This document shows, in pieces, positions 1-64,000 of a stretch of 64,000 nt of DNA (positions are counted from its first letter, which is position 1; each line of letters begins with the position of its first letter). This stretch comes from an uncultured Solirubrobacteraceae bacterium (GTDB lineage: Bacteria > Actinomycetota > Thermoleophilia > Solirubrobacterales > Solirubrobacteraceae): contig CAWIRA010000005.1 of assembly GCA_963838405.1 (NCBI GenBank), positions 83,071-147,070 on the forward strand. The letters are read 5' to 3'. Position numbers and translations under genes: made by a program. Under the pieces are notes generated by a model. The model saw only the letters and a list, made by a program, of their open reading frames with translations, did not search any database and had not been told where the DNA came from.

Positions 1-1
1 C

Positions 2-838
2 TTTCGCCAGCTCGACCTTCACGGCGTCGACGTCCTGCTGGACTGCGCCAACGGCGCGACCTACCAGGTCGCGCCGGAGATCTTCCGCCGGCTCGGCGCA
101 CGCGTCTCGGTGATCGCAGACACGCCCGATGGGCGCAACATCAACGACGGCTGCGGCTCGACGCACATCGAGGAGCTGGCGCGCGCGGTGCTCGCCGGTG
201 GGCACGCGCTCGGGTTTGCGTTCGATGGAGACGGCGACCGCGTGCTGGCGGCGGATCGTCGCGGGGTGGTCGTCGACGGCGACGAGCTGCTGGCGCTGGC
301 GACGCTGCATCTGCGCGAGGCCGGGCGCCTGAACGGCGACGGCGTCGCCGTCACGGTCATGACCAACTATGGCTTTCACTCAGCGATGGAGCGCGCCGGT
401 GTGCTCGTCGCCACCACCCAGGTCGGCGACCGCTACGTGCTCGAGGAATTGCGTGCCCGGGACTGGACGCTCGGCGGTGAGCAATCCGGTCACATCATCG
501 AGATGGGCTTCAACCGCACCGGCGACGGCATCGCCAGCGCGCTGCTGACGCTCGAGGCGCTTGCCGGCAGGGATCTCAGCGAGCGCGACGCGATGTCAAA
601 GCTGCCTCAGCGTCTGGTCAACGTCCGCGTGCGCGACCGCGGCGCGCTCGCCAATGCGCACGAGCTCGAGGAGGCCGTGCGCGCAGCCGAGCTGGAGCTG
701 CGCGGACGCGGGCGCGTGCTCGTACGCGCCAGCGGCACCGAGCCGCTGGTGCGGGTGATGGTCGAGGCGCCGACCGACGACGAGGCCGACCAGGTGTGCG
801 GACGCCTGGTCGCGCTGGTCGAGCGCGACCTCGCATAG
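2..838 (+). CDS. glmM: Phosphoglucosamine mutase, 5'-truncated by window edge
   Basis: Frame open from base 2: LDCANGATY, NINDGCGSTH, AFDGDGDR metal loop, GGEQSGH, RASGTEPLVRVMVE; precedes glmS. Confidence 0.95.
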   Translation, partial: FRQLDLHGVDVLLDCANGATYQVAPEIFRRLGARVSVIADTPDGRNINDGCGSTHIEELARAVLAGGHALGFAFDGDGDRVLAADRRGVVVDGDELLALATLHLREAGRLNGDGVAVTVMTNYGFHSAMERAGVLVATTQVGDRYVLEELRARDWTLGGEQSGHIIEMGFNRTGDGIASALLTLEALAGRDLSERDAMSKLPQRLVNVRVRDRGALANAHELEEAVRAAELELRGRGRVLVRASGTEPLVRVMVEAPTDDEADQVCGRLVALVERDLA

Positions 839-889
839 AACGCCAGCCGCCTGCCGGCGCCCGCCAGTGCCGCTGGTATCTTCGAGCGC

Positions 890-2773
890 GTGTGCGGCAT
901 CGTTGGCTACGTCGGCTCCCGTCCTGCCCAGGCACTGCTGCTCGCGGGCCTCAGCAAGCTCGAGTACCGCGGTTATGACTCGGCTGGGATCTCGCTGATC
1001 GCCGACGAGCGGATCGAGGCCGTGCGCGCGGTCGGCAACCTCGACGCGCTGCGCGCCAAGCTCGAACATCGAGGACGGGCGACGCATGAGGGCGGGCTCG
1101 CCACAGCCGTGCTCGTCGAGCCGCGCGCACCGGCACACACCGGGATCGGCCACACGCGATGGGCGACGCACGGCCGCGTGAGCGAGGAGAACGCCCATCC
1201 GCACTACGACAGTGGCGACCGTGTCCACGTCGTCGTCAACGGGATCGTCGAGAACTACATCAAGCTCAAGCAGCGCCTGATCGCCACCGGCAGCGTGTTC
1301 ACGTCCGAGACCGACGCGGAGGTGATCGCGCACCTGATCGCCGAGTGCTACGCCGGCGACCTCGTCGAGGCGGTCCGCGCCGCGTACGCCCGGCTCGAGG
1401 GTCACTACGCCTTCGTCGCGATGAGCCTCGACGAGCCCGAGCTGCTCGTGGGCGCCCGCAAGGAGTGTCCGTTGGTGATCGGTCGCGGCGACGGCGAGCA
1501 GTTCGTGGCCTCGGCGGTGCCGGCGTTCCTGGCGCAGACGCGGCGCGCGCAGTACCTCGAGAACGGCGAGATCGTCGCGCTGCGCCCCGATGGCGTGCAG
1601 ATCACGACCGCCGCCGGCGAGCCGGTCGAGCGCGCGGTCGAAACGATCGACTGGGATCAGGAAACCGCCGAGAAGGGCGGCTACGAGACGTTCATGCTGA
1701 AGGAGATCCACGAACAGGCCGACGCCGTCGCGGAGACGATCGCCGACCGCACCGCCCGCGGCGACGGCGTCGACCTCGACGAGCCCGGCGCGCTGGACGA
1801 GGCGATCCTCGCGGGCGTGCAGCGGATCGTCGTCGTCGCCTGCGGCACTGCCTACCACGCCGGCTTGATCGGCCGCTACGCGATCGAAGAGTGGGCGCGG
1901 CTGCCGGTCGAGCTCGACATCGCCTCGGAGTACCGCTACCGCAACGCGGTAGTCGGGCCAGGCGATCTCGTGATCGGGATCTCGCAGTCCGGCGAGACCG
2001 CGGACACGCTCGAGGCGATGCGTCTCGCGCGTGCGCGCGGAGCAACGGTGCTTGCGATCACGAACACCGTCGGCTCACAGGCCACGCGCGAGGCCGACGG
2101 CGTCCTCTACACGCGGGCGGGTCTCGAGATCGGCGTCGCCGCGACCAAGACGTTCGTGTGTCAGGTCGCCGTCATGTATCTGCTCGGTCTGCGCCTGGGG
2201 GAGCTGCGTGGCACGCTCGCGCCGGCGCGCCTCGCCGAGCTCGTGTCCGAGCTCAAGCGGCTGCCGCACTGCATCGACGAGCTGATCGGCGGCTGCGAAG
2301 AGCACACGCGCGAGGTCGCCAAGACGTGCGGCGACGCCGAGTTCTTCCTGTACATCGGCCGCCACATCGGTCTCCCCGTCGCGCTCGAGGGTGCGCTCAA
2401 GCTCAAGGAGATCTCCTACATCTCGACCGACGCATACGCCGCCGGCGAGATGAAGCACGGGCCGATCGCGCTACTCGACGAGGCCACGCCGGTTGTCTGC
2501 GTCGCCACGCGCTCGCCGGTGCTCGAGAAGCTCATCTCCAACATCCAGGAGGCGCGCGCCCGCGGCGCGCGCGTGATCGCGATCACCACCGCCGGCGACG
2601 ACGCCGTCGAAGCTCATGCCGAGGCGACGATCGCGGTGCCGGTGACCGACTGGATGCTGCAGCCGATTCTCGCCGTGATCCCGCTGCAGCTGCTCGCCTA
2701 CGAGATCGCACGCGGCCGTGGTCTGAATGTCGACCAGCCGCGCAACCTCGCGAAGACGGTGACGGTCGAGTAG
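890..2773 (+). CDS. glmS: Glutamine--fructose-6-phosphate transaminase (isomerizing)
   Basis: N-terminal MCGIVG, GHTRWATHG, SQSGETADT, C-terminal PRNLAKTVTVE. Confidence 0.98.
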   Translation: MCGIVGYVGSRPAQALLLAGLSKLEYRGYDSAGISLIADERIEAVRAVGNLDALRAKLEHRGRATHEGGLATAVLVEPRAPAHTGIGHTRWATHGRVSEENAHPHYDSGDRVHVVVNGIVENYIKLKQRLIATGSVFTSETDAEVIAHLIAECYAGDLVEAVRAAYARLEGHYAFVAMSLDEPELLVGARKECPLVIGRGDGEQFVASAVPAFLAQTRRAQYLENGEIVALRPDGVQITTAAGEPVERAVETIDWDQETAEKGGYETFMLKEIHEQADAVAETIADRTARGDGVDLDEPGALDEAILAGVQRIVVVACGTAYHAGLIGRYAIEEWARLPVELDIASEYRYRNAVVGPGDLVIGISQSGETADTLEAMRLARARGATVLAITNTVGSQATREADGVLYTRAGLEIGVAATKTFVCQVAVMYLLGLRLGELRGTLAPARLAELVSELKRLPHCIDELIGGCEEHTREVAKTCGDAEFFLYIGRHIGLPVALEGALKLKEISYISTDAYAAGEMKHGPIALLDEATPVVCVATRSPVLEKLISNIQEARARGARVIAITTAGDDAVEAHAEATIAVPVTDWMLQPILAVIPLQLLAYEIARGRGLNVDQPRNLAKTVTVE

Positions 2774-2804
2774 CTCTCAGTCGGGGGACCATCTAGCATC
2801 GCCG

Positions 2805-4469
2805 GTGGTGAACTCGCTACCTGCCTGGCTCGTGCCGCTGCCCGACGCCGAGACGATGCGCGCGATCGACCGCTGGGCGATCGACGAGCAGGGGGTTGCG
2901 AGCCTCGAGCTGATGGAGCGCGCGGGCGCCGGCGTCGCACGCGCACTCGAGCGCCTCGCCCCGGACGGTCCCGTAACGGTCGTTTGCGGTAAGGGCAACA
3001 ACGGCGGCGATGGCCTCGTCGCGGCGCGCCTGCTGCGCGAGTCCTCGCGGCCGGTCACGGTGGTGTGCGTCGCGGCGCCGACAGAGCTGACGGGCGACGC
3101 CCGCGCGAACCTCGAACGTCTCCCCGGTCCGCCGCCGCTGCGCCTCGACGCCAGCCCGTGGACCGCTCCCGACGGCGAGCAGGAGCCGCCGCAGGCCGCG
3201 CCAGAGCTGTTCAACGCGGACGTCAGCCTCGTCGACGCGCTGCTCGGCACGGGCTTCCAGGGCGAGCCCCGCGGCGCCGTCGCGACCGCGATCGCCGCGA
3301 TCAACGCCGCCGCTGCGCTCGTCGTCAGCGTCGACGTGCCGAGCGGGGTCGACGCGACGACCGGCGTCGTCCGCGGCGACGCCGTGTCTGCGTCGGTGAC
3401 CGTCAGCTTCCACGCCGCCAAGCCGGGGCTCTGGATCAACCCCGGCAAGGCGCACGCCGGCGAGGTGCAGGTGCTCGACATCGGCATCCCTCGCGGCGCC
3501 CCCGGCGGGGCGACGATCGGGCTGATCGATCCGAGCGTGCTCGAGCAGCTGCCGCGCAGAGACGCGCGGGGGACGAAGTTCACGTCTGGCCACGTGCTCG
3601 TCGTGGGCGGCTCACGCGGCCTCACCGGCGCGCCGCAGATGGCGGCGAAGGCGAGCATGCGCGCCGGCGCCGGGTATGTGACGGCGTGCGTGCCGGCGGC
3701 TTTGCAGGAGCTGATCGCCGGTGCTGGAACTCCGGAGGTGATGACGCGGGGTCTGCCCGACGACGACGGCGCCCTGACCGCGCAGGCGGTCGCCGGCGTG
3801 CTCGAGGCGAGCGGCCGCGGCGGTTCGCTGGCATTGGGTCCGGGGCTTGGGCGCACCGACGGTGCGTTCGCGTGCGCACGCGCGCTCGCCCGCGAAGCCG
3901 ACGTCGCGATGGTGCTCGACGCGGACGGCCTGAACGCACATGCCGGACGGCTCGCAGACCTACGGGGAAGGACCGCGGCGACGGTGCTGACGCCGCACGC
4001 CGGCGAGCTCGGGCGGCTGCTCGAGCTCGACAGCTCCGAGATCGAGCGCGAACGTCTGCGTCACGTCACCGCGGCGGCCGAACAGGCCGACACGGTCGTC
4101 TTGCTGAAGGGCGACGACACGCTGGTCGCCGCGCCGGATGGGATCGTGGCCGTGAGCCCGGGCGCCAGCCCCGCGCTCGCGACAGCCGGCACCGGCGATG
4201 TCCTCACGGGCGTGATCGCGGCGCTGCTGGCCCAGGGCCTGGAAGCGTTCGCCGCGGCAGCCGCCGGAGTGTGGCTGCATGCCGAGGCCGGCAGGGAGGC
4301 AGCGCGCAGAGTCGGCGCGGCGGAGGGCGTGATCGCCTCCGACGTGATCGCGGCGCTGCCGGCGGCGCGCTCGCGCGCAAGCCGCGCACGAATGCGCGAC
4401 ACGCGCCAGGCGCGGCTGCGAAGCGGCGGCGCTCAGCAGCAGCGGGGCAGGGCGCGCGGCAATGGCTGA
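2805..4469 (+). CDS. nnr: Bifunctional NAD(P)H-hydrate epimerase/dehydratase (YjeF)
   Basis: GKGNNGGDG, VDALLGTG, DVPSG, GPGLG, LDADGL, LTPHAGE, ATAGTGDVL. Confidence 0.93.
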   Translation: MVNSLPAWLVPLPDAETMRAIDRWAIDEQGVASLELMERAGAGVARALERLAPDGPVTVVCGKGNNGGDGLVAARLLRESSRPVTVVCVAAPTELTGDARANLERLPGPPPLRLDASPWTAPDGEQEPPQAAPELFNADVSLVDALLGTGFQGEPRGAVATAIAAINAAAALVVSVDVPSGVDATTGVVRGDAVSASVTVSFHAAKPGLWINPGKAHAGEVQVLDIGIPRGAPGGATIGLIDPSVLEQLPRRDARGTKFTSGHVLVVGGSRGLTGAPQMAAKASMRAGAGYVTACVPAALQELIAGAGTPEVMTRGLPDDDGALTAQAVAGVLEASGRGGSLALGPGLGRTDGAFACARALAREADVAMVLDADGLNAHAGRLADLRGRTAATVLTPHAGELGRLLELDSSEIERERLRHVTAAAEQADTVVLLKGDDTLVAAPDGIVAVSPGASPALATAGTGDVLTGVIAALLAQGLEAFAAAAAGVWLHAEAGREAARRVGAAEGVIASDVIAALPAARSRASRARMRDTRQARLRSGGAQQQRGRARGNG

Positions 4470-5688
4470 GCAGTCATCACAACTCGGTCCGCGCGAGCGA
4501 CACGCCACTGGCCTGCGCAGAGCGCAGGCCAGCATCAACGTCGCCGCGATCGCGCGCAACTGCGCGCGCCTGCGCACACAGCTGCACGCCGGGACAGCGC
4601 TCTGCGCGGTCGTCAAGGCCGACGGCTACGGCCACGGCGCGGTGCAGAGCGCCCGCGCCGCGCTCGCCGGCGGCGCCGCCTGGCTTGGCGTTGCCGACGC
4701 TCGCGAGGCGCGCGAGCTGCGCGAGGCGGGCCTGCGCGACGTGCGGGTGCTCGTGATGGGCCCGCTCAGCCTGCCGGAGTTGAGCGAGGCGCTCGCCGCC
4801 GACGCAGATGTGGTCGTGTGGAGCGAGAGCTACCTGCGGGCCGTCGCGGCGGCCGGCGGCGGACGTGTGCACGTCAAGTTCGACTCGGGCATGGGCCGCC
4901 TCGGCACACGCGACCCGGCCGAGGCCTCACGTGTGGCCGCGGCGGCGGCGCAGATGCCCGACGTCACCCTCGCCGGCGTGATGACGCACTTCGCCACCGC
5001 CGACGAGCTCAAGGACGACGGCTTCTTCGCCGGCCAGCTGAGCGTGTTCACGCGCTGGGCGCGCACGGTGAAGGACGAGCATCCCGAGATCGTCGTCCAC
5101 GCAGCCAACAGCGCCGCGACGATGCGCGAGCCGGAGGCGCAGTTCGACATGGTTCGCTGCGGAATCGCGATCTACGGCATGGATCCGTTCGGTCGCGACC
5201 CCGCCGCGCGCGCGCTCGAGCCCGCGCTCGAGCTCAGCTCCTACGTCGCCGAGGTGAAGCTGTGCCCTGCCGGGGAGAGCGCCGGCTATGGACGTCAGTT
5301 CGTCGCCGAGGAGGACACCTACATCGGCGTGCTGCCGATCGGCTACGGCGACGGCTGGCGGCGCGGACTGTCGAACAACGCCGACGTGCTGATCGGCGGT
5401 CACCGCTATCCGCTGGTCGGCACGGTCAGCATGGACAGCATCACCGTCGATCTCGGTCCGGACGGGGATCCGGAGCAGCTTCGCGGTGAGCGCGCGGTCC
5501 TGATCGGCATCCAGGGCAGCGAGCGCATCACCGCAGAGGAGGTCGCGCGGCGGCTCGACACGATCAACTACGAGATCAGCTGTGCGCTCACGCCGCGCGT
5601 CACGCGCGTCTACCACCGTGACGGCACCGCGATCGAGGGTTCCAGCACGCAGGAGCGATCTCGGACGGCGGACGCCGAGCTGGGATGA
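4462..5688 (+). CDS. alr: Alanine racemase
   Basis: AVVKADGYGHG PLP-lysine motif, HVKFDSGMGRLG, SAGYG, GTVSMD, TINYE. Confidence 0.96.
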   Translation: MAEQSSQLGPRERHATGLRRAQASINVAAIARNCARLRTQLHAGTALCAVVKADGYGHGAVQSARAALAGGAAWLGVADAREARELREAGLRDVRVLVMGPLSLPELSEALAADADVVVWSESYLRAVAAAGGGRVHVKFDSGMGRLGTRDPAEASRVAAAAAQMPDVTLAGVMTHFATADELKDDGFFAGQLSVFTRWARTVKDEHPEIVVHAANSAATMREPEAQFDMVRCGIAIYGMDPFGRDPAARALEPALELSSYVAEVKLCPAGESAGYGRQFVAEEDTYIGVLPIGYGDGWRRGLSNNADVLIGGHRYPLVGTVSMDSITVDLGPDGDPEQLRGERAVLIGIQGSERITAEEVARRLDTINYEISCALTPRVTRVYHRDGTAIEGSSTQERSRTADAELG

Positions 5689-7115
5689 GCGCCGGCCTCG
5701 ACGTGGCTCGCGAGGCGCTGGCGGGCACGCGGAGCTGGCTGGTCGGCGGCGCCACGCGCGACCGCCTGCTGGGGAGGCCGACGGCGGACGTAGACGTGGT
5801 CGTGGACGGCGACCCCGCCGTAGCTGCGCGAGCGATCGCACGCGCAGCGCGCGGCGCTGCGTGCTTCGCGCTCTCACAGGAGTTCGGCTCGTGGCGGGTT
5901 GTCGCACGTGAGCACGCATGGCAGGTCGATGTCGAGCCGCTGCGCGGTGAGACGATCGAGACTGACCTGGAGCTGCGCGACTTCACCGTCAACGCGATCG
6001 CCGAGCCGATCGAGGGTGGAGCGCTGATCGACCCGCTCGGCGGCGCGGCCGATCTGCGCGCGCGCCGGCTGCGGGTCGCCGGTTCTAGCGCCTTCAGCGA
6101 CGACCCGCTGCGCGTGCTGCGGCTCGTGCGCCTGGCGGTAGAGCTCGACCTCGAGCCCGACCCGGAGACGATCCGCAACGCCGGCCTCCACGCGCCCGCG
6201 CTCGACGGCGTGTCGGCCGAGCGCGTGTTCGTGGAGCTGCGCCGGATCATCGCCGCACGTGCTGCGCGGCGCGGCCTGGATCTGATGGATCAGCTCGGTG
6301 CCACCGCGATCGTGCTGCCGGAGCTCGACGCGCTACGGGGCATCGAGCAGAACCGCTTTCACCACCTGGACGTATACGGCCACACGCTCGAGGTGTTCGA
6401 CCGAGCGGTCGAGCTGACGAGCGCTACGACCGACACGCCCGGCGCTGACGCGGAGCTCGACGCGTGCATCAGCCCGCACCGCGCCGAGATCGAACTGCTG
6501 CTGGCAGAGCCGCTCGCCGATGAGCTGACGCGGGGTGAGGCGCTGCGCTGGGGCGCGCTTCTTCACGACGCAGCCAAGCCGCTGACCCGTGAGGTCAGCC
6601 CGGCGGACGGGCGCGTGACGTTCATCGCGCACGACGTCCGCGGGGCACAGCTGGCCCGCGAAGTGCTCACGCGCCTGCGCGCCAGCGAGCGCCTGCGCGC
6701 TCACGTCGGTGCGCTCGTGCGCCACCACCTGCGCCTCGGCTTTCTCGTCCACGAGCGCCAGCCACTGGCGCGCAGAACCGTGTACGCGTACCTTCACGCA
6801 ACCGCGCCGGTCGAGGTCGACGTGACGCTGCTGTCGATCGCCGACAGGCTCGCGACGCGTGGCGAGCGCGCCGAGCAGGCCGTACGGGCTCACCTGAGGC
6901 TTGCCGGGGGAATGCTCGCAGAGACGCTGCGCTGGCGCCGGCTCGGGCCGCCGGCCCCGCTGCTCAGAGGCGATGAGCTGGCGCGCGAGCTCGGCATCGC
7001 CACCGGCCCGCGCGTCGGCGAGCTGCTCGAGGAGCTCGCCGCGGCGCAGTACGCCGGCGAGCTCGCCAACCGTGAAGATGCCCTCGACTACGCGCAGCGG
7101 CTGATGCAGGGCTGA
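5685..7115 (+). CDS. CCA tRNA nucleotidyltransferase / poly(A) polymerase family with HD domain
   Basis: GGATRD plus DVD catalytic motif, LRDFTVNA, DDPLRVLR, HLDVYGHT and LLHDAAKP; ATGA overlap with alr. Confidence 0.85.
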   Translation: MSAGLDVAREALAGTRSWLVGGATRDRLLGRPTADVDVVVDGDPAVAARAIARAARGAACFALSQEFGSWRVVAREHAWQVDVEPLRGETIETDLELRDFTVNAIAEPIEGGALIDPLGGAADLRARRLRVAGSSAFSDDPLRVLRLVRLAVELDLEPDPETIRNAGLHAPALDGVSAERVFVELRRIIAARAARRGLDLMDQLGATAIVLPELDALRGIEQNRFHHLDVYGHTLEVFDRAVELTSATTDTPGADAELDACISPHRAEIELLLAEPLADELTRGEALRWGALLHDAAKPLTREVSPADGRVTFIAHDVRGAQLAREVLTRLRASERLRAHVGALVRHHLRLGFLVHERQPLARRTVYAYLHATAPVEVDVTLLSIADRLATRGERAEQAVRAHLRLAGGMLAETLRWRRLGPPAPLLRGDELARELGIATGPRVGELLEELAAAQYAGELANREDALDYAQRLMQG

Positions 7116-7170
7116 TCGCACCGGCGTGTGCGCCGTTTCCCGGCGCGCTTGACATAGGATCGTGAGCGCG

Positions 7171-7584
7171 ATGAGCGACCCCGACTGCATCTTCTGCAAG
7201 ATCGTGGCGGGCGAGCTGCCCGCGACGATCGTCGACGAAGACGAGCGCACGCTCGCCTTCATGGACATCGCCCCAGCCACCCGAGGGCACGCGCTAGTGA
7301 TCCCCCGCGCGCACAGCGTCGATCTGCTGAGCGTCGATCCGAGCGACCTCAGCGCGGTGGCGCTCGCTGCGCAGCGCCTGGCGGGAAGGGCCAAGGAGCG
7401 CCTCGCTGCCGACGGCGTCAACCTCTTGAACTCCTGCGGCCGCGCCGCCTGGCAGACGGTCTTCCACTTCCACGTGCACGTCATCCCGCGCTACGAAGGC
7501 GACCCGCTGCGGCTGCCGTGGGTGCCGGGCGCGGGCGACCCCGAGCAGATCGCGGCGGCCGCGCAGGAACTCTCGGGGACGTAG
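7171..7584 (+). CDS. HIT family nucleotide hydrolase
   Basis: DCIFCKI, GHALVIP, HFHVHVI triad; alternative GTG start at 7162. Confidence 0.92.
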   Translation: MSDPDCIFCKIVAGELPATIVDEDERTLAFMDIAPATRGHALVIPRAHSVDLLSVDPSDLSAVALAAQRLAGRAKERLAADGVNLLNSCGRAAWQTVFHFHVHVIPRYEGDPLRLPWVPGAGDPEQIAAAAQELSGT

Positions 7585-7636
7585 CGAAAATATTCAAACC
7601 GCGACATCCAGCACTTACGTGTGTTCAATGCCCCAT

Positions 7637-8302
7637 ATGAAACGAATATCTCTTGCCCTGATCGTCACCGCCGCGTTCGCGCTGGCGCTGCCGGCCCTCG
7701 CGCCCGCGACGCTCACCGAAGTCGGCGTCATCGGTGAAACCACGCCCGCGACCGCGCCGAGTTGTCCTGGCACCCCGTGTCTGGCGGTCAGCCGCACAAC
7801 AGGCTTTCAGGTCAAGGTCGCCACCGCCAACAATCTCGTCAGCGCACCGCGCGAAGGCACGATCGTCGCCTGGACGATCACGCTCGGCAACCCGAACCCC
7901 ACCCAGATCAAGTACTTCAACGCCAACGAGGGCGGCCCCTCCGAAGCCGGGATCGCGATCCTCGCTCCTCAGAGGAAGCCAAACCTGACCTACAAGCTGA
8001 TCGCCCAGAGCCCGCTGGTCAAACTGCAGCCGTACTTCGGCAAGACCGCGCAGTTCCCGCTCGAAACAACGATCCCGGTCAAGAAGGGCTACATCGTCGC
8101 GCTGACCGTGCCCTCGTGGGCGCCGGCGCTAGCACTCGGATTCGGCGAAAACACGTCGTGGCGCGCCAGCCGCCCCAAGGCCGGCTGCAAGAGCACCAGC
8201 TCCCAAACGACACAGACCGCGATCGGCAGCGCCGTCCAGTACTACTGCCTCTACCAGACCGCCCGCCTCACCTACAGCGCAACGCTGATCTCCACGCCGT
8301 AG
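7637..8302 (+). CDS. Secreted hypothetical protein
   Basis: Signal peptide MKRISLALIVTAAFALALPALAPA; strongly GC3-biased codons; four Cys. Confidence 0.75.
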   Translation: MKRISLALIVTAAFALALPALAPATLTEVGVIGETTPATAPSCPGTPCLAVSRTTGFQVKVATANNLVSAPREGTIVAWTITLGNPNPTQIKYFNANEGGPSEAGIAILAPQRKPNLTYKLIAQSPLVKLQPYFGKTAQFPLETTIPVKKGYIVALTVPSWAPALALGFGENTSWRASRPKAGCKSTSSQTTQTAIGSAVQYYCLYQTARLTYSATLISTP

Positions 8303-8324
8303 CTGCCTAGCTGTTTGCAGATGC

Positions 8325-8429
8325 CCTAGGCGTTCGCTGGGCAAGCAAGGCAAGGACGCAGGGAGCGCCGCGTGCTGCGCACGCAAGCGACTGAGGACGC
8401 AGCATTGCGCCGCCCAGCGGGCGCCTAGG
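8325..8429 (+). repeat. Structured dispersed element, copy A (~105 nt, long terminal stem)
   Basis: CCTAGGCGTTCGCTGGGC...GCCCAGCGGGCGCCTAGG terminal stem; core homologous to the reverse complement of 16766-16870. Confidence 0.8.
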
Positions 8430-8823
8430 GGGCGCTGGCGCCGCCGGTGGGGCTGGCCGGCGCCGTAGGTTCGCTGGCTTTGGATTCGGCTTCGCTCGAG
8501 GCCGGTTTTTCTGCAGCGGCGGCGCCGCCGGAGCTGCCTTCGGTGCTGGGTGCGCTCCCACCGGAGGATGATTCGCTGTTTTCGCTCGCGGGCGTTTCTC
8601 CGGAGGAGGTCGTGCTTTCGGTCGTCTTGGTGCTCTTGGTCGAGGTCGTGCCGGTCGAGGTCGTCTGCGCGGCGGCCGCCGCTTCGGCGCTCGTGTCCGT
8701 CGGCGGCGTCAGTTCAGGGGTGCTTTTGGGCACCGCGTCGGAGACGCTGGTGCCGCCGCACGCGGCCAACGCCAACCCACAGAGCAGCGCTGCGCATGCG
8801 GCGAGCGCTACGCGGGTCCTCAC
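8425..8823 (-). CDS. Ser/Thr/Ala-rich low-complexity lipoprotein
   Basis: GTG start overlapping upstream TGA; lipobox LAAC-GG; disordered S/T/E-rich body. Confidence 0.7.
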   Translation of the reverse strand: MRTRVALAACAALLCGLALAACGGTSVSDAVPKSTPELTPPTDTSAEAAAAAQTTSTGTTSTKSTKTTESTTSSGETPASENSESSSGGSAPSTEGSSGGAAAAEKPASSEAESKASEPTAPASPTGGASAP

Positions 8824-9080
8824 AGCGGTCCCATACGCCTGCCGCAGGTGGGGCACTCGTTGAGGTCCTTCTGCGAGTGCTGGTCGCACCACGGGCAGAA
8901 GCGCATGTTCTCCACCGCCCACGGCAGCCGCGAGCGCGACGGCGCCAGCGGCAGCACCTTGCCCACGATCTCGAGCGGCTCGCCCGACTCGCGGTCCAGG
9001 TAGATCTCCTCCGGCTCGGCCTCGATCAGCACTTCGCGGCCTGCGGAGCTTCGTAGTCGATAACGCTGTCTAGTGCTCAC
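8820..9080 (-). CDS. Small zinc-ribbon protein
   Basis: CPWC...CPTC; -10 TAAAGT 7 nt before GTG. Confidence 0.7.
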   Translation of the reverse strand: MSTRQRYRLRSSAGREVLIEAEPEEIYLDRESGEPLEIVGKVLPLAPSRSRLPWAVENMRFCPWCDQHSQKDLNECPTCGRRMGPL

Positions 9081-9127
9081 GGCCGCAACTTTACCGGAGC
9101 GTGTGGGCGTGGATAGGCTGCGCGTGC

Positions 9128-10747
9128 GTGCGCGTGCTGATCTTCCACGGTTACCTGCTCGAGGGGACCGGCTCGAACGTCTACAACGCCCAGCTCGCGA
9201 CGGCGCTGGTGGGCCTCGGGCACGAGGTGCACCTGCTCAGTCAGGACCGCCACTCCGAGCGCCAGCCGTTCGTCGACGCGGTGGCCGACTGGGATGACGG
9301 GACGCTGCGCCTGCGTGAGCTCGAGCGTCCGCTGCGGGCGCACGATCAGCCCCGGCGCGGCCGCTGTGTCGTCTACCGTCCCGACATCGGCGACCTGCTG
9401 CCCGTGTACGTGGCCGACCGCTACGAGGGCGTCCAAGCGCGCATCTTCGCGCGCTGCAGCGACGCGGAGCTCGCGCGCTATCTCGACGCGAACGTCGCTG
9501 CGGTTACCGACGTAGTCGCGCTCGCCGCTCCGCAGCTGGCGCTCGCCAACCACCTGATCATGGGCCCGGCGATCCTCGCCCGGGCGCTGCCCCAGACGGT
9601 CCCGTATGCGGTCAAGGTTCACGGCAGCGCGCTCGAGTACACCGTCAAGCCGGAACCGGAGCGCTTCCTGAGGTTCGCCAGTGAGGGGCTGGCGCGCGCC
9701 CGCGCGGTGCTCGTCGGCTCGCGCCACACTGCGCTCAGCCTGTGGCGCACGCTCCCGGACCCGGAGCTGCCGCGCCGCACGCGGCTGGGACCCCCGGGCG
9801 TCGACGTCACGCGCTTTGCGCCGCGCGAGCCCGCGCGTGCCGCGGCTGGCGTACGCGAGCTCGCCGCGCGGCTGCGCACCGGCGCGGCGGAGGCGCTCGC
9901 GGGAGGCGAGGGCGAGGGCGAGCAGCCGGCCGACGCGGGAGCGTTCGGGCGTGATCTGCCCGGCGCCGCTCGCGCCGTCTCGCGGCTCGATCCCGAGCGC
10001 GATGCGCTGGTGGCGTTCGTGGGCAAGCTGATCGTCAGCAAGGGCATCGATCTGCTCGTCGCGGCGTGGCCACTGGTGCTTGAGGCGACGCCACAAGCGC
10101 GCTTGGTCGTCGTCGGCTTCGGCGCCTACCAGGACGGCATCGAACGCCTTTGCGCCGCCCTCGTCACGGGCGATCTCGAGCGGGCACGCGAGCTGGCGCA
10201 CGCGGGCCGGGCGCTCGAGGATGCCTCGCGGCCTGAGCAGCCGCTGCATCATCTGCTCGCGTTCCTCGACAGCCTGCAGGGCAGCGAGCGCGATCGCTAC
10301 CTGGGTGCCGCTCGTCAGCTCGAGCAGCGCCTGGTGCTGACGGGCAGACTCGAGCACGAGGAGCTCGCCGATCTGCTCCCCGCCTGCGCCGCGGTCGTCG
10401 TGCCGAGCACGTTCCCGGAGGCTTTCGGGATGGTCGCCGCCGAGGCGGCGGCGTGCGGCGCGATGCCGATCAGCGCGGCGCACTCCGGGCTGGCCGAGGT
10501 CAGCATGGTGCTGGCGCGCGCGATCCCCGAGGAGGCGGCCGCGTGGCTGTCGTTCACCATCGATGACGACGCCGTGCGGGCGCTTGCCGCGGCGATCAGC
10601 GGCTGGCTGTCGGCGGCCGCGGAGCTACGCGCATGGACACGCGCGGGGCTCGTCGCGACGGTGCGCAAGCGCTGGTCGTGGGAGGGCGTCGCACGCGGCG
10701 TGATCGCAGCCGCGAGCGGCGATCTGGACACACTCGCGGAGCCGTGA
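9128..10747 (+). CDS. Glycosyltransferase family 4 (GT-B)
   Basis: MRVLIFHGYLLEGTGSNVY, FVGKLIVSKG, PSTFPEAFGMVAAEAAACG; start refined by -10 TAGGCT. Confidence 0.88.
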   Translation: MRVLIFHGYLLEGTGSNVYNAQLATALVGLGHEVHLLSQDRHSERQPFVDAVADWDDGTLRLRELERPLRAHDQPRRGRCVVYRPDIGDLLPVYVADRYEGVQARIFARCSDAELARYLDANVAAVTDVVALAAPQLALANHLIMGPAILARALPQTVPYAVKVHGSALEYTVKPEPERFLRFASEGLARARAVLVGSRHTALSLWRTLPDPELPRRTRLGPPGVDVTRFAPREPARAAAGVRELAARLRTGAAEALAGGEGEGEQPADAGAFGRDLPGAARAVSRLDPERDALVAFVGKLIVSKGIDLLVAAWPLVLEATPQARLVVVGFGAYQDGIERLCAALVTGDLERARELAHAGRALEDASRPEQPLHHLLAFLDSLQGSERDRYLGAARQLEQRLVLTGRLEHEELADLLPACAAVVVPSTFPEAFGMVAAEAAACGAMPISAAHSGLAEVSMVLARAIPEEAAAWLSFTIDDDAVRALAAAISGWLSAAAELRAWTRAGLVATVRKRWSWEGVARGVIAAASGDLDTLAEP

Positions 10748-10811
10748 GCGCCGGCTTGGGGTGACGGCCAAAATGTTGCCCGCGCGCCGCCGGGTCGGAT
10801 AGGGTTTCGCC

Positions 10812-11600
10812 GTGCGCTTCCCGCGAGCAAGCAGCCGTGCACCAGGCGACGGACCGTATGCGCGGCGCGCGGTTAGCCGCACCGCTGGCGCGGCGCTGCT
10901 GGTAGTGCTCGCGCTCGGCACTACGGGCTGTGCAGTCAAGGGTGAGGACAACGCGAACCTGATCGTCGGCAAGCAGGCGTTCGTCGCCAAGTGCGGCTCG
11001 TGTCACGCGCTCGCCCACGCCGACACCAAGGGCATCGTCGGTCCCGATCTCGACGAAGTCTTCCGCACGAGCATCGCCGAAGGCCTGCAGCGAAACGCTG
11101 TGCGCACGGTCGTCGAAGGCCAGGTCCAGAACCCCAACCCCGACGGGGTGATGCCGAAAGACCTCGCCAGCGGCTCCACGCTGACGGACATCGCCGCCTA
11201 CGTCGCCCAGGTGGCCGCCAAGCCCGGCGCCGACACGGGCCTGCTGGCGAGCGCGGTCGAAGCGCCCGGGGCGGGCAAGCCCGCGGTCGAGAAGGCGGGC
11301 AAGCTGGACATCGACGCCAACCCCGCCGGCGAGCTGGCGTACACGACCACCAAGGCCGAAGCGCAGCCGGGCGCCGTCACGATCGAAATGGCGAACATGT
11401 CGGGCGTCTCGCACAACATCGCCGTGGAACCCGGCGAAAATGGCGCCACGCAGAAGACCGCGGCGATCGGCGCCAGCTCATTCATCACGAAGGGCACGAC
11501 GTCCGTGACCGTCAACCTGAAACCGGGCAAGTACACGTTCTTCTGCGAGGCTCCCGGCCACCGCGCCGCGGGGATGTACGGCACGCTCACCGTGAAGTAG
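10812..11600 (+). CDS. Cytochrome c - cupredoxin (type 1 copper) fusion lipoprotein
   Basis: Lipobox TTGC, CGSCH heme motif with distal GVMP, then HNI and CEAPGHRAAGM copper ligands. Confidence 0.88.
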   Translation: MRFPRASSRAPGDGPYARRAVSRTAGAALLVVLALGTTGCAVKGEDNANLIVGKQAFVAKCGSCHALAHADTKGIVGPDLDEVFRTSIAEGLQRNAVRTVVEGQVQNPNPDGVMPKDLASGSTLTDIAAYVAQVAAKPGADTGLLASAVEAPGAGKPAVEKAGKLDIDANPAGELAYTTTKAEAQPGAVTIEMANMSGVSHNIAVEPGENGATQKTAAIGASSFITKGTTSVTVNLKPGKYTFFCEAPGHRAAGMYGTLTVK

Positions 11601-11614
11601 CCGGCGTCGCGGCG

Positions 11615-11749
11615 CTAGAGGATCACGCGCACGATCACGGCGAGTACGGCGATCACCACGAACACCGCGATCGCGTACAGCAGCAGCCGGAACGCCTCGG
11701 CCTCAGAGCGCAACGGGTTCAGCTTCAGCGATCGAGGATCGAACCTCAC
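11615..11749 (-). CDS. 44-aa single-TM protein at end of oxidase operon
   Basis: MRFDPRSLKLNPLRSEAEAFRLLLYAIAVFVVIAVLAVIVRVIL; starts 16 nt after ctaE stop. Confidence 0.65.
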   Translation of the reverse strand: MRFDPRSLKLNPLRSEAEAFRLLLYAIAVFVVIAVLAVIVRVIL

Positions 11750-11765
11750 GCCGTGTCCACTGCGG

Positions 11766-12404
11766 TCAAAGAACGTAGACGGTCGTAAAGACGACGATCC
11801 ACATGATGTCGACGAAGTGCCAGTAGATGCCCGGCACCTCGACGCCACGGTGTGACTCGGGGCTGTAGTGGCCGCGGAAGGCGCGCACCGTCACGCTCAA
11901 CAGGATCAGCAGGCCGATGAACACGTGCGCGCCGTGTAGGCCTGTGAGCGAGTAGAAGACCGTCTGCTGCGCGTGGTCCTGCGGCGCGAAGCCAAGGTTC
12001 GCGTACTCGTTGATCTGGATGAACAGAAACGTGCAGCCGAGCAGGAACGTTGTCAGCATCCCGGCCTTGAAGCCGAAGCGGTTGCCGCGCTTGATCGATG
12101 CCTCAGCCCAATGCAGCGTAAACGATGAGGACACAAGGATCAGCGTGTTCACGAGCGCGACAGGTACCGGCAGGTGCATGCCGGGTGCGGGCCACGGTTC
12201 GCCTTCGGCGATGCGGATGAAGAAGTAGGCGGTGAAGAACGCCCCGAAGATCATCACCTCGGAGATGATGAAAAGCATCATTCCCAGCAGCGGCGCGTCG
12301 ACCCGCGAGCTGTGGTTCGCAGGGGGCGGCCCGTGGTGCTCGCCCGTGTCCCCGTGGGCGTGGCCGGCGCCGCCTGCCGGGTGGGAGATGCTGGCTGCCT
12401 CCAT
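11766..12404 (-). CDS. ctaE: Cytochrome c oxidase subunit III (short form)
   Basis: FIISEVMIFGAFF, NTLILVSSS, TGLHGAHV, YWHFVDIMW; ATG at 12404. Confidence 0.95.
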   Translation of the reverse strand: MEAASISHPAGGAGHAHGDTGEHHGPPPANHSSRVDAPLLGMMLFIISEVMIFGAFFTAYFFIRIAEGEPWPAPGMHLPVPVALVNTLILVSSSFTLHWAEASIKRGNRFGFKAGMLTTFLLGCTFLFIQINEYANLGFAPQDHAQQTVFYSLTGLHGAHVFIGLLILLSVTVRAFRGHYSPESHRGVEVPGIYWHFVDIMWIVVFTTVYVL

Positions 12405-12414
12405 GCTCGGCCTG

Positions 12415-13257
12415 CTATCCGGCCTGCGACGCGACGGTCGCGGCCTGTGTGTCGACGACGACGTGTTCAACCGGCACCGGCGTTGCGCCGCGCACGCGCT
12501 CGATCAGGTTGGAACGCATCCAGCCCGAGCGCTCTCCCGGCAGCGTCGAGATGACCACATCGTCGACGTGGAAAAGCTCGAGCGCGTTGATCGTCGCCGT
12601 GTACGGATCCGGGTCGCCGATCATGCCCGAGCTCAACAGCCCGGCGGCGTGCAGCCGGTCGAGCATGCTCGCCAGGCGTTCGCGCGCCTCGCGCGGCGCG
12701 CCGCCGCTGCCATCGAGCTGGGGCACGACGGCGATGAACAGCCGCGCGTCGGCTTCGCCCGCCTTCGCGAGCAGGTGCGCGATCAGCTCCTCGCCGCTGG
12801 AGGTCTTGTGCGCGACCACCAGCGTGACCTTCACCGACAGCCCTTCCTGGTCGATGTCGGCCACGATGTGCTCGACCGGCAGCGCCGTGGCGTTCCGGAC
12901 CCGCTCGATCAGATCCCGTCGCAGCCATCCCGAGTGCTGCATCGGATAGGTCGAGAGGATGATCTCGTCGGGCCGGTGCTGGGCGACGGCGTCCATCGTC
13001 GCCATGAACGCGTCGGAGTCGCCGACCTCGCCGCTCGCCTCGATGCCTTCCGCCGCGACCGCCGACAGCGCCAGATCGACGCGCACCTGCGCAGATTCAC
13101 GGACCGCCTCGTCGTAGATGACGAGACCCGCGGACGGGTTCGTCTGGGGCACGACCAGCCTGAAGCGGACGTCGCCCGACGCAGCACGCTCGCGCACGGC
13201 CTCGCGCAGCTTCTCGCCACCGAGCGTACGGTTGGCGATCACAAGAACTTCCTTCAT
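12415..13257 (-). CDS. Two-repeat USP-like (adenine nucleotide alpha-hydrolase fold) protein
   Basis: Internal duplication VLVIANRTLGG...FRLVVP...GDSD...EIILST.P..SGWLR vs TLVVAHKTSSG...FIAVVP...GDPD...DVVISTLP..SGWMR; the USP fold call is inference. Confidence 0.6.
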   Translation of the reverse strand: MKEVLVIANRTLGGEKLREAVRERAASGDVRFRLVVPQTNPSAGLVIYDEAVRESAQVRVDLALSAVAAEGIEASGEVGDSDAFMATMDAVAQHRPDEIILSTYPMQHSGWLRRDLIERVRNATALPVEHIVADIDQEGLSVKVTLVVAHKTSSGEELIAHLLAKAGEADARLFIAVVPQLDGSGGAPREARERLASMLDRLHAAGLLSSGMIGDPDPYTATINALELFHVDDVVISTLPGERSGWMRSNLIERVRGATPVPVEHVVVDTQAATVASQAG

Positions 13258-13273
13258 CGGGTTTGCCTCCTCG

Positions 13274-15178
13274 TCATTGGCTTGGTGCGTGCGCGACGCC
13301 GGTCCCCGCTCCCACCGGGGTTGGCGCCGGTCCGAGGATGCCGTGGACAGCGCCCGGAACGCCGTACTCGTACGGCCCGCCCACGACCGTCGGAACGCGG
13401 TCGAAGTTGAAGATCGGCGGTGGCGAGGAGACCTGCCACTCGAGCGTCATGCTGCGCCAGGGGTTGTCGCCCGCGATCGGGCCGCCGCGCCAGCTAGTGA
13501 CGATGTTGTAGAGGAAGATCAGCATGCTCAGGCCCAGGCCGAAGCTCGCGATCGAGATGAACAGGTTGAGGTCGGCGAACTTCGCTGCGTAGGTGGCAAC
13601 GCGCCGCGGCATGCCCTGCAGGCCGAGGACGTGCATCGGGCCGAAGGTCAGGTTCATGAGGATGAACGTCGTCCAGAAATGCCACTTGCCGAGACGCTCG
13701 TCATACATGCGTCCGGTCATCTTCGGGAACCAGTAATACACGCCAGCGAAGATCGTCATCAGCGAGCCGCCGAACAGCACATAGTGAATATGGGCGACGA
13801 TGAAATAGGTGGAGCTGACGTCGATGTCGAACGGCACCATCGCCAGCATGATCCCGCTGATCCCGCCAAGCGTGAAGGTGGTGATGAAACCAAGCGCGAA
13901 CAGCATCGGTGTGTCGAGGTGAAGCACCCCTCGCCACAGCGTCGCCAGCCACGAGAACACCTTGATGCCGGTTGGCACCGCGATGATCGCGGTCGTGATC
14001 GACATCGGGATGCGGATCCACGCAGCCATGCCGGAGGTGAACATGTGGTGCGCCCACACCGTGAAGCCGAGCCCGACGATCGCCAGCAGCGAGAAAGCCA
14101 TCATGCGGTAGCCAAAGATCGGCTTGCGGGCCTTCACGGCGATGACTTCGCTGATGATCCCGAAGCCGGGCAAGATCATGATGTACACCGCCGGGTGTGA
14201 GTAGAACCAGAAGATGTGTTGGTACATCAGCACGTTGCCGCCCGCCGCTGCGTTGAAGAAGTTAAAGCCGAGCGCCCGGTCGAGCAGCACCATGAACTGC
14301 GACGCGGCGATGAACGGCGTGGCGATCACAACCAGCAGCGATGTCGCGAAGTTCGCCCACACCAGCAGCGGCATCCGGAAGAAGCTCATGCCCGGTGCGC
14401 GCATCGTGATGATCGTGACCAGGAAGTTGAGCGCGGTCATGATCGAGGAGGCGCCTGCGAACTGCACGCCGATCGAGAAGAAGTCCTGCCCGATCGGCGA
14501 GTTGGTTGACAGCGGCGCGTACGCCGTCCAGCCGTCCGCGAACGCCCCGCCGGGCGCCAGGAAGCTGAGCAGCATGATCGTTCCGGCCACGGGCAGCAGC
14601 CAGAACGACAGCGCGTTCAGGCGCGGGAACGCCATGTCCGGGGCGCCGATCATCAGCGGGATCACGAAGTTGCCGAAGCCGGCGAACACCGGCACCATGA
14701 ACAGGAAGATCAAGATCGTCGCGTGGACCGAGAACAGGCCGTTGAACGTGTTGGCGCTGACGAAGTGCGACCCCGGCTGCGCCAGCTGCGCCCGCATCAG
14801 CATCGCCAGCAGCCCGCCGATCAGCAGGAAGATGAACGAGTTCACCAGGTACTGCACGCCGATCACCTTGTGGTCGGTGTTGATGCGGAAGTAGTCCTTC
14901 CACGTGCGCGCGCCGTGACCGGAGTGATCCTCGGGGCGGGTAGGACGGCCCGTGGCCCAGTAGAACCAGTAGTCGAAGCCGCCGATGCCGACGAGGAACG
15001 CCAGCGGCACCGCGAGCAGCGCCACCGTCAGGATCGCTTCGCCCTTGATGAAGTGCGTGAAGGTCGTGTGTCCGGTGGACATCCGCACGACCCACGTCAG
15101 CAGCACCGAAAAGCCGACGGCGGCGACCATCAGCCAGGCGGCGCGATAGAAGCCCGGGCCTCGGAGCTTCGCTGCCAT
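13274..15178 (-). CDS. ctaD: Cytochrome c oxidase subunit I, A2-type
   Basis: TDHKVIG, WFYSHPAVY (YS motif), WAHHMF, PTGIK, AHIHYV, GMPRR. Confidence 0.97.
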   Translation of the reverse strand: MAAKLRGPGFYRAAWLMVAAVGFSVLLTWVVRMSTGHTTFTHFIKGEAILTVALLAVPLAFLVGIGGFDYWFYWATGRPTRPEDHSGHGARTWKDYFRINTDHKVIGVQYLVNSFIFLLIGGLLAMLMRAQLAQPGSHFVSANTFNGLFSVHATILIFLFMVPVFAGFGNFVIPLMIGAPDMAFPRLNALSFWLLPVAGTIMLLSFLAPGGAFADGWTAYAPLSTNSPIGQDFFSIGVQFAGASSIMTALNFLVTIITMRAPGMSFFRMPLLVWANFATSLLVVIATPFIAASQFMVLLDRALGFNFFNAAAGGNVLMYQHIFWFYSHPAVYIMILPGFGIISEVIAVKARKPIFGYRMMAFSLLAIVGLGFTVWAHHMFTSGMAAWIRIPMSITTAIIAVPTGIKVFSWLATLWRGVLHLDTPMLFALGFITTFTLGGISGIMLAMVPFDIDVSSTYFIVAHIHYVLFGGSLMTIFAGVYYWFPKMTGRMYDERLGKWHFWTTFILMNLTFGPMHVLGLQGMPRRVATYAAKFADLNLFISIASFGLGLSMLIFLYNIVTSWRGGPIAGDNPWRSMTLEWQVSSPPPIFNFDRVPTVVGGPYEYGVPGAVHGILGPAPTPVGAGTGVAHAPSQ

Positions 15179-15279
15179 CAGCGTGCCTCCGGTGAAAGCA
15201 TCAGATCGAAGCCATCTAGCACGAGCCCATCTCCCACGAGCCGGTCTCCCATCAAGCGGTCGCCTTCTGCAAGCAACAC
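15178..15279 (-). CDS. Candidate 33-aa micro-ORF bridging ctaC and ctaD
   Basis: GTG overlaps ctaC TAG by 1 nt and TGA overlaps ctaD ATG by 1 nt; could instead be the ctaC tail if the G7 run is miscalled. Confidence 0.35.
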   Translation of the reverse strand: MLLAEGDRLMGDRLVGDGLVLDGFDLMLSPEAR

Positions 15280-16043
15280 TATCCGCTCGCCCCCCCGCCA
15301 GTCGAGCTGCTCGCGCCGGCGCGCAGCTGGCTCCTGATCCACGTCTGGAACGCCGCTGGCGTGACCACGTGCACGGTCGTGCGCATCAACGAATGGCCCA
15401 CCCCGCAGAGCAGGTTGCACACGGCGACGTAGTTGCCGAGGCGGTTCGGGGTGACCTGGATATGCGTGGTGATGCCGGGCACGACATCCTCCTGCACGCG
15501 GAACGCAGGGACGTAGAAGGCGTGGATGACGTCCTTGGAGCGCATGTTGAAGTACACGGGCCGATTGTCGGGGAGATAGAGGTCGTAGCTGTTGATCGTC
15601 GCGCCACCGGTCACCGACCGCGGATACTGGAAGGACCAGTAGAACTGCTGTCCGGTGATGCCGATCTGCAGCTCGTGCGCGGGTTTCTTTTCGTTATCGG
15701 CCAAGATCACGAACGAGTAGCCGACCATCCCGAGCATCAGGATCGCCGGGATCGCCGTCCAGAAGACCTCCAGGCGCGTGTTGCCGTGTATAGGCGCACC
15801 GTCCAGGAGCTCTTGGCCCGGGCGCAGGTGGAACTGCCACACGCAGAACAGGATCACCGCGACGACCAGCACGAAGATCGGGATCGACGCGATCATCAGC
15901 ACGTGGTAGAGGATGTCGGTGTTGTGGGCCTGGGTCGAAGCCTGGACCGGGAACCAATGGATTGCGTAGCTGAGCCAGATCCCGAGCGCCACGGCGATCA
16001 CCGCGAGAACGCCCGCAACGATCATCGAGCGTCGGCTAGGCAT
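15279..16043 (-). CDS. ctaC: Cytochrome c oxidase subunit II (CuA), partner of the A2-type subunit I
   Basis: IHGNTRLEVFWT, GQQFYWSF, DVIHAF, CNLLCGVGHSLM. Confidence 0.96.
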   Translation of the reverse strand: MPSRRSMIVAGVLAVIAVALGIWLSYAIHWFPVQASTQAHNTDILYHVLMIASIPIFVLVVAVILFCVWQFHLRPGQELLDGAPIHGNTRLEVFWTAIPAILMLGMVGYSFVILADNEKKPAHELQIGITGQQFYWSFQYPRSVTGGATINSYDLYLPDNRPVYFNMRSKDVIHAFYVPAFRVQEDVVPGITTHIQVTPNRLGNYVAVCNLLCGVGHSLMRTTVHVVTPAAFQTWIRSQLRAGASSSTGGGASG

Positions 16044-16161
16044 GCGCGCCCGCGTGTTCCCGCATCAAAAATCCCTGTGCGCCTGTCGGCTCCATCCCGC
16101 CGCTGATCCTAACCCGTCCGCCGACGGATAGCTAGACCTTTTCGGCGCCGCTGGCGAGCAC

Positions 16162-16190
16162 TTGACGGCGAGGCTCGCGAGCACTAGATT
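16162..16190 (+). promoter_or_regulatory. Sigma70-type promoter of the CBS gene
   Basis: TTGACG-N17-TAGATT. Confidence 0.7.
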
Positions 16191-16299
16191 GAGGCAATAG
16201 TTGCAAGTGCTCGGAGGGGCGTCCCTCCGGGCAGGTTGACCGCAGGAGCGTTGCCGTTGCGCCATCGATGGAGCATCTGAGCGGGAGGTGGGAGCGAGC

Positions 16300-16713
16300 A
16301 TGCAAGTCCAGCAAGGCATGAGCGAGATGGTCCTCACAGTCGGTCCCAGCCACACGCTGCGCGAGGTCGCGAAGCTGATGGCGCAGCGGCGCGTGGGCGC
16401 GGCCGTGGTCATGGACCCGGACGGCCCTGGCCCGGGCATCATCACCGAGCGCGACATCCTCGTGGCGCTCGGCGCCGGCGAGGATCCGGACCACGAGCAG
16501 GTCATCGACCATCTGACGCGCGACGTCGTCTTCGCTGCGCCCGACTGGTCGCTGGAGGAGGCCGCGGCGGCGATGGTTCGCGGCGGCTTCCGTCACCTGA
16601 TCGTCCTCCAGCGCGGCGAGACCATCGGTGTGCTGTCCGTGCGCGACATCGTGCGCTGCTGGACCGACGACGGTGCGATCTGCTCGGTGCCCGCCAGGGT
16701 AGCCGTGGGGTGA
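16300..16713 (+). CDS. Stand-alone tandem CBS-domain protein
   Basis: GPGIITERDI, FRHLIV, GVLSVRDIV; RBS GGAG before ATG 16300. Confidence 0.9.
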   Translation: MQVQQGMSEMVLTVGPSHTLREVAKLMAQRRVGAAVVMDPDGPGPGIITERDILVALGAGEDPDHEQVIDHLTRDVVFAAPDWSLEEAAAAMVRGGFRHLIVLQRGETIGVLSVRDIVRCWTDDGAICSVPARVAVG

Positions 16714-16721
16714 ACGGGGGA

Positions 16722-16756
16722 GGTGGCAGGCCTGCTTTGGGGAGCAGGCTGCCACC
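16722..16756 (+). terminator. GC-rich hairpin after the CBS gene
   Basis: GGTGGCAG-G-CCTGCT/TTGGGG/AGCAGG-CTGCCACC, no U tract. Confidence 0.55.
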
Positions 16757-16765
16757 ACCACGGCC

Positions 16766-16870
16766 CCAGCGGACCGTCGACGCGGCGCGGACCGGTGTCC
16801 TCGGTCGCTCGCGTGCCTTCGCACGCCACGCTTCCTGCGTCCTTGGTCCGCTTGGTCGACGGCCCGCTGG
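16766..16870 (-). repeat. Structured dispersed element, copy B
   Basis: CCAGCGGACCGTCGAC...GTCGACGGCCCGCTGG terminal stem; core matches copy A at 40 of 45 non-loop positions. Confidence 0.8.
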
Positions 16871-16909
16871 TCGATGATTCGGCGGCCGAGCGGGGCGCGC
16901 GACCTGCGT

Positions 16910-17137
16910 CTAGCGGTGGTCTAGCGGGAGTTCGTTGACTTCGCGGCGCGTGTCTTTGATCCAGAGTGCGATGCAGACGACCGTCAGGATCCCGCCGATG
17001 ACGGTGAACTCGATGAACGTGGTGACGCCGACCAGCGTGAGCGTAATACCCACGGCGGTCAGCAGCGGCAGGATGCTTGGCCCGGGAAGGTGGATCTCCT
17101 CGCCGACGGGCGGCACGTCAGGATCGACGGGGCTCAT
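16910..17137 (-). CDS. 75-aa two-TM protein, cytochrome c oxidase subunit IV (CtaF-like)
   Basis: GEEIHLPGPSILPLL...WIKD pattern; ATGA-coupled at the end of the ctaC-ctaD-ctaB operon. Confidence 0.7.
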   Translation of the reverse strand: MSPVDPDVPPVGEEIHLPGPSILPLLTAVGITLTLVGVTTFIEFTVIGGILTVVCIALWIKDTRREVNELPLDHR

Positions 17138-17247
17138 GAGATGTACGCGGCGGCGACGACGAACGTCAGGCCGAACATGAACATGCAGATCGCGGCCACG
17201 ATCAGCCCGGTGATGATGTTCTTGCGTGCGAGGCGGCGGGTCATCAT
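17134..17247 (-). CDS. 37-aa single-TM protein downstream of ctaB
   Basis: MMTRRLARKNIITGLIVAAICMFMFGLTFVVAAAYIS; ATGA overlap with next gene; below ORF-track cutoff. Confidence 0.65.
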   Translation of the reverse strand: MMTRRLARKNIITGLIVAAICMFMFGLTFVVAAAYIS

Positions 17248-17265
17248 GGGCGTGAAGATTACCGC

Positions 17266-18201
17266 CTAGAGGTGCCGGTCGGCGACCATCGCGCAGAACA
17301 GCAGCGCTAGGTACGCGAGTGAGTAGAGGTACAGGCGCAACGCCGAGCGCCGGTCGGCCCGTCGATACAGGCGCACGGCGCCGGCGATGAAGCCGACGCC
17401 CAGCACCAGCGACGCCACGAGGTAGATCGCGCCGAAGCCGCCCGCGCAGAACGGCAGCTGTGTGACCGCGTACAACAGCACGGAGTAGAGGAGGATCTGC
17501 CGCCGCGTCTCGGCCTCGCCGCGCACCACGGGTAGCATCGGCACGCCGACCTCGCCGTACTCGTCCTTCATCAGCAGCGACAGCGCCCAGAAGTGCGGCG
17601 GCGTCCAGAAGAAGACGATGAAGAACAGGATCACCGCGGTGCCGCTGACCGAGCCGGTGACCGCCGCCCAGCCGACCAGCGGCGGCACCGCACCGGCGGC
17701 GCCGCCGATGACGATGTTCTGCGGGGTACGCCGCTTCAGCCAGAAGGTGTACACGAACACGTAGCCGAGGAAGCCGGAGAACGAGAGCGCCGCTGCGAGC
17801 GGGTTGACGGTCAGCGACAGCTCGAGCAACGACAGCGCCGCGAGCGTGCAACCGAACACGAGCGCGGCGCGCGGTGAGATCCGCCCCGCCGGAATCGGCC
17901 TCGTGGCGGTGCGAGCCATGCGCGCGTCGATGTCGCGGTCGAACCAGTGGTTCACGGCGCCCGCGCCGCCCGCGGACAGGTAGCCGCCGAGGCAGGTGAG
18001 CGCGACCAACAGCACCGACGGATCGCCCGCGACGTACATCGTCGCGATCGTCGTCAGCAGCAGCAGCGATTGGACCTTCGGCTTGGTCAGCTCCAGGTAG
18101 TCGCTCAGCACCTGCAGCGCGCCGCCCGCGCGGCGATCGGCGATCGCGAGTGTCGGTGTCTCGATCGCCGGCGCTGCGCCTGGGTGTGGCGCGAGGCTCA
18201 T
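17266..18201 (-). CDS. ctaB: Protoheme IX farnesyltransferase (heme o synthase)
   Basis: YLELTKPKV, NHWFDRDIDARMARTATRP, LKRRTPQNIVIGG, WTPPHFWAL. Confidence 0.97.
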   Translation of the reverse strand: MSLAPHPGAAPAIETPTLAIADRRAGGALQVLSDYLELTKPKVQSLLLLTTIATMYVAGDPSVLLVALTCLGGYLSAGGAGAVNHWFDRDIDARMARTATRPIPAGRISPRAALVFGCTLAALSLLELSLTVNPLAAALSFSGFLGYVFVYTFWLKRRTPQNIVIGGAAGAVPPLVGWAAVTGSVSGTAVILFFIVFFWTPPHFWALSLLMKDEYGEVGVPMLPVVRGEAETRRQILLYSVLLYAVTQLPFCAGGFGAIYLVASLVLGVGFIAGAVRLYRRADRRSALRLYLYSLAYLALLFCAMVADRHL

Positions 18202-19905
18202 CTACAGGCCGACCTGCGTCGCTCCCGCCGGGACCGTGGCCGTCCCCGGCGCGCGTGCGCCGCCGCTCGCTCGCTCGATCTCGCGGCGGATGTCCTTCAT
18301 CGGCTCAAACGAGCGCACCAACGGCACTACGTCGAAGTTGTTGACCGGCGGCGGCGACGCCGTGAACCACTCGAGCGTGTTCGCCTTCCACGGGTCCGGG
18401 CCGGCGATCACGCCGACCTTGAGACTGCGCCAGACGTTGATGACGGTCACGCCGACCCCAGCGGCGAGGATGAACGAGCCGACCGTCGAGATCAGGTTGT
18501 ACAGGTGCAGGTGACCCACGTTCGGGTACTCGTACACGCGCCGCGGCATCCCGTCAAGTCCGATCACGTGCTGAATCAGGAACGTGACGATGATCCCGAT
18601 GAATATCAACCAGAAGCTCAGCTTGCCGAGGCCTTCTCCGAGCATGCGTCCGGTGATCTTCGGGAACCAGTAGTAGATCGCGGCGAAGATCGGCAGCACC
18701 GCGCCGCCGACCAGCACGAAGTGGATGTGCGCGACCACGAAGTACGTTTCGTTGAGCTGCCAGTCGACGGGGAAGATCGCGAGGAAGACCCCCGAGATGC
18801 CGCCGATCAGGAACACGGCGATGAACCCCGCGCAGAACAGCAGCGGCGTCTTGAATTCGATCGTGCCGCGCCACAGCGTCGCGATCCAGTTGAGCATCTT
18901 CACGCCCGTCGGCACCGCGATCAGGAACGAGCTGAGCATCACGAACACGAGGATCGCCTCCGGTATCGGCGCCGTGAACATGTGGTGCGCCCACGTCAGG
19001 AAGCCGAGGAAGGCGATCGCCACGGTCGACGCCGCGATCGCCTTGTAGCCGAAGATCGGCTTGCGCGCGAACACCGGCAGGATCTCCGAGACGATGCCGA
19101 AGCCCGGCAGCACCATGATGTAGACCTCCGGGTGCCCGAAGAACCAGAACAGGTTCTGCCACAAAAGCGGCGAGCCGCCGAGGGCGGGGTCGAACCAGTG
19201 GGTGCCGAAGTGGCGGTCGGTGAGCAGCATCGTCACCGCTGCCGCGATCACCGGCAGCGCGAAGATCAGCAGCACCGAGTACGTCAACATCGCCCACACG
19301 AACAGCGGCAGCCGGCCCCAGCTCATGCCGCGCGCGCGCATGTTGGCGACGGTCGCGTAGAAGTTGATCGCCCCGACCAGCGATGAGATGCCGGTGAGGT
19401 GGATCAGGTAGATCCAAGCGTCCTGCCCGCCGGACGGCGAGTACAGGGTGCTGGAGAGGGGGGGATAGCTCGTCCAGCCCGCTTCCGGCGGGTGCCAGAA
19501 GATCGACGCGTAGAAGACGATGCCGCCGGCGAGCAGCAGCCAGAAGGACAGCGCGTTCAGCCGCGGGAACGCCATGTCGCGCGCGCCAATCATCAGCGGC
19601 AGGAAGTAGTTGGCGATCCCCGCCATCATCGGCACGACGAACAGGAAGATCATCGTCGTGCCGTGCATCGTGAACAGCTGGTTGTAGATTTCCGGCGTCA
19701 CCAGCGTGTTGTTCGGGGCGCCCAGCTGCAGGCGGATCATCAGCGCCTCGACGCCGCCGAGGATGAAGAACACGAACGTCAGGACCATGTACATGATCCC
19801 GATGCGCTTGTGGTCGGTGGTCGTGATCCAGCTCGTCCAGCCGCTCGCCTCGCGCTCGGCGCGATGGGCGGTTATCTCTGGGATGGGGGCTACGTAGGTG
19901 GCCAT
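18202..19905 (-). CDS. ctaD: Cytochrome c oxidase subunit I, A1-type
   Basis: TDHKRIG, TMHGT, WFFGHPEVY, WAHHMF, PTGVK, AHIHFV, GMPRR. Confidence 0.97.
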   Translation of the reverse strand: MATYVAPIPEITAHRAEREASGWTSWITTTDHKRIGIMYMVLTFVFFILGGVEALMIRLQLGAPNNTLVTPEIYNQLFTMHGTTMIFLFVVPMMAGIANYFLPLMIGARDMAFPRLNALSFWLLLAGGIVFYASIFWHPPEAGWTSYPPLSSTLYSPSGGQDAWIYLIHLTGISSLVGAINFYATVANMRARGMSWGRLPLFVWAMLTYSVLLIFALPVIAAAVTMLLTDRHFGTHWFDPALGGSPLLWQNLFWFFGHPEVYIMVLPGFGIVSEILPVFARKPIFGYKAIAASTVAIAFLGFLTWAHHMFTAPIPEAILVFVMLSSFLIAVPTGVKMLNWIATLWRGTIEFKTPLLFCAGFIAVFLIGGISGVFLAIFPVDWQLNETYFVVAHIHFVLVGGAVLPIFAAIYYWFPKITGRMLGEGLGKLSFWLIFIGIIVTFLIQHVIGLDGMPRRVYEYPNVGHLHLYNLISTVGSFILAAGVGVTVINVWRSLKVGVIAGPDPWKANTLEWFTASPPPVNNFDVVPLVRSFEPMKDIRREIERASGGARAPGTATVPAGATQVGL

Positions 19906-19929
19906 TTCGTGCGCTGGTCTCCTGGTGTC

Positions 19930-20757
19930 CTAGGGGTTCTCGACCTTTTCGGCGCCTTCGTGTGCGTTAAGCAGGGTGCGCGCCTTCGCCGCTTCCCTGT
20001 TGGCTTCTGAGATCTCCTGCTTCTGGTTCGCAAGCCACGCTTCGAACTGCGCCGGCGGCACCGCCTTGACGGTCGCGATCATGCGCGCGTGCCCGCGACC
20101 GCACAGCAGCGCGCACTGGCCGCGGAACAGCCCCGGCTTGCTGACCTTGAACCACGTGTAGTTGTGGTAGCCGGGCACCGCCTGAAACTTTCCGCCCAGT
20201 TCCGGCACCCACCACGAGTGCACGACGTCCTGCGAGACGATGTTCAGCGTGACCGTCGTGTTGGTCGGCACGACGAGTTCCTCATAGCTGTAGGGCGCGC
20301 CCAGACCGTCGGGTTCGTTCGCTCCCGGGTACACGAACTGCCACACGTACTGACGGCCGATCACCGTGATTTCCAGCGATTTGCCATTCGGTGGCAAGCG
20401 GCGCTGGTTGCTCGCGTAGAGCAGGTTGTTCTGTTCGCCCAGGTCCGCCAGTGAGGACCCGCCCGGTCCCGAGTTCGGCGGATCCTGGATCGAGGACAGC
20501 TTCGAGAACGTCAGCACGGCAAGGCCGAGCAGGATCACGGCTGCCGCGACCGTCCAGCTCACCTCCAGGCGGGTGTTGCCGTGGATCTGCGCCGGCACCG
20601 CGCCCTTGCGCTTACGGAACCTGACCAGCGCGTACACCAGCGCCCCCTCGACCGCGAAGAAGATCACCAGCGCTATGTAGAGCGTGATGTCGTAGAGGTT
20701 GCTGATCTCGTGCGCGTTCGGCGAAGCACCGTGCGCAGGACCAAAGAACGCGAGCAT
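19930..20757 (-). CDS. ctaC: Cytochrome c oxidase subunit II (CuA), partner of the A1-type subunit I
   Basis: IHGNTRLEVSWT, GRQYVWQF, DVVHSWW, CALLCGRGHARM; start ATG 20757 or TTG 20778, not 21558. Confidence 0.95.
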   Translation of the reverse strand: MLAFFGPAHGASPNAHEISNLYDITLYIALVIFFAVEGALVYALVRFRKRKGAVPAQIHGNTRLEVSWTVAAAVILLGLAVLTFSKLSSIQDPPNSGPGGSSLADLGEQNNLLYASNQRRLPPNGKSLEITVIGRQYVWQFVYPGANEPDGLGAPYSYEELVVPTNTTVTLNIVSQDVVHSWWVPELGGKFQAVPGYHNYTWFKVSKPGLFRGQCALLCGRGHARMIATVKAVPPAQFEAWLANQKQEISEANREAAKARTLLNAHEGAEKVENP

Positions 20758-20840
20758 TGCGGGGAGCAGGTGGCCCAAGGCGGCGGGGATTCTATTCAGG
20801 CGCGGGCCGGACGCGCTTGATGACGTTTGCCACGAGGCCT

Positions 20841-21671
20841 CTAGCGCCCGGAAAAGCGCGCCGGGCGCTTCTCGACGAACGCGCTGACGCCCTCGATCAT
20901 GTCTGCGCTGCCGGTCATCTGCTGCTGGATGCGTGCCTCGAGCTCGAGCTGCTCGTCCATGCGGGAGTACAGCCAGTTGTTGAGCTGGCGCTTGGTGCCG
21001 GCGTAGGAGAGTGTCGGTCCTGCGGCCAGTCGTGCGGTGAGCGCGGCCGCCTCGTCTCGCAGCTCTGCGTCTGCGAACACGCGGTTGATCAGGCCCCAAT
21101 CGAGCGCCTGGGCGGCGCTCAAGCGCTCGCCGAGCATCGACATCTCGCTCGCGCGCGCCATGCCCACCCGGCTTGGCACGAACAGCGAGGAGCCGCCGTC
21201 GGGGACCAGGCCGATGTTGACGAACGCGAGCAGGAAGTACGCGCTCTCGGCCGCCACGATCAGGTCGCAGCAGAGCGCCAACGAGCAGCCGATCCCCACC
21301 GCGGGCCCGTTGACGGCGGCGACCACGGGCTTGGGCAGCTCGCGGATCGCCTCCATGATCGGGTGATAGCGCTCGGTCAGGGTCGTGTAGACGTCCGGAT
21401 GACCCTCGGCGGTGCTCGCGCCGCTGCTCATGTCCTTCAGATCCGCGCCCGAAGAGAAGGCGCGCCCGGCGCCGGTGATCAGCACCGCCCGTACACCGTC
21501 GTCCGCCGCGGCTGTGCGCAGGGCACTCAGCAGGTCCGCCCCGAGCTGCGCGTTCCACGCGTTCAGCGCCTGTGGCCGGTTCAGTTCGATCGTGGCGGCG
21601 CCGTCGACGACGCGCACGTTGACGCTCTCAAGCTCGGTGCTCGAATCGCCTGTGCCCTCTGGGGTGCTCAT
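20841..21671 (-). CDS. Enoyl-CoA hydratase/isomerase family
   Basis: AFSSGADL, VNGPAVGIG, FVNIGLVPDGG, EGVSAFVEKR. Confidence 0.93.
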   Translation of the reverse strand: MSTPEGTGDSSTELESVNVRVVDGAATIELNRPQALNAWNAQLGADLLSALRTAAADDGVRAVLITGAGRAFSSGADLKDMSSGASTAEGHPDVYTTLTERYHPIMEAIRELPKPVVAAVNGPAVGIGCSLALCCDLIVAAESAYFLLAFVNIGLVPDGGSSLFVPSRVGMARASEMSMLGERLSAAQALDWGLINRVFADAELRDEAAALTARLAAGPTLSYAGTKRQLNNWLYSRMDEQLELEARIQQQMTGSADMIEGVSAFVEKRPARFSGR

Positions 21672-21742
21672 CGGTCTCCTCTGCTCGACTCGATCGGCCT
21701 CACAGCCGCCATCGTGTGGGCGTTGATCCTATGGTGTGGAGC

Positions 21743-22486
21743 ATGGAACGGCCCGTGATCGGCATCTGCACCGCGATCGAGCGCGCCCGTTGGAGCGTGT
21801 GGGACCAGCAGGCGGCGCTGCTGCCGCGCAACTACGTCGACGCCGTGCAGCGCGCCGGTGGGCTCGTCGCGATGCTCCCGCCCGACCCCGAGCTGGCGAG
21901 CGACCCCCACCAGGTGCTCGAGCTGATCGACGGCCTGATCCTCGCCGGCGGCGCCGACATCGATCCTGGCTGCTACGGCCGGCAGCCGCATCCCGAGACG
22001 AGCGGGACCGTGCCGGAGCGCGACGCCTTCGAGGTGGCACTGACACGCGCTGCGATCGAGCGAGAGCTGCCGGTGCTCGGCATCTGTCGTGGCATGCAGT
22101 TGATCAACATCGCCTGCGGCGGCACGCTCGTGCAGCACCTGCCGGAGCGCTACGGTCATAACGAGCACCGGCGCGTCGCGGGCTCGTTCGACGGAGCCGA
22201 GCACGACGTCCTGTTGACCGAGGGCTCGCTCGCCGCGCGGGCCGCCGGCGAGCTCGTGCACACCACCAAGTCGCACCACCATCAGGGTGTCGAGCGGCTC
22301 GGCGACGGGCTGATCGTGAGCGGCATCTCCACCGTCGATGAGCTGCCCGAGGCGATCGAGCTGGGGGATGGAAGCCCACCCACCCGCTTTGTGCTCGGCG
22401 TCCAGTGGCACCCGGAGGCCGACGTCGCGAGCTCAGTCGTGGGCGCGCTCGTCGACGCGGCCGCGGCCACGCGCGTCGCCGAGTAG
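21743..22486 (+). CDS. Peptidase C26 / gamma-glutamyl-gamma-aminobutyrate hydrolase family
   Basis: GGADIDP, GICRGMQ nucleophile, VQWHPE; -10 TATGGT 7 nt before ATG 21743. Confidence 0.9.
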   Translation: MERPVIGICTAIERARWSVWDQQAALLPRNYVDAVQRAGGLVAMLPPDPELASDPHQVLELIDGLILAGGADIDPGCYGRQPHPETSGTVPERDAFEVALTRAAIERELPVLGICRGMQLINIACGGTLVQHLPERYGHNEHRRVAGSFDGAEHDVLLTEGSLAARAAGELVHTTKSHHHQGVERLGDGLIVSGISTVDELPEAIELGDGSPPTRFVLGVQWHPEADVASSVVGALVDAAAATRVAE

Positions 22487-22518
22487 CCGCCGCGGCACCG
22501 ACATATACTCCCCGCCCA

Positions 22519-23469
22519 GTGCGGCTGTCGAAGGCGATCAGAGCAACCGCCTGGGGGATGGTGCTCGCCGGTGTCGCCGCTCCACTCGTGCGCAAGCGCG
22601 TCAGCGCGCCGCCGCTGGTGGTGCAGAGCGTCGCGTTCGCGGCGCCGGTTGGCCTCTGCATCGCGGTGCGCCGCTCACGCGGGCGCGACGTCGCGACCTG
22701 TGCGCTGCAGATGTGGGCCTACCTGGCCGCGTACAAGCTCCCGCACGACGATCCCGACGCGCAGCGAGCGCGCGTGCACGTCGACTATCCGATCGCCGCC
22801 GACCGCGTGCTCGGCCTCGGCGAGCTGCCGAGCGTCCGTCTGCAGCGAGCGTTCGCCTCCGGCGGCCCGAACGCCGCGGACTGGCGCAAGCTCGACCGCG
22901 TGCTCGTGTGGGCTCACTGGAGTTGGTTCATGGTGCCGCACGGCTCGCTGCTGTACATCCTCGCGCGCGAGGACCAGCGCTTCACGCGCGCCGCCGTCAT
23001 GACCTACGCGGTGTTCGACATCGGCGCCAGCGTGTACTGGCTCGCACCGACCGCGCCGCCGTGGTACGCCGCCGCGACTGCCAGCGAGGGGCGCGAGCCC
23101 GCGCCTACCGTGCGGCGCATGATGGTCGAGTACGGGGAGGTGTTCTGGAAGGACGGCTGGGGCTCGCTCTACAGTGTGTTTGGAGGTAATCCCCTCGCCG
23201 CGATGCCCTCTTTGCACTTCGCCACATCCGTGATGGCCGCGCTTCTGCTAGCCGAGGTGGGACCGGTCGCGGGCACGCTCGGCTTCGCCTACGCGGGGAC
23301 TTTGGGATTCGCGCTCGTATATCTCGGCGAGCACTACGCGGTCGACCTGCTGGCGGGAGCCGCGCTGACGGTCGCAGTACGCCGGCTGGCGCCGCGCGCG
23401 GGGCCCGCCGTCGCACGTCTGGGGCGCGCGATCGCGACGCTGGAGGCACTGGCCCACGAGGGAGCCTGA
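22519..23469 (+). CDS. PAP2-superfamily membrane phosphotransferase (IPC-synthase-like)
   Basis: PTAPPW, AMPSLH, EHYAVD; multiple TM segments; -10 TATACT. Confidence 0.8.
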   Translation: MRLSKAIRATAWGMVLAGVAAPLVRKRVSAPPLVVQSVAFAAPVGLCIAVRRSRGRDVATCALQMWAYLAAYKLPHDDPDAQRARVHVDYPIAADRVLGLGELPSVRLQRAFASGGPNAADWRKLDRVLVWAHWSWFMVPHGSLLYILAREDQRFTRAAVMTYAVFDIGASVYWLAPTAPPWYAAATASEGREPAPTVRRMMVEYGEVFWKDGWGSLYSVFGGNPLAAMPSLHFATSVMAALLLAEVGPVAGTLGFAYAGTLGFALVYLGEHYAVDLLAGAALTVAVRRLAPRAGPAVARLGRAIATLEALAHEGA

Positions 23470-23478
23470 GGAGGGGGG

Positions 23479-24690
23479 GTGAGCACGAGCAAGATGGAGC
23501 GCGCCGGACCGCAGGCGGGTGAGGAAGGCCACGAGCAGGCCCTCGCCGCAGCGCCGGCGAGCGCCGGTGCCGGCGCCGGGCACGAGGAGGAGATGCCGCG
23601 TGTGATCCTCACGCGCAGCCAGATCGTCGCGTTCTCCGTGTTCATGCTCTCCGGCGTCGGCTTCCTGTACTTCGTGCTGCCGAACCTCGCCGGGGTCGGC
23701 AAGACGCTCGACAAGATCGAGGGCGGCGACGTCTGGTGGCTGGCGGCCGGCATGGTGCTCGAGGGCTTGTCCTTTGCGGGCTACATCGTCCTGTTCCGCT
23801 CTGTGTTCGTGCGCGACCCGCTGCCCGCGGAGCGCATCGGCTGGCTCGAGAGCTACGAGATCACGATGGCCGGCGTCGTGGCGACGCGGCTGTTTGCCGC
23901 GGGCGGCGCAGGCGGCATTGCGCTGACCGCCTGGGCGCTGCGTCGCGCCGGACTGGAATCGCGTCTGGTGGCGTCACGGTTGGTCGCGTTCATGGTGCTG
24001 CTGTACGTCGTCTACGCCGGTTCGTTGCTGATCGACGGCATCGGCCTCGGGATCGGCCTGTTCCCCGGCGGCGGCTCGTTCGCGATCACGATCGTCCCGG
24101 CGCTCGTGGCGGCGGTGCTATTCGCGCTGGTCGGCGCGATCGCGCTGATCCCCGGCGACCTCGAGCGCCGGCTCCAGCGCGGCGGCTCGGGTTCGGGTCG
24201 CGCTGCGCACTGGCTCGCCCGCGCCGCGACCGTGCCGGCGCTCTCTGCCAGCGGCGTGCGCACCGCGATCGCGCTGATCCGCAGCCGCGACCCCGGCCTG
24301 CTCGGGGCGCTCGCCTGGTGGGGGTTCGACATCTCAGTGCTGTGGGCGATGTTCCACGCGTTCGGCACGCCGCCGCCGTTCACCGTGATCTGGATGGCCT
24401 ACTTCGTCGGCACGCTCGGCAACCTGCTGCCACTGCCCGGCGGCCTCGGCGGCGTCGAGGGCGGCATGATCGGCGCGTTCGTCGCCTTCGGCGTGCAGCT
24501 CGACCTCGCGGTCGTCGCGGTGCTGTCCTACCGTGCGATCTCGTTCTGGCTGCCTACGCTGCCGGGCGTCGTGGCGTACTTCCAACTGCGTCGCACAGTC
24601 TCACGCTGGCGCCACGAAGCACCCGTCTCCGCCGCGAGCGCCGGGCGTGCGGGCGCGGCTGAGCCGGCGGGTGCCCTGCAGGGCTCATAA
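23479..24690 (+). CDS. Lysylphosphatidylglycerol synthase TM / flippase-domain membrane protein
   Basis: About 8 TM segments; PLPGGLGGVEGGM, YRAISFWLP. Confidence 0.8.
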   Translation: MSTSKMERAGPQAGEEGHEQALAAAPASAGAGAGHEEEMPRVILTRSQIVAFSVFMLSGVGFLYFVLPNLAGVGKTLDKIEGGDVWWLAAGMVLEGLSFAGYIVLFRSVFVRDPLPAERIGWLESYEITMAGVVATRLFAAGGAGGIALTAWALRRAGLESRLVASRLVAFMVLLYVVYAGSLLIDGIGLGIGLFPGGGSFAITIVPALVAAVLFALVGAIALIPGDLERRLQRGGSGSGRAAHWLARAATVPALSASGVRTAIALIRSRDPGLLGALAWWGFDISVLWAMFHAFGTPPPFTVIWMAYFVGTLGNLLPLPGGLGGVEGGMIGAFVAFGVQLDLAVVAVLSYRAISFWLPTLPGVVAYFQLRRTVSRWRHEAPVSAASAGRAGAAEPAGALQGS

Positions 24691-24717
24691 TGGGCACCGC
24701 ACGCAGCGGCGATGCTA

Positions 24718-24734
24718 TACTTTACAAAGTAAAG
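24718..24734 (+). promoter_or_regulatory. Overlapping palindromes at the trxB -10 element
   Basis: TACTTT-AC-AAAGTA and CTTTAC-AAA-GTAAAG overlap TATACT (24716-24721). Confidence 0.5.
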
Positions 24735-24774
24735 CGCCCTCGGTTGGGGCGCGCGGAGCAAGACGGGAGATCAG

Positions 24775-25812
24775 ATGAGCGACGTTGAGAACGTGATCAT
24801 CATCGGCAGTGGACCCGCCGGCTACACGGCCGCGCTCTACACCGCCCGCGCGAGTCTGAACCCATTGGTGATCGAGGGTTTCGCGTGGGGCGGGCTGCTG
24901 CAGCAGACGACCGAGGTCGAGAACTATCCCGGCTTCAGCGACGGCGTGATGGGCCCCGAGCTGATGCAGAAGCTCCGCGACCAGGCCGAGCGATTCGGCG
25001 CGCGGCTCGTCACCGACCAGGCCGATCGCGTCGAGCTCGCCACCGAGCCCGGCGGCATCCACAGCGTGTGGGTCGGCGACACCGAGCATCGTGCCCGGAC
25101 CGTCGTCCTGGCGATGGGCGCCGAGCACAAGAAGCTCGGCGTCGCCGGTGAGGACGAGCTGTCCGGCCGCGGCGTCAGCTACTGCGCGACGTGTGACGCC
25201 GCCTTCTTCCGCGACGCCCAGACGGTCATCGTGGGCGGCGGCGACTCCGCCATGGAGGAGGCGATCTTCCTGTCCAAGTTCGCCAAGAAGGTGTCGGTCG
25301 TGCACCGCCGCAACGACTTCCGCGCGTCGAAGATCATGCTCGAGCGCGCGCGCTCGGAGCCGAACATCGAGTTTGTCACCCCCTACACGGTCAAGGAGTT
25401 CGTCGCCGGCGAGACCGGCACCTTGGGCCACGCCACGCTGACGCAGGCGGAGACCGGCGAGGAGCGCGAGATCCCGATCACCGGCGTGTTCATCGCCGTC
25501 GGGCACGAGCCGCAGTCGGGCCTCGTACGCGGGCAGATCGAGCTCGACGAGAGCGGCTACGTGCTCACCGAGGACCGCTCCACGCGCACCAAGCGCCCAG
25601 GCGTGTTCGCCGCTGGAGATCTCGTCGACCACACGTACCGGCAGGCGATCACCGCCGCCGGCTCGGGCTGCCAGGCGGCGCTCGATGCCGAGTGGTACCT
25701 GCGCGACACGCCCGGTGTTCCGATCCCGTCGGGCATGCCGCTCGGCGACCCAGCCGAAACGCAGTGGGCGCCTGCCGCCGAGTCGGCGCCGGCGCCGGCG
25801 CGGACCGCATAG
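24775..25812 (+). CDS. trxB: Thioredoxin-disulfide reductase
   Basis: [42 protein letters not shown]. Confidence 0.97.
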
Positions 25813-25877
25813 CCGCGGAGCTCGCGGTGGCGCGCCGCTGAGAACGCTCGCACGCCGACCACGTTCGCCCTCGATCG

Positions 25878-25902
25878 GTCACAGAATCGCGCGCGGGGCG
25901 TT
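25878..25902 (+). promoter_or_regulatory. Candidate ECF-type promoter
   Basis: GTCACA-N15-CGTT, 8 nt before ATG of the sigma gene. Confidence 0.5.
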
Positions 25903-25910
25903 AACCGGGC

Positions 25911-26468
25911 ATGGATCGCGATGAACCCAGCGACGGTGAGCTGCTGGCGGCGACGGCTTTGCAGCCTGACGCGTTTGCCGCCTTCTACGACCGTTACGAG
26001 ACCGCCGTCGTCGGCTACTTCACGCGTCGCACCGGCGACCCCGAGGTCGCGGCTGATCTCGCAGCCGAGGTGTTCGCCGCGGCGCTGAGCGCGGCGCATC
26101 GCTACCGCGCCGAGAATCCAACCGCTGCCGGCTGGCTGTTCACGATCGCTCGCAACACGCTCACCAGCAGCCTGCGTCGCGGCAGGGTGGAGGCGCGGGC
26201 GCGACGCCGCGTCGGCATCCGCGACGCGGTCGCCTTCACGAGCGACGAACTCGAGCGCGTGGAGTCCGCCGCCGGCGCGAGCGGTTGGGTGCTCGAGCTA
26301 CTCGAGCGGCTGCCCGCCGACCAGCGCGAGGCGGTTCGCGCGCGCGTCCTCGACGAGCGCACCTATCCGGACATCGCCGGTGAGCTCGAGACATCTGAGC
26401 TGGTCGTCCGCAAGCGCGTCAGCCGAGGCCTTTCGAATCTGCGAGCTGAACTGGAGAACCCGTCATGA
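25911..26468 (+). CDS. ECF RNA polymerase sigma factor
   Basis: AFAAFYDRY, ADLAAEVF, WLFTIARN, region-4 YPDIAGEL...VRKRVSRGL. Confidence 0.92.
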   Translation: MDRDEPSDGELLAATALQPDAFAAFYDRYETAVVGYFTRRTGDPEVAADLAAEVFAAALSAAHRYRAENPTAAGWLFTIARNTLTSSLRRGRVEARARRRVGIRDAVAFTSDELERVESAAGASGWVLELLERLPADQREAVRARVLDERTYPDIAGELETSELVVRKRVSRGLSNLRAELENPS

Positions 26469-27820
26469 CGCTTCTGCCCGAAGTCCGTAGCCAGCTCTAC
26501 GACGCCGCGGGGCGCCGGGCGCGCAGCCCCGGCCGCGGCCTGCTCGGGTGGCTGTCCCGCGCGAACCTGAACGGCCACTGGCCGCGGACGCCGCTGATCG
26601 CGTTCGGTGTCGGGCTCGTGCTCGTCGGCGGTGCGTTCGGCGCCGGGCTGATCGAGCTCGGTGCGCCTGCGAAGCTGCCGTTCTCGCTGTACGGCAACGC
26701 TCAAGAAGGCTCCGGTGGGCTCGTCCCTGGCACGGTGCGGATGCTGCCGATCGCCGCACCCGACCCCGCCGGGGGTCCCAACTGGGGCATGCGCGTGCTC
26801 AGCACCACACGCGGCGAAGGCTGCCTGCAGCTCGGGCGCATCGTCGACGGCAAACTCGGCGCCCTCGGCCAGGACGGCGCCTTCGCCAACGACGGGCGCT
26901 TTCACGAACTGCCCGTCAGCGCCGCCTTCGGTGTCAACACCTGTGCGCTGCTCGACGGCAAGGGTCGCCTGTTCACGAACATCACCGCCGACGAGCGTGC
27001 CGCGAGCGCCTGGATCGGCGTCGGCGGGCGTCTCGGGGGCTGCGTGCCACCGAGCGCCGGGCCCTACGAAAAGGGCCTGCGTCTGACCCGCCAAGAACGC
27101 GAACACGGAGCCAAGCCCGCGGCGATCTGCGCGCAGGCCGACCTGCGCAACATCTACTACGGGCTGCTCGGCCCGCAGGCACAGAGCATCACCTACGTGC
27201 TCGACGGCCAGCGCCACACTCTGCCCACCGTTGGCGCCGACGGCGCCTACATGTTCGTGACGCTCGCGTCGGCCCATCAGCTGCTGAACTTCGCCAACGC
27301 CGGCACTGCCGACATCGTCCCCGTCGACGGGCCGATCAAGGAAATCCACTACCGCGACGGCTCCACCTGCCATCTCACCAGCAAGAGCTGGATCGGCGGC
27401 GTCGACGCCTGCACACCGGCGCTGTCCGAGCCTGTCGGCTACGTCCCCGTCGGCAAAGCGCCGAGCGCCGCCGCGCTCGCCACCCCGATCCACGCACGCG
27501 TGAGCCGCGGGCATCACGGCCGCTACGTGATCACGATCAGCTTCATCGCGCGCGCGCCGGTCACCGACGCCGGTCGCGCCTACAGCATCAAGTGGCGCGA
27601 ACCAGGCATGGCCCCGGGCGCCTACGGCGCCATTAGCACCAACGCCAACATCGCCGCGGGGCAGACCATCACGCGCACGGTCGGCGAATACGGCCCTCGC
27701 GTCCGCGCCGGCGTCGTGCGCGGCGGCGTGACGCTGCGTCAAGCGGGCGGCCCGGGCGGCATCGAAGGCCCCGGCAGCGTCGCCGTGCCGGTGGGCAGCT
27801 TTGCCGTCAGCGTGCCCTGA
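26465..27820 (+). CDS. Membrane-anchored extracytoplasmic protein, probable anti-sigma factor
   Basis: ATGA overlap with sigma; short N-terminus, one TM, ~390-aa external region with six Cys. Confidence 0.65.
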   Translation: MTLLPEVRSQLYDAAGRRARSPGRGLLGWLSRANLNGHWPRTPLIAFGVGLVLVGGAFGAGLIELGAPAKLPFSLYGNAQEGSGGLVPGTVRMLPIAAPDPAGGPNWGMRVLSTTRGEGCLQLGRIVDGKLGALGQDGAFANDGRFHELPVSAAFGVNTCALLDGKGRLFTNITADERAASAWIGVGGRLGGCVPPSAGPYEKGLRLTRQEREHGAKPAAICAQADLRNIYYGLLGPQAQSITYVLDGQRHTLPTVGADGAYMFVTLASAHQLLNFANAGTADIVPVDGPIKEIHYRDGSTCHLTSKSWIGGVDACTPALSEPVGYVPVGKAPSAAALATPIHARVSRGHHGRYVITISFIARAPVTDAGRAYSIKWREPGMAPGAYGAISTNANIAAGQTITRTVGEYGPRVRAGVVRGGVTLRQAGGPGGIEGPGSVAVPVGSFAVSVP

Positions 27821-27846
27821 GCCCTCAACAGCGTCCCCTGAGGCCC

Positions 27847-28491
27847 TCAGCCCCAGCTCGCGCCCTCGAGCTCCAGCAGGAAGCGCTTGCGGTCCAGGCC
27901 ACCGCCGTAGCCGCCGAGGTTGCCGCCGCTGCGCAGCACGCGGTGACAGGGCACGACGATCGGGATCGGGTTGGAACCGAGCGCGTTGCCCGCCGCGCGC
28001 GACCCGCGCGGGCTGCCGGCCTCGGCGGCGACCTCCCCATAGGAGAGCACGCCCCCGTAGGGGATCTCATACGTCGCGCCGAGCACCTTGCGCCCGAACG
28101 CGCTCATCAGCGACCAGTCCTGGGGGAGCGCGAAGGCACGGAGGCTGCCGTCGAAGTATTGGTCGAGCTCGCGGCGCACGCCGTCGAACGCCGCCGGCGA
28201 CTGGATGATCCGTGGCGAGATCCGCCGCGCGAGACCGTCGAGCACCGCGTCGACGTCCTCCTCCGGGAAGGCGATCCGCACGAGGCCCTTGCTAGTCGCC
28301 GCCGCCAGCAGCGTCCCGAACGGCGAGTCGACCGGTGCGTAGGTGATGTCGGCGAGGCCTTGGCTCGCGATCCGCGAGCTCACGCGCTCGACGGCGCCGG
28401 CGGCCGACTCGCGCTCACCCGGTCGCGTGCGTCCGCCGCGACGCAGCGCCCGCTCGAGCTTGTCAACGCCTCTGTCTTTCGTGACCGTCAT
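27847..28491 (-). CDS. ogt: Methylated-DNA--protein-cysteine methyltransferase with N-terminal extension
   Basis: VDSPFG, IPYGGVLSYG, RAAGNALGSNP, VPCHRV; ATGA overlap with upstream sigma. Confidence 0.92.
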   Translation of the reverse strand: MTVTKDRGVDKLERALRRGGRTRPGERESAAGAVERVSSRIASQGLADITYAPVDSPFGTLLAAATSKGLVRIAFPEEDVDAVLDGLARRISPRIIQSPAAFDGVRRELDQYFDGSLRAFALPQDWSLMSAFGRKVLGATYEIPYGGVLSYGEVAAEAGSPRGSRAAGNALGSNPIPIVVPCHRVLRSGGNLGGYGGGLDRKRFLLELEGASWG

Positions 28492-29018
28492 GCGCTTACC
28501 ACCTTTCTCAGCTTCGTTAGTCCCTCGTAGAGCGAACGGCGCGCCGCCTCCTCCGAGCAGCCGATCGCGGCCGCGATCTCGCGGTGGGGTAGATCGGCCA
28601 TGTACCTGAGCGCCACCGCTGAGCGCTGGCGCTCGGGGAGCTCGCGCACGGCGCTCCACAACGTCTCCTCAAGCGCTTGCGCGGGGGCGCTGCTGCGACC
28701 GTCCACGGCCGCGACATCCGCCACCGGCAGCGCCCGCCGCGCCCGCGTGCGGTGCGTGTCGATCGCCTTGTTGTGCGCGATCGTCATCACCCACGCGCGC
28801 AGGTTCGATCCTGCTCGCAGCCGCGGATATCCGTCCAGGGCCGCGATGAACGTCTCCTGAAAGCAGTCGTCCGCGTCTGTCGGGCCGACGGAGGACGCCA
28901 GGAAGCGCCACACGCACTCGCTGTAGGTCTCGAGGAAGCGCTGGAAGGGGGGTAGGCCGCCGGCCGTGCTCCTGGTGCGCGGGCCGCTGCGGATCGGACG
29001 GGAAACACCGTAGTTCAC
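28488..29018 (-). CDS. ECF RNA polymerase sigma factor
   Basis: PPFQRFL, ADDCFQETF, AWVMTIAHNK, LPERQRSAV...EIAAAIGCS; start GTG 29018 or ATG 29024. Confidence 0.9.
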   Translation of the reverse strand: MNYGVSRPIRSGPRTRSTAGGLPPFQRFLETYSECVWRFLASSVGPTDADDCFQETFIAALDGYPRLRAGSNLRAWVMTIAHNKAIDTHRTRARRALPVADVAAVDGRSSAPAQALEETLWSAVRELPERQRSAVALRYMADLPHREIAAAIGCSEEAARRSLYEGLTKLRKVVSA

Positions 29019-29026
29019 GCTCATAG

Positions 29027-29051
29027 AACGTGACACAGCCAGCAAACGTGA
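29027..29051 (-). promoter_or_regulatory. Candidate ECF-type promoter of the sigma-ogt operon
   Basis: TCACG-N16-CGTT, 8 nt before GTG 29018. Confidence 0.5.
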
Positions 29052-29081
29052 GATCTGCTCGGGCCGGCCGCCGCTGCCGGC

Positions 29082-30833
29082 TCAATCCTCGTAGTCGAAG
29101 AAGCCCGCACCGGTGGCGCGCCCGAGCCGGCCGGCGCCAACCAGCCGTCGCAGCTGCGGCGCCGGGCGGTAGCGCTCCTCGCGGTACTCCTCGCACAGCG
29201 CTAGCAGCACGCTTAGCACGTGGTCCAAGCCGATCATGTCCGCCCACTCGAGCGGACCGCGCGGGTGGCTGAGACCGAGCACCATGCCCGTGTCGATGTC
29301 GCGCGCGCTGCCGACGCCTTCACCGAGCGCGAACGCCGACTCGTTGATCACCTGGCTGACGATCCTGCCGAGCACGAGCCCGGGCGCGTCGCCCACCCAC
29401 GCAACGTGCTTGCCGAGCGCTTCGAAGAAGCGCTCCGCTCGCGCGGCCGCTAACGGCGAGGAGGAGTCGTTGCGCGTCAGCTCCACCAGCCGCGAGCGCG
29501 ACAGCGGCGGCAGCGCGTGAAAGCCGACGGCGCTGCCGCCGGGATCGAGCGCGCCGAGCGACCCCGTCGCGCACAGCAGCGCACAAGCTCCCCCGTGGGG
29601 CTGGGGTGCGCTGCGGCGGTCCGGTCGCGCGCCTGGGAGCGCATCGGCGCTCGGGTCTCGAGCGGGCGCCGGGTCGCAGTCGAGCACCAGCCCCGGCAGC
29701 ACACCGCCGGTCGGCGCGTGCGGCGAGCGCACCTCGTACCCGGCCTGGCTCGCCGCCTCGCGTAGTTCGTCCGCCAGCGCGCTCGCGCCCGCGATCACGA
29801 CAACGCCCTCGCCGCCGGCCGCGGCGCGCTCGTGCGCCGGCGTGGCGTTCTCGGGCGGCGCGGGGTCCTCGGGTCGGTGCCTGGGTGGGTGGGGACCTGA
29901 TCCATAGTCGTAGTAGCCGCGCCCGCTCTTGCGACCGTAGAGCCCCGCGGCCACGTAGCGCGCGGCGATCATCGACGGACGCCAGCGAGGCTCGCCGAAG
30001 CTCTGCGCGTAGAAGCTCTTCGAGATCTCGAAGCCCGTGTCGACGCCGACGAGGTCCATCAGCTCGAACGGCCCCATGCGAAAGCCGCCCTCCATGCGGC
30101 AGACGCGGTCGATCGTCTCGACGTCGGCGAGCTGCTCCTGCAGCAGGCGCAGAGCCTCGAGGCCGAACGGGCGGTTGCAGCGGTTGACGATGAAGCCCGG
30201 CCCATCCTTCGCGACGATCACCGTCTTGCCCATCGCCTCGCCCGTAGCGTGTGCAAGCGCCAGCGCCCGCGGCGAGGACTCGACGCCCGCGACCACCTCG
30301 AGCAGACGCATCAGCGGCGCCGGGTTGAAGAAGTGCATGCCGACGACGCGCTCCGGATGGCTGGCGCCGGTCGCGATCGCCGTCACCAGCAGCGACGAGG
30401 TGTTCGTCGCGAGCACGCACTCCTCGCTGACGATCTCCGACAGCCTCGCGTACATCTCGTGCTTGAGCTCCAAGCGCTCGGGGGCGGCCTCGATCACCAG
30501 CTCGCAGTCCGCGAACGCGGCCATGTCCTCGATCGGCTCCAGGCGCTCGGAGGCCGCGGCCGCGTCCTCCTCCTTGAGCTTGCCCTTCACCATTTCTTTG
30601 CGCAGTCCGTCCTCGGCGCTCGCGATGCCGCGCGCGAGCGCCTCCGGGAAGGGGTCGTGCAGCAGCGTGCGCGCCCCGGAGCGAGCCGCGAGCTGGGCGA
30701 TGCCGGCACCCATCGTGCCGGCTCCCAGCACGCCAATCACAGACGCCGGCCGGCCCGCCCCGCCGGCGGAGCCGGCCTTCTCATCCTGCTGTGTCTGCGC
30801 CTGGTTGCCCATGCGATCGTTCGCTGCCGGCAC
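29082..30833 (-). CDS. 3-hydroxyacyl-CoA dehydrogenase (PaaH-like, duplicated C-terminal domain)
   Basis: GAGTMGAG, VIEAAPERLELK, TNTSS, GMHFFNP, PGFIVNR, two GP(F/L)E..D.(V/I)G repeats; start may be ATG 30812. Confidence 0.92.
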   Translation of the reverse strand: MPAANDRMGNQAQTQQDEKAGSAGGAGRPASVIGVLGAGTMGAGIAQLAARSGARTLLHDPFPEALARGIASAEDGLRKEMVKGKLKEEDAAAASERLEPIEDMAAFADCELVIEAAPERLELKHEMYARLSEIVSEECVLATNTSSLLVTAIATGASHPERVVGMHFFNPAPLMRLLEVVAGVESSPRALALAHATGEAMGKTVIVAKDGPGFIVNRCNRPFGLEALRLLQEQLADVETIDRVCRMEGGFRMGPFELMDLVGVDTGFEISKSFYAQSFGEPRWRPSMIAARYVAAGLYGRKSGRGYYDYGSGPHPPRHRPEDPAPPENATPAHERAAAGGEGVVVIAGASALADELREAASQAGYEVRSPHAPTGGVLPGLVLDCDPAPARDPSADALPGARPDRRSAPQPHGGACALLCATGSLGALDPGGSAVGFHALPPLSRSRLVELTRNDSSSPLAAARAERFFEALGKHVAWVGDAPGLVLGRIVSQVINESAFALGEGVGSARDIDTGMVLGLSHPRGPLEWADMIGLDHVLSVLLALCEEYREERYRPAPQLRRLVGAGRLGRATGAGFFDYED

Positions 30834-30836
30834 GCC

Positions 30837-31997
30837 TCAGACGGGCACCAGCGCGTTGACGCCGGTCATCGCGCGCCCGATCAGCATCTGCTGGATCTGG
30901 GAGGTGCCCTCGTAGATCGTGGTCACGCGCGCGTCGCGGAAGTAGCGCTCGACCGGATGGTCATCGACGTAGCCCGCGCCGCCGTGCACCTGGATCGCGA
31001 GGTTCGCGCATTCGAGCGACGCCTCGGTCGCGTGGAGCTTGGCGATCGAGGTCTCGAGACTGTTGGGGCGGCCCTGGTCCTTGAGGAAGCCCGCGCGCCA
31101 GGCCAGCATCCGCGAGGCGTCCGTTTTCAGCACCATTTCCGCGATCATCGCCTGCACCAGCTGGAAGCTCGCGATCGGTTTGCCGAACTGCTCGCGCTCC
31201 TTCGCGTATTTCACCGACTCCTCCACGCAGCCCTGGCAGATGCCCACCGCGCCGCACGCCACCGAATAGCGTCCCGACTCGAGGTTCGACAGCGCGACTT
31301 TGAAGCCGTCGCCGACGTTGCCGAGCATCTGCTCGTCGGAGACCTCCACGTCTTCGAGCGAGATCGAGGCCGTGTCGGAGGCGTGCAGGCCCATCTTGTG
31401 CTCGATCGTCTGCGTCGTGAAGCCCGGCTGCTCGGTATCCACGAGGAAGCACGCGATGCCCTTGTAGCCGAGCTCCGGGTCGGTCTGCGCGAAGATCAGC
31501 GCGACCTTCGCGTAGCTCGCCATCGAGATCCACATCTTCGCGCCGTTGATCACCCAGCCCGAGTCCGTCCTGCGGGCGCGCGTCTTTTGGTTGGCCGCGT
31601 CCGAGCCCGTGTCCGGCTCCGTCAGCCCGAAGCACCCGAGCCAGTCGCCCGAGCACAGCTTCGGCAGGTACTTGTGCTTCTGCTCCTCGGTGCCGAACTT
31701 CAGGATCCCCGAGCACACCAGCGACGTCTGGACGGATATGACGGTGCGGATGGAGGAGTCCGCGCGGCCGATCTCCTCGACGACCAGGCCATAACTGAGG
31801 TAGTCGAGCCCCGCGCCGCCGTACTCCGGCGGCACGATCGCCCCGAGGTAGCCCTGGTCGGCGATCTTCTTCACCATGTCGAGGTCGAAGTGGTGGTTGC
31901 GCGCGTTTTCACGCGACTGCACCACGATCTCTTTGTCGGCGAATTCACGCGCAGTGTCCTTGATCAGGCGCTGCTCGTTGGTCAGGTCGAAGTCCAT
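30837..31997 (-). CDS. Acyl-CoA dehydrogenase
   Basis: FGLTEPDTGSD, INGAKMWIS, REQFGKPI, GGAGY, IYEGTSQIQ. Confidence 0.95.
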   Translation of the reverse strand: MDFDLTNEQRLIKDTAREFADKEIVVQSRENARNHHFDLDMVKKIADQGYLGAIVPPEYGGAGLDYLSYGLVVEEIGRADSSIRTVISVQTSLVCSGILKFGTEEQKHKYLPKLCSGDWLGCFGLTEPDTGSDAANQKTRARRTDSGWVINGAKMWISMASYAKVALIFAQTDPELGYKGIACFLVDTEQPGFTTQTIEHKMGLHASDTASISLEDVEVSDEQMLGNVGDGFKVALSNLESGRYSVACGAVGICQGCVEESVKYAKEREQFGKPIASFQLVQAMIAEMVLKTDASRMLAWRAGFLKDQGRPNSLETSIAKLHATEASLECANLAIQVHGGAGYVDDHPVERYFRDARVTTIYEGTSQIQQMLIGRAMTGVNALVPV

Positions 31998-32091
31998 CCC
32001 TCTCCTATCGGTCAGTGCTGGTGCTGGTGCGTGTCGGGCGGTCAGGTCGGGCGGGTGTGGATGTGATTTTGCGAACGCTGTATAACCATCG

Positions 32092-33513
32092 CTATACGCG
32101 CTGCAGCTTGGGCGTGGTCCATGGCGCGTGCACGCGCCGCTCGATCTCCTCTGCGATGCCCTCGATCGGCAATCGCTCCTGCGCGAGCGAGTCGCGATCG
32201 CGCAACGTCAGCGTGCCGTCTTCGACACTCTGGTGGTCAATAGTAAGACAGAACGGGGTCCCGATCTCATCCTGGCGGCGGTAGCGCCGGCCGATCGCTC
32301 CACCGCCGTCGTACTCGGACTGGACGCGCGCGCGCAGCGCCCGATGCACCTCGTGCGCGAGCTCCGGCTGGCCGTCCTTGCCCACCAGCGGCAGCACCGC
32401 CGCCTTCACCGGTGCCAGCCGCGGGTGCAGTCGCAGCACCGTGCGCATCTCGCCCTCGCCCGTGCCCTCGCGCTCGACCAGTTCCTCGTCGTAGGCATCC
32501 ACCAGGAACGCAAGCGTCGCACGGTCGGCGCCGGCGGCAGGCTCGATCACATACGGCACATAGCGTTCACCCGTGGCCTGGTCGAAGTACTCGAGCTTCT
32601 CGCCCGAAGCGTTCGCGTGTTGGGTGAGGTCGAAGTCGCCGCGGTTGGCGATCCCCTCGAGCTCCGACCAGCGGGCTCCGCCACCAGGGGTGGTGGACGG
32701 GAACAGGTATTCGACGTCGCTCGTTCCCGAGGAGTAGTGCGACAGCTCGTCCTGGTCGTGCGCGCGCAGACGCAGGTGGTCCGGACGCAGGCCCAGCTCG
32801 ACATACCAACGCTCGCGCTCTGAGAGCCAGTGCTCGAACCACTTCTGCGCGTCGGCCGGCGGCACGAAGAACTCCATCTCCATCTGCTCGAACTCGCGCG
32901 TGCGGAAGATGAAGTTGCCGGGGGTGATCTCGTTGCGGAAGGACTTTCCCACCTGCGCGATCCCGAACGGCGGTTTCTTGCGCGAGAACTGCAGCACGTT
33001 CTTGAAGTTGATGAAGATCCCCTGCGCCGTCTCCGGTCGCAGGTACGCGGTCGCGCCGGACTCCTTCACGGGGCCGATCGTCGTTTCGAACATCAGGTTG
33101 AAGTCGCGCGCCTGCGTCAGGTCGCACTCGTCGGTTTCGCCGGGGTGCTTGGACGGTTTGCGACCGCACGCGAGCTCCTGCAGGTGATCGGCGCGGAAGC
33201 GCTGGCCGCACGTCTTGCAGTCCACGAGCGGATCTGTGAAGCCCGCGAGGTGGCCCGAGGCCTCCCACACCTTCGGGTGCTGGAGGATCGCCGAGTCGAT
33301 CGCGACGATGTCATCGCGTTCCTGGAGCATCGCGCGCCACCACTCGTTCTTGACGTTCGTCTTCAGCAGCACGCCGTAGTGGCCGAAGTCATACGTGGAG
33401 CCGACGCCGCCGTAGATCTCGGAGGAGGGGAACACGAAGCCGCGGCGCTTGGAAAGCGCCACGATCTTCTCCATCGTCACGACGTCTGGTTCGGTTGGCG
33501 ATCGCTCGGTCAT
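32092..33513 (-). CDS. glyQS: Glycine--tRNA ligase (alpha2 type)
   Basis: KRRGFVFPSSEIYGG, LRPETAQGIF, SFRNEITPGNFIFRTREFEQME, IGRRYRRQDEIGTP; ATG 33513. Confidence 0.97.
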   Translation of the reverse strand: MTERSPTEPDVVTMEKIVALSKRRGFVFPSSEIYGGVGSTYDFGHYGVLLKTNVKNEWWRAMLQERDDIVAIDSAILQHPKVWEASGHLAGFTDPLVDCKTCGQRFRADHLQELACGRKPSKHPGETDECDLTQARDFNLMFETTIGPVKESGATAYLRPETAQGIFINFKNVLQFSRKKPPFGIAQVGKSFRNEITPGNFIFRTREFEQMEMEFFVPPADAQKWFEHWLSERERWYVELGLRPDHLRLRAHDQDELSHYSSGTSDVEYLFPSTTPGGGARWSELEGIANRGDFDLTQHANASGEKLEYFDQATGERYVPYVIEPAAGADRATLAFLVDAYDEELVEREGTGEGEMRTVLRLHPRLAPVKAAVLPLVGKDGQPELAHEVHRALRARVQSEYDGGGAIGRRYRRQDEIGTPFCLTIDHQSVEDGTLTLRDRDSLAQERLPIEGIAEEIERRVHAPWTTPKLQRV

Positions 33514-33595
33514 GGGGGGCAGGTGATGGTAGTCGAGCATCACCCGCTCCGCGCCTCGGGCGACGCGCGCGTCGCGCCACGTAAGATGGCGCGCC

Positions 33596-34093
33596 GTGGC
33601 GCGGATACTGCTCGTGGCGGGGGGCTGCAGGGGCCGGCGCCTGGCTGAGGTGATGGTGGACGAAGGCCACGCAGTGCGCATCACGACGCGCAGCGACGCC
33701 GCACGCGCGGCGATTGAGGCCGCCGGCGCGGAGTGCTGGGTCGGCACCCCGGACCGGCTTGCGACGCTGCGTGGGGCGCTCGACAGCGTCACGATCGTCT
33801 GCTGGCTGCTCGGCACGGCCGTCGGCGGCGAGCAGGAGCTACAAGCGCTGCACAGCTCGCGGCTCGAGTTCTTCCTGACACAGATGATCGACACGACGGT
33901 GCGCGGCCTCGTCTACGAGGCCCGCGGCAGCGCGCCCGCGAACGCGCTGCTGGCCGAGGGCGAGGCGCTCACCCGCGCGCTGACCCAGCGCAACGAGATT
34001 CCGGCGGCATTCCTCACCGTCGACCCGCAAGAACAGGACGCGTGGCTGGCGGCGGCGCGCGCGGCGGTGAGCTCGCTGCTCGTCGGTGCATGA
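33596..34093 (+). CDS. Short Rossmann-like hypothetical protein
   Basis: ILLVAGGCRG N-terminus; -10 TAAGAT 8 nt before GTG. Confidence 0.65.
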   Translation: MARILLVAGGCRGRRLAEVMVDEGHAVRITTRSDAARAAIEAAGAECWVGTPDRLATLRGALDSVTIVCWLLGTAVGGEQELQALHSSRLEFFLTQMIDTTVRGLVYEARGSAPANALLAEGEALTRALTQRNEIPAAFLTVDPQEQDAWLAAARAAVSSLLVGA

Positions 34094-34144
34094 TCGTCCA
34101 CCCGGGTCAAGCTCGCGGAGTTTGTGACCGATGTTGCGTGCAAG

Positions 34145-34648
34145 ATGGCCGGAGAGCGCTCCCGATATGGCCTGTCGATGTCCGCAGTCGGCGCGAGCGT
34201 GCTCGTGGCGAGCGTATTCCTACCGTGGTATCGCGTCAGCTCGATCGCGAGCGCTGGTGTTGCCCAGTCCGGCGCGCTGACGCACATCACAGAGCACCAG
34301 GCGCTGCCCTACATGAAGGGCTTCCTGCTGGTGGTCGCCGGCCTCGCGATGCTCGACGCGCTGGTGCCGTTGGTGCGCGCAGCCGCACCCGTTCCAGGCG
34401 GCGCCGGCGGCTCGGTGGCGCTGCTTGGCATCGCGGCGGCCGCCTGCGCGCTGTACCGCCTCCTCGATCCCCCCGCACTGGGCGCCGGTGCGGTCTCGCT
34501 GACGCCGCTCGAGGGGCCGTGGCTGACGCTGCTGGCCGCGCTGACAATGATGCTGGGCGGCATGTGGCCGCGGAGCATCATCGGCGCGCCCGCGGCAGCC
34601 GAGATACGCGTGCACCGCATCTGGCCCGGCGTCCCGGGCGGGAGCTGA
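34145..34648 (+). CDS. Membrane hypothetical protein (paralog 1)
   Basis: VFLPWY, ALYRL, EGPWL.LL; four TM segments; alternative GTG 34124. Confidence 0.65.
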   Translation: MAGERSRYGLSMSAVGASVLVASVFLPWYRVSSIASAGVAQSGALTHITEHQALPYMKGFLLVVAGLAMLDALVPLVRAAAPVPGGAGGSVALLGIAAAACALYRLLDPPALGAGAVSLTPLEGPWLTLLAALTMMLGGMWPRSIIGAPAAAEIRVHRIWPGVPGGS

Positions 34649-34676
34649 CGCTCGTAGCGCGCGAGCGCTCGCAGGC

Positions 34677-35288
34677 ATGCAGACGATGGCGCGCGGTCGC
34701 TCTCCATATGGCTTTCTCGCGTCGGCGCTCGGCGCGATCGTGCTTGGGCTCGGAGTGTTCCTGCCGTGGTACGGCGTCGGCATAACCGCTCAGGGGGTGG
34801 CAGCGCTGGAGAGCCGCGATGACCAGGTCGTCGCGCAGTTCGGAAACGCCGCTCTGCAGCAACAAGTCAACGGCTTGCACGCGGAGCTGAGCTCCGTCGC
34901 CGGCAGCCAGATCGGATCGATCAGCGCGCACCAGGCCTTCACCAGGATCGGTCCGCTGCTGCTGATCCTCGCCGGACTCGGGATCCTGATCGCGCTGAAC
35001 TCACTGGCTCGCGAGCGCCCCTCCGAGCTCGATGCGAGCGGCCGCTGGGTGGCCCTGCTGGGCACCGTCGCGCTCGCCTGTGTGCTCTACCGGATGTTCG
35101 CCCGGCCGGTCGGTGAAGAGCCGTTTTTGACGCTGTCGCTGCGCGAGGGCGCATGGCTGGCGCTGCTCGGCTCGGTGGCGATGATCGCCGGCGGGCTGTG
35201 GCCGCCGCGCGCGGCCGGCGTGGAGGCTGCATCGGAGCAGCTCGACGACGTCTGGTCGAGGCTCTCGGGCTGGACGCCGGAAGCCTGA
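34677..35288 (+). CDS. Membrane hypothetical protein (paralog 2)
   Basis: VFLPWY, VLYRM, EGAWL.LL, GG.WP shared with the previous gene. Confidence 0.7.
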   Translation: MQTMARGRSPYGFLASALGAIVLGLGVFLPWYGVGITAQGVAALESRDDQVVAQFGNAALQQQVNGLHAELSSVAGSQIGSISAHQAFTRIGPLLLILAGLGILIALNSLARERPSELDASGRWVALLGTVALACVLYRMFARPVGEEPFLTLSLREGAWLALLGSVAMIAGGLWPPRAAGVEAASEQLDDVWSRLSGWTPEA

Positions 35289-35403
35289 ACGCGGCGCCTG
35301 CGCGCTATCCTCAGAGGTAATCCCCGTAAAGCCGATCAGGATTTCTCTGGAACGGCGTTCTCTCTCAGCACTCGACGGTCGCCGTCGAGAAAGGAGCAAG
35401 CAC

Positions 35404-36063
35404 ATGGCGCTGCAACTTGGCGACATCGCCCCGGACTTCGAGGCCGACACCACCGAGGGCCGCATCAAATTCCACGACTGGATCGGCGATTCCTGGGCGG
35501 TGTTGTTCTCCCACCCCAAGGACTTCACACCCGTTTGCACGACCGAGCTCGGGTACATGGCCAAAATCAAGCCCGACTTCGACGCGCGCAACACCAAGAT
35601 CATCGGCCTGTCCGTCGACGCGCTCGACAACCACGAGGCGTGGGCCAAGGACATCGAGGAGACCCAGGGCACCGCTCCCAACTACCCGATCATCAGCGAC
35701 AGCGACTTCAACGTGTCAAAGCTCTACGGCATGCTCCCCGCCGACACTGCCGGTGATGTCACAGGGCGTACGCCCGCCGACAACCAGACGGTCCGCAACG
35801 TGTTCGTGATTGGACCCGACAAGAAGGTCAAGCTGATCCTCGTCTACCCGATGACGACTGGACGTAACTTCGACGAGGTGCTGCGCGTGATCGACTCGCT
35901 GCAGCTGACCGCTGGCCACAAGGTTGCCACGCCGGTCAACTGGCAGCCGGGTGAGAAGGTGATCATCGCCGGCTCCGTCTCCAACGACGAGGCGAAAGAC
36001 ACCTACCCGGATGGGTGGGAGGAGCCGCGGCCGTACATCAGGCTGGTGCCGCAGCCGAGCTAA
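35404..36063 (+). CDS. 1-Cys peroxiredoxin (Prx6 family)
   Basis: FSHPKDFTPVCTTE, GRNFDEVLRV, ATPVNW; RBS AAGGAG. Confidence 0.95.
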   Translation: MALQLGDIAPDFEADTTEGRIKFHDWIGDSWAVLFSHPKDFTPVCTTELGYMAKIKPDFDARNTKIIGLSVDALDNHEAWAKDIEETQGTAPNYPIISDSDFNVSKLYGMLPADTAGDVTGRTPADNQTVRNVFVIGPDKKVKLILVYPMTTGRNFDEVLRVIDSLQLTAGHKVATPVNWQPGEKVIIAGSVSNDEAKDTYPDGWEEPRPYIRLVPQPS

Positions 36064-36659
36064 CCGAGCTCAGGCAGCGACAGGCTGCCGTCCGGGCCGT
36101 CCGTCCGCAACCGTTCGAGCAGCGTCTCGAGGATGCGGGCGGTCGCGCCCCAGATGAGATGCTCGTCGACGACGTAGGTGTCGGTTTCGAAGGTGATGCC
36201 GCGCCGTTCCATGCGCGTCCTCGTCCGGCCCGCGCGCACCGCGTCCAGTGGCAGCTCGAGCACCGCGTCGACCTCGCGCGCCGACAGCTGCCACGCGACC
36301 CCCGCCGGGACCGTCCCCACGAACGGGTGGATCACGTAGTTGGTGGCGAACGTCGAAGTTGGCTCCAGCGCGCCAAGCAGCCGGACCCGTGAACGTTCCA
36401 GGCCGATCTCCTCTTCGGCCTCGCGCAGCGCCGTCGTTGTCAGGTCGCGATCCTCTGCGTCCTGGCGCCCGCCCGGGAACGAGATCTCGCCCGCGTGGCG
36501 GCGCAGGTCGGCGCGACGCCGGGTGAGCACCACATGCGGGTCACGCGCCTCGCCTCCAAGAAACAGCGGCACGAGAACCGCCGCCGGAATCTGCTCGCTG
36601 CCGGCAGGCCGGACGAAGCTGGAGTCGGAGGAGTCAGGCGGCCAGGTGAACGCGCTCAA
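36060..36659 (-). CDS. CoA pyrophosphatase (Nudix)
   Basis: LTRR...HAGEISFPGG, ALREAEEEIG, IWGATA. Confidence 0.9.
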   Translation of the reverse strand: MSAFTWPPDSSDSSFVRPAGSEQIPAAVLVPLFLGGEARDPHVVLTRRRADLRRHAGEISFPGGRQDAEDRDLTTTALREAEEEIGLERSRVRLLGALEPTSTFATNYVIHPFVGTVPAGVAWQLSAREVDAVLELPLDAVRAGRTRTRMERRGITFETDTYVVDEHLIWGATARILETLLERLRTDGPDGSLSLPELG

Positions 36660-37041
36660 TGCGCTCCTGGAACATGACCTCGCCGTCGAGTGCGCGGTGT
36701 ACCGGGCACTTCGCCGCGATCACGCGCAGCCGTTCCACCTGCTCCTCTGGGAGGTTGTCCGGCAGTCGCATCACGAGCTGGAACTTGGTCGGAGCGCCAC
36801 GCTCCGCCGGGCTGTACTCGACGTCGACCTCAACATGGCCGATGTCCCAGCCCTTGCGCGCTGCATACATCTCGATCGTGATCGCCGTGCACGAGGCGAG
36901 GCTCGCGGCGAGCAGCTCCTGAGGATCCGGTGCGCTGTCGTCTCCGCCCGCATCCAGCGGCTCGTCCACCGTCACCTGGTGGTCGCGGACCTGCACCGTG
37001 TGTCTGAGTGTTCCACCATCGCGTCGTGCGGAGGCCTTCAT
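36634..37041 (-). CDS. OsmC/Ohr family protein
   Basis: DEP..AGGDD..PDPQELL..SLASC, KCPVHRAL; ATG 37041. Confidence 0.9.
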   Translation of the reverse strand: MKASARRDGGTLRHTVQVRDHQVTVDEPLDAGGDDSAPDPQELLAASLASCTAITIEMYAARKGWDIGHVEVDVEYSPAERGAPTKFQLVMRLPDNLPEEQVERLRVIAAKCPVHRALDGEVMFQERIERVHLAA

Positions 37042-37114
37042 CCTTGTGAGCCCTGGCGTGTGTGTCAATTCGATCCCCTCGATCGGCTGCTACTTATGCT
37101 TTTTTTCATGATAC

Positions 37115-38422
37115 TCATCGGCCGGACGCGCCAAGCGGGTTGAACAGCAGGCCCGTCAAGAGCTTCGGATAGAAGAACGTCGACTTCGGCGGCATGTTCT
37201 CGCCGGCAGCCGCGACGTCGCGCACCTGGCCCACCGGCGTGGGCCGCATCAGGAACGCGGCGTCGTACTCGCCGGAGCGCACCATCGCGAGTGCCTCGGC
37301 TGTGTCGCGCGCGTAGAACAGGCCGTTGAAGTGAGCGATGTCCTCATCGCTGTAGCCGAGCGCGTTCTTCAGTAGCAGCGTCTCCAACACGCCGGTGTCG
37401 AGGTGCCGGTAGGCCGCGGAGTAACCCGGCAGCGCCGCGTCGGCGATCGCCTGATCCTTGAGCGTCAGGCGCAGCGCGCGCCCGTCACGACCGTCGAAGT
37501 AGCCGAGCTGCAGCGGCCCTGCGCCCGGCGGCGGCGTGATCTCCTCGAGCGGCACCTCGGTGATCTCGAAGTCGCGCGCCAGCGCCTGCTCCAGCGCCGC
37601 CCGGCGCTCGTCGTCGAGGCCGCCGATCAGGCGATGCGTGGGGAACACCGTCAGCCCTGGGTCCTCCAGTGCGACCAGGCACATCAGGATGTAGCGCTGG
37701 TCGCCGTCGCCGGGGATCTCGTGCGCGTACGCCTGCATCGTCTCGTAGCGGTGGTGCCCGTCGGCGATCAACAGCTCCGCATCGCCGGTCGCAGTCTGTA
37801 CGGCGGCGATCGCCTCCGGATCCGACACGCGCCACAGACGATGCACGGTGCCGTCGGCGTCCGTGATGTCGGCCCACGGCGTCTGCTCGGTCGCCGCTGC
37901 GATCGCCCGCCAGGCGGCGTCGGTCGGGTCTGAGTACAGCGAGAAGATCGGTGAGATGTTCGCCTGCGTCGCGCGCGTGAGCCGCAGCCGGTCCTCCTTC
38001 GGCCCCGGATGCGTCCGCTCGTGCGGTCGCACGCGGCCGGGGCCATAGTCCTCGATGCGCACTCGGCAGAAGAAGCCGCGGCGTGTGCGCCGCTGGCCGT
38101 CGGGTCCCGTGTAGTCCTGCGTATGCGCCCACAGTGCCGGCTCCTCGTCGCGGACCACCGCGCCCTGCGCCTGCCAGTGCTCGAACAGTTCGCCCGCCGC
38201 GGCATACGGATCCTGGGCGCCGGCTGCGCCCGTGCCGCCCATGTCCTCGCCGTGGGCGCCCAGCGGCAGGTCAACCGCGACCACGTTGAACGGCGAGCGC
38301 GCTATGAGCTCCGCGCGTTGTGCCGCGTCGATCACGTCGTAGGGCGGTGCCACCACGTTCGCCAGCTCGCCCACCACGGCGGGGTCGTAGCGGAGCGCGC
38401 GCAGGGGTTGGACGTCGACCAT
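37115..38422 (-). CDS. DUF1015 family protein
   Basis: PPYDVI, PHERT, IADGHHRYET, MPPKSTFFYPK. Confidence 0.9.
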   Translation of the reverse strand: MVDVQPLRALRYDPAVVGELANVVAPPYDVIDAAQRAELIARSPFNVVAVDLPLGAHGEDMGGTGAAGAQDPYAAAGELFEHWQAQGAVVRDEEPALWAHTQDYTGPDGQRRTRRGFFCRVRIEDYGPGRVRPHERTHPGPKEDRLRLTRATQANISPIFSLYSDPTDAAWRAIAAATEQTPWADITDADGTVHRLWRVSDPEAIAAVQTATGDAELLIADGHHRYETMQAYAHEIPGDGDQRYILMCLVALEDPGLTVFPTHRLIGGLDDERRAALEQALARDFEITEVPLEEITPPPGAGPLQLGYFDGRDGRALRLTLKDQAIADAALPGYSAAYRHLDTGVLETLLLKNALGYSDEDIAHFNGLFYARDTAEALAMVRSGEYDAAFLMRPTPVGQVRDVAAAGENMPPKSTFFYPKLLTGLLFNPLGASGR

Positions 38423-38475
38423 GGCGGCGGAGGCTAGCAGCGCCGCTCTGACTGGCGGTTAGACTGAGGACACTT

Positions 38476-38549
38476 CGGGGCGTAGCGAAGCCTGGTATCG
38501 CACCACATTTGGGGTGTGGGGATCGCCGGTTCAAATCCGGCCGCCCCGA
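38476..38549 (+). tRNA. tRNA-Pro (anticodon TGG), CCA not encoded
   Basis: CGGGGCG/CGCCCCG acceptor stem, CCACA-TTTGGGG-TGTGG anticodon arm, GGTTCAAATCC T arm. Confidence 0.96.
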
Positions 38550-38636
38550 TTAACTGGACACGAGTTCTCGCAACCTGCAGGAGCGGCATTTGGCGGCCGC
38601 GGGTGCTCGCGAGAGGCACTGCGCCGCGGCTCGCGC

Positions 38637-39670
38637 TCACGCGCTGGTTGCGGCACCGGCGTCGCTCGGGCTCGATGGCGGGATCTCGTCGGCAGGTCGC
38701 CGTTTGGCCACGACTGCCAGGGGAATCCTCTGCGGCGGTGCCGGAGCCTGTAGGCGAGCGCGCCGTGGGCGTTCATCGCGTGCCACGCGGCGTGCGTGGT
38801 GAGCGTGAACCTCGGGATCCAGAAGCGCTCCTCGATCGGGTCGAGCGGTGTCGGTGCTGGCGCGAGGTCGACGTCGGCGGCGACGTGGCTCTCGCCGTCC
38901 TCGAGCGTCAAGCACGCGAGGATCGTGCCGTCGCGGTCGCAGATCTGTGACTCGCCCAGCATCTGGGTCTTCCAGGGAATGCCGGGGCCGAGCGGCGTTT
39001 CGCCTTCAATCGCGCCGACGTGGCAGGCGATCGCGACCGGTGCGCCCGTCAGCCTCGCGACCTGGCTGGGGAGCGCACGTGCCTGTGCCCGCCAGATCGT
39101 GTGCTCGCGCTCGGCCCACGCATGCAGCGGGCCGGGCCAGTTAAGCGGCATTGAAGGCCAGCACATGCCCCCCAGCACGACGTGCGCGTCCCGCGCGCGC
39201 ACGCGGGCGGAGGTCCGAAAGCGCGCCCACTCCGAGCCCGACATCATCCCGACCTCGCAGCCGAGCGCCACGCTGCGTGTCACTCCCTCATCGTCGCCGC
39301 CGACGTAGAAATGCTGCTCCCACGCTGTCGGGATGTCCTTGTCGTGTAGGTGTACGGCGCCGTCGGGCTCGGCGAGCACGAACGTGCCGTAGGTGTGTTT
39401 GCCGCGCACGGCGACGAACCCGCCGCCGATCACGCAGTCCAGCTCGCGCGCGAGCCGCGTCAGCAGCTGAAACGGCTGACCGTCGACCGGCCGCGGCGTA
39501 CCCCTGAGCATCTTGGCGAAGACATTCGGCGTCGTGCACGCCTCCGGGAGGAGGATCACCTCCGGCGAGTGCTCACCGTGGGCGTCGCGGATCAGGTCCT
39601 CGATCCGCTCGAGGTTGCGCGCGACCTCGCCCAACGCGAGGGCCGGCTGCACGACCGCGATGCGCGTCAT
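38637..39670 (-). CDS. Carbon-nitrogen hydrolase (nitrilase superfamily) lacking the canonical Cys; apparent 1-nt deletion near the 3' end
   Basis: RIAVVQ, LPEA, HDKD; as read the frame runs to 38531, but adding one C at 38691-38692 gives DLPDEIPP...SA-stop at 38637. Confidence 0.8.
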
Positions 39671-41139
39671 CCGAGCACCTCCTCGCCGACGGCGTCGTTT
39701 GACGTCGCGACGTTCGGCGCGGCCATCGGCGTGGCCAGGGCGGATGCCCGCGCCGGCGTTGGCGCCGCGGGCCATTCGGCTCCGGGATGCTCGGAGCCCA
39801 CGATCGTGCGGGTCGATCGGAAGCGCCCTGCGCGCCGCTCGAGGTCGATCGCCAGCTGCGTGCGGAGGTCCGGGAGCAGACGGCGCAGTATCTGTCGGCG
39901 CGGCTGTTCGCCGTGCCACATGGCAGCTGCGAGCGCACGTGCCAGTCGTGGTGCAGTCGCGATCTGCTGCGGCGTGCGCGCGCGGCCGAACAGGTCCGTG
40001 ATGTCCGGGTCGGTCGTGCGTCCAGCGTCGCGAACCAGCTCGCACACCAGCGCCGACTGGCGTTCGACGCGCGTGTCCGAGTTTGCGAAGTGGTAGGCGG
40101 GCAGGCACTCGCGATCGCGCGCCGCCTCCCACTCGCGGGTCGCGCGGTCGACGGCCTCGGCATCGTCCAGCACCGGCAGCACCTGCTCTGCGAGCGTCCG
40201 CCCCGCGAACATCGCGTCGCGCATGCCCTGTCCGGTGACCGGGTCCTTGAAGTGCCCGGCGTCTCCTGCAAGTGCCCAGCCGGGACCGGATGACGCGCGG
40301 AAGAATGCCGGCGTCTCGCCCGTCGAGCGCAGCTTCGTCCCCGCAGGCGCGCCCGCCACGCGCGCTGCCAGGCCCGGGTGCTCCACAAGCTTGCGCTGCC
40401 AGTAGCCCTCCGGGTCCGCGCGCGCGTCGCTGATCTCTCGGCGATCCCCCATCAGCAAGACCAGCAGGCGCCCCATGGGCGTGCTCGGGAACGCGAACGC
40501 GAACGAGTCACCCTCGCGCCACTGGGAGTAGGTCTCGGCCTCGATGCCTCCCGCCAGCGGGTCCTCGAGGTAGCGGAAGACCAGACCGCGGCCGTTACGC
40601 GAGACCCGGTAGGGCGTCCACGCGCCCACCAGCGCGGCGATCGTCGAGCGCCGGCCGTCGGCGCCCACCAGTAGCGTCGAAGCGAGGTCGTGCTCGATGC
40701 CGTCCCCGTCGCGGTAGCGCACGCCGACCACGCGCCCGCCGCGCCAGCGCAGCGACTGCACCGTGCAGTGCTCGCGCACCACAGCGCCTTGGTCGCGTGC
40801 CGCGCGCACCAGCTGTACGTCCTGGAGGTCGCGCGGGACGCACACGCCGTAGTCGATTCCGTCGGTTGCCGGTCGCAGTCGCTCCAGCGCGCTCGCGCCC
40901 TCGACGACGATCTGTACCCAGCGCACCCGCGAGGGCTTGCACTCGAGGATCCGCGGCAGCGCCCCAAGCTTGGCCAGCTCGCTCGTACCCGCGGGCATCA
41001 GCACGTGGGTCGAGAGCTGGTCGGACGGGAACCCCATCCTGTCGAGCACCACCACGCGGCGTCCCGCCCGCGCCAACGGTGCCGCGACCGCGCAGCCCGC
41101 CAAGCGCGCCCCCACTACCACCACGTCGACCTCCTCCAC
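39667..41139 (-). CDS. FAD-dependent oxidoreductase (geranylgeranyl-reductase/hydroxylase-like)
   Basis: DVVVVGARLAG, VGADGRRS, GDAGHFKDPVTGQG; GAGG RBS before GTG 41139. Confidence 0.88.
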   Translation of the reverse strand: MEEVDVVVVGARLAGCAVAAPLARAGRRVVVLDRMGFPSDQLSTHVLMPAGTSELAKLGALPRILECKPSRVRWVQIVVEGASALERLRPATDGIDYGVCVPRDLQDVQLVRAARDQGAVVREHCTVQSLRWRGGRVVGVRYRDGDGIEHDLASTLLVGADGRRSTIAALVGAWTPYRVSRNGRGLVFRYLEDPLAGGIEAETYSQWREGDSFAFAFPSTPMGRLLVLLMGDRREISDARADPEGYWQRKLVEHPGLAARVAGAPAGTKLRSTGETPAFFRASSGPGWALAGDAGHFKDPVTGQGMRDAMFAGRTLAEQVLPVLDDAEAVDRATREWEAARDRECLPAYHFANSDTRVERQSALVCELVRDAGRTTDPDITDLFGRARTPQQIATAPRLARALAAAMWHGEQPRRQILRRLLPDLRTQLAIDLERRAGRFRSTRTIVGSEHPGAEWPAAPTPARASALATPMAAPNVATSNDAVGEEVLG

Positions 41140-41194
41140 GAGCGCGCCTCGTCGTCTGACGGCATCCCGGACAGCGCCGCCGCCGTCCGCGCTG

Positions 41195-41788
41195 TCAGGC
41201 GCGCGACTCACGGTCGGGCCGTTCGCGCCAGCGCCGATCCATCGTGCGGAGCATCTGTGGATAGACAATCAGGTATCGGAATGGCTTTATCGCCGCCATG
41301 TACGCACGCCCTAGGAGTCCGTTGGGCTTCACGTAGATCGCCATCTGGCCGCGGTAGCCGTCGCTTCCCTCGGCGACCCAGCCAAAGTGCAGAATGCCAT
41401 GCATCGTATGGTTCGCGATCTCGGCGGCGAACTCGTCGTCGGTCAGGTAGAGCGAGGTGAAGGGGAGCGCCTCGAAGCTCGGCCCGCTGGCGGCGCGGAG
41501 GTCATCGGGCAGCCGTTCGCGAAGCGTTGTGACCCTCGACCCAAGTCCCTCATCCGGGTCGTCGAGGCCGAACAGCTCGCCGAGCTTCCACCGCAGCGAC
41601 AACAGCGTCCGCGTTGCGCACGATGCGCTCTTCGCCGGATCGGCTGCGGCGAACCCCTCGACGAAGATCGGAAACTCATCGGCCTGACCGCGCGTCGGCA
41701 GCGCCCACACATCCTCGAGCCGAAAGTCGCCGGCGATCTCGTGGATCCGCCAGGGTCTGGATGTATGCGCCGAGTTCGAGAGCCTCAT
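41195..41788 (-). CDS. DUF2867 family protein
   Basis: FRLEDVWALP, YLTDDE.AAEIANHTMHG, VKPNG..G..YM..IKPFR. Confidence 0.75.
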   Translation of the reverse strand: MRLSNSAHTSRPWRIHEIAGDFRLEDVWALPTRGQADEFPIFVEGFAAADPAKSASCATRTLLSLRWKLGELFGLDDPDEGLGSRVTTLRERLPDDLRAASGPSFEALPFTSLYLTDDEFAAEIANHTMHGILHFGWVAEGSDGYRGQMAIYVKPNGLLGRAYMAAIKPFRYLIVYPQMLRTMDRRWRERPDRESRA

Positions 41789-41815
41789 CGCCAGTCGCTC
41801 ATCGTATTTTGATCC

Positions 41816-41829
41816 ATACGCGAGCGTAT
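41816..41829. promoter_or_regulatory. Palindromic operator between DUF2867 and tetR
   Basis: ATACGC-GA-GCGTAT in the divergent intergenic region. Confidence 0.6.
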
Positions 41830-41891
41830 AGTTGGATGCTAGCATCGTCGTCTGGCATGTCAACAGCGAGCCGAACCCGCTAGGCAGGGCA

Positions 41892-42452
41892 GTGGCGCCG
41901 TCGGTCCGAACGCCTCGCAACAGGTGGATCGAAGCCGGGCTGAACGCGCTCGCCGCGGGCGGCCCGGACGCCGTCAGGATCGAGTCCTTGGCGCAGGGGT
42001 TGGGCGTCAGCAAGGGCGGCTTCTACTGGCACTTCAGCGACCGCCGCGCGCTGCTCGAGGAGATGCTGGACGCGTGGGAGCGTACGTGGGTCGACGAGGT
42101 GATCGAGGCTGTCGACGCCGAGGGCGGGGACGCGAGGTCAAGACTGAGGGGGCTGTTCGCACTGGCCGCCGCCTCAGGCGGTGAGCTCTTGAAGACGGAG
42201 CTGGCGATCCGCAGCTGGGCCCGGCGCGAGGAGGCGGTCGCTGAGCGACTGCGGCACGTCGACAACAGGCGCATGGACTACATGCGCTCCCTGTTCGGGG
42301 CCATCTGCGAGGACGACGACGAGGTCGAGGCTCGCTGTCTGCTCACCTTCTCGCTGTTCGTCGGCGGTCACTTCGTCAGCGTCGATCACGGCGGGCGCAG
42401 CCGGGCTGAGGCGCTGGAGCTGGCTCTGGAGTGGCTCGCACGGGAGGGGTGA
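41892..42452 (+). CDS. TetR family regulator
   Basis: WIEAG...GGPDAVRIE.LA..LGVSKGGFYWHF. Confidence 0.93.
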   Translation: MAPSVRTPRNRWIEAGLNALAAGGPDAVRIESLAQGLGVSKGGFYWHFSDRRALLEEMLDAWERTWVDEVIEAVDAEGGDARSRLRGLFALAAASGGELLKTELAIRSWARREEAVAERLRHVDNRRMDYMRSLFGAICEDDDEVEARCLLTFSLFVGGHFVSVDHGGRSRAEALELALEWLAREG

Positions 42453-42523
42453 GCTGACGAGCCTCTCCACCAAGCAGGATCCGGGTTTGGGCATGAGCCG
42501 CGACGACCGCGGCCGGTGTTCGC

Positions 42524-43333
42524 CTACGCCGCGCGTGCGCTCGGCACGAGCCGCAGCCGGCCCGGCAGGAACGGGATCACCGCACGCTTGAGATAATCCG
42601 CGCCCCCCGCCACGAGCGCCTTGCGCACGAGCGTCGGCGGCAGCGCCGAGAAGCCGTACTGCTCGCGGATTGAGTCGGGCAGCAGCGCGACGGTTACGAA
42701 GTTCACGGTCTCGAGCAGCGGCCGTGCGAGCAGCGGCACTGGCGGTTCGAGCACGATCTGACGGGCCCGCCTCCGCGCCCAGTCGGTGACGACGAGCTCG
42801 TCGCCCTCGAGCATCCGCGTCCGGTAGTCGTTGAGGTCCTCGAGTGTCGCCGGCATCGCGCTGTCCTCGAGACCGAACAGCGCGCCGACGACCCTGTAGT
42901 CCTGCCACAGTGCTGCCTTCTCAGCGTCGGAGAGTGAGTGGACGTAGCGGCTGTAGACGACCATCGCCGAGTCGGCGAGCGTGAACAGCACCCACAGCAA
43001 CAGCCCGGGGTCGTCCGCGCGGTAGGGGGTGCCCGCCGCATAGGCGCCGATCGGCTCGGGCAGGCTGCCGCTGACGCGGCGGTGCATCGCGCGCACGCGG
43101 CGGGTGACCCGGTTCGCCTCGGCGCGCGAGCCGAACGCGATCGTGTTCATCGTCTTCGCCGTGCGCACAAGTCGCTCGTAGGGCTCGTCGAGCGCCGTCG
43201 AGTGGGCGAGCAAGCCGAACACGGCGAGGGGATGGGCGGCCTGCATCAGCAGCGCTCGCGGGCCCGAAAGCGCGACGGCACGCTCGCGGTTCACCCTACG
43301 GAACATCGACCGCTCGTCGAAGTAGCCCGGCAT
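42524..43333 (-). CDS. DUF2236 / MpaB-like oxygenase family protein
   Basis: RALLMQAAHP, RAMHRRVSG, YRADDPGLLLWV. Confidence 0.85.
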   Translation of the reverse strand: MPGYFDERSMFRRVNRERAVALSGPRALLMQAAHPLAVFGLLAHSTALDEPYERLVRTAKTMNTIAFGSRAEANRVTRRVRAMHRRVSGSLPEPIGAYAAGTPYRADDPGLLLWVLFTLADSAMVVYSRYVHSLSDAEKAALWQDYRVVGALFGLEDSAMPATLEDLNDYRTRMLEGDELVVTDWARRRARQIVLEPPVPLLARPLLETVNFVTVALLPDSIREQYGFSALPPTLVRKALVAGGADYLKRAVIPFLPGRLRLVPSARAA

Positions 43334-43336
43334 CCG

Positions 43337-44509
43337 CTACACGGTCCTAGGCGAAGACGCGGTGACCGGCTGGGGAGCGCCCTGAGCGGCTGCCGATCCG
43401 CGGACCGCCACGAGCGTGGCCACGCAGACAGCTGTCGCGAGGACGTACACGAGCCAGTCGCCGGACAGTCCCGCGATCGCGCCCGCGGCGACGGGTCCGA
43501 GCATTGCGCCCAGCGCCCAGACGGCGTTCATCACGCCGAAGGCATGTCCCTGCGCGAGGCCGGCGCGTTCGGCGCCTTCGGCGATCAGCGCGAACGCCGG
43601 CGTGAACAGGAGTCCGTACGCCGTCGAAGCGAGCAGCACCAGCGCTGCGTACACCAGCGGACGGCCGGCGAGCGCCAGCGTCAGCGACAGCAGCGCCGCC
43701 GCGAGCAGTGCGAAGCGAACCGGCACGAACGCGCCGCGCCGGTCGCTTGCGCGCCCGATGAACGGCGAAGCGGCCGCCTCGAGGGCGGCGCCGAGCAGCC
43801 ACACAGCTCCGATTGCGGTTGCGCTCCAGCCGGCCGACGCGAGATGCAGCGGACCGAGCACCGAGAGCATCCCGGCGAGCAGCGAGGCGATCGACAGGAG
43901 GGCGAGCCCACTGGCAAGACGCGGATGCGCAAAGGCGCGGATGACCGGCCCTGCCGGTGACTCCCGCACGGACGGCGACGGGGTCAGCAGCGTGCGCGCC
44001 GCCAGCAGCGCCGCGAGGCCCGCGAGCGCAATGAAGATCACCGTGCGTCCGACGAGCGCCGCGGCGGCGCCCACGACCGGACCGAAGAGCGCGCCGACCA
44101 CCGCTGCGCCCATCGCCACGCCTATCAACTCGCCGCGGCGCCGTCGCGGCGCCGCCGCGAGCAGCCATGAGAAGGAACCCGCCCACGTGAAGGCGCTACC
44201 GCATCCCTGCAGCACGCGCGCCGCGAGCAACGTCGGGAACGTGTCCGCGAGCGCGAAGCCGATGCTCGCGAAGCCCATCAGCGCGAGACCCACCAGCACC
44301 GCTCGCTTCGGGCCGATGCGAACGGCTGCGAACCCACCTGGAAGGCCGCCGAGCAGCGCGCCGACGGCGTAGGACGCGGTCAGCACGCCGGCCGCGAGCT
44401 TCGAGAGCCCGAACTCGTGCGTGAAGTGCGGCAGCAACGGCGTCAGCGCGGCGAACAGCATTGTGTCGACGAAGACCACCGCTGCGACGAGTGGGAGCAG
44501 ACGGCGCAT
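43337..44509 (-). CDS. MFS transporter
   Basis: About 12 TM segments, ARVLQG motif; -10 TAGCGT 7 nt before ATG. Confidence 0.9.
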   Translation of the reverse strand: MRRLLPLVAAVVFVDTMLFAALTPLLPHFTHEFGLSKLAAGVLTASYAVGALLGGLPGGFAAVRIGPKRAVLVGLALMGFASIGFALADTFPTLLAARVLQGCGSAFTWAGSFSWLLAAAPRRRRGELIGVAMGAAVVGALFGPVVGAAAALVGRTVIFIALAGLAALLAARTLLTPSPSVRESPAGPVIRAFAHPRLASGLALLSIASLLAGMLSVLGPLHLASAGWSATAIGAVWLLGAALEAAASPFIGRASDRRGAFVPVRFALLAAALLSLTLALAGRPLVYAALVLLASTAYGLLFTPAFALIAEGAERAGLAQGHAFGVMNAVWALGAMLGPVAAGAIAGLSGDWLVYVLATAVCVATLVAVRGSAAAQGAPQPVTASSPRTV

Positions 44510-44533
44510 GTGAGCCACGCTAGCAACGCTGCG

Positions 44534-45868
44534 TCAGGCGCCCAGCGCGAACAGCGGCCAACGACCGGGTACGCCCTTCAGGTCATGAAAGCCGCGGTCG
44601 GCGAACACGAACGGGCCACCCACGACCGTGCCGAACACGGTGCCGGACACCAGCACTTCGCCGGGGGCGGCGAGCGCGCTGATGCGCGAGGCGATGTGCA
44701 CCGCCATGCCGCCGACGTCGTCGCCGATCAGCTCGCACTCGCCCGTGTGCATGCCGACGCGCACCTCGATGTCGAGAGCGCGGGCGCTGCGCGTGATCGC
44801 TAGCGCGCACCGCAGCGCGCGCGACGGCGGCCCGTCGAAGGTCGCGATGAAGCCGTCCCCGACCGTCTTGACCTCACGGCCGCCGAAGCGTGCGAGCTCC
44901 GCCCGTACACGCTCGTCGTGGTGCGCGAGCAGGTCGCGCCAGCGACCGTCGCCGAGCGCTGCCGCACGCGCCGTCGCCGCGACGATGTCGGTGAACAGCA
45001 CCGTCAGCAGCGCGCGCGCGAATTCTCCGCCGCTGCGCACGCCGGTCAGGAACTCCTCGACCTCCTCGACGATCGCGTCGCTGTCGCCGACGAACGGGAA
45101 CGAGTCTTCTCCCTCGAGCTCGACGTAGCGGGCACCCGGGATGTGCTCAGCCAGGTAGTGGGAGTGGCGCACGTCCCACACCCGCTCGCGCGGGCGGTGC
45201 ATGACGAGCGTGGGCACGCGGATGTTCGGCAGCACGTGGCGTACGTCGAGGTCGACCATCGCGTTGGCGATGATCCGCGCCTCGTTCGGACTCGCGGCCA
45301 GCCGTTGCATCCGTGCGAACCAGTCGACGAGCGCCGGATCCTCGGCCATCGACGGCGCCCACGCGGCCATGGCTTCGCTGTTCGGTTCACCCCAGGTGGC
45401 GATGTTGCGCTCGCTGAGCGCCTCGCGTTCCTCGAGCGTCATCGCCCACTCGTAGTCGGGCGCCCACGAGGTGCGGGCGGTGGACGCGTACATGATCAGT
45501 GCGCCGATGCGCTCAGGGTGCTCGGCGGCGAGCAGCGCACCGACGAGACCGCCCTGTGCGTAGGTGATCAGCGCGGCGCGTTCACTGCCGGCGGCGTCGA
45601 GCACGGTCAGCGCGTCGCTCACCTCCTGCTCGACGGTGTAGCTCTCGATGACGCGTTCGGACAGCCCGGTCCCGCGGCTGTCGTAAAGGATCAGACGGCC
45701 AAACGTGGTGAGTCGTTCCAGGAAGCGACGGTTGGCGGGCGCCTCCCAGAGCTGCTCGAGCTGGGTCAGCCAGCCGGTCAGGAACAGCAGGTCCAACGGC
45801 CCGTCGCCGACGACCTGGTAGGCGATGCTCGCCTCGCCGCTGCGCGCGTAACGGGTGACGGGTCCCAT
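44534..45868 (-). CDS. Alpha/beta-hydrolase-fold plus class III adenylate/guanylate cyclase (Rv1900c/LipJ-like)
   Basis: IAYQVVGDGP, YDSRGTGLS, then LFTDIV, KTVGDG, GMHTGE, AVHIASRI; ATG 45868. Confidence 0.92.
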   Translation of the reverse strand: MGPVTRYARSGEASIAYQVVGDGPLDLLFLTGWLTQLEQLWEAPANRRFLERLTTFGRLILYDSRGTGLSERVIESYTVEQEVSDALTVLDAAGSERAALITYAQGGLVGALLAAEHPERIGALIMYASTARTSWAPDYEWAMTLEEREALSERNIATWGEPNSEAMAAWAPSMAEDPALVDWFARMQRLAASPNEARIIANAMVDLDVRHVLPNIRVPTLVMHRPRERVWDVRHSHYLAEHIPGARYVELEGEDSFPFVGDSDAIVEEVEEFLTGVRSGGEFARALLTVLFTDIVAATARAAALGDGRWRDLLAHHDERVRAELARFGGREVKTVGDGFIATFDGPPSRALRCALAITRSARALDIEVRVGMHTGECELIGDDVGGMAVHIASRISALAAPGEVLVSGTVFGTVVGGPFVFADRGFHDLKGVPGRWPLFALGA

Positions 45869-46242
45869 CACAGCTCTTCGATCAGTGCGCGAAACGCCGC
45901 TGAGGCCTCGACGCTGGCGCCGGCGGCGTGCACGCGGTCGGACAGCCACAGATCCGAGGTGACTACCCGGATCGCACCCGGCTCTACGGCTGCGGCGAGC
46001 AGCCGCACGATCTCGTCATCGGCTGAGTCGCGTCGGGGACGCGGCGCGAACGCGACCTCGACGACCGTCGAGCGGATCGGTGGAGACGGCGGCTGCTCGA
46101 ACACGACCGTGACGTCGGCGCCGCTGCTCGCGGCCCAGCGCTCGAGCATGTCGACGAGGCGGACCATCGCCGCGTGCCTGTCCCGCCACCACGCGTCCGG
46201 CCGCGTCCCGATCACGTTCATTCCGTCGACGAGCCAGCGCAC
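45868..46242 (-). CDS. NYN-domain (YacP-like) putative ribonuclease
   Basis: LVDGMNV, VVFE, SADDEI, VVTSD; -10 TACGCT 8 nt before GTG; TGATG overlap with the cyclase. Confidence 0.8.
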   Translation of the reverse strand: MRWLVDGMNVIGTRPDAWWRDRHAAMVRLVDMLERWAASSGADVTVVFEQPPSPPIRSTVVEVAFAPRPRRDSADDEIVRLLAAAVEPGAIRVVTSDLWLSDRVHAAGASVEASAAFRALIEEL

Positions 46243-46349
46243 GTGGGCCAAGCGTACGGGCTCGACGTTGACGCCGTCGGCGCGCCCACGGCAGCGAGCT
46301 TGGCGAGCGGCTCGCCTCGCGCCGGCGTTCCTGCTGGAGTTCTGCATCG

Positions 46350-46622
46350 ATGCGGCTCGAGGGCATCCAGACCGGCGACATCGTCGAGGTCGATCTCCGC
46401 GGACGGCGCTTCCACGCGCTCGTCACGGGAACCGCCCCCGGCGGCCTGGCGATCCAGCCGACGGACCGGCGCGTCAACCACTACTCGTGCAGAAGCCGAG
46501 AGGTGGTCGGGCACTGGTCCAAGCGCGGGCGGCCGCGGTCGACGAGCGAGCCGCTGCGCCCGTCGCCGCGCCAGCTTCAGATCGATCTCGCGCCGGACGA
46601 GCACGGCCCGTGCCAGCAGTGA
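46350..46622 (+). CDS. Hypothetical protein (SH3-like beta N-terminus)
   Basis: GDIVEVDLRGRRFHALV; GC3 bias. Confidence 0.6.
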   Translation: MRLEGIQTGDIVEVDLRGRRFHALVTGTAPGGLAIQPTDRRVNHYSCRSREVVGHWSKRGRPRSTSEPLRPSPRQLQIDLAPDEHGPCQQ

Positions 46623-46653
46623 CACGTCGCAGCGCACGTGCGAGAAGAAACGT

Positions 46654-46665
46654 AGACAATTGTCT
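46654..46665. promoter_or_regulatory. Perfect 12-bp palindrome over the -10 region
   Basis: AGACAATTGTCT ending 2 nt before ATG 46668. Confidence 0.55.
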
Positions 46666-46667
46666 GC

Positions 46668-46925
46668 ATGGAGACATCGTTCGCGCAGGTGGACGAGGGC
46701 GACCGGCGGCTCGAACGCGCGATCGTGCTGCTCCTGCTCGCCGACGGACAGCCGCAGACGCTGTCGCGGGGACAGCTCGCGACCGAGCTCGAAGCGGACT
46801 CTGCCGCGCTCGAGCGCGCACTCGACAGGCTCTCGCGGGCCGGTGTGGTCGAACTCGTGGGCATCGACGCGCGCGCGTCGCGCGCCGCGCGGCGCATCGA
46901 TGAGCTGGGTCTGATCGGCGTTTGA
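46668..46925 (+). CDS. Small winged-helix-like protein
   Basis: LSRGQLATEL...LERALDRLSRAGVVE. Confidence 0.6.
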   Translation: METSFAQVDEGDRRLERAIVLLLLADGQPQTLSRGQLATELEADSAALERALDRLSRAGVVELVGIDARASRAARRIDELGLIGV

Positions 46926-46983
46926 GAACGCTGCGGACACGGCGGCGGCAGATGTTCTGCCGCTGGGAGATAGGGTCTCGGGA

Positions 46984-48219
46984 ATGAGCACCCGTGCGCT
47001 CATCCTCTCGTGGGAGTACCCGCCCGTGATCGAGGGCGGCCTCGCCCGCCACGTGCGCAAGCTCGCGGAGGCGCTGGTGCGCCAGGGAGTGGCGGTCGAC
47101 GTGCTCACGCGCGGCGTGCCGCGCGAACCGGAGCTGGAGCGGACGCGCGTCGGCGACGGCGGCGGCGTCAACGTCCATCGCGTGCCGGAGCCCGGCTGGC
47201 CGCGCGACCTCGATCGCTTCGTGGCGTGGGTCGAGCAGATGAACCGCGACATGCTCGCCGCCGGTGCGGCGCTCGCGCAGGAGCACTCCTACGAGCTCGT
47301 ACACGGCCATGACTGGCTCGTCGGCCAGGCCGCGGCGGCGCTGGCCGATCGCTTGCGGGTGCCGTACGTGACGACGATCCACGCCACCGAGCACGGACGT
47401 CACCAGGGCTGGGTGGACAAGCCGCCGCAATCGCACATCCACTCGCTCGAGCGACGGATGGCCCGCCGCGCAGATCGGGTGATCGTCTGCTCCTACTACA
47501 TGCGCGGGCACGTCGCAGACATCTTCGACATCGACGAGCGACGGGTGGCGGTGATCCCCAACGGCGTGGATCCGAGCGAACTCCAGCCGCGGGGGGACCT
47601 CGCCGCGCTGAGGAGCGAGTTCGCGGCCCCGCACGAGAAGCTCGTTCTGCTGGTCGGGAGGCTGGTCTATGAGAAGGGCTTCCAACTGGCGCTCGACGCG
47701 CTCCCCGCGGTGATCGAGCAGCTCGGCGACGTACGCTTCCTGGTTGCCGGCAGCGGCACGCATGAGGCAGAGCTGAAGGCGCAGGCGCAGCGACTCGGCC
47801 TTTCCGAGCAAGGCACCTTCCTCGGCTGGATCGGCGATGACGTGCTGCATTCGCTCTACCGGATCGCGGATCTGTGCGTCGTCCCTTCGATCTATGAGCC
47901 GTTCGGGCTGGTTGCACTGGAGGCGATGGCCTCGGGGTGCCCGTGCATCGTCGCCGACACCGGCGGCCTGCGTGAGGTGGTGCCGCTCGGCGAGCACGTC
48001 GGCCTGCGCTTCAACGGCGGCGACGCCGAGCACCTCGGCGTCATGATCGAACGGCTGTTGGTCGACGAGGGGCTGCGCGACCGGCTGGTGACGCAGGCGT
48101 CCGAGCATGTGCTGCGCTTCGACTGGGATGACATCGCCGAGCGCACACGCGGTATCTACGATGGGCTGCGCCAACTGGCGCCACGGCAGGAGCCACGAGA
48201 GGGAGTGGGGAGAGGATGA
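46984..48219 (+). CDS. Glycosyltransferase family 4
   Basis: LSWEYPP, HGHDWL, GRLVYEKG, PSIYEPFGLVALEAMASG. Confidence 0.93.
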   Translation: MSTRALILSWEYPPVIEGGLARHVRKLAEALVRQGVAVDVLTRGVPREPELERTRVGDGGGVNVHRVPEPGWPRDLDRFVAWVEQMNRDMLAAGAALAQEHSYELVHGHDWLVGQAAAALADRLRVPYVTTIHATEHGRHQGWVDKPPQSHIHSLERRMARRADRVIVCSYYMRGHVADIFDIDERRVAVIPNGVDPSELQPRGDLAALRSEFAAPHEKLVLLVGRLVYEKGFQLALDALPAVIEQLGDVRFLVAGSGTHEAELKAQAQRLGLSEQGTFLGWIGDDVLHSLYRIADLCVVPSIYEPFGLVALEAMASGCPCIVADTGGLREVVPLGEHVGLRFNGGDAEHLGVMIERLLVDEGLRDRLVTQASEHVLRFDWDDIAERTRGIYDGLRQLAPRQEPREGVGRG

Positions 48220-49862
48220 CGCAGATGCTCGAAGGCCTGATGCAGAACGACTTTGAGCTCACGCTCAACCACATCCGCGGTCGGTTGGGTTCGTGTAACG
48301 CGGGCAGCGAGGTCGTCGCGCTGAAGACCGTCGAAGGCGAGGTCGCGCGTGCCAGCCATGCCGAGCTGAGCGATCGGATCGACACGCTGGCCCGCGTGCT
48401 GCGGCGGCTGGGTGTCGAGCAGGGCGACCGCGTCGGCACATTCGCGTGGAACAACCTCCGCCACCTCGAGCTGTACTTCGCGGTCCCATGCATCGGCGCG
48501 GTGCTGCACACGCTGAACATCCGCCTGTTCGAGGAGCAGCTGACGTACATCGTCAACCACGCAGAGGACCGCGTGATCTTTGTCGACGACTCGCTCGTCC
48601 CGATCCTCGAGAAACTCGCGCCTAGCTTCAACTGCGTCGAGCACTACGTGCTGATGGGCGACGGCGATGCCGGCTCGCTGCCGAACGTGCTGCGCTACGA
48701 GGAGCTGATGGCGGAGGCCGGGGGCGGGGGGTTCGACTACCCCGATCTCGACGAGCGCCAGGCGGCGGCGCTCTGCTACACGAGTGGCACGACCGGCAAT
48801 CCGAAGGGCGTGCTCTACTCGCACCGCTCGATCAGCCTGCACTCATCGGCGACACTGATGACGGACGCGAACGGGCTCTCGCGCGCCGACCGCGTGCTCG
48901 CGATCGTGCCGATGTTCCACGCGAACGCCTGGGGGCTGCCCTACGGCGCGGCGCTCGCGAGCGCCGACCTGATCCTGCCCGATCGCTTTCTCGCCGCCGA
49001 GCCGCTGGCGAAGCTGATCGCCGCCGAGCGTCCGACGTTTGTGGGTTGCGTGCCGACGATCTTCTCCGATCTGCTCCGCTATGCCGACGAGCACCCCGAG
49101 GTCGACCTCAGCTCGGTCACGAACGCCGGCTGCGGAGGCTCGGCGGTGCCGCGCCAGCTGATGCAGGCCTTCGAAGAGCGCCACGCGGTGCGCATCTTCC
49201 AGGCCTGGGGGATGACCGAGACAAGCCCGGTCGCGACCTACTCGCGGCCGCGTGAGCGCGACCACGATGACGCTTACTGGCAGGAGCGCGCCAAGCAGGG
49301 CAGGCCGTTGCCGTGGGTCGAGCTGCGCCTGATCGACGACGACGGCGCAGAGGTGCCGTGGGACGGAGAGTCAACCGGCGAGATCGAGGTGCGCGGACCG
49401 TGGATCGCCTCGGGCTACTTCCGCGATGACTCGAGCTCGGACAAGTTCGACTCCGGCTGGCTGCGCACCGGCGACATCGCGGCCGTCGACGAGACGGCCT
49501 TCGTGCAGATCACCGACCGCTCCAAGGACGTGATCAAGTCGGGCGGCGAGTGGATCTCCTCGGTCGAGCTCGAGAACGAGCTGATGGCGCATCCGGATGT
49601 CGTCGAGGCCGCGGTGATCGCCAAGCCGGATGCGCGCTGGGCGGAGCGGCCACTGTGCTGTGTCGTGCTGAGCGACTCGACCCAGACGAGTGCCGACGAC
49701 CTCCTCGAGCACCTGCGCGGCCGCGTCGCGAAGTGGTGGCTGCCGGACGAGTTCGCGTTCATCGCGGAGATCCCGAAGACGAGCGTCGGCAAGTTCGACA
49801 AGAAGGTGCTGCGGGCGCGCTTGGCGGAGGGTACGCTCGCGGGTCGAGTGCACGTGTCCTGA
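48216..49862 (+). CDS. Acyl-CoA ligase (AlkK-type fatty-acid--CoA ligase)
   Basis: YTSGTTGNPKG, QAWGMTET, LRTGD, DRSKDVIKSGGEWISS, KTSVGKFDK. Confidence 0.95.
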   Translation: MTQMLEGLMQNDFELTLNHIRGRLGSCNAGSEVVALKTVEGEVARASHAELSDRIDTLARVLRRLGVEQGDRVGTFAWNNLRHLELYFAVPCIGAVLHTLNIRLFEEQLTYIVNHAEDRVIFVDDSLVPILEKLAPSFNCVEHYVLMGDGDAGSLPNVLRYEELMAEAGGGGFDYPDLDERQAAALCYTSGTTGNPKGVLYSHRSISLHSSATLMTDANGLSRADRVLAIVPMFHANAWGLPYGAALASADLILPDRFLAAEPLAKLIAAERPTFVGCVPTIFSDLLRYADEHPEVDLSSVTNAGCGGSAVPRQLMQAFEERHAVRIFQAWGMTETSPVATYSRPRERDHDDAYWQERAKQGRPLPWVELRLIDDDGAEVPWDGESTGEIEVRGPWIASGYFRDDSSSDKFDSGWLRTGDIAAVDETAFVQITDRSKDVIKSGGEWISSVELENELMAHPDVVEAAVIAKPDARWAERPLCCVVLSDSTQTSADDLLEHLRGRVAKWWLPDEFAFIAEIPKTSVGKFDKKVLRARLAEGTLAGRVHVS

Positions 49863-50097
49863 GCGCCCGCGCCGCCAGATCGGGGTAAACACCGGGTCTA
49901 CGCAGGCGCAAAGAGCGGCTACGGACAGCGGTTGGCGCCGCCATAGCTGATAGACCTTGCTCGATCAAGGCAGGCGAGAGCTTGCAAACGGCGAACCAGA
50001 GATCGATATCTTGCGAGAAACAACCGACGGGACAAGTACGGAGACAGCCCCCGATGCGGGGTTGCTGCGTTCACCACACCATCAACAGGAGGTTGGC

Positions 50098-50610
50098 ATG
50101 ACTCGGACCGATGTCATGGCCTCGAGCAGGCCACGTAGTGCACGAGCAGCTTCGACGAGGGGGAGGTCATCCACCGTCCTGCGTGGGTTGTCGATCACTT
50201 CCTTGCTACTGATGCTGGCCTTCGCGCTTGCGCCTGGTGCGGCGCTGGCGGCGGAACCCACCAGCGGTTACACGACCCCGTCGACTACCACGACCGGCAC
50301 GACGACGACGCCGACCACGCCCACCACGCCGACGACGGCGACGACGACGCCGACAACTGCGACGACGGCGCCGAGCACGGGCACGCTGCCGTCGAAAGAA
50401 TCAGAAAAGCCGACGGGCACGACACCGACGACTGAACCGTCGCCGGAAAAAGTAAGCAGCACCCCCACGACGACCACCGCGAAATCGAGCACGCTGCCGT
50501 TCACCGGATTCGATCTGCGTTGGGACATCGGCCTTGGCCTTCTGCTGTTGGCCGCGGGCTTCTCGATCGTTGCGATGCAGCGCCGGCAGCGACGCGACAG
50601 CGGCAGCTGA
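50098..50610 (+). CDS. Thr/Pro-rich secreted protein with LPFTG sorting signal
   Basis: RBS AGGAGG; signal peptide ending ALA; TTPTT repeats; LPFTG plus TM plus RRQRR. Confidence 0.8.
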   Translation: MTRTDVMASSRPRSARAASTRGRSSTVLRGLSITSLLLMLAFALAPGAALAAEPTSGYTTPSTTTTGTTTTPTTPTTPTTATTTPTTATTAPSTGTLPSKESEKPTGTTPTTEPSPEKVSSTPTTTTAKSSTLPFTGFDLRWDIGLGLLLLAAGFSIVAMQRRQRRDSGS

Positions 50611-50632
50611 GCGCAGCTCCAAACGCTTCTCG

Positions 50633-50670
50633 ACGGCCGTCGGCGCGAACGCCGGCGGCCGTTTGTTGTT
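50633..50670 (+). terminator. Intrinsic terminator
   Basis: ACGGCCGTCGGCG-CGAA-CGCCGGCGGCCGT followed by TTGTTGTT. Confidence 0.75.
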
Positions 50671-50674
50671 CTGC

Positions 50675-52798
50675 TCAGCTGGAGAGCATGCGTTCGCGCC
50701 CCGCACAGTCGAACAGCACGAGCGTGTAGACGGTGGCGGGGGGAGGGCCGTGCCAGATCGGCGCCGGCACGATCTGGCAGGCCCGCAACACCGCCTTCGT
50801 CGCGAGGTTGCCTCCACGCGAGGCGTATTCGCCGCCGAGCAGGATGTATCGCGCTTCGTGTCGGGCAACAAGGCGTGCGAGCGCGGGGCCGTTGAGCACG
50901 GGATCGGTGCCGCCATAGCCGCCGAGCGCGCCCGCCTGTGCGCCGAGCAGGATCAGCGGGGCAGCCGTCGGTGCCGCGTCGGTCAACACTGCCCAGCGGC
51001 GTCCTGTGTTCTGCGTGGCGAGATAGCGGATCAGGTTGTGGTCGATACGCAGTTCGCCCGGATCGCTGTTGAGCGGCCCCTTGGCGCTCGCTTCGTGTGG
51101 CCCCGCCGCCGGGAAGGTGCCTTCCACAGGCGCGAGCGACGCCGTCGTCGAGTACACGCTGGGCGCGATCAGCAAGACGCCCAACGCGAGCGCCATCCCG
51201 GCTGCGGCGAGTCGTGACAGCGCCATCAAGCAGATGCCGAGGACGGCGACGCCGATCAGCACCGGGATGAACCAGCGCATGTAGTGCTGTTCGTGCAGGA
51301 TCACGATCTGCGCGACCACGGTCGCGACGACCGCGCATGCAGCCAGCGCCAGCCCCCAACTACGTCGCTGTCGCGTCAGCCACGTGAGCGCCGCGGCGCC
51401 CGCACCGACGGCCACCGCGGCGCCGGGTCCCATCGCCGAGACGTAGTACGGGTGCACGATGCCCTTGGAAAAGCTGAGGATCGCCGCCTCTGGGAGGAGC
51501 CATCCGCCGAACACGATCGTCGTCGCCAGCCGCGGGTTGCGTGACGAGCGCTCGTCGAGGAACGCCCGCAGTACGAGCGCGACCAGGCCGAGGAGGGCGA
51601 ACGGCACCAGCCACCCGCCCTGATCGGCAAGCCCCCACTTGAAGAGCCGCAGGAGTCCGGTCGGGGCCGCGAAGAACTGGGGGCTGGCGAGGCGCCCGTC
51701 GGGAAGAAAGGTGGGCGGTGGCTTCGCCACGACGGGCACCGTGCTCGCAGTCACGGGTCTCCCGTGGCGGACCGAGCGCGCGGGGCGCGTCTGGGAGACG
51801 ACGTGTAGCCCCCCACCTTCAGCTTCCTGGATCTGACCCGGTCCGCCGACCTCGCCTTCGACGCGGCCGAACCCGTTGTAATCGAAGGTCAGGCCGAGCT
51901 CGGTGTTGTTGGTCGAGCTGCCGACGTACGGGCGCTGTGACGCCGGGGTCAGTTCCACGAACGCGATCCACGAGAACGACACGATCACGAGGACCACGCC
52001 CGCTGCAAGCAGCCGCGTGATTCGCCGCAGCGCGCTACCGGGTGCGCACAGGATGTACGCGAGCGCGATCCCGGGGACGATCAGGTAGGCAGCGAGCGTC
52101 TTCGTGTTGAACGCCAAGCCGATCAGCACCGCGCAGCCCAGGAGCGAACGCCACCGCCCGCTTTCGATCGCCGCAAGCGCGGCGCCGCACGCGAGGATCA
52201 TCAGCAGGATCAGCAGCGGATCGACGCCGTTGTCGCGCGAGACGGCCACGAACGACGGGAACACAGCCAGTGCGAGCGCGCTGCAGAGGCCTGCCGTCGG
52301 TCCCAGCCGCCGAGCGACGACGCGATAGAGCACCGCCACGGAGATGACCGACACGATCGCCTGCGGCAGCAGCAGACTGAGCGGGGAGAAGCCGAACAGC
52401 TTGGCGCTCGTCGCCTGGAGCCACAACGCCAGCGGCGGCTTGTCGATCGTCACGAGTCCGCCCGGGTCGAAGGACACGAACACGAAGTTGTGCAGCGAAT
52501 GCAGCATCGACTTCACCGCGGCCGAGTAGAAGGTATTGGCGTAACCGTTCTGGCTGAGATTGCGCGTGTTCAGCACCGCGGACAGCGCGAGGACGCAGCC
52601 GAGTGCCGCATGGCGCGGCCGGGCACGCGCGAACAGCGACCGCCGCGGCGTTCGCCGCTCGCCGGCAACGGTGCCGCCGAGCGCAGTCGCGGAGTCGGCC
52701 GCCTCGACGGCCACCGTTTCGCCCGTTGCGCTCACGCGGAGGAGTTCGCGCCGTCTGCTCCGCCGCGCTCGCAAAGCGCGGATGCCGACTGCGGCCAC
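50675..52798 (-). CDS. GT-C membrane glycosyltransferase (ArnT/PMT-2, YkcB-like)
   Basis: ANTFYSAAVKSM, IDKPP, SRDNGVD, GLAFNTK, GGYGGTD; exact start uncertain. Confidence 0.88.
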   Translation of the reverse strand: MAAVGIRALRARRSRRRELLRVSATGETVAVEAADSATALGGTVAGERRTPRRSLFARARPRHAALGCVLALSAVLNTRNLSQNGYANTFYSAAVKSMLHSLHNFVFVSFDPGGLVTIDKPPLALWLQATSAKLFGFSPLSLLLPQAIVSVISVAVLYRVVARRLGPTAGLCSALALAVFPSFVAVSRDNGVDPLLILLMILACGAALAAIESGRWRSLLGCAVLIGLAFNTKTLAAYLIVPGIALAYILCAPGSALRRITRLLAAGVVLVIVSFSWIAFVELTPASQRPYVGSSTNNTELGLTFDYNGFGRVEGEVGGPGQIQEAEGGGLHVVSQTRPARSVRHGRPVTASTVPVVAKPPPTFLPDGRLASPQFFAAPTGLLRLFKWGLADQGGWLVPFALLGLVALVLRAFLDERSSRNPRLATTIVFGGWLLPEAAILSFSKGIVHPYYVSAMGPGAAVAVGAGAAALTWLTRQRRSWGLALAACAVVATVVAQIVILHEQHYMRWFIPVLIGVAVLGICLMALSRLAAAGMALALGVLLIAPSVYSTTASLAPVEGTFPAAGPHEASAKGPLNSDPGELRIDHNLIRYLATQNTGRRWAVLTDAAPTAAPLILLGAQAGALGGYGGTDPVLNGPALARLVARHEARYILLGGEYASRGGNLATKAVLRACQIVPAPIWHGPPPATVYTLVLFDCAGRERMLSS

Positions 52799-53100
52799 GA
52801 CGGTCTTGCCTGTGCTCTCGCGGGTGACCGCGACGGCCGTCTGGTCACGGTTGCGCGCAGGCTAACGCCGAACTGGATGGGACCAGACATACGATGTGGT
52901 TAATACCGCAGGCGCTAAGTTCGTGCTAAAGAGCTCACGGGGAGCCGTCGCGCTCGGTCCTGCCCAGAGGCCGACGGGCTCCACCGGAAAGCGCAACTGA
53001 AGCCCGCGGTTGATTGGCAACCGGAGGCGCTGCGTCGCTCGTCGTCGCGTAGCTTGCGACCGCGGCTATGCAGCCCGGAAGGCAGTGGCCCCGCTCGCCG

Positions 53101-53796
53101 TCACAGGGCGATGATCAGGTCGCGGACGGCGGCGGGCTGGGAGAGGAAGGGGTGATGGCCGGCGTCGAGTTCCACGACGCTGTCCGCCCGACCAGCGAAC
53201 TCGCGCTGCGACTTCGCGGGGGTGCCCCGGTCGTCTGAGCAGAGGAGGTACGTCGAGGGGGTGTACTGCCAGGCCGCTGCCTGAGCGGGCTGTTGGAGAA
53301 CCGCCAGGCTCTGGCGGGCGGTCTTGCGTGTGGCCCGTTGCTGGATCCCGGGGTCGCAGTCCTGCAGGAACGTTTCAGCCAAGGCGTCGAGTCGGACGGT
53401 GAACGTGCCGCCGTCAGGGTCGATATCGAGGAACGGCGCGGGCTCCTCCGCGCCGAACGAAGAGAGGCTCTGGCCGACCTCGGGCAGGTAGCTGGAGATG
53501 AGCAGCAGGTGGTGCACGGCCTCGACGCCCGCCGCTGCCTCGGCGATGACGATCCCCCCGTAGCTGTGGGCGACCACCACCGTTGGCTCGTCCGTGGCGG
53601 TCAGGACGTCCCGGACCGCGGTGACGTCCTCGATCAGCCCGGGCCCTGCCGCGTTCGTCGGCTGGCCCGTCTCGCCGCAACTCGGTAGGCCTGGCGCTTG
53701 GCTGGTGAGGCCCTGCTCGGCCAACAGCTCGGCGGTTCGGTGCCACCACCACGAGCCGTCCTTCACGCAAGCTCCGTGCACGAAAACGACCCTCAT
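53101..53796 (-). CDS. Alpha/beta hydrolase
   Basis: FVHGAC, AHSYGG, AGHHPF; RBS AAGGAGG before ATG 53796. Confidence 0.92.
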   Translation of the reverse strand: MRVVFVHGACVKDGSWWWHRTAELLAEQGLTSQAPGLPSCGETGQPTNAAGPGLIEDVTAVRDVLTATDEPTVVVAHSYGGIVIAEAAAGVEAVHHLLLISSYLPEVGQSLSSFGAEEPAPFLDIDPDGGTFTVRLDALAETFLQDCDPGIQQRATRKTARQSLAVLQQPAQAAAWQYTPSTYLLCSDDRGTPAKSQREFAGRADSVVELDAGHHPFLSQPAAVRDLIIAL

Positions 53797-53898
53797 CGTG
53801 ACCTCCTTGGTGCGTATCGATCTGCTGTCGCGCAACGATAGACGTAGCGATCGCGACCGTGAGAACATTCGGCGACCCGAACGGAGGAGCATTTCACG

Positions 53899-54582
53899 AT
53901 GACCATCGTCATCACCGCGTTTGAGCGATCGCCGGATGGTGGCAGGGGCCTGGCGCGCGATACGCGCGTCCGCTGGGCGCTCGAGGAGGTGGGCCAACCG
54001 TACGAGGTCCGCCTCGTTTCGTTCCGTGCAAAGAAGGAAGCCGCGCATCTGCGCCTTCATCCGTTCGGCATGATTCCGACCTATGAGGAAGGCGATCTTG
54101 TCCTGTTCGAGACAGGCGCGATCGTCTTGCACATCGCCGAGCACCATGCGGGCCTGTTCCCGCACGATGCCAATGCGCGGGCCCGGGCCATCGGCTGGAT
54201 GTTTGCCGCGCTCAACACCGTGGAGCCGCCGATCCTCGAACTCGTCACCGCAAGGTTCGCGGAGGGCGAGAAGCCGTGGGCCGAAGAGCGCCTGCCTCTG
54301 GTCAAGGACCGCATTCGCGATCGACTGGACCAGCTTGCCGCCCGCTTGGCCGAAGCCGACTGGCTCGATGGGGACTTCAGCGCTGGCGACCTGATGATGG
54401 TGTCGGTGCTGCTCAGGCTGAGAGCTTCGGGCCTTCTGGATGAGTTCCCGAAACTGGCTGCCTACGTTGCCCGCGGCGAGGCGCGGCCAGCATACCGGCG
54501 GGCTTTCGCCGCTCAACTGGCGATTAACGCCGGTACCTCGCGAACTCCGCCGCCGATCCTCGAAACACGAAAATGCGGATGA
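53899..54582 (+). CDS. Glutathione S-transferase
   Basis: RVRWALEE, HPFGMIP, LFETGAI, FSAGDL; RBS GGAGG. Confidence 0.93.
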   Translation: MTIVITAFERSPDGGRGLARDTRVRWALEEVGQPYEVRLVSFRAKKEAAHLRLHPFGMIPTYEEGDLVLFETGAIVLHIAEHHAGLFPHDANARARAIGWMFAALNTVEPPILELVTARFAEGEKPWAEERLPLVKDRIRDRLDQLAARLAEADWLDGDFSAGDLMMVSVLLRLRASGLLDEFPKLAAYVARGEARPAYRRAFAAQLAINAGTSRTPPPILETRKCG

Positions 54583-54632
54583 GAGGACTCGAACCTCCAC
54601 CGGGTTGCCCCGACACGGACCTGAACCGTGCG
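54574..54632 (-). pseudogene. 3' fragment of tRNA-Leu(CAG), att junction
   Basis: CACGG-TTCAGGT-CCGTG anticodon arm, CGGG-GCAA-CCCG variable arm, GGAGG-TTCGAGT-CCTCT T arm, CATCCGCA end; D arm and 5' acceptor strand absent. Confidence 0.88.
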
Positions 54633-54717
54633 GGCCCGGAAAACATGCGTCCTGCCGTGTCCAGAACGCCCATTTCATGGGGCCCCGTGGCCGTCCCGCA
54701 CGCATCTTCCCCGGCGA

Positions 54718-54737
54718 CTGTTGCCAAACTGTTGCCA
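54718..54737 (+). repeat. Tandem 9-bp direct repeat, candidate integrase arm-type sites
   Basis: CTGTTGCCA at 54718 and 54729, 86 bp inside att. Confidence 0.6.
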
Positions 54738-54831
54738 CGCATCGGCGAGCTCCGCCCGAAGAACACCACGGGAATGAGCGCCTTCGCGGCCGCGACGTTT
54801 TCCTCGCTGACGGCTCACTGTCGACTGCATG

Positions 54832-54872
54832 GGCTCGGCCGTCACGACGGCCGAGCCTACCCGGCCCCGGGT
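54832..54872. other. Two adjacent perfect inverted repeats
   Basis: GGCTCGGCCGTC-AC-GACGGCCGAGCC and ACCCGG-CC-CCGGGT. Confidence 0.65.
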
Positions 54873-54943
54873 CGGCTGCGAGGGGGGCGAGGTGAGCACG
54901 CACGGTGGCCGCGCGTCCGTCAGCGGGGGTAGCGTGCGGTTCC

Positions 54944-55657
54944 GTGGAGCCCTTCCCTACCGGAGCGGAGGCAGCGGAGCTGCCACTGGAAGCCCTCGCT
55001 CTGAGGCTGCTCGCCCACATCGCTTCGGACGGCCGTACAGCCCAGCGACCGCTGTACGTCAACCGGGACATGCTGCAGAAGTACGTGGGCGACGCCGACA
55101 TGTTCGGGTACGAGCGTGCAATGCAGGAAGCATGGGATTGGCTCCGCGTGAACGCGCTGCTGAGTCTCGCCGACCCAAAACAGCAGGGCAGCGACTTCGC
55201 GTTCGTCACCCGCCTCGGCGTAGCCGCCCTCGCCGACGGCGGCATGGCCCGGATGGCCGCGCAGCGCCGTCTCGATGTCGACCTGCATCCGTCGATCGCG
55301 GGGCGTGTGCGTCAGCAGTTCGTGGTCGGCGAGTTCGAGCTCGCGGCCATCGCCGCGCTGCGCGAGGTCGAAATCCGCGTGCGCGAGCTGGCCGGTGCGT
55401 CAGAGTCCGACATCGGAGTGAGGTTGATCGGCGAGGCGTTCAAGGCCGGTGGAGCGCTCCATGACACGAGCTTGGACAAGGGCGAGAGCGAGGCGATTAT
55501 GGCGCTGTTTCGCGGCGCTATCGGCGTGTTCAAGAACCCGAGCAGCCACCGCCAAGTCGAGTTTGACGACCCCACAGAAGCAAGCGAGGTCATCCTTCTC
55601 GCCGACCTCCTGCTCCGAATGCTGGACCGCATAGAACGTCGGAAATCAGGCGCGTAG
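54944..55657 (+). CDS. TIGR02391 (Ymh-like, HEPN-related) family protein
   Basis: LHPSI...EFELAA..A.REVE.RVR, LFRGAIG.FKNPSSH, EVILLADLLLR; -10 TAGCGT 8 nt before GTG. Confidence 0.82.
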   Translation: MEPFPTGAEAAELPLEALALRLLAHIASDGRTAQRPLYVNRDMLQKYVGDADMFGYERAMQEAWDWLRVNALLSLADPKQQGSDFAFVTRLGVAALADGGMARMAAQRRLDVDLHPSIAGRVRQQFVVGEFELAAIAALREVEIRVRELAGASESDIGVRLIGEAFKAGGALHDTSLDKGESEAIMALFRGAIGVFKNPSSHRQVEFDDPTEASEVILLADLLLRMLDRIERRKSGA

Positions 55658-55856
55658 CGCCAGCCCGCTCGCGGTCCGCTGGGTGCGTCTCGTCGTGGTG
55701 TGTCGGCCGATACCGCGGCGACTCGCCACCGCGATCCGGTGCGCCAACTCGAGGACGCTATCCACGACGTCCACCTAACGGGCGTCAGGCGGCACCGAGT
55801 GTTCGAGTTCAGTCTCCTTGCGTTTGCCCGGTGCCGGGCGTGTCTTGTCTCATGTT

Positions 55857-55944
55857 CGCCGCTGCCGGTCTGGCGCTTCAACCCCCGCGAGGGGGGTTCC
55901 CCTCGTCCCTTCGGTCCTTCGGTTCCGCTCGCCGGTCAGCGGCG
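55857..55944 (+). promoter_or_regulatory. Structured leader upstream of ssb
   Basis: CGCCGCTG-CCGG/CCGG-T-CAGCGGCG outer stem enclosing an AACCCCC-GCGA-GGGGGGTT hairpin. Confidence 0.5.
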
Positions 55945-55990
55945 TTCTTCGACTGCGTCACTAGCACCAACCAATCGAAGGAGAACGACG

Positions 55991-56359
55991 ATGAACATCA
56001 ACAAGGTCATCTGCACGGGCCGTCTGACGAAGGACCCGGGGCTGCGGAGCGTCTCGGAGGAGATGAAGGTCTGCCAGCTGCGTCTGGCGGTCGACGGGAT
56101 GGGCCGCGGCCGTGAGGTCGGCTACATCAACGTGGCGGTCTTTGGCAAGGCCGGAGAGGCCGCGAACCAGTACCTCTCGAAGGGCTGGCTGGTCGCGGTG
56201 GACGGCCGGCTGGAGTACGGCGAGTGGGACAGCGAGGGAACCAAACGCCACGACTACAGCGTCGTGGGGAACGTCGAGTTCCTGACCGCCCCTAAACCGG
56301 CGGAGGAGCCGGAGTCGGCGAAGGCGGGCCGTAACGGCAGGAAGGCGGTCGCGGCGTAG
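55991..56359 (+). CDS. ssb: Single-stranded DNA-binding protein (mobile-element type)
   Basis: NKVICTGRLTKDP, INVAVFG, YLSKGWLVAVDGRL; RBS AAGGAG; lacks the acidic DDDIPF tail. Confidence 0.92.
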   Translation: MNINKVICTGRLTKDPGLRSVSEEMKVCQLRLAVDGMGRGREVGYINVAVFGKAGEAANQYLSKGWLVAVDGRLEYGEWDSEGTKRHDYSVVGNVEFLTAPKPAEEPESAKAGRNGRKAVAA

Positions 56360-56367
56360 CGGTTTTG

Positions 56368-56397
56368 GGCCCGCGCCCGGGAGGCCGGGTGCGGGCC
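56368..56397 (+). terminator. Hairpin after ssb
   Basis: GGCCCGCGCCCGG-GAGG-CCGGGTGCGGGCC. Confidence 0.6.
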
Positions 56398-56481
56398 GTC
56401 ACGGTCTGAATACCGTGACCTCCCGCCGCGCAGTCTCGACCTTACTATCATGCTAATACTGGATTCGCTATAATCATGCCT

Positions 56482-57237
56482 ATGCGAAGTGCCGATTTGT
56501 TGGTTGCCGGCCGTCGTCGTGCGGGGCTCTCCCAGGAGCAACTCGCGGAGCGCCTCGGCCGCGCTCAGTCCACGATCGCCAGGTGGGAGACCGGTGCTCA
56601 GCATCCGCCGCTTGAAAGCGTGCTCGATGCCCTCCATGCGTGCGGGTTGGATCTGTCGGTCGGGATGCCCCGCTACGACGATTCCTACGACTCGCTCATC
56701 GCCCAGCAGCTACACCGTGACCCCGCCGAGCGGGTGAGACATCTCACGCCCACGGGTTTTGACCCGATCGGAATGCTGGGCCATCTGGCGGAGCACGCGC
56801 GGTTCGTGGTGATCGGCGGTGTCGCGGGCGCTCTGAATGGCTGGCCGGTCGTGCTCGGCGCCCGAACCCTCGAGGTGGTGCCGGCGGACCTGTCGATGCG
56901 ACGCATCGACGCTGCAATGCGCCGTCTTGGTGGCGAACCCGGGCAGGATGCGCCGGATGGCTCGCGGCGCTGGGTGCTGGCGAGCGGCGCCGAGCTTCAC
57001 GCCACGCCCGTCCCGCCCGGCACACGCGGCTACAACGACCTTCGGAGGGACGCGCAGCGCGTTCAGATCGCGTCGGCCGCGTCGGTCAGGGTGTGCTCGC
57101 TGCTCGATCTGATCCGAATCGCGGAGGCCTCGCCGGACCCCGACGCGCGGATGTTCGTCTCGGCGTTGTGGGCCACGCTCGAGCGTAGCCGGCGCTATGA
57201 CACGGAAACTCCGGAGGGCGAGCATGCCCAGCGGTGA
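56482..57237 (+). CDS. XRE-HTH fused to a degenerate nucleotidyltransferase-like domain
   Basis: RRRAGLSQEQLAERLGRAQSTIARWETG; FVVIGGVAG without the following DxD; PPGTRGYNDL; -10 TATAAT 7 nt before ATG. Confidence 0.8.
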   Translation: MRSADLLVAGRRRAGLSQEQLAERLGRAQSTIARWETGAQHPPLESVLDALHACGLDLSVGMPRYDDSYDSLIAQQLHRDPAERVRHLTPTGFDPIGMLGHLAEHARFVVIGGVAGALNGWPVVLGARTLEVVPADLSMRRIDAAMRRLGGEPGQDAPDGSRRWVLASGAELHATPVPPGTRGYNDLRRDAQRVQIASAASVRVCSLLDLIRIAEASPDPDARMFVSALWATLERSRRYDTETPEGEHAQR

Positions 57238-57824
57238 GCGCTCCGAGCCGGGCCGTGAAGCGATCCTTCGCGCGCTCGAGTCCCACGATGTGCTCTATGT
57301 CGTTATCGGCGGAGCGGCGGCGCAGTCCCGCGGCTGGCCCGAGCGCACGGACGACCTGGACGTGACCCCCGAGCCCTCGCCGGGAAACCTCTCGCGCCTT
57401 GCGGCAGCGGTCGAAGAAGCTCGATGGCGGCTTCCGCGTGGATGAGCGACGCTACCCGGACGGGTTCCGCCCGCCGGGCGGGATCGACGCGCGCACGTTT
57501 CGCGGCCAGATCTGTGTGGCGTTCACGACCCGCCACGGCAACTTCGACGTGGTCCTACTCCCGGATGGCACCCGAGGGTATGAGGAGATCGTTCAGAGCG
57601 CGACCCCCGAGCGGATGGCGGGCACCCACATCGTGGTGCCCGTGGCATCGGCTGAGACGATCCTTCACTCCAAGGCCACCGCCAACCGCCAGAAGGACCG
57701 GGACACCCTTCACCGGATGCGCGAGATGCTCAACCCGCTCTCGCCACAAGCGGCACAGGAACCCTGGTCTCCGCGCGACGGTCGTGAGCGCCCCGGTGGT
57801 GGACAAGAGCCACCCGAGCGTTAG
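57224..57824 (+). pseudogene. Nucleotidyltransferase-fold protein split by one extra base near 57413-57419
   Basis: YVVIGGAAA..G..ERTDDLD in frame 1; LDGG...DVV..PDGTRGYEE...SK..ANRQKD in the +1 frame; genuine pseudogene or assembly error. Confidence 0.75.
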
Positions 57825-57889
57825 CAAAACGCACGGCGGCTCGCGCCCGGTGCGCTATGCGGCCCGCATATGCATGCGCTGCTTCTTGA

Positions 57890-58513
57890 TTACCGCACCC
57901 TCGTGAGCGGGTTCTGACCAGTTCCGGGAGACTGGATCATCGCCAGGACGATTCGTTCGGCCTCGTCGCGGGCGAGGTGCATGTCGTGACGTAGGAGTTT
58001 CCAGACGAGCAGGTCGGTTGCGATGACGATCGCGGTGAGGCGCTGCTTCCTGGAGGGTGCGCGCTGACCGGCGAGCAGCGGCTTGAACGTCCTCGCTGCC
58101 CAGTCGTGGTGGTAGAGGCGACCGGCATCGGTCATCTGGCGGATCGCGGGGATTCGCTCCTCCTGGGCGAGCATCCGAAGGATCGCGCTTCCGTGGGCCT
58201 CGTAGGCGTCATAGAGGATCCTGACCGCGCCAGCCGCATCTCCGACCGGTGCGCTCTCGCGTTGGGTGATCGTCTGCTCGCCCCACCACAGGAACGCGGC
58301 GCTGAGCAGCTGCTCCTTGGAGCCGAAGGAGGTGTGGAGTGTCGCGGGCGTGACCGACGCCGCGGCGGCGATGTCCGTTAGCCGAACGTCCTCGTAGGGA
58401 CGGGTCGCGAAGTGCTGCCATGCGGCGGCGAGCAGCCGCTCTCGTGTCGCTGCCGCGGCTTCCGCGCGCGTCGACATCCGGTAGGTCCGCTTCTTCGTTG
58501 AGCTATCCGACAT
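57890..58513 (-). CDS. TetR family regulator
   Basis: TRERLL.AA..HF...DVRLTDIAAAASVTPATL..FGSKEQL; ATG 58513. Confidence 0.92.
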   Translation of the reverse strand: MSDSSTKKRTYRMSTRAEAAAATRERLLAAAWQHFATRPYEDVRLTDIAAAASVTPATLHTSFGSKEQLLSAAFLWWGEQTITQRESAPVGDAAGAVRILYDAYEAHGSAILRMLAQEERIPAIRQMTDAGRLYHHDWAARTFKPLLAGQRAPSRKQRLTAIVIATDLLVWKLLRHDMHLARDEAERIVLAMIQSPGTGQNPLTRVR

Positions 58514-58527
58514 ATTGATTGGAGAAC

Positions 58528-58537
58528 GACTATAGTC
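58528..58537. promoter_or_regulatory. Palindromic operator between tetR and the glycosyltransferase
   Basis: GACTATAGTC containing -10-like TATAGT. Confidence 0.55.
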
Positions 58538-58539
58538 AA

Positions 58540-59848
58540 ATGATCTTGCGTGTCTTCCAGACACTCCTGGCGTTCTCGGGTAACGCGCCGCCACAGCTTG
58601 CAGTCACGCGCCGCCTGGTCGAGCACGGTCACGAGGTGCGGGTTCTCGCGCACCGTGCTGCCCGACCGCGGATCGAACGCACGGGCGCCGAGTTCGTTGA
58701 GTTCAAGCGCACCGTTCCCGACATGGACATCACGCGACGCGAAAGCGACACGATCCGTGATTGGGAGGCCGGTACGCGTGTCGGCGCCGGCATCCGCTTG
58801 CTGAAGCATGGCCTGTTCGCGTTCGTGCTCCCCACGGCCCGCGACTGCGCCGAGGCGCTGGAGGCGTGGCCTGCCGACGTAGTCCTGTTTGACTGGATGT
58901 TCAGCGGCGCCGGGGTTGCCGCCGAGGCAGCTGGCTTGCCTTCCGTCGCGCTCGTGCACTGCCCGTATCCGCTGCCTGTCGATGGAGCGCCGCCTCTCTT
59001 CACGGGCCAGCGGCCGATCGGGAACCGGTTCGGCGGCGCTCGCGACAGGGCGCTGAACGGCACCGCCAGACGTTTCCTCGCGGCCGGCCTGCCCATCCTG
59101 AACAAGGCACGGGCCGAGCAGGACCTCGGACCTCTCGAGGAGTGGTCCGCGCAGCTGCTCCGCTCGGATGCGCTCTGCGTGATGACCGCACCAGAGGCTC
59201 GACTTCTCAAGCCGCGCCAGGCTCCCGGCGAACGTGTACTACGTCGGGCCCGCGTTTGAGCCTCATACAGCGGAGTGGAGCTCGCCGTGGTCTGAGGGAA
59301 ACACCGACCCGCTCGTCTTGGTCAGCTTCAGCACCAGCTACATGAACCAGCGAGCGCTCGCGCAGCGCGTCCTCGACGCCATCGGGCCGCTGCCAGTCCG
59401 GGCTCTACTGACAGCCGGGCCCGCGCTCGATACGGGGGGCCTGCGCGTGCCCGAGAACACCCGGGCCGTCGAATTCGTGGCGCACCGTACGGTCCTTCCG
59501 TATGCCTCGCTGGTCATCACGCACGCTGGGTGGCAGACGGTCAACGCGGCGCTCGCCGACGCGGTGCCGCTGCTCTGCATTCCCGACGGTCGCGACCAGC
59601 CAGACAACGCCGCGCGTGTCCTCGCGTGCGGCGCTGGCATCCGCCTCAGCAAGCGCGCATCCCTCCGCAAGCTGCGCGAGGCGATAACGAAAGCGCTCGA
59701 AGATCCGGGACTGAAGCACGCCGCGAGCGCAGCGGCAGCTGCTCTCGCCCGCAGCGATGGTGCCGTTACCGTCGTTGGGATGCTCGAGCGACTCTCGCAA
59801 CATCCTGCCCGTGTCCAGCCGCCGCGGCTCTCACCGGGAACCGGATGA
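58540..59848 (+). pseudogene. Family 1 (MGT/UGT-like) glycosyltransferase split by one extra G at 59196-59197
   Basis: GNAPPQ N-terminus; removing one G gives PELDFSSRARLPANVYYVGP; ITHAGWQT, IPDGRDQPDNA; probably intact if the indel is an artefact. Confidence 0.82.
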
Positions 59849-59888
59849 CGTCCGGCGCCAAGCGCGACCGCCATCGAGGGAAGATCGG

Positions 59889-61022
59889 CTATTGGCCCAT
59901 CGCGAGCGCCGCCGCCCTCGTGGCGCTGTTGTAGCTGACCTCGGAGAGCAGGCCCGGGGCGGCAACGGCATCTCCTGTCAGGTAGACGCCGTCGCCCTGA
60001 TCGATCGCTGGCCTGTCTTGCCATGTCTCGCCCGGGAGGTCGATCGCGCCGCTTGCGCTCTCGGCGAGGCTCCTGCGTCGCCAGGTCTCGCGTGTTCGCC
60101 AGCCCGGGAAGCCGGCATCGATGACCGCCTCTATCCGGTGGGTCGCCTGCTCGACGGTCTCGTCCGGTCGCAGGCCGGCGCTGCTCTGGATTAGATCCTC
60201 GCCGGTGGGAGCGACGGTGGGGTCAGGGCCACTCGTCCGCGTGACGTAGAGGCGCTCGGTGAGGTCGATGAGCGCGCGCGGCGAGCGCCCGTCCTTGCTT
60301 ACAGCGACGTCGAGCAGGACGACGCGAGACCCCTCGCCGTCAAGTCGTCGATCGGGGAGCAGTTTGCGAGCGGCGCCGAGCGGAACCGCGAGGATCACGG
60401 GCCGCTCGGGAAGCTCGGTGACGCGAGAGCTCGTCTCGATCTGCACACCAAGCTCGCCTCCGCGCACCGCCAGGCTGTCGATCAGAGCGTTCCAGCCGCC
60501 GATCACATAGCGGACCTTGCTGCCTTGATAGATGAGCCGTTTGAAGCGCTCCTGGCAGAACGCGGCCGATAGCTGCCCGGGGTCATGGTGGAAGGTGGGG
60601 AGCGAGAGCAACCCGATTGCGGCCTCGACGGCCTGTGTCCCAGCTCGTTCGCCCGCCCAGGTGCGGTAGTCGAGATCCGCGGGTGCGGTGGCCCGTAGCC
60701 GAAGCGCGGCGGTGATGAGCGAACGTGGCACGCGCCGCATCTCGCCGTCGACACGCACCCGGATAGTCGTGACGTTCGGGCGCGCGAGCGGGGGAAGGAG
60801 CTTCTCTTTGCGCAGCCACGCGTAGAAAGGGCCATCTCCGTAGAGGGCGTGCGGTCCAAAGTTTGCGAGGTACGGACCGTCGGCGCTGCGCGCGCGTCCG
60901 CCGAGCTTACCGGTCGCCTCGTGCAGTTGGACCTGTTCGCCGTCCTGGACGCATCGGATCGCCGCGACGAGCCCCGCGATACCGCCGCCGACGATCGTCA
61001 CCTGACGCCCTGAGCTACCCAC
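59889..61022 (-). CDS. FAD-dependent oxidoreductase (phytoene-desaturase/amine-oxidase-like)
   Basis: IVGGGIAGL, EATGKLGGRARS, NFGPHALY, VYLTGD. Confidence 0.85.
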   Translation of the reverse strand: MGSSGRQVTIVGGGIAGLVAAIRCVQDGEQVQLHEATGKLGGRARSADGPYLANFGPHALYGDGPFYAWLRKEKLLPPLARPNVTTIRVRVDGEMRRVPRSLITAALRLRATAPADLDYRTWAGERAGTQAVEAAIGLLSLPTFHHDPGQLSAAFCQERFKRLIYQGSKVRYVIGGWNALIDSLAVRGGELGVQIETSSRVTELPERPVILAVPLGAARKLLPDRRLDGEGSRVVLLDVAVSKDGRSPRALIDLTERLYVTRTSGPDPTVAPTGEDLIQSSAGLRPDETVEQATHRIEAVIDAGFPGWRTRETWRRRSLAESASGAIDLPGETWQDRPAIDQGDGVYLTGDAVAAPGLLSEVSYNSATRAAALAMGQ

Positions 61023-61049
61023 GTGTCGTCTCCTATCCGCTAGCTATAC

Positions 61050-61063
61050 TTACCGGTAGGTAA
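61050..61063. promoter_or_regulatory. TetR-type operator
   Basis: TTACC-GGTA-GGTAA between divergent genes. Confidence 0.65.
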
Positions 61064-61069
61064 ATTAGC

Positions 61070-61717
61070 ATGATGCCGCAAACACCGGCAGCCGCGCTAG
61101 CGCGGCGGCCTCGTCTCAGCAGTGGGCAGCGCCGCGAGGTCATTCTCGAGAGCGCTGCGCGGGTGTTCGCCGAGCGTGGCTACCACGCCGCCTCGATCTC
61201 CCAGATCGCGCGGGCCGCCGGGATCACCAAGCCCGTGATCTACCATCACTTCGCCTCGAAGCAGGAGCTCCACGGCGCCGTCTTTGAGCACTACGCAACC
61301 GAGTTGCTCTCCGTCGCAGCAGTCCACGGACAGGAAGGCTCCCCGCGGGAGCGCTTTCATGACCTCGTGAGCGGCATGTTCGCCTTCGCTCACTCAAAGC
61401 CGCATATCTGGCAGCTCCTGCTCGGGGACTCCACAGACCCAGAGACCGCCGTTCTCCAGCAGCGGCTGCGTGATCTCGGCACCAGCGCGTCCGCGCAGCG
61501 TCTGCTCGCCGAGCCGACCTTCCGACCCGGACCGAGCCTAAGCCGGCGTAGGGCCGCGGAAGTCATCGCCGAGCTGACGCGCTCAGCCGTCGATGGTCTC
61601 GTCACGTGGTCGTTGCGGCATCCGAACGTCTCGCGTGCGGCGCTCGTTGACTCAGCAGTCGATCTGCTGTGGCCCGGACTGCTCGTTACCACGGCCGACG
61701 GGCCGGCCGCGTCCTAG
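61070..61717 (+). CDS. TetR family regulator
   Basis: ILESAARVFAERGY..ASISQIARAAGITKPVIYHHF.SK. Confidence 0.94.
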   Translation: MMPQTPAAALARRPRLSSGQRREVILESAARVFAERGYHAASISQIARAAGITKPVIYHHFASKQELHGAVFEHYATELLSVAAVHGQEGSPRERFHDLVSGMFAFAHSKPHIWQLLLGDSTDPETAVLQQRLRDLGTSASAQRLLAEPTFRPGPSLSRRRAAEVIAELTRSAVDGLVTWSLRHPNVSRAALVDSAVDLLWPGLLVTTADGPAAS

Positions 61718-61736
61718 CCGTCCGTCGGCCTCGGGT

Positions 61737-62855
61737 TCAGGTCCTCGCTGGCACTAGGCGGGGCGGGGCGTGGCGGCGCATCAGGTGCTCCATGACCGGC
61801 CGCTGGAGCGTCTCCGGGCTGAGGAGCATCATCAGGTCCCGCGGCACGGTGAGCGTTGAGAGCGCCAGGCGTGCGAAACGCGATGACTCTCGCTGGAACA
61901 TCAGTGCCCGCCGTCGGCGCGCCCTCGCGTATCCGGCGAGCGCGGCGGACATCTCATCGCCCGTGCGCAACGCGCCCAGCAGCGCTTCCGCGTCCTCGAT
62001 GGCCTGGGCTGCGCCCTGTCCGAGGTTGGGCTCCATTGCGTGGGCGGCATCGCCGAGCAGCCCGGTCGTCCCGCGCGTCCATGTCGAGAGGGCTTCGAGA
62101 CGCAGGATGCGGTTCACGAGCAGGGTCTCAGGTGGCGTGGCGGCGAGCTGGGCGGGGAACGGTTCGGGCCAGCGCTCCGCGGTGACGGCGGCGAGCGGGT
62201 CCTCGGCGTCCACATGCTGGCTGCGGGTCTCATAGAACCAGTAGGAGCGTCCGGCGGGCAGGGCCGCTCCACCGATGATCTCTCCGTGGCCCCAGGTCTC
62301 AAACGCCTCGCCCGCTCCGATGTCATGGTCGGCGATTCCACGCACGACCGTGTAGCCGCTGTCGAGTGGACTGGCGCCGGGGCAGACGTAGTCACGGACG
62401 ACCGAGCCGATGCCGTCTGCGCCGATCACCGCGTCGCCGTCGACCCGCTCGCCGTCGGTGAGCGTCACGCCACGCGAGTCCACGTCACTCACCGCAGCAT
62501 CGCAGTGCACCGTCAGCCCCTCTGCCAGAACCTCGTGAAGGGCGGGGCGCTCGATGAGCAGCATCGGAGCGCCCGCGCGGCGGCCGAGCGACTCGACATC
62601 GACGTGCGACAGGGTGCGCCCGTTGGCGTTACGGAAGGTGGTGTGTCGGGCGGACATGGCGAGGTCACGAACAGACTGCCCGAGACCGAGCGCGTCGAGC
62701 GCGTGCACCGCGTTGGGCCAGAGCAGCAGCCCCGCGCCGACTGTAGCGCCGCCCGACGAGCGCTCGAGCACAACCGGCTCGTGGCCGGCCAGAGCGACCG
62801 CGCGCGCCGCACAGAGGCCGCCGATACCAGCGCCGACGATGATGACGCGCCTCAC
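61737..62855 (-). CDS. FAD-dependent monooxygenase (salicylate-hydroxylase-like)
   Basis: IIVGAGIGG, IGADGIGS, GDAAHAMEPNLGQGAAQAIED; GTG 62855. Confidence 0.92.
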   Translation of the reverse strand: MRRVIIVGAGIGGLCAARAVALAGHEPVVLERSSGGATVGAGLLLWPNAVHALDALGLGQSVRDLAMSARHTTFRNANGRTLSHVDVESLGRRAGAPMLLIERPALHEVLAEGLTVHCDAAVSDVDSRGVTLTDGERVDGDAVIGADGIGSVVRDYVCPGASPLDSGYTVVRGIADHDIGAGEAFETWGHGEIIGGAALPAGRSYWFYETRSQHVDAEDPLAAVTAERWPEPFPAQLAATPPETLLVNRILRLEALSTWTRGTTGLLGDAAHAMEPNLGQGAAQAIEDAEALLGALRTGDEMSAALAGYARARRRRALMFQRESSRFARLALSTLTVPRDLMMLLSPETLQRPVMEHLMRRHAPPRLVPART

Positions 62856-62956
62856 AACAGGGCAACCCGCCGGCAAACACACCGAGCCTCAGACACCACG
62901 TTGCGGCGCGAGCTCGAGGTGACGATCGCTCCCTCGTAGTCGTGGTCATCGCTCAT
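62852..62956 (-). CDS. Candidate 34-aa bridging micro-ORF
   Basis: ATGA overlap with the methyltransferase stop and GTGA overlap with the monooxygenase start. Confidence 0.3.
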   Translation of the reverse strand: MSDDHDYEGAIVTSSSRRNVVSEARCVCRRVALL

Positions 62957-63600
62957 GTCTTCTGCACCGTGCAGATGAAATACAGCCCGAGTTGAAACCG
63001 CTCGGTTCTCACCGTCGCGGTGAGGCGTCGGAGGTCTTGCCACGGCCGCGAATAGGGGTCACCTGGAAAGACTGTCGCGACCAGCTCGGCGGGGCGGCGC
63101 AGGATTCGCATCGAGCCTGCGTCGGGAATGCCCGCGTCCATGATCACGAGGCGCCCACCCGGCCGCACTGCTTCCCACGCGCGGTCAAGCGCGCCTTCAC
63201 GGTCCGGGATGACCGAGTAGCTGAGCGAGAAATACGCCACGTCAACGGGCTCACTGAGCGCGAGCTGGGCGGCATCAGCCCGTAGGAGCGTGATATTCGA
63301 CCATCCGTGACGGTGGATGAGACGCTGGGCCTCCTCCAGCATCGCTGGCGTCGCGTCGACCCCGATCACCCGCCCGCGGTCTCCCACGGCGTCTCGAAGT
63401 AGCTTGAGGTTTCGGCCCGTCCCGCATCCGACCTCGAGGACGCGCTGGCCCGCCTGGAGGCCAAGCCGGCGCACCGCGCGGCGGCGAAAACCCGGGGCGA
63501 GCAGGATCGTCCACTCGAGGTAGCGGTACCACCGCGCGAAGCGGCTGTAACGCGCGATGACCCTCTCCAGGGGCTGACGCTCGAAGGTCGCTGACGTCAC
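62953..63600 (-). CDS. Class I SAM-dependent methyltransferase
   Basis: VLEVGCGTG, IGVDAT, ADAA, RPGGRLVIMD; start GTG 63600 or 63612, or ATG 63662 if frameshifted. Confidence 0.9.
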   Translation of the reverse strand: MTSATFERQPLERVIARYSRFARWYRYLEWTILLAPGFRRRAVRRLGLQAGQRVLEVGCGTGRNLKLLRDAVGDRGRVIGVDATPAMLEEAQRLIHRHGWSNITLLRADAAQLALSEPVDVAYFSLSYSVIPDREGALDRAWEAVRPGGRLVIMDAGIPDAGSMRILRRPAELVATVFPGDPYSRPWQDLRRLTATVRTERFQLGLYFICTVQKT

Positions 63601-63707
63601 GGATGCAACCACGTCGCCGATATCTGCCTGGTCTGCCGAGGCCTGGGCGGAGGCTTGCTCATGCGCCCAGAATAAACGCTGACGGTGCGGTTTAAGGTCC
63701 GGCTTGC

Positions 63708-64000
63708 TAGTGGTCGTGTCCGGAAGTGATGCGGCTCATGCGGCGAGGGTGAGTGGTTGAGGTTCGTGTCGGGTGATCTTCTCGATCACGTTGTCGAGCT
63801 TGGTGCGGGTGAGGGTCCATTGGAATGCTCGCGCGAGCGTGCGGTAGTGCTGTCCGAAATCCATCAGGTGCCCGGCGAGCTCGGGTAGCGTCGCGTAGTC
63901 GTTCGGTGTCAGGGCCTTGCGCTGCACGATCGAGAAGTAGATCTCGATCTGGTTCAGCCAGGAGGCGTGGACGGGGAGGTGAATCAGCCTCGCGTTTGGG
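63708..64000 (-). mobile_element. IS630-family insertion sequence, 3' end
   Basis: Transposase C-terminus then ...CACTTCCGGACACGACCACTAG ending in a TA-containing CTAG. Confidence 0.8.
63736..63999 (-). CDS. IS630-family transposase, C-terminal part
   Basis: HLPVHASWLNQIEIYFSIVQRK motif, FQWTLTR. Confidence 0.88.
   Translation of the reverse strand, partial: PNARLIHLPVHASWLNQIEIYFSIVQRKALTPNDYATLPELAGHLMDFGQHYRTLARAFQWTLTRTKLDNVIEKITRHEPQPLTLAA

Follow-up and report, generated by a model that had tools for sequence, protein, structure and literature searches.

A palindromic repeat with variable stems and a near-invariant core at gene ends in Thermoleophilia

Two copies of a hairpin element in the window

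The window analyzed here is a 64,000-nucleotide stretch from an uncultured Solirubrobacteraceae bacterium. It holds two copies of a palindromic element, located where the first-pass annotation, made from the sequence alone, had put them: copy 1 on the minus strand (8324–8430) and copy 2 on the plus strand (16766–16870). Our covariance model matched them at 8322–8432 (C5:91392–91502, E=1.4e-20) and 16762–16874 (C5:99832–99944, E=5.8e-19), respectively. The similarity of the two stretches is far beyond chance; a strict 48–50-nt pattern had four matches in the genome and none in the reversed control.

Each copy of the element is a single long hairpin. Its outermost layer is an outer stem of 14–22 bp, inside which lie a conserved GGCGC/GCTTG junction and then an inner stem of 6–7 bp. 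Innermost is a near-invariant, asymmetric core of 50 nt, in which a 6-bp hairpin stands between two direct CTGCGTCCT repeats. Both stems that enclose the core vary freely in sequence, with pairing retained.

In copy 1 (all features on the minus strand), the sequence of the outer stem reads CCCTAGGCGCCCGCTGGGC in the 5' arm (8412–8430) and GCCCAGCGAACGCCTAGGG in the 3' arm (8324–8342). The 5' arm includes the TAG stop codon (8425–8427) of a minus-strand ORF (8425–8922) whose homologous gene end was found in relatives, and 22 nt separate the 3' arm from the stop (8300–8302) of a convergent ORF (7619–8302). GGCGC (8407–8411) overlaps the 5' arm of the inner stem GCAATGC/GCCTTGC (8402–8408 and 8345–8351), and GCTTG occupies 8342–8346. 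The core (8352–8401), defined by the near-invariant columns of 85 copies, comprises TGCGTCCTCAGTCGCT (8386–8401), the hairpin GCGTGC-gca-GCACGC (8370–8384), which is extended by T8385 in a G·U pair with G8369, and GGCGCTCCCTGCGTCCTT (8352–8369). Both direct (C)TGCGTCCT repeats are located within it.

Copy 2 has the same layout on the plus strand: outer stem arms at 16766–16781 and 16855–16870, GGCGC at 16784–16788, the inner stem GCGGACC/GGTCCGC at 16787–16793 and 16845–16851, and GCTTG at 16850–16854. Its core (16794–16844) is made of GGTGTCCTCGGTCGCTC (16794–16810), the hairpin GCGTGC-cttc-GCACGC (16811–16826) and CACGCTTCCTGCGTCCTT (16827–16844). The shared core, its flanks and the 7-bp inner stems thus agree with what had been described from the letters, and the outer stems of the two copies (19 bp in copy 1, 16 bp in copy 2) are indeed unrelated in sequence. 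Copy 2 starts 52 nt past a stop codon (16711–16713, CBS-domain gene) and makes no contact with it, because a separate hairpin outside the repeat, GGTGGCAGGCCTGC-N8-GCAGGCTGCCACC (16722–16756, plus strand), intervenes. That hairpin is kept in relatives without the repeat. No precise empty site for copy 2 was found among relatives, where the intergenic sequence is too diverged, and the genome labeled G044 may carry a remnant of the element.

Family size, covariation and the pairing of the stems

The first-pass annotation counted the element as present twice, which holds for the window only. A covariance-model search, which had been suggested as a check, retrieved 24 full copies of the ~110-nt palindrome in this 3.8-Mb genome (E from 1e-21 to 3e-5), spread over four contigs at housekeeping genes, together with at least four truncated copies. 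Recent, near-identical copies, which would speak for current mobility, are absent within this genome. Among 24 congeners, the number of copies per genome ranges from 0 to 58. Of the Thermoleophilia genomes sampled, numbering 201, the repeat occurs in 67 (45 of 87 genera). One further family of the phylum also has it, and metagenome-assembled genomes of Solirubrobacterales/Thermoleophilia gave more than 120 matches. The earlier candidate assignment to a dispersed, REP- or MITE-like repeat holds.

We assessed covariation on an alignment of 85 copies drawn from about 75 other genomes. Bases were paired in 92.6% of the cells as against 70.5% in shuffles, and none of 500 shuffles reached the observed value. 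Double changes were present in 27 of 37 pairs, and shifting the partner by 1–3 columns lowered pairing to only 27–44%. The covarying helices reported around an invariant loop region are therefore real. The loop region had also been called purine-rich, which is correct only for the complement of the usually transcribed strand; read in the prevailing sense direction, the region is rich in pyrimidines, the C/U-rich strand being the mRNA sense. The sense strand as a whole contains 37% C, 31% G, 20% T and 11% A. Outside the elements, the CTGCGTCCT core motif is not enriched in the genome.

The outer stem is nearly unique to each copy, with heads such as CTGA, CCTG, CTAG and GTAG. Members of a sub-family have the inner 7–9 bp in common (for instance, CTGCAAAC/GTTTTCG) and differ further out. 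Inner stems and interior modules typical of one sub-family recur at unrelated loci, and nested hairpin modules are present within the element's own central loop.

The covariation had been read as the signature of a selected RNA or ssDNA fold. A selected RNA fold should tolerate G·U over A·C, and its transcribed strand should fold at least as well as the other. Neither was found: the variable stems contain 29 G·T-type and 48 A·C-type cells, so G·U is not in excess, and the antisense fold is more stable by 3.7 kcal/mol on average, ranking above the sense fold in 79 of 105 copies. Unrelated neighbor genes and presence or absence between sister species also count against that reading. Sense-strand mismatches are pyrimidine-pyrimidine in 58 cases and purine-purine in 9, which hints at a strand asymmetry. 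The sense bias of the copies, described below, and the unpaired, invariant core would suit a function at the RNA level equally.

Gene ends, turnover and the origin of the outer stem

Gene positions were taken from a GC3-based ORF picker, not from curated annotation. On these calls, the 5' arm includes, usually in its first bases, the stop of an upstream gene of the same orientation in about 17 of the 24 copies here and in 41 of 47 elsewhere, and the distance from the stop to GGCGC peaks at 11–14 nt. In 47 of 60 copies, one or more of the final codons take part in the pairing, and at least two-thirds of the stop codon is paired in 50 of 60. The stops at the elements (TGA 55%, TAG 39%, TAA 5%) resemble those of the genome (60%, 33% and 7%). 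Spacers between tandem genes hold 36 sense and 4 antisense copies (14:0 here, 22:4 elsewhere), and convergent sites number 25 versus 2 divergent ones, or 2 divergent here and 2 elsewhere, so that convergent and tandem-downstream positions dominate. Orientation relative to GC skew (15 to 9) gave no signal of replication polarity. The genes concerned are unrelated to one another (atpG, nusG, sufB, thiolase, NfeD, CBS and tRNA-Arg). Because the element is located at the stop codons of such unrelated genes, we class it as a genomic repeat of the REP/MITE-like sort, if an unusual one, and not as a dedicated regulatory RNA.

Each locus has its own sequence in the outermost part of the stem. In atpG, the last codons GGT CTG GCG TGA constitute the 5' arm, and the homologous C-terminus is kept in relatives without the element. 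Likewise, the 3' end (acceptor strand) of tRNA-Arg(CCT) constitutes the 5' arm in two genomes. The atpG of G018 has a weak GGGCCTC/GAGACCC hairpin at the position of the outer stem in G000. The flanks of the palindrome contain no direct repeat (target-site duplication) of at least 3 bp, and flanking 2-bp direct repeats are borderline, with 12 observed, 5 expected and at most 13 in shuffles. CTAG...CTAG brackets the TAG-type copies (at the copy 1 site, in G044 and G000), and L098 and L088 have different sub-family members at one GTCTAG...CTAGAC site. TGA-type copies show an inverted TGA...TCA arrangement, with neither a TA nor a direct repeat.

When sister species are compared, an orthologous site may lack the element, contain it in either orientation, contain half of it or contain a tandem amplification. 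At the copy 1 site, for instance, G007 has no element and two stops share CTAG, G044 has one that points the other way, and G015 retains half of one. The thiolase site is occupied in G000 and G018, with a compensated T-A to C-G change between them, and empty in G044 and G012. The sufB site is occupied in five genomes, whose stems are orthologous and whose interiors differ; in G015 half an element stands there in inverted orientation, and G021 and G014 have only a plain hairpin. The plain hairpin of G021 has 14 bp (CTAGAGGCGCGCTC-N6-GAGAGCGCCTCTAG), with a stem similar to the outer stem seen where the element is present. The 3' arm of this hairpin codes for the N-terminus of the next gene, a stretch that lies further downstream in the filled genomes. 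Tandem arrays of 9 x 94 nt, 3 x 110 nt and 2 x 93 nt were found, and reduced copies keep the 5' half. The turnover of sites and the sub-family modules at unrelated loci indicate that the family spreads and turns over.

Nature of the repeat and comparison with known systems

Searches for named families agree with the earlier statement that the element belongs to none. A scan of the window at Rfam gathering thresholds returned a single tRNA and nothing at the element, and E-value scans of both copies returned only miRNA-like noise (E ~0.2 or higher). Full-text literature searches by taxon, concept and core sequence retrieved no description of it. It is apparently a so far undescribed repeat of soil Thermoleophilia. 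As in MITEs generally, it is 110 nt long and non-coding, with paired terminal stems and both empty and filled orthologous sites. No mobilizing enzyme or autonomous partner was found for it. A look for a RAYT or an insertion-sequence transposase with matching ends had been suggested as a check; RAYT (Y1_Tnp, PF01797) gave no match in this genome, nor in 29 of 30 congeners, with control genomes positive, and the resident IS630 ends differ from those of the element. No pair of 5' and 3' halves kilobases apart, as in an autonomous element, was detected, which is weak evidence as the 5' half-model is insensitive. One, two and three sense frames are open in 25, 56 and 24 copies, respectively, as expected from shuffling, which gives no sign of MIRU-like read-through.

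We weighed these data against several other explanations. A selected structured RNA, either a 3'-UTR cis-regulatory element or an sRNA family with C/U-rich loops pairing to Shine-Dalgarno-like sequences, would make the dispersed copies functional genes or modules instead of selfish repeats. The massive covariation, the invariance of the unpaired C/U-rich strands, the 36-to-4 sense bias, the placement always just behind an ORF and the independence of orientation from replication all speak for it. We nevertheless consider it improbable, given the variable stems, where G·U is not in surplus (29 G·T-type versus 48 A·C-type cells), the better fold of the antisense strand, the unrelated adjoining genes, the presence/absence, flips, halves and tandem arrays among sister species, the range of 0–58 copies per genome and the missing Rfam match. 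Another reading of the same strand features is a portable module for Rho loading and termination, in which two C-rich, G-poor strands around a hairpin would recruit Rho after translation ends; the strand-hairpin-strand arrangement of the element resembles the rutA-boxB-rutB layout of lambda tR1. The C-rich composition of the sense strand, its invariant, YC-rich unpaired strands, the sense orientation, stop anchoring and enrichment at convergent pairs would fit. So would the rarity of a U-tract after the 3' arm (T makes up 20% of the next 12 nt, and a T-run follows only 3% of the copies), on account of which the element is not an intrinsic terminator. This module seems very unlikely, however, since copies occur inside the obligatory atpG-atpD operon, where strong termination would be harmful, and very stable stems enclose the C-rich strands.

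The remaining alternatives concern how the element moves. The genome has two IS630-family insertion sequences in 4–5 identical copies each, all CTAG-flanked, one copy of which starts at window position 63706. An ordinary IS630/Tc1-type MITE, inserted at the TA of CTAG with regeneration of the TAG stop and moved in trans by these resident transposases, would account for the CTAG brackets of the TAG-type copies in G044 and G000, for the shared site of L098 and L088, and for the many DDE_3 genes that genomes richest in copies often have. It would not account for the 55% of associated stops that are TGA, without TA or direct repeat, nor for the outer stems, which vary from copy to copy and are therefore not a transposase-specific terminal repeat, differ from the IS630 ends GTGTCTCGCGCC and GTGGACGTGTCC, and are sometimes native gene sequence. 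Moreover, six congeners with 19–36 copies have no DDE_3 match. We judge this origin to be no better than a slim prospect, as we do the RNA reading. Alternatively, the mobile unit might be the inner ~90 nt only, landing in the loops of pre-existing gene-end hairpins, with the outer stem as target DNA. The plain sufB hairpin of G021, the weak atpG hairpin of G018, the restriction of sub-family similarity to the inner 7–9 bp and the nested modules in the central loop are suggestive, yet we hold it to be unlikely. Hairpins of at least 8 bp at stop codons of this genome (1.4%) are not enriched over shuffled sequence (1.3%), so an element seeking loops should not be anchored to stops, and the coding 3' arm of the G021 hairpin, displaced downstream in filled genomes, also disagrees. 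A REP/REPIN family moved by RAYT (Y1 transposase), or recombination sites of the integron attC kind, is largely refuted and has next to no probability. The element is extragenic, multi-copy (24 copies) and a hairpin at gene 3' ends as REPs are, and like attC it starts at an ORF stop in sense orientation and conserves structure beyond stem sequence. REP/REPIN was rejected, as RAYT is missing from 30 of 31 genomes (this genome counted), there is no conserved GTAG-type head and the stem sequence is not conserved; integron attC was rejected, as the ends have no RYYYAAC/GTTRRRY boxes and the copies are scattered at housekeeping genes and do not form cassette arrays.

In our preferred explanation, which we regard as likely, both stretches are non-coding, non-autonomous copies of a ~110-nt palindromic dispersed repeat typical of Thermoleophilia, of the REP/BIME, ERIC or Correia kind but with an architecture of its own. 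The 3' arm would be made to measure from the gene end, formed by templated fold-back or template-switch synthesis at insertion or later. Stem pairing would be maintained at the DNA level and not through selection on the sense RNA fold, and the invariant core may be a sequence-specific handle for a putative trans-acting factor, either a mobilizing enzyme or a host protein. When co-transcribed, a hairpin of -55 to -70 kcal/mol right behind the stop could be a 3'-end barrier or processing site. We propose that the sense bias arises either because the hairpin serves in this way or because insertion is polar.

A more far-reaching version, to which we give only a small chance, is a new type of structure-recognized mobile DNA. 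A putative enzyme would read the core, with the direct CTGCGTCCT repeats across the hairpin, and insert the element in sense orientation at a transcribed gene end, the outer stem being an inverted copy of the gene's last bases. If true, an inverted target duplication would replace the direct one; to our knowledge, all classical transposases make direct target duplications. The tailored stems (atpG codons, tRNA 3' end), the lack of direct repeats, the fact that truncated copies always retain the 5' half, and the orientation along the gene would all follow from it.

The repeat shares features with several known systems. Like REP/BIME/REPIN sequences of Enterobacteria and Pseudomonas, it consists of dispersed, non-coding palindromes at gene 3' ends, with tens of copies per genome, stable transcript hairpins and copy numbers that differ among relatives. 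It is much longer (~110 nt versus 20–40 nt per REP), lacks the GTAG head, and varies in the stems while the unpaired core is invariant, whereas REPs conserve the sequence of the stem itself. ERIC/IRU and Correia/NEMIS elements (100–160 nt) are likewise imperfect palindromes that are co-transcribed with neighbors, have TA-containing targets and form sub-families with internal indels. Their terminal inverted repeats are conserved, their insertion duplicates TA, and they show no strong preference for one orientation, in contrast to the locus-specific terminal stem of our repeat, most copies of which have no TA, are ~90% sense and include the stop codon in the stem. MIRU is also an actinobacterial intergenic repeat, oriented with the flanking genes and touching their stops, but it is built of direct tandem units with a short in-frame ORF that couples translation; our element is a palindrome in which open frames are not enriched. 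Integron attC sites are imperfect palindromes that begin at an ORF stop in sense orientation, keep structure while the stem varies, and pair at the DNA level; unlike them, our repeat has no R''/R' core sites, lies at housekeeping genes outside cassette arrays and has an invariant internal sequence, where the attC center is variable. TRIT and other gene-end terminator motifs of Actinobacteria are GC-rich hairpins without a U-tail, often shared by a convergent pair, as here. Those are short and simple, in contrast to the 50-nt asymmetric core and the insertion/deletion dynamics of this element.

Thermoleophilia are abundant, barely cultured soil actinobacteria. The repeat occupies many of their gene-end spacers and marks the 3' ends of housekeeping operons. 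It can mislead annotation by giving rise to false ORFs or by being taken for a riboswitch or an sRNA, and our covariance model cleanly separates it from true regulatory RNAs. The usual logic of bacterial repeats is reversed, in that the stem varies and the unpaired core does not. Given this reversal, the sense-oriented anchoring at stop codons and the lack of a known mobilizing enzyme, the repeat may offer a route to a new DNA/RNA hairpin-binding factor or insertion mechanism.

Anatomy and range of the repeat family

Two copies of the palindromic element, which is about 110 nt long, lie in the window, copy 1 at 8324-8430 on the minus strand and copy 2 at 16766-16870 on the plus strand. Read and aligned with each other, they have in common the core GTCCTC(A/G)GTCGCT(T/C)GCGTGC-loop-GCACGC-NN-CGCT(C/T)CCTGCGTCCTTG, with GGCGC 8 nt 5' of the core and GCTT(G) 4-5 nt 3' of it. 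The inner 7-bp stems (GCAATGC/GCCTTGC in copy 1, GCGGACC/GGTCCGC in copy 2) are unlike in sequence, and the outer stems (19 bp and 16 bp, respectively) are unrelated. The first-pass annotation had described two similar structured stretches with a common core and differing paired flanks, and this description stands. Its count of two copies was too low: a covariance model (R1) built from 13 paralogues (alignment A2) recovered 24 full copies in this genome, with E-values from 1e-21 to 3e-5, two of them in the window. A strict core pattern matched four times in the genome and never in a reversed control, and looser patterns together with an nhmmer profile pointed to about 25-30 places.

The element is a class-wide non-coding palindromic repeat. 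The same covariance model found 0-58 copies per genome across 24 congeneric genomes, weaker matches in other families of the order, and matches in 67 of 201 genomes (45 of 87 genera) sampled across the class; beyond the class, it matched in one further family of the phylum only. An exact-pattern scan of public genomes returned at least 120 stretches. Among the matches listed all were MAGs, labeled as Solirubrobacterales, Solirubrobacteraceae, Thermoleophilaceae, Thermoleophilia, or just Actinomycetes or Actinomycetota.

With each copy oriented so that its core reads GCGTCCTC..., the outermost layer is in every case an outer stem of 14-22 bp, inside which lies a junction with cGG-C-GC opposite GC-TTg. 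The inner stem comes next; it measures 6-7 bp, and a T·C mismatch recurs in it. The core consists of a 5' unpaired strand (CTGCGTCCTCGGTCGCT) and a second unpaired strand (CACGCTCCCTGCGTCCTTG), separated by a 6-bp hairpin in which GCGTGC or GTGTGC pairs with its matching arm. Both unpaired strands contain the direct repeat CTGCGTCCT and are not mutually complementary. In some variant copies the central loop holds a further, nested hairpin, or such a hairpin takes the place of GGTCGCTC; in other variants the right half differs. A second small palindromic module, ACCGATCG(A/T)AGATCGATGGGATCTCCGATCGG, is nested in the element at unrelated loci of different genomes (C6:839653 and C4:158120 in the genome holding the window, the atpG site of congener G021 (L194) and the sufB site of congener G007 (L183)); it may mark a sub-family or be a very small mobile hairpin in its own right.

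Covariation and the level of pairing

The covarying stems that had been proposed from two copies were confirmed in an alignment (A3) of 85 copies drawn from about 75 other genomes. Pairing was retained in 92.6% of the cells, compared with 70.5% after shuffling (a value as high was reached by 0 of 500 shuffles), and 27 of 37 pairs showed changes on both sides. When the partner was shifted by 1-3 columns, pairing fell to 27-44%. The core columns are near-invariant across these copies. The 'GG opposite TT' junction is conserved in sequence without covariation, and may not be a pair at all.

The covariation had also been read as the mark of a selected RNA or ssDNA fold, and the RNA reading was not upheld. 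For 15 variable outer-stem pairs (1212 cells) we counted 29 G·T-type and 48 A·C-type combinations, so G·U is not favoured, unlike in a selected sense RNA (sense meaning that the C/U-rich core strand reads as the mRNA of the upstream gene). With RNA parameters, the mean fold energy was -62.7 kcal/mol for the antisense strand and -59.0 kcal/mol for the sense strand. In 79 of 105 copies the antisense fold was the more stable one, and the direction was the same with DNA parameters. The sole asymmetry that favours the sense strand is an excess of pyrimidine-pyrimidine (58) over purine-purine (9) mismatches. The evidence points to stem pairing at the DNA level, without an RNA-type signature.

The element is anchored at gene ends and turns over rapidly

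The element is anchored at gene ends in sense orientation, based on genes called with a simple GC3-based ORF picker rather than a curated annotation. In about 17 of the 24 copies in this genome, the 5' arm (the 5' side of the outer stem) includes, within its first bases, the stop of an upstream gene that runs in the element's direction. Fourteen copies lie between tandem genes in sense and none in antisense, eight between convergent genes (one re-assigned by hand) and two between divergent genes. Among the 85 foreign copies, the corresponding numbers were 22 tandem sense, 4 tandem antisense, 25 convergent and 2 divergent, and the upstream stop fell 2-19 nt within the model in 41 of 47 cases. 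The spacing from stop to GGCGC peaks at 11-14 nt. The stops at elements (31 TGA, 22 TAG and 3 TAA) mirror those of the genome (60%, 33% and 7%). Orientation does not correspond to GC skew (15 to 9) and is therefore tied to gene direction, not replication. No U-tract was found 3' of the element hairpin.

Copy 1 is the re-assigned case, mis-called by the picker and placed through flank homology; it contains a TAG stop at 8425-8427 (ORF 8425-8922). Copy 2 is an exception, lying 52 nt past the stop of a CBS-domain gene and beyond a separate hairpin at 16722-16756. This hairpin (GGTGGCAGGCCTGC-N8-GCAGGCTGCCACC) starts 8 nt past the stop, is kept in congeners G018, G044 and G001, all of which lack the repeat at that site, and is probably the gene's own terminator.

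The outer stem can include sequence of the neighbouring gene. At the atpG site, the 5' arm is GGT CTG GCG TGA TCGCTGAGC. Its codons G-L-A-stop correspond by homology to the G-L-S-stop of relatives without the element, and their complement, CCAGACC, is found in the 3' arm. Two genomes from a different family of Solirubrobacterales have the element at tRNA-Arg(CCT) (L029 1442-1515 and L031 1439-1512); there the 5' arm starts within the tRNA gene with the T stem and 3' acceptor strand, whose complement lies in the 3' arm. In the primary transcript, the element hairpin and the acceptor stem of the tRNA would be competing folds. Where the upstream ORF was clear (60 foreign copies), pairing extends 5' of the stop in 47 (by at least 4 nt in 27 and at least 7 nt in 16), and the stop codon is at least two-thirds paired in 50. 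Within the outer stem, sub-families have in common the inner 7-9 bp (for instance, CTGCAAAC/GTTTTCG, CCGCTGAGC, CGTATGCC and CCTGACC) and not the outer part, and loci L098 and L088 hold members of different sub-families at one site, GTCTAG|...|CTAGAC. The heritable unit thus comes to roughly the inner 90 nt, with outermost pairs that are locus-specific.

Orthologous sites reveal rapid gain, loss, inversion and amplification. At the copy-1 site, G007 has a single CTAG common to two convergent genes, several other relatives have stops 2-45 nt apart, G044 has a full element in opposite orientation bracketed CTAG...CTAG, and G015 has the 5' half only. At the sufB site, this genome (G000), G018, G001, G044 and G007 carry orthologous copies whose outer and inner stems are related, with compensated differences (e.g. 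GAGGCGCG/CCCGCCTC vs GACGCGCG/CGCGCGTC) and with varying interiors (canonical, a CGATCG-type module or another module); G015 has an inverted half, and G021 and G014 a plain hairpin alone. In the sufB-dipZ-like junction of G021 (L186), one arm of a 14-bp hairpin spans the sufB stop and the other codes for the N-terminal residues (RAPLD) of the DipZ-like redoxin that follows, which could be a translational-coupling or occlusion structure. The thiolase copy is common to this genome and G018, with a T-A to C-G double change and interior indels, and its site is empty in G044 and G012; most relatives lack the element at the atpG, NfeD and nusG sites. Tandem arrays comprise 9 x 94 nt, 3 x 110 nt and 2 x 93 nt. 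The largest (L009, G022:C2, locus ~1501-2280) is orthologous to the single copy at C5:501078 of this genome; its unit is the core, 3' arm and a 14-nt linker, with the 5' arm in the first unit only. In every truncated copy (C6:555526, C6:1180616, C6:1149891 and C6:1980813 in this genome, and two sites in G015) the 5' half is retained as far as GGTCGC(TCGC), and no 3'-half-only copies were seen. Truncated copies often directly adjoin the stop or start of the next gene.

Kind of element and possible origin

Scans of the window and the copies against Rfam gave no match to the element, in line with the earlier view that it fits no named family; the window's only Rfam match is a tRNA gene at 38476-38549 (61.5 bits). 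Full-text literature searches found no published description of the family. Open frames through the element are not in excess, and the core motif is not enriched elsewhere in this genome. Neither partner considered in the first-pass annotation was found. This genome has no RAYT/Y1 transposase, nor do 29 of 30 congeners, and the ends of the resident IS630-family insertion sequences are unlike those of the element. Six congeners with 19-36 element copies have no DDE_3 gene, which likewise speaks against IS630 as its partner. No direct repeats of 3 bp or more flank the palindrome, and 2-bp repeats are borderline.

This genome holds two IS630-family insertion sequences with 4-5 identical copies each, both flanked by CTAG, and both look recently active. 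One, of 1.25 kb with a DDE_3 transposase of ~344 aa and four near-identical genome copies, begins at 63706-64000 (C5:146776 onward), where the window end cuts it. The other is 1.14 kb long with a 373-aa ORF. The genome gives five DDE_3 hits for it, and the four copies that were aligned are near-identical.

The observation holds up, and within the reach of our searches the family is undescribed. Of the candidates proposed earlier, a REP- or MITE-like element stood: the family belongs to an already known kind, the REP/ERIC/MITE-like gene-end palindromes, and is not a two-copy novel ncRNA. It differs from such palindromes in combining a variable stem with an invariant core, in being anchored at stop codons in sense orientation, and in having neither a RAYT nor a matching insertion sequence.

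Arms that reach into genes may arise if the element inserts into the loops of pre-existing gene-end hairpins. The hairpins at the G021 and G018 sites keep this alive, but hairpins at stop codons are no more frequent in this genome than after shuffling (1.4% vs 1.3%), which argues against simple loop-seeking. The palindrome may instead be built or extended through templated synthesis from the gene end.

The element has an invariant asymmetric core and stems that keep their pairing without an RNA-type signature. The core would be the sequence-specific handle of a putative factor, and DNA-level templating in the hairpin may both keep the stems and create their outer part. In transcripts, a very stable hairpin right after the stop would serve, or be tolerated, as a 3'-end barrier. 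Either a transcription-linked polarity of insertion or selection against the purine-rich, Shine-Dalgarno-like strand in mRNA may account for the sense bias.

Follow-up and report, generated by a model that had tools for sequence, protein, structure and literature searches.

A predicted lipid-anchored heme–copper electron carrier encoded beside an A2-type oxidase operon in a Solirubrobacterales bacterium

A gene at positions 10812–11600 of the window (the whole 64,000-nucleotide stretch of DNA analysed here) probably encodes an extracytoplasmic electron carrier that is anchored by a lipid, contains two redox centres and serves the adjacent aa3 oxidase of the A2 type. Further in this text the protein is referred to as the carrier. 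The distribution of its gene family follows that of the A2-type oxidase operon. Of most interest, and missed by an earlier sequence-only reading of this DNA, is that the copper domain behaves as an exchangeable module, with a second heme c domain in its place in sister proteins. The host is a Solirubrobacterales bacterium whose genome is 93.5% complete. The features considered, with the evidence for each in parentheses, are the following.

10812..11600, + strand: lipoprotein cytochrome c–cupredoxin fusion, whole gene (open reading frame, PF00034 and PF00127, AF2 model)
10812..10931, + strand: signal peptide with lipobox (LGTTG-C40), Cys40 codon at 10929–10931 (sequence, Cys40 conservation)
10932..11216, + strand: class I cytochrome c domain, residues 41–135, with CXXCH at 10992–11006 and Met114 at 11151–11153 (PF00034, ligands, SorU fold)
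11217..11303, + strand: conserved linker, residues 136–164, with the motif PGxDTGxLA, the module-exchange breakpoint (conservation, pLDDT, sister comparison)
11304..11597, + strand: type 1 (blue) copper cupredoxin, residues 165–262 (PF00127, invariant ligands, auracyanin B fold)
11412–11414, 11544–11546, 11559–11561 and 11574–11576, + strand: codons of the predicted copper ligands His201, Cys245, His250 and Met255, respectively (ligand motif)
11766..12470, − strand: coxC, encoding oxidase subunit III in the A2 operon and convergent with the carrier gene (PF00510, 139 bits)
12415..13257, − strand: tandem universal-stress-protein-like gene within the A2 operon (internal duplication, related loci, Atlas neighbours)
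13274..15178, − strand: coxA, encoding subunit I of the A2 type (YSHPAV), extended N-terminally by about 100 aa (PF00115, TIGR02891, motif)
15279..16043, − strand: coxB, subunit II with a CuA site and without a cytochrome c domain, the proposed acceptor (PF00116, PF02790)

The open reading frame of the carrier encodes 262 aa plus stop and begins with GTG at 10812, the sole in-frame start 5' of the signal peptide. Its GC3 of 0.88 and GC2 of 0.53 represent the codon bias of a genuine gene. Of 8000 candidates scored in the similarity search, 2941 matched at E ≤ 0.001, and identity to the carrier is 72–98% in the 120 of them that were listed; hence, chance is excluded. Promoter and terminator consensus scans of the region 10500–12000 found none. 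In four metatranscriptome-library runs, contigs matched parts of the cox operon and the segment 10620–10804, just 5' of the carrier gene, with full identity; 10896–11606 was covered by no contig in these runs, and contigs cannot show absence.

The protein begins with a signal peptide and its lipobox Cys40, followed by a class I cytochrome c domain, a linker that is predicted as ordered and, at the C-terminus, a type 1 cupredoxin; the AF2 model has a mean pLDDT of 86.3 and a pTM of 0.75. The sequence-only reading had placed a c-type heme and a complete type 1 copper site in one membrane-tethered polypeptide. All motifs that it quoted (CGSCH, GVMP, HNI and CEAPGHRAAGM) are present in the lipobox-bearing chain, and all eight predicted ligands of the two centres (C61, C64, H65, M114, H201, C245, H250, M255) are invariant in the ligand conservation set of 38 aligned two-domain relatives. 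A Pfam search, a check proposed at the time, placed both domains over their cut-offs: Cytochrom_C (PF00034) on residues 53–134 with 21.9 bits against 21.3, and Copper-bind (PF00127) on residues 172–262 with 48.9 bits against 21.2. As a single-sequence assignment the former is marginal, since it lies only 0.6 bits above the cut-off.

The leader ends in ...LLVVLALGTTG-C40 and, as we take it, conforms to the PROSITE lipobox pattern. Cys40 is conserved in at least 90% of the 38 relatives, and a Cys-ended hydrophobic leader was present in all 20 related ORFs. Residues 1–39 have low pLDDT in the AF2 model, as expected of a leader. The genome also encodes the processing enzyme Lgt (PF01790, three matches, the best with 183 bits). 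Thus two attributes of a bacterial lipoprotein, a signal peptide with a lipobox Cys and processing machinery represented by Lgt, are found together. A Tat signal, considered on account of an RR pair in the leader, was rejected because this pair is not conserved across the alignment.

In the cytochrome c domain the invariant CXXCH motif reads C61-G-S-C64-H65, its His being the predicted fifth ligand. M114 lies in GVMP, with P115 nearly invariant in the 38 relatives, and by its position M114 is presumably the distal sixth heme ligand. A profile built on 14 relatives of the carrier was searched against solved structures and matched cytochrome SorU (4pw9_B, E = 8.4e-12), and the modelled fold of the domain aligns with the same chain (Z = 10.8, rmsd 1.7 Å over 78 residues, 36% identity). 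Motif, distal Met, profile score and fold are those of a class I c-type cytochrome. Covalent heme attachment is predicted; among the cytochrome c maturation genes, the genome yielded two matches to PF01578, and ResB (PF05140) was looked for in the genome and not found.

The copper ligands of the second domain form the arrangement C-x4-H-x4-M preceded by H201, and copper would presumably be held by this predicted type 1 site. The same 14-relative profile matched the cupredoxin domain of the nitrite reductase NirK (6tfd_A, E = 3e-14). From residue 161 onward the AF2 model consists of beta strands with pLDDT of 84–98 per 10-residue block. The best structural match is auracyanin B (1ov8_A; Z = 13.6, rmsd 2.2 Å over 101 residues, 33% identity), and the auracyanins 6kol and 2aan were also found, with a Foldseek TM of 0.70 for auracyanins. 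Other matches include azurin (Z = 12.1), rusticyanin (11.7), CupA (4f2e_A, 10.0) and AcoP (7z3b_A, 8.4). The ligand set, the PF00127 score and the Greek-key beta-sandwich fold are therefore those of a type 1 copper cupredoxin. The models of narrower families scored far below their cut-offs (41.1 bits vs 87.85 for TIGR02656, plastocyanin, and 19.3 bits vs 146.7 for TIGR03095, rusticyanin), so that judging by sequence profiles the domain is a member of the superfamily only, neither plastocyanin proper nor rusticyanin.

The linker between the two domains is ordered in the AF2 model (pLDDT 91–94 at residues 131–160). Its residues G139 and L145 are nearly invariant in the 38 relatives, and G143 is so as well in the 14-row set. 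Relatives encoded at the carrier locus are monoheme, diheme or heme-copper proteins; the monoheme forms, without a second module, are operon-encoded at four loci. Two pairs of sisters carry different second modules: L051 (copper) and L056 (diheme), with support 100/99, and P0131 (diheme) and the group of the window protein with P0121, with support 99/91. In both pairs the identity is 11–15 of 20 residues per block across the cytochrome domain and 0–6 of 20 past the linker, similarity ending just past the PGxDTGxLA motif. As the sisters diverge solely after the linker, the second module has been swapped repeatedly. Structure comparison found no solved chain aligning to both domains at once; hence, no experimental precedent was found for the interdomain arrangement, which is not proof of absence. 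Atlas rows from Acidobacteriota, Chloroflexota and Pseudomonadota give further candidate proteins with cytochrome c and cupredoxin domains, with scores below 0.9.

The carrier gene faces coxC and is convergent with the A2 operon, as had been read from the sequence earlier. The operon has the order coxB-coxA-USP-like gene-coxC. CoxA matches PF00115 with 520 bits from residue 106 and TIGR02891 with 682 bits, and it contains YSHPAV, which we take to define the A2 type. The USP-like gene has no Pfam or NCBIfam match; it is internally duplicated, is present in 19 of 20 related loci, and its Atlas neighbours are named as the Usp family (0.97–0.98). A second CoxA (18202–19905) has GHPEV, the A1 type, and this A1-type oxidase is located 6 kb from the carrier gene; it could be the real or an additional acceptor of the carrier. 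The CuA motif C-x3-C-x3-H-x2-M is present in both subunits II, and H174, C209, C213, H217 and M220 of CoxB are invariant in 18 orthologues. Neither CoxB sequence contains CXXCH, and Pfam gives only COX2 and COX2_TM for them. The earlier statement that neither subunit II has a cytochrome c domain thus holds, and the oxidases lack the C-terminal cytochrome c of subunit II that distinguishes the caa3 type.

The association of the carrier gene with the oxidase was studied in 20 loci chosen by the carrier profile alone, with 11–20 kb fetched per locus. The A2 operon was present in all of them. The carrier gene is convergent with it in 15 loci, and in the other five it lies on the same strand directly after the last gene of the operon (coxC; in L065, the USP-like gene following coxC). 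In the window genome and its family the gene is convergent and outside the operon. The distance between the carrier and CoxA genes is less than 10 kb in 64 of the 69 other genomes with both genes listed, the largest such gap being 7.7 kb, a count that overstates the support because related genomes are not independent. In the remaining five genomes the gaps are 20.7, 25.3 and 477 kb (three genomes) or the genes are on different contigs (two). This count was read from the coordinates of the matches listed and, for G029, from the fetched locus. Among the matches listed, the carrier family is present in all genomes of f1 (12/12), f2 (11/11), f3 (1/1), f4 (1/1), f5 (26/26), f10 (1/1) and f11 (1/1) and in 22 of 23 genomes of f7, and is absent from f6 (0/25), f8 (0/25) and f9 (0/24), counts subject to the same non-independence. 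The CoxA proteins of f6, f8 and f9 have 41–50% identity among the matches listed, the level of the A1-type copies; thus, the families without an A2-type CoxA are also without a carrier match. In two genomes of f1, G083 and G113, the only CoxA is A1-like (49% and 46%), and among the matches listed neither genome has a strong one to the cytochrome domain. Outside the class, a sample of 232 genomes of the phylum yielded no member of the carrier family at E ≤ 1e-25. The co-occurrence with the oxidases in related genomes, on which the sequence-only reading depended, is therefore observed.

The same synteny, tight and old, with the gene in the operon in 5 of 20 loci, may be read differently. The carrier may instead be an accessory subunit firmly bound to the A2 oxidase, a lipid-anchored counterpart of the c domain of caa3 subunit II that has become detached; it would resemble AcoP and be no diffusing shuttle. 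We consider this rather unlikely. The lipid anchor would hold the protein at the membrane, the ordered linker and the fixed domain arrangement of the AF2 model would suit a subunit, and AcoP, according to PMC5982212, copurifies with the oxidase of Acidithiobacillus ferrooxidans. However, a stable carrier–oxidase interface would be hypothetical. In most lineages the gene has changed its orientation or place with respect to the operon, up to the three distant positions given above, which is easier for a loosely associated carrier than for a bound subunit. Prediction of a complex between the periplasmic domain of CoxB (114–240) and the mature carrier (41–262) gave a score of 0.00 twice and is neutral either way. 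The net charges of the cytochrome domain, linker, cupredoxin and CoxB soluble domain scatter around zero across relatives, and thus electrostatic complementarity gives no docking signal. The explanation as a bound subunit overlaps with the preferred one, a carrier serving the A2 oxidase, because both feed CuA.

The donor side was approached through the rest of the genome. Its only cytochrome b locus encodes a Rieske protein, a split cytochrome b6 and a fusion of subunit IV with a monoheme cytochrome c. Judged by these genes, complex III of the host is a Bacillus-like b6c complex. A mycobacterial-type diheme QcrC and the NrfD-family marker of alternative complex III (ACIII) were not found in the 93.5% complete genome, which answers the question, raised with the earlier reading, of whether qcrABC or ACIII is present. 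The carrier itself is no QcrC, a diheme protein encoded with QcrA and QcrB: it has one heme motif and is encoded away from the qcr locus. The genome contains three other class I cytochrome c ORFs, each anchored, with a single CXXCH and in unrelated gene contexts. It also encodes a PQQ-type beta-propeller lipoprotein whose C-terminal cupredoxin belongs to the cupredoxin subfamily of the carrier, a stand-alone lipoprotein cupredoxin and a membrane-anchored tandem cupredoxin; the cupredoxin module of the carrier is found on a Ser/Thr kinase as well. As a point against the carrier reading, the three other anchored monoheme cytochromes c and the several cupredoxins could carry the electrons instead.

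According to the preferred reading, the b6c complex, with subunit IV ending in a monoheme cytochrome c, would oxidise menaquinol, and the lipoprotein carrier would take an electron from it. The electron would cross the fixed domain interface between heme and copper and then enter CuA of subunit II, itself without a cytochrome c domain. Within the family, the N-terminal cytochrome c domain would be what stays constant and the partner that is always needed, and the C-terminal module (none, second heme c or cupredoxin) an exchangeable extension. That this module is interchangeable speaks for an equivalent task of copper and heme at this place. It may additionally gather electrons from other cupredoxin-bearing enzymes. 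We infer the partners, the direction and the order of transfer through the two centres.

The cupredoxin-bearing proteins of the genome, among them the PQQ-type lipoprotein with the same cupredoxin subfamily, would also agree with a function mainly as an entry port for electrons from extracytoplasmic dehydrogenases, bypassing complex III, as rusticyanin and cytochrome c4 function in A. ferrooxidans. A variable C-terminal module is expected of an adaptor to changing donors, and the A. ferrooxidans rus operon, as presented in PMC5982212, offers an analogy. This explanation is nevertheless improbable: the carrier tracks the oxidase and no dehydrogenase, its monoheme forms do without a second module at four operon loci, and where subunit II lacks a c domain, the monoheme cytochrome c at the end of the b6c complex still requires something to pass its electrons to. 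The roles of entry port and complex III carrier are not exclusive.

A copper chaperone or CuA assembly factor that carries no electrons is very improbable. Periplasmic copper proteins beside cox operons are often assembly factors, and the cupredoxin-fold chaperone CupA is among the fold matches, but the complete His-Cys-His-Met set is invariant and the best fold matches are electron-transfer cupredoxins (auracyanin, azurin, rusticyanin). The copper domain is, furthermore, absent from some sisters or swapped for a cytochrome c domain, which fits a redox role and not copper delivery. Equally hard to credit is a role as electron donor for some other terminal reductase, for example copper nitrite reductase, suggested by the best solved sequence matches (6tfd/2dv6, the N-terminal cupredoxin of NirK from H. 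denitrificans, and 3ziy, a NirK matched in its C-terminal cytochrome c domain): no NirK was found in the genome, the best TIGR02376 score being 19 bits, on a cupredoxin, and the gene neighbourhood is that of an oxidase.

Beyond the function as a carrier for the A2 oxidase, a broader picture may be proposed tentatively. The protein would be a modular lipid-anchored carrier dedicated to the A2 oxidase of Thermoleophilia, a cytochrome c 'socket' with a plug-in module that lineages, including members of a single genus, have swapped repeatedly among cupredoxin, second heme c and nothing. Its heme-copper form would be a free-standing intramolecular wire replacing the c domain of caa3 and the diheme QcrC. 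The module exchange would correspond, at the level of domains, to the plastocyanin/cytochrome c6 switch and would have become fixed in genomes by metal supply.

A term search of PMC8239418 gave no mention of Thermoleophilia. In the open-access papers and bioRxiv texts searched, no description was found of the carrier, of any free-standing cytochrome c–cupredoxin fusion or of respiration in Thermoleophilia. Several known systems may be compared. In Bacillus, the membrane-anchored cytochromes c551 (lipoprotein CccB) and c550 (CccA) work with the b6c-type QcrABC and the caa3 oxidase. The chain considered here is similar in its monoderm type, with split b6 and a subunit IV–monoheme c fusion, and in the small lipid-anchored class I cytochrome c. 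It differs in that subunit II has no fused c domain, the carrier gene is linked with the operon of the oxidase and the carrier has a second redox domain, copper or heme; the carrier is also outside the c551 family (NF045774, 20.5 bits vs the cut-off of 118). In the bcc-aa3 supercomplex of Mycobacterium and Corynebacterium, a diheme QcrC bridges complex III to CuA, subunit II being without a c domain. These bacteria belong to the same phylum, and the diheme sisters of the carrier look like a detached version of QcrC. However, the carrier is outside complex III and has no TM-anchored QcrC architecture, and complex III has a monoheme cytochrome c of its own on subunit IV; the unlikeness to this supercomplex, pointed out already in the earlier reading, is thus upheld. 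Auracyanins of Chloroflexus and Roseiflexus are membrane-tethered, single-domain blue copper carriers whose partner is ACIII. They (1ov8, 2aan, 6kol) are the best structural match of the copper domain, whereas the carrier has a cytochrome c domain in front and its genome yielded no ACIII marker.

According to PMC5982212, the A. ferrooxidans rus operon encodes the diheme cytochrome c4, the cupredoxins AcoP and rusticyanin, and an aa3 oxidase, AcoP being membrane-anchored and associated with the oxidase. As described there, the genes of a cupredoxin and of a c-type cytochrome accompany those of an aa3-type oxidase and their products exchange electrons en route, as proposed here, but these are separate proteins of an acidophilic iron oxidiser, whereas the carrier is one lipoprotein of a neutral-soil actinobacterium with no link to iron oxidation. 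In the four-domain heme-cupredoxin NirK of Bradyrhizobium sp. ORS 375 (6the), the tandem of heme c and cupredoxin is a built-in electron wire, as stated in PMC7775769. NirK proteins with tethered donors (6tfd, 2dv6, 3ziy) are the closest solved sequence relatives of both carrier domains. Their donors are fused to the enzyme, whereas the tandem considered here is free-standing, lipid-anchored and oxidase-linked.

Thermoleophilia are abundant soil bacteria whose respiration is uncharacterised, and to our knowledge the bcc-aa3 supercomplex of mycobacteria and corynebacteria is the only actinobacterial case in which the electron route to CuA is known. Thermoleophilia appear to feed CuA differently: their complex III would be of the Bacillus-like b6c type, subunit II has no c domain, and the lipoprotein carrier is linked to the oxidase operon. 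As a small, natural and soluble protein with two centres, the heme-copper form would lend itself to measurements of electron transfer from heme to type 1 copper, with the diheme and monoheme sisters as built-in controls. The same cupredoxin module on a PQQ dehydrogenase and a Ser/Thr kinase hints at a wider copper-based extracytoplasmic redox network in Thermoleophilia. Since copper and heme modules have been exchanged repeatedly on one scaffold, the economy of copper versus iron in respiration may be tested in this family by comparative genomics and biochemistry.

The carrier gene (10812–11600, +) starts with GTG and has 262 codons, and its GC3 of 0.88 and GC2 of 0.53 follow the pattern of genuine genes (the window has 70% GC). 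GTG 10812 is the sole in-frame start upstream of the hydrophobic leader. Heme c and type 1 copper motifs had been noted in this ORF, and Pfam matched both domains: residues 172–262 as a plastocyanin/azurin-type copper domain (PF00127, 48.9 bits against a cut-off of 21.2) and residues 53–134, as a single sequence only marginally, as cytochrome c (PF00034, 21.9 against 21.3 bits). The marginal score is backed by a match of the family profile to the solved SorU cytochrome 4pw9_B (E 8.4e-12); the predicted fold of this domain superimposes on SorU with Z 10.8 and rmsd 1.7 Å over 78 residues. The copper domain most resembles auracyanin B in structure (Z 13.6, rmsd 2.2 Å, 101 residues, 33% identity). 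The heme residues C61, C64, H65 and M114 and the copper residues H201, C245, H250 and M255 (C-x4-H-x4-M), eight ligands in all, are invariant in 38 aligned two-domain relatives with identity down to 35%, and at least 90% of these keep the leader-terminal Cys40. Mean pLDDT of the AlphaFold2 model is 86.3 and its pTM 0.75; stretches with pLDDT below 50 are confined to the leader. Residues 131–160, linker included, reach 91–94, so the two domains are predicted to be held in a fixed arrangement. Databases name the protein only 'c-type cytochrome' or 'plastocyanin'.

Genes around the carrier in the window:
9101–10747, +, GT4 glycosyltransferase (Pfam), upstream of the carrier on the same strand
11766–12470, −, coxC, last gene of the A2 operon, convergent with the carrier
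12415–13257, −, 280-aa gene without Pfam family, between coxA and coxC
13274–15178, −, coxA of A2 type, YSHPAV motif
15279–16043, −, coxB of the A2 operon, CuA motif
18202–19905, second CoxA, A1 type, GHPEV motif

By the motif definitions, we take the YSHPAV CoxA to be an A2-type oxidase and the GHPEV CoxA an A1-type one. The ORF map bears out the convergence of the carrier with the A2 operon, and both subunits II of the window contain the CuA motif and lack CXXCH, in agreement with the claim that neither carries a cytochrome c domain. The CuA ligands of CoxB (H174, C209, C213, H217, M220) are invariant in 18 orthologues. Its residues 209–217 include C-N-L-L-C-G versus C-(A/T)-E-L-C-G in 17 orthologues; the nearly invariant Glu211 beside the CuA cysteines is replaced by Leu in this CoxB. 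In the A2-type CoxA, an N-terminal extension of about 100 aa precedes the COX1 domain, and in genomes of family f5 of the class Thermoleophilia the CoxA frame stays open to about 920–950 aa, which suggests fusion with a downstream gene. The 280-aa gene has an internal duplication and no match in Pfam or NCBIfam; in the Atlas, its neighbours bear the name universal stress protein (USP) family (0.97–0.98). The oxidase operon would therefore regularly include a USP-like tandem protein of the cytoplasm. In the A1 cluster, a 76-aa hydrophobic ORF downstream of ctaB (16910–17140, −; no Pfam match) might be a small oxidase subunit. An 86-aa zinc-ribbon-like protein (8820–9080, −) recurs at 13 of 20 related loci and the GT4 glycosyltransferase at nine, on whichever side the operon lies. 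The remaining scanned part of the window contains housekeeping genes.

Homologues of the carrier gave 2941 matches at E≤0.001 among 8000 scored candidates; the 120 listed of these are 72–98% identical and 227–288 aa long. Among 1.84 billion representatives at 50% identity there were 2640 hits to the family, 56 of them at E≤1e-30. In a sample of 251 genomes of the phylum, those matching at E≤1e-25 numbered 14 among the 19 from the class and none among the 232 from outside it. In an even sample of the class, the two-domain profile matched 76 of 151 genomes at E≤1e-10. Both domains were matched in one frame in only 13 of the 151: ten in family f1 (the host and 9 of 12 others) and one each in f3, f4 and f5.

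Twenty loci of 11–20 kb (some ended by contig ends) were fetched around the best profile hit, the oxidase not being considered in the choice. All 20 contain an A2-type coxA (58–81% identity to that of the window), coxB and coxC, and 19 the USP-like gene. The cytochrome gene is convergent with the operon at 15 loci; at the other five it lies on the same strand downstream of the last operon gene (coxC, or, in locus L065, a USP-like gene after coxC). Among the matches listed, a cytochrome-domain match was accompanied by a CoxA with an identity of 59% or more in 69 other genomes. In 64 of them the two lie less than 10 kb apart on one contig (largest gap 7.7 kb); in the remaining five they are separated by 20.7, 25.3 and 477 kb (three genomes) or placed on different contigs (two). 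Presence of the carrier and of the A2-type CoxA coincides at the family level: both occur in f1, f2, f3, f4, f5, f7, f10 and f11, and the carrier family was found in 0 of 25 f6, 0 of 25 f8 and 0 of 24 f9 genomes, where CoxA, among the matches listed, is missing or has 41–50% identity, the level of A1-type copies. Two f1 genomes (G083, G113) have, among the matches listed, an A1-like CoxA only and no strong cytochrome-domain match. Because the relatives are not independent of one another, the counts speak for a stable association but are no statistical proof.

Three architectures occur at the carrier locus (10 heme-copper, 6 diheme and 4 monoheme ORFs at the 20 loci), all with a Cys-ended leader. 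When the N-terminal cytochrome domains (37 rows) are placed in a maximum-likelihood tree, they do not sort by architecture, and the well-supported branches alone require the copper state to have changed at least four times and the diheme state at least three times. Two genomes of one genus provide a sister pair (support 100/99), the copper protein of L051 and the diheme protein of L056, and the diheme protein P0131 is sister to the window protein plus P0121 (99/91). In both pairs, identity per 20 columns is 11–15 in the cytochrome domain, 9 in the linker-motif block (PGxDxGxLA) and 0–6 beyond; therefore the breakpoint is placed in the linker. On the evidence of tree and alignments, the proteins are orthologous except for the second module, where cupredoxin and cytochrome c domain have been exchanged for one another.

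By the source names of its close homologues, the window belongs to Solirubrobacterales. The host genome (3.79 Mb, 6 contigs, 93.5% complete) was searched for the rest of the respiratory chain. It contains only one cytochrome b locus, in the fetched locus L006:
G000:C4:222000-240000 (L006), 8005–10294, −, complex III genes: Rieske protein, cytochrome b6, subunit IV–monoheme cytochrome c

The products are the Rieske protein, a 267-aa cytochrome b6-like N-terminal half and a 244-aa fusion of the cytochrome b C-terminal/subunit IV domain with a monoheme cytochrome c. Judged by gene content, complex III is of the Bacillus b6c type and does not follow the mycobacterial plan with a diheme QcrC, and the contrast drawn with the mycobacterial bcc-aa3 holds. 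The 93.5% complete genome yielded no protein of the NrfD family, which provides the membrane subunit of alternative complex III. Menaquinone-related genes adjoin the locus, with a UbiE-type methyltransferase and a polyprenyl synthase directly next to the complex III genes; heme biosynthesis genes (ALAD, siroheme-decarboxylase-like) lie upstream. Lgt and two cytochrome c assembly proteins (PF01578) are present; ResB and NirK were not found in the same assembly. Three further anchored monoheme cytochromes c have unrelated contexts (beside glnA and an ABC transporter; divergent from nuoA-D; near an Rrf2 regulator). With a single heme c at the exit of complex III and CuA, not a c domain, at the entry to the oxidases, a separate carrier is needed.

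Other host proteins with cupredoxins of the carrier's subfamily:
G000:C6:454240-456270 (L069:5241-7268), +, lipobox-bearing PQQ-type beta-propeller dehydrogenase (PF01011, 133 bits)
G000:C2:57999-59066, +, cupredoxin
G000:C6:23423-24112, −, cupredoxin

The dehydrogenase ends in a cupredoxin (PF00127, 34.6 bits) and may represent a copper version of the quinohemoprotein dehydrogenases. One of the other two is membrane-anchored with two nearly identical cupredoxin repeats, the other a stand-alone lipoprotein with a Ser/Thr-rich tether. In the metagenome representative P0140 (569 aa), a Ser/Thr protein kinase domain is connected through a long linker and a single TM helix to a cytochrome c–cupredoxin tandem very similar to that of the window; P0140 may be a redox-sensing kinase or a gene-calling artefact.

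Thus described, the carrier is a lipobox-bearing protein with the full predicted ligand sets of a heme c and of a type 1 copper, its linker conserved and confidently modelled, and it is stably tied in the genome to an oxidase with no c domain on subunit II. Lipid-anchored on the outer side of the membrane, it would be reduced by the cytochrome c domain of the b6c complex, perhaps also by other enzymes with cupredoxins, exchange the electrons between heme and copper, and hand them to CuA. Because the cytochrome domain is constant, and sufficient alone in the monoheme lineages, we regard it as the partner that the oxidase cannot do without, and the second module as an extension. Complex prediction of the carrier with CoxB scored 0.00 twice and gave no answer on the order of the centres; net charges of the carrier domains and the CoxB soluble domain gave no docking signal across relatives.

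The anchored cytochromes c of Bacillus have a similar function. The carrier would also act like a detached c domain of caa3 oxidase, but the defining c domain on subunit II is absent; likewise its function resembles that of the diheme QcrC wire of other actinobacteria, but it lacks the defining feature of QcrC. The nearest described heme and cupredoxin system found around an aa3 oxidase is the rus operon of A. ferrooxidans, in which cytochrome c4 reduces the oxidase-associated cupredoxin AcoP (PMC5982212); there the two are separate proteins, whereas the carrier has heme and copper motifs in one polypeptide. In the four-domain nitrite reductase (6the; PMC7775769), a heme-cupredoxin tandem serves as a built-in wire fused to the enzyme, in contrast to the free-standing tandem of the carrier. 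No description of a free-standing lipoprotein of this kind, or of Thermoleophilia respiration, was found in open-access papers and bioRxiv.

The sequence-only observation is confirmed, and its reading, a putative heme c–blue copper lipoprotein beside the A2 oxidase, is supported by the co-occurrence in relatives, which it had proposed as its own test. We rate the interest of the result as moderate to good, chiefly for the exchange of heme and copper modules and for the outline of an uncharacterised respiratory design in a common soil lineage.

Follow-up and report, generated by a model that had tools for sequence, protein, structure and literature searches.

Tandem A1- and A2-type haem-copper oxidases in a soil actinobacterium: an A1 enzyme that may natively lack the subunit III core

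The 64,000-nucleotide stretch of DNA analysed here (the window) comes from a soil actinobacterium of the order Solirubrobacterales and has, one behind the other on the minus strand, two operons for A-family haem-copper oxidases. Comparative sequence data suggest that the two enzymes do not swap parts and that the A1-type enzyme normally works without the third core subunit. With a probability of about 0.6, these operons specify two distinct aa3-type oxidases, each transcribed on its own; the A1 enzyme would natively have no 5-TM subunit III core, and haem O/A synthesis would be the only function that the two have to share.

An earlier reading of the window from its letters alone (the sequence-only reading) had proposed the two operons, and open reading frames, Pfam and NCBIfam placed the genes at the positions it had named (Table 1). 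Module 1 (A1, GHPEVY) contains coxII, coxI, ctaB, and genes for a 37-aa TM peptide (sm37) and a 75-aa 2-TM protein (sm75). Module 2 (A2, YSHPAVY) contains coxII, coxI with a 2-TM N-terminal extension, a gene for a tandem USP-like protein (p280), a 5-TM ctaE, and a gene for a 44-aa TM peptide (sm44). Genes inside each operon are tightly packed or overlapping, and an opposite-strand CBS gene lies between the operons, indicating that they are separate transcription units. This CBS gene is convergent with module 1 and divergent from module 2, and the cytochrome c/cupredoxin fusion gene on the far side is convergent with module 2; the position of each is conserved in at least 53 loci. The fusion protein is a candidate electron donor, and both enzymes are presumably expressed.

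Table 1. Features of the oxidase locus, in window positions (the TIGR02891 cut-off is 670.75 bits)
Feature	Position	Strand	Evidence
Module 1 subunit II (CoxB/CtaC)	19930..20778	-	COX2 70.6 bits + COX2_TM; TIGR02866 182.7 bits (cut-off 147.7)
Module 1 subunit I, A1 type, 567 aa	18202..19905	-	COX1 547.6 bits; TIGR02891 707 bits
ctaB, haem O synthase	17266..18201	-	NF003349 371.9 bits; TIGR01473 341.5 bits
sm37, 37-aa single-TM peptide (MMTRRLARKNI...)	17134..17247	-	Sequence; conserved as protein across families sampled
sm75, 75-aa 2-TM hairpin	16910..17137	-	Alignment; partial PF12270 match in orthologues
CBS-pair protein	16288..16713	+	Pfam CBS 79.7 bits; between operons
Module 2 subunit II	15279..16043	-	COX2 55.6 bits + COX2_TM; TIGR02866 166.8 bits
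Module 2 subunit I, A2 type, 634 aa	13274..15178	-	COX1 520.6 bits over residues 106-546; TIGR02891 682 bits
p280, soluble, two tandem USP-like (Rossmann-like alpha/beta) domains	12415..13257	-	Between coxI and ctaE
ctaE, subunit III	11766..12404	-	PF00510 (COX3) 139 bits, cut-off 23.8
sm44, small single-TM peptide, last gene of module 2	11615..11749	-	Sequence; conserved across families
Cytochrome c / plastocyanin-like cupredoxin fusion	10812..11600	+	Copper-bind 48.9 bits, Cytochrom_C 21.9 bits

The module 1 subunit I is of the A1 type, as had been claimed: it contains FWFFGHPEVY, with the helix-VI Glu at the end of the D channel. All six His ligands are present (MHG, GHPEVY, WAHHMF, VVAHIH), and the D-channel N/D/N (ANY..GARDMAFPRLN) and K-channel T/K (PTGVK) residues are intact. 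The assignment of the other subunit I to the A2 type was likewise borne out by FWFYSHPAVY, in which Tyr-Ser replaces the helix-VI Glu; its channel residues are retained (GNF..GAPDMAFPRLN for D, PTGIK for K). GHPEVY was found in 97/98 module-1 orthologues and the A2 motif in all 82 module-2 orthologues. One orthologue has switched between the A1 and A2 motifs, which argues against using these motifs as deep phylogenetic markers.

Each subunit I has its own CuA subunit II, as the sequence-only reading had stated. The full motif H..C-x3-C-x3-H-x2-M is present in both (H..CALLCGRGHARM in module 1, H..CNLLCGVGHSLM in module 2), and CxxCH and a haem c domain are absent from both, indicating that the two enzymes are aa3-type and not caa3. 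The module 1 subunit II gene lies just beyond the 11615-19905 segment on which that reading had centred; its start, read from the sequence, is TTG 20778, with an alternative ATG at 20757. Downstream, ctaB abuts the coxI stop codon and the sm37 stop overlaps the sm75 start (ATGA). The sm37 peptide matched Coa3_cc only weakly (E 0.028, under the cut-off).

The N-terminal extension of the A2 subunit I comprises ~100 aa with two extra predicted TM helices and recurs throughout the order. Searches of family models and the PDB gave no match to it, and it shows no resemblance to CtaF that would suggest it as an obvious substitute. The p280 protein had no Pfam or NCBIfam match, USP models included. 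Its AlphaFold model (pLDDT 83) was most similar in Foldseek to 2iel (TT0030; TM 0.80 on target), followed by the tandem USPs 3loq, 5cb0, 3ab7, and 3cis; the Foldseek probability for the match to tandem USPs was 1.0. In ctaE, the COX3 match spans profile positions 68-255 only, which identifies it as a 5-TM short form without helices 1-2; its closest NCBIfam model was NF050119 (aa3_CtaE_Actin; 132.9 bits, under the 190-bit cut-off). The sm44 peptide has a conserved core, NPLRSE-x-EAFR-x-LLY, followed by a TM helix, and is fused to a USP-like domain in family f2.

We then considered the subunit III question at the level of the genome, using the assembly (93.5% complete, 6 contigs). Whole-assembly counts were two COX1, two COX2, and one COX3. 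The ctaB, ctaE, 75-aa, 37-aa, and 44-aa genes each gave a single tblastn match, so that the single ctaB, ctaE, and CtaF-like gene noticed in the locus by the sequence-only reading are also the only ones in the assembly. A second ctaE or ctaF elsewhere, which that reading had named as one finding that would overturn its proposal, was searched for in this 93.5%-complete assembly and none was found; no canonical CtaF was detected in the same whole-genome search. Module 1 thus has no dedicated COX3 in its operon, and the only COX3 of the genome lies beside module 2, which therefore encodes the canonical I+II+III core that module 1 does not. The ctaB gene of module 1 and the single ctaA, which lies outside the locus (C6:1756859-1757725), provide haem O/A synthesis for both enzymes; this sharing is real but trivial.

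To place the locus in its order, we compared 151 genomes of Solirubrobacterales. The full tandem was cleanly seen in 53 of 115 loci (111 mapped), with further cases among fragmented matches. Other families have the same two modules split at different points, with 13-150 kb between them in families f2 and f3. A subunit I phylogeny, which the sequence-only reading had suggested as a check, separated module 1 from module 2 with 100/100 support. The two oxidases are old paralogues, and the duplication and tandem are older than the order. The dN/dS values were ~0.2 for both subunit I genes, ctaE, ctaB, and sm75, indicating that neither module is decaying; the value for sm44 was 0.59. Module 2 has been lost in several lineages. 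In families f4/f5, none of the metal ligands of module-1 subunits I and II remains, and the A2 operon alongside is live.

The most informative genomes were six that carry only the A1 oxidase: G062 (99% complete), G096 (98%), G117 (a single contig), G123 (whose contig ends ~2.2 kb past the 75-aa gene), G147, and G168. Their sole haem-copper subunit I is the module-1 orthologue with all ligands intact, and they keep ctaB, sm75, and sm37 (sm37 was not detected in G147). Neither an A2 coxI nor a ctaE-type COX3 was found in these genomes, absence calls that rest on MAGs 93-99% complete. G117, alone of the six, gave two weak COX3-like matches (best E 2.4e-12), the listed one being far from its only coxI. 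Thus ctaE disappeared along with the A2 module, and the A1 enzyme is not dependent on it. The sequence-only reading had proposed that the two enzymes share or swap subunits III/IV or that one works without subunit III; these genomes support the second possibility, and the first is mostly unsupported. Among the listed COX3 matches that were compared with the coxI genes listed for the 151 genomes, every strong one lay within a few kb of an A2-type coxI. Mirror-tree partial correlations of ctaE were 0.48 with the A2 coxI but also 0.47 with the A1 coxII. The ctaE-A2 link is not absolute, as one genome (G054) has an intact A2 coxI without ctaE, p280, or sm75.

The 75-aa gene had been described as CtaF-like. 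The window protein scored 13.3 bits (E 0.087) against PF12270 (Cyt_c_ox_IV; gathering cut-off 26.9) and is not a full member. Among its orthologues, 13 of 15 matched PF12270 positions ~79-125, the C-terminal half (best E 2.5e-6). A relationship to the C-terminal half of CtaF therefore stands, but the full 4-TM profile is not matched. The sm75 profile, which contains the invariant motif H-L-P-x-P-S-x-x-P, had as top PDB matches R. sphaeroides subunit III residues 8-65 (E 0.09) and B. subtilis QoxB residues 576-623 (E 0.13). By these alignments, sm75 resembles the C-terminal half of actinobacterial CtaF, equivalent to helices 1-2 of canonical subunit III, and different operons therefore encode the two halves of a split subunit III.

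One copy of sm75 was found in 144 of the 151 genomes, two in one genome, and none in six. In every family the gene follows the module-1 operon, behind ctaB-sm37; the sm37-sm75 pair of family f3 adjoins the A2 operon, ~13 kb from ctaB. Where module 1 is ligand-less (f4/f5), sm75 scores 21-62 bits versus roughly 67-132 elsewhere, and ctaE, coxI_A2, and ctaB remain at 56-72% identity. The motif His is lost in G143. Its position and its degeneration together with the ligand-less module 1 indicate that sm75 belongs to module 1. Mirror-tree partial correlations for sm75 gave a weak signal (coxII_A1 0.36, coxI_A1 0.26, coxI_A2 0.16). The A2 enzyme may also use sm75, as only one A2-bearing genome (G054) has no detectable copy. 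One might expect the 5-TM CtaE of the A2 enzyme to depend on a CtaF-like partner, for which sm75 is the sole candidate gene here.

These last points lead to a different explanation, in which CtaE from module 2 and sm75 from module 1 form one subunit III equivalent, as do mycobacterial CtaE/CtaF, serving the A2 enzyme or both and making the operons interdependent. CtaE and CtaF together constitute subunit III in M. smegmatis (PMC8361435), and the homology of sm75 to the corresponding CtaF half and subunit III helices, the single-copy state of both genes, the persistence of sm75 in all A2-bearing genomes but one, its location beside the A2 operon in f3, and an A2 N-terminal extension that offers no obvious CtaF substitute would all fit. 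We nevertheless consider this explanation unlikely. The six A1-only genomes dropped ctaE and kept sm75, sm75 degenerates with the dead module 1 in f4/f5 while ctaE is conserved there, and G054 has the A2 oxidase with neither gene. Moreover, 5-TM subunit III enzymes without a helix 1-2 partner exist, for example in Flavobacterium johnsoniae, according to work cited in PMC8361435. A bolder version, that the split subunit III spans two operons because the A1 and A2 enzymes cooperate physically, through a shared 2-TM hairpin or as a heteromer with CtaE and sm75 at the interface, and that this keeps the ligand-less module 1 alive in f4/f5, is a long shot.

It is very unlikely that both modules form one heteromeric double-oxidase complex in which the split III pieces line the interface and of which the sister families retain, as ligand-less module 1, a non-catalytic remnant. 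The tandem linkage maintained across the order and the otherwise intact module-1 subunits I/II beside a live A2 operon in f4/f5 could be explained in this way, but module 1 occurs alone in six genomes, the modules are 13-150 kb apart in f2/f3, and inter-module mirror-tree correlations were no stronger than background. We give hardly any credence to the idea that one operon is redundant or silent, a duplicate in the process of being lost, which would make the sharing question moot. The loss of module 2 in several lineages and of the module 1 catalytic residues in f4/f5 points in that direction; against it, both subunit I genes retain every ligand and channel residue in the window genus, dN/dS is low in both modules, and more than 50 genomes keep the whole tandem intact.

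On the favoured reading of two separate oxidases, the module 1 enzyme would have subunits II and I and no 5-TM core; the sm75 hairpin would most likely be part of it, and sm37 perhaps. The module 2 enzyme would pair subunit II with a subunit I extended by two N-terminal helices, and would also contain the 5-TM CtaE and probably sm44. The p280 protein, encoded with module 2, would be cytoplasmic and possibly a regulator. Gene content, motifs, single-copy status, co-loss across genomes, synteny, and purifying selection are shown by the sequences, whereas the assignment of each small protein to one enzyme or the other as a physical subunit is inferred.

Family A oxidases are taken to have a conserved core of three subunits that includes subunit III (PMC9145763), and papers cited in PMC8361435 and PMC9145763 link subunit III to fast proton uptake by the D pathway and to mechanism-based inactivation. 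An A1 oxidase that normally works without the third core subunit is unusual for its class. Such an enzyme, with its canonical D channel and only a 2-TM subunit III remnant, conserved across a widespread soil order and in some members the only haem-copper oxidase, amounts to an experiment made by nature, which could show what subunit III is needed for and what can replace it. Within one order, the duplicated oxidases have met three fates: both kept, the A2 oxidase and its ctaE lost, or the A1 oxidase turned into a ligand-less pseudo-oxidase.

Among known systems, the actinobacterial aa3 oxidase CtaC/CtaD/CtaE/CtaF of the bcc-aa3 supercomplex (M. smegmatis 6ADQ/6HWH, C. glutamicum 7Q21) provides the nearest solved relatives of both subunits I, its CtaD chains (M. 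smegmatis CtaD, 6adq_F, 550 bits for module 1; 532 bits for module 2). Shared features are the short 5-TM CtaE, a helix 1-2 equivalent on a separate small protein, and no cytochrome c fused to subunit II. Unlike that system, the window has two complete I+II pairs instead of one, and all scores against NF050116/NF050117/NF050119 fall under the cut-offs (619 and 598 versus 880 for CtaD, 128 and 131 versus 250, and 133 versus 190 for CtaE). CtaF has four TM helices, whereas sm75 is a 75-aa, 2-TM half, and the CtaF-like gene and ctaE lie in different oxidase operons, with phyletic data assigning each to a different enzyme.

A2-type oxidases with the helix-VI Tyr-Ser motif include the caa3 enzymes of Rhodothermus marinus and Thermus thermophilus (PDB 2YEV). 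The module 2 subunit I matches the latter strongly (2yev_A, 487 bits), with YSHPAVY in place of the helix-VI Glu and D/K-channel residues kept. It differs in having a subunit II without a cytochrome c domain, no I/III fusion, and a 2-TM N-terminal extension for which no relative was found. The B. subtilis aa3-600 quinol oxidase (QoxB; 6KOB/6KOC) illustrates another supply of the helix 1-2 equivalent beside a 5-TM subunit III: the sm75 profile aligns with its C-terminal extra helices, including an H-x-P-x-x-S motif. Unlike sm75, the QoxB hairpin is part of the subunit I chain, and this quinol oxidase has no CuA.

A further parallel to module 1 is the subunit III-depleted R. sphaeroides aa3 (the I-II oxidase of Hosler and co-workers), a laboratory preparation described in papers that PMC9145763 and PMC8361435 cite. 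[quoted passage not shown] Like that preparation, module 1 is an A1 oxidase with an intact D channel and without the subunit III core; unlike it, its core-less state would be natural and conserved across the order, with a 2-TM remnant kept.

The 70% GC window region contains mostly spurious listed ORFs, and genuine genes were chosen by their Pfam and NCBIfam matches and by their conservation among relatives. These genes form an A1-type oxidase operon (module 1) and an A2-type operon (module 2), with a CBS-pair gene between them on the opposite strand, which makes the two operons separate transcription units.

Coordinates of the oxidase locus and of related features. Plain numbers are window positions; C2 and C6 are contigs of the window genome assembly, and L-numbers are loci in related genomes.
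Feature	Position	Strand	Remark
Module 1 coxII	19930-20778	-
Module 1 coxI	18202-19905	-
ctaB	17266-18201	-	module 1; abuts coxI stop codon
sm37, 37-aa TM peptide	17134-17247	-	module 1
sm75, 75-aa 2-TM protein	16910-17137	-	module 1; start overlaps sm37 stop (ATGA)
CBS-pair gene	16288-16713	+	between modules
Module 2 coxII	15279-16043	-
Module 2 coxI	13274-15178	-
p280, 280-aa soluble protein	12415-13257	-	module 2
ctaE	11766-12404	-	module 2
sm44, 44-aa TM peptide	11615-11749	-	module 2
Cytochrome c/cupredoxin fusion gene	10812-11600	+	convergent with module 2
ctaA, window genome	C6:1756859-1757725
ctaA between module-1 coxI and ctaB, other families	L016:4076-5170, L018:6570-7661
Single-domain p280 paralogue, window genome	C6:1914264-1914674
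Coordinates given with cupredoxin paralogues, window genome	C2:58437-59060, C6:23426-23701, C6:455977-456252
Ligand-less module-1 loci, families f4 and f5	L112:9507-11939, L113:15728-18159, L114:2897-5394, L115:13700-16026
A2 coxI of G054	L116:7506-9419		family f4
sm44 fused to a USP-like domain, family f2	L021:7457-8143, L023:7436-8104
A1 subunit I orthologue with YSHPAVY, G029	L024:4847-6463		family f6
Orphan COX3-like gene, G117	L111:5264-5830

Subunit I of module 1 has all metal ligands, FWFFGHPEVY in helix VI and the D- and K-channel residues; that of module 2 has the same set except for FWFYSHPAVY in helix VI. Both subunits II contain the full CuA motif without CxxCH, indicating that both enzymes are aa3-type cytochrome c (or cupredoxin) oxidases, not caa3. 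These results confirmed the motifs on which the sequence-only reading had based its A1 and A2 assignments, each enzyme with its own CuA subunit II. The nearest solved structures of both subunits I were actinobacterial CtaD. The usual Mg/Mn-site ligands are absent from both enzymes in the window genus: the His411-Asp412 position (R. sphaeroides numbering) is Asn-Glu in A1 and Ser-Ser in A2, and both subunits II have C-x-L-L-C instead of the usual C-x-E-L-C. The Asp and Glu of this site are retained by relatives from other families. One A1 subunit I orthologue, in G029, has YSHPAVY; its identity is 61% to A1 and 49% to A2, and the tree places it with module 1, so the A1/A2 motif can switch within one orthologous clade. 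No COX3 was found in the G029 genome, which is only 84% complete.

The window genome assembly (93.5% complete, 6 contigs) encodes one COX3, two COX1, two COX2 and one cytochrome bd, and ctaB, ctaE, sm75, sm37 and sm44 are each single-copy. No canonical CtaF, the actinobacterial partner protein (PF12270, Cyt_c_ox_IV), was found in this assembly; the sole PF12270 match (C6:297699-297833, E 0.075) lies in an unrelated protein and reflects chance hydrophobic similarity. The rest of the genome thus showed no second ctaE or ctaF, which would have spoken against the sharing of subunits III/IV proposed earlier. The single ctaA lies on another contig. In other families it is located between module-1 coxI and ctaB, and its move in the window genus left these two genes abutting. 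The ~1.1 kb coxI-ctaB gap of those families was considered as a site for a hidden subunit III, but it holds ctaA.

We then considered the identity of the small subunits. The COX3 match of CtaE was confined to profile positions 68-255, corresponding to the 5-TM short form of subunit III. The motif H-L-P-x-P-S-x-x-P is invariant among sm75 orthologues and precedes two TM helices. Cyt_c_ox_IV was matched by 13 of 15 orthologues (best E 2.5e-6), only at positions ~79-125 of 132, and the window copy fell below the cut-off. Against the PDB, the two best matches of the sm75 profile were weak. In R. sphaeroides subunit III the match covered helices 1-2 (residues 8-65, E 0.09), and in B. subtilis QoxB it covered the extra helices at the C-terminus (residues 576-623, E 0.13); both were co-linear, motif included. 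The equivalent of canonical subunit III in M. smegmatis is CtaE plus CtaF, with CtaF giving helices 1 and 2 (PMC8361435). The matches to half of CtaF and to helices 1-2 therefore identify sm75 as a half-sized CtaF-like hairpin. Judged from sequence, a split subunit III is encoded here in two pieces, each in a different oxidase operon, which is the strongest point for the sharing idea. The two-TM N-terminal extension of A2 subunit I was also considered, for an 'RPED' resemblance, as the N-terminal half of CtaF; this had no Pfam or PDB profile support and was rejected. No Pfam match above the cut-off was obtained for sm37, sm44 or the sm44 fusion. sm37, directly after ctaB and conserved order-wide, had a weak sub-threshold match to the mitochondrial assembly factor Coa3 (Coa3_cc, PF09813, E 0.028), and may be an assembly factor rather than a subunit.

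To follow these genes across the order, 151 genomes at least 90% complete were searched with A1 subunit I, Pfam COX3 and an sm75 profile. A single sm75 match was obtained in each of 144 genomes; G036 had two, and six genomes had none at E <= 0.01. Eleven genomes lacked COX3, including G111 and G154, in which A2 coxI is cut at a contig end. In six genomes the module-1 orthologue was the only COX1, and ctaE-type COX3 was missing: G062 (99% complete), G096 (98%), G117 (single contig, 95%), G123, G147 and G168. In these A1-only genomes, coxII, coxI, ctaB, sm37 and sm75 are followed by unrelated genes (sm37 was undetected in G147, and the G123 contig ends ~2.2 kb past sm75), and no His ligand is missing from subunit I, which retains GHPEVY. 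These genomes indicate that ctaE has gone together with module 2 and that the A1 enzyme is not dependent on ctaE. The gene that follows sm75 in one of them was considered as a hidden subunit III and rejected, as it does not encode a polytopic membrane protein. G117, alone of the six, gave two weak COX3-like matches (best E 2.4e-12), of which the one listed is far from coxI. The divergent gene with this Pfam E-value is an orphan with 25% identity to ctaE and no coxI neighbour; the sole oxidase of G117 is module 1.

The reverse pattern was observed in families f4 and f5. There, the ligands of haem a, haem a3 and CuB are gone from module-1 subunit I, with changes including Tyr for the haem a His, FTGGY for GHPEVY, WMHNMY for WAHHMF and loss of AHxH, and subunit II lacks CuA, its Cys and His ligands having been lost. 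The two reading frames are still intact, with ctaB, sm37 and a divergent sm75 after them, beside a live A2 operon; on sequence grounds, this 'dead' oxidase module derives from the A1 module. sm75 scored 21-62 bits in these families versus roughly 67-132 elsewhere, and its motif His is lost in G143, while ctaE, A2 subunit I and ctaB of the four f4/f5 loci examined retain 56-72% identity to the window proteins. This indicates that sm75 evolves with module 1 rather than with module 2 or ctaE. In 50 genomes, mirror-tree analysis gave weak signals: partial r for sm75 was 0.36 with A1 coxII, 0.26 with A1 coxI and 0.16 with A2 coxI, and partial r with A2 coxI was 0.48 for ctaE and 0.57 for p280. These values point weakly in the same direction as the phyletic pattern and carry little weight.

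The 80 loci listed, out of 434 matched by the sm75 query, came nearly all from Solirubrobacteraceae/Solirubrobacterales MAGs, mostly from soil (Thermoleophilia, Actinomycetota). The complete tandem (ECH, coxII, coxI, ctaB, sm37, sm75, (CBS), coxII, coxI, p280, ctaE, sm44, (cytochrome c-cupredoxin)) was clean in 53 of 115 loci (111 mapped), with more among fragmented matches. Other families of the order have both modules, split at different points: between CBS and module 2 in f2 and f6, and in f3 by ~13 kb separating ctaB from sm37. A maximum-likelihood tree of 66 subunit I sequences separated the modules with 100/100 support, indicating a paralogy older than the order. To see whether either operon is decaying, dN/dS was calculated against eight congeners; it was 0.17-0.32 for all ten genes (A1 coxI, 0.20; A2 coxI, 0.19) except sm44 (0.59). 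The convergent position of the cytochrome c/cupredoxin fusion gene is kept in at least 53 loci, and the genome has four other, paralogous copies of its cupredoxin domain, two of which lie in tandem.

No Pfam or NCBIfam match was found for p280. Its AlphaFold model (pLDDT 83) showed two tandem USP-like domains, and the best Foldseek match was T. thermophilus TT0030 (2iel), ahead of the tandem USPs UspE, TTHA0350 and Rv2623; p280 is thus predicted to be a tandem USP-like protein co-encoded with the A2 enzyme. Families f1-f4 have p280 conserved in the position between coxI and ctaE, f5 lacks it, and the window genome has a single-domain paralogue. In f2, the sm44 peptide (NPLRSE..AFR motif) is fused to one p280-type USP-like domain, which suggests a functional link between the peptide and the USP-like protein.

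Taken together, the best-supported reading of the locus is two autonomous oxidases. The A1 enzyme would natively lack the 5-TM subunit III core and keep only a 2-TM remnant, and the A2 enzyme would have CtaE, sm44 and a subunit I with two additional N-terminal helices, the USP-like protein being encoded alongside. Of the sequence-only reading, which offered shared subunits III/IV or one enzyme without subunit III, the latter was supported for A1 by the six A1-only genomes, and use of ctaE by A1 was not; only ctaB and ctaA are necessarily shared. By analogy with mycobacterial CtaE, which recruits CtaF, the A2 enzyme might also recruit sm75. sm75 was undetected in just one A2-bearing genome, and the N-terminal extension of A2 shows no similarity to CtaF. 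However, some enzymes have a 5-TM subunit III and no helices 1-2, F. johnsoniae being an example cited in PMC8361435. In the exceptional genome, G054 (f4, 97% complete), A2 coxI is intact and includes the N-terminal extension, and no COX3/ctaE, p280 or sm75 was found; this is either an A2 enzyme without subunit III pieces or an assembly gap. Where p280 and ctaE would be expected, its coxI is followed by a putative glycoside-hydrolase gene, judged by eye.

Our literature search found no account of a natural D-channel A1 oxidase lacking the subunit III core order-wide, no description of an actinobacterial split subunit III with its halves spread over two oxidase operons, and none of Solirubrobacterales oxidases. 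The catalytic parts all belong to known families, as ordinary members, and A1 and A2 oxidases in one genome are known from other lineages, both types being discussed in a genomic survey of the class Acidithiobacillia.
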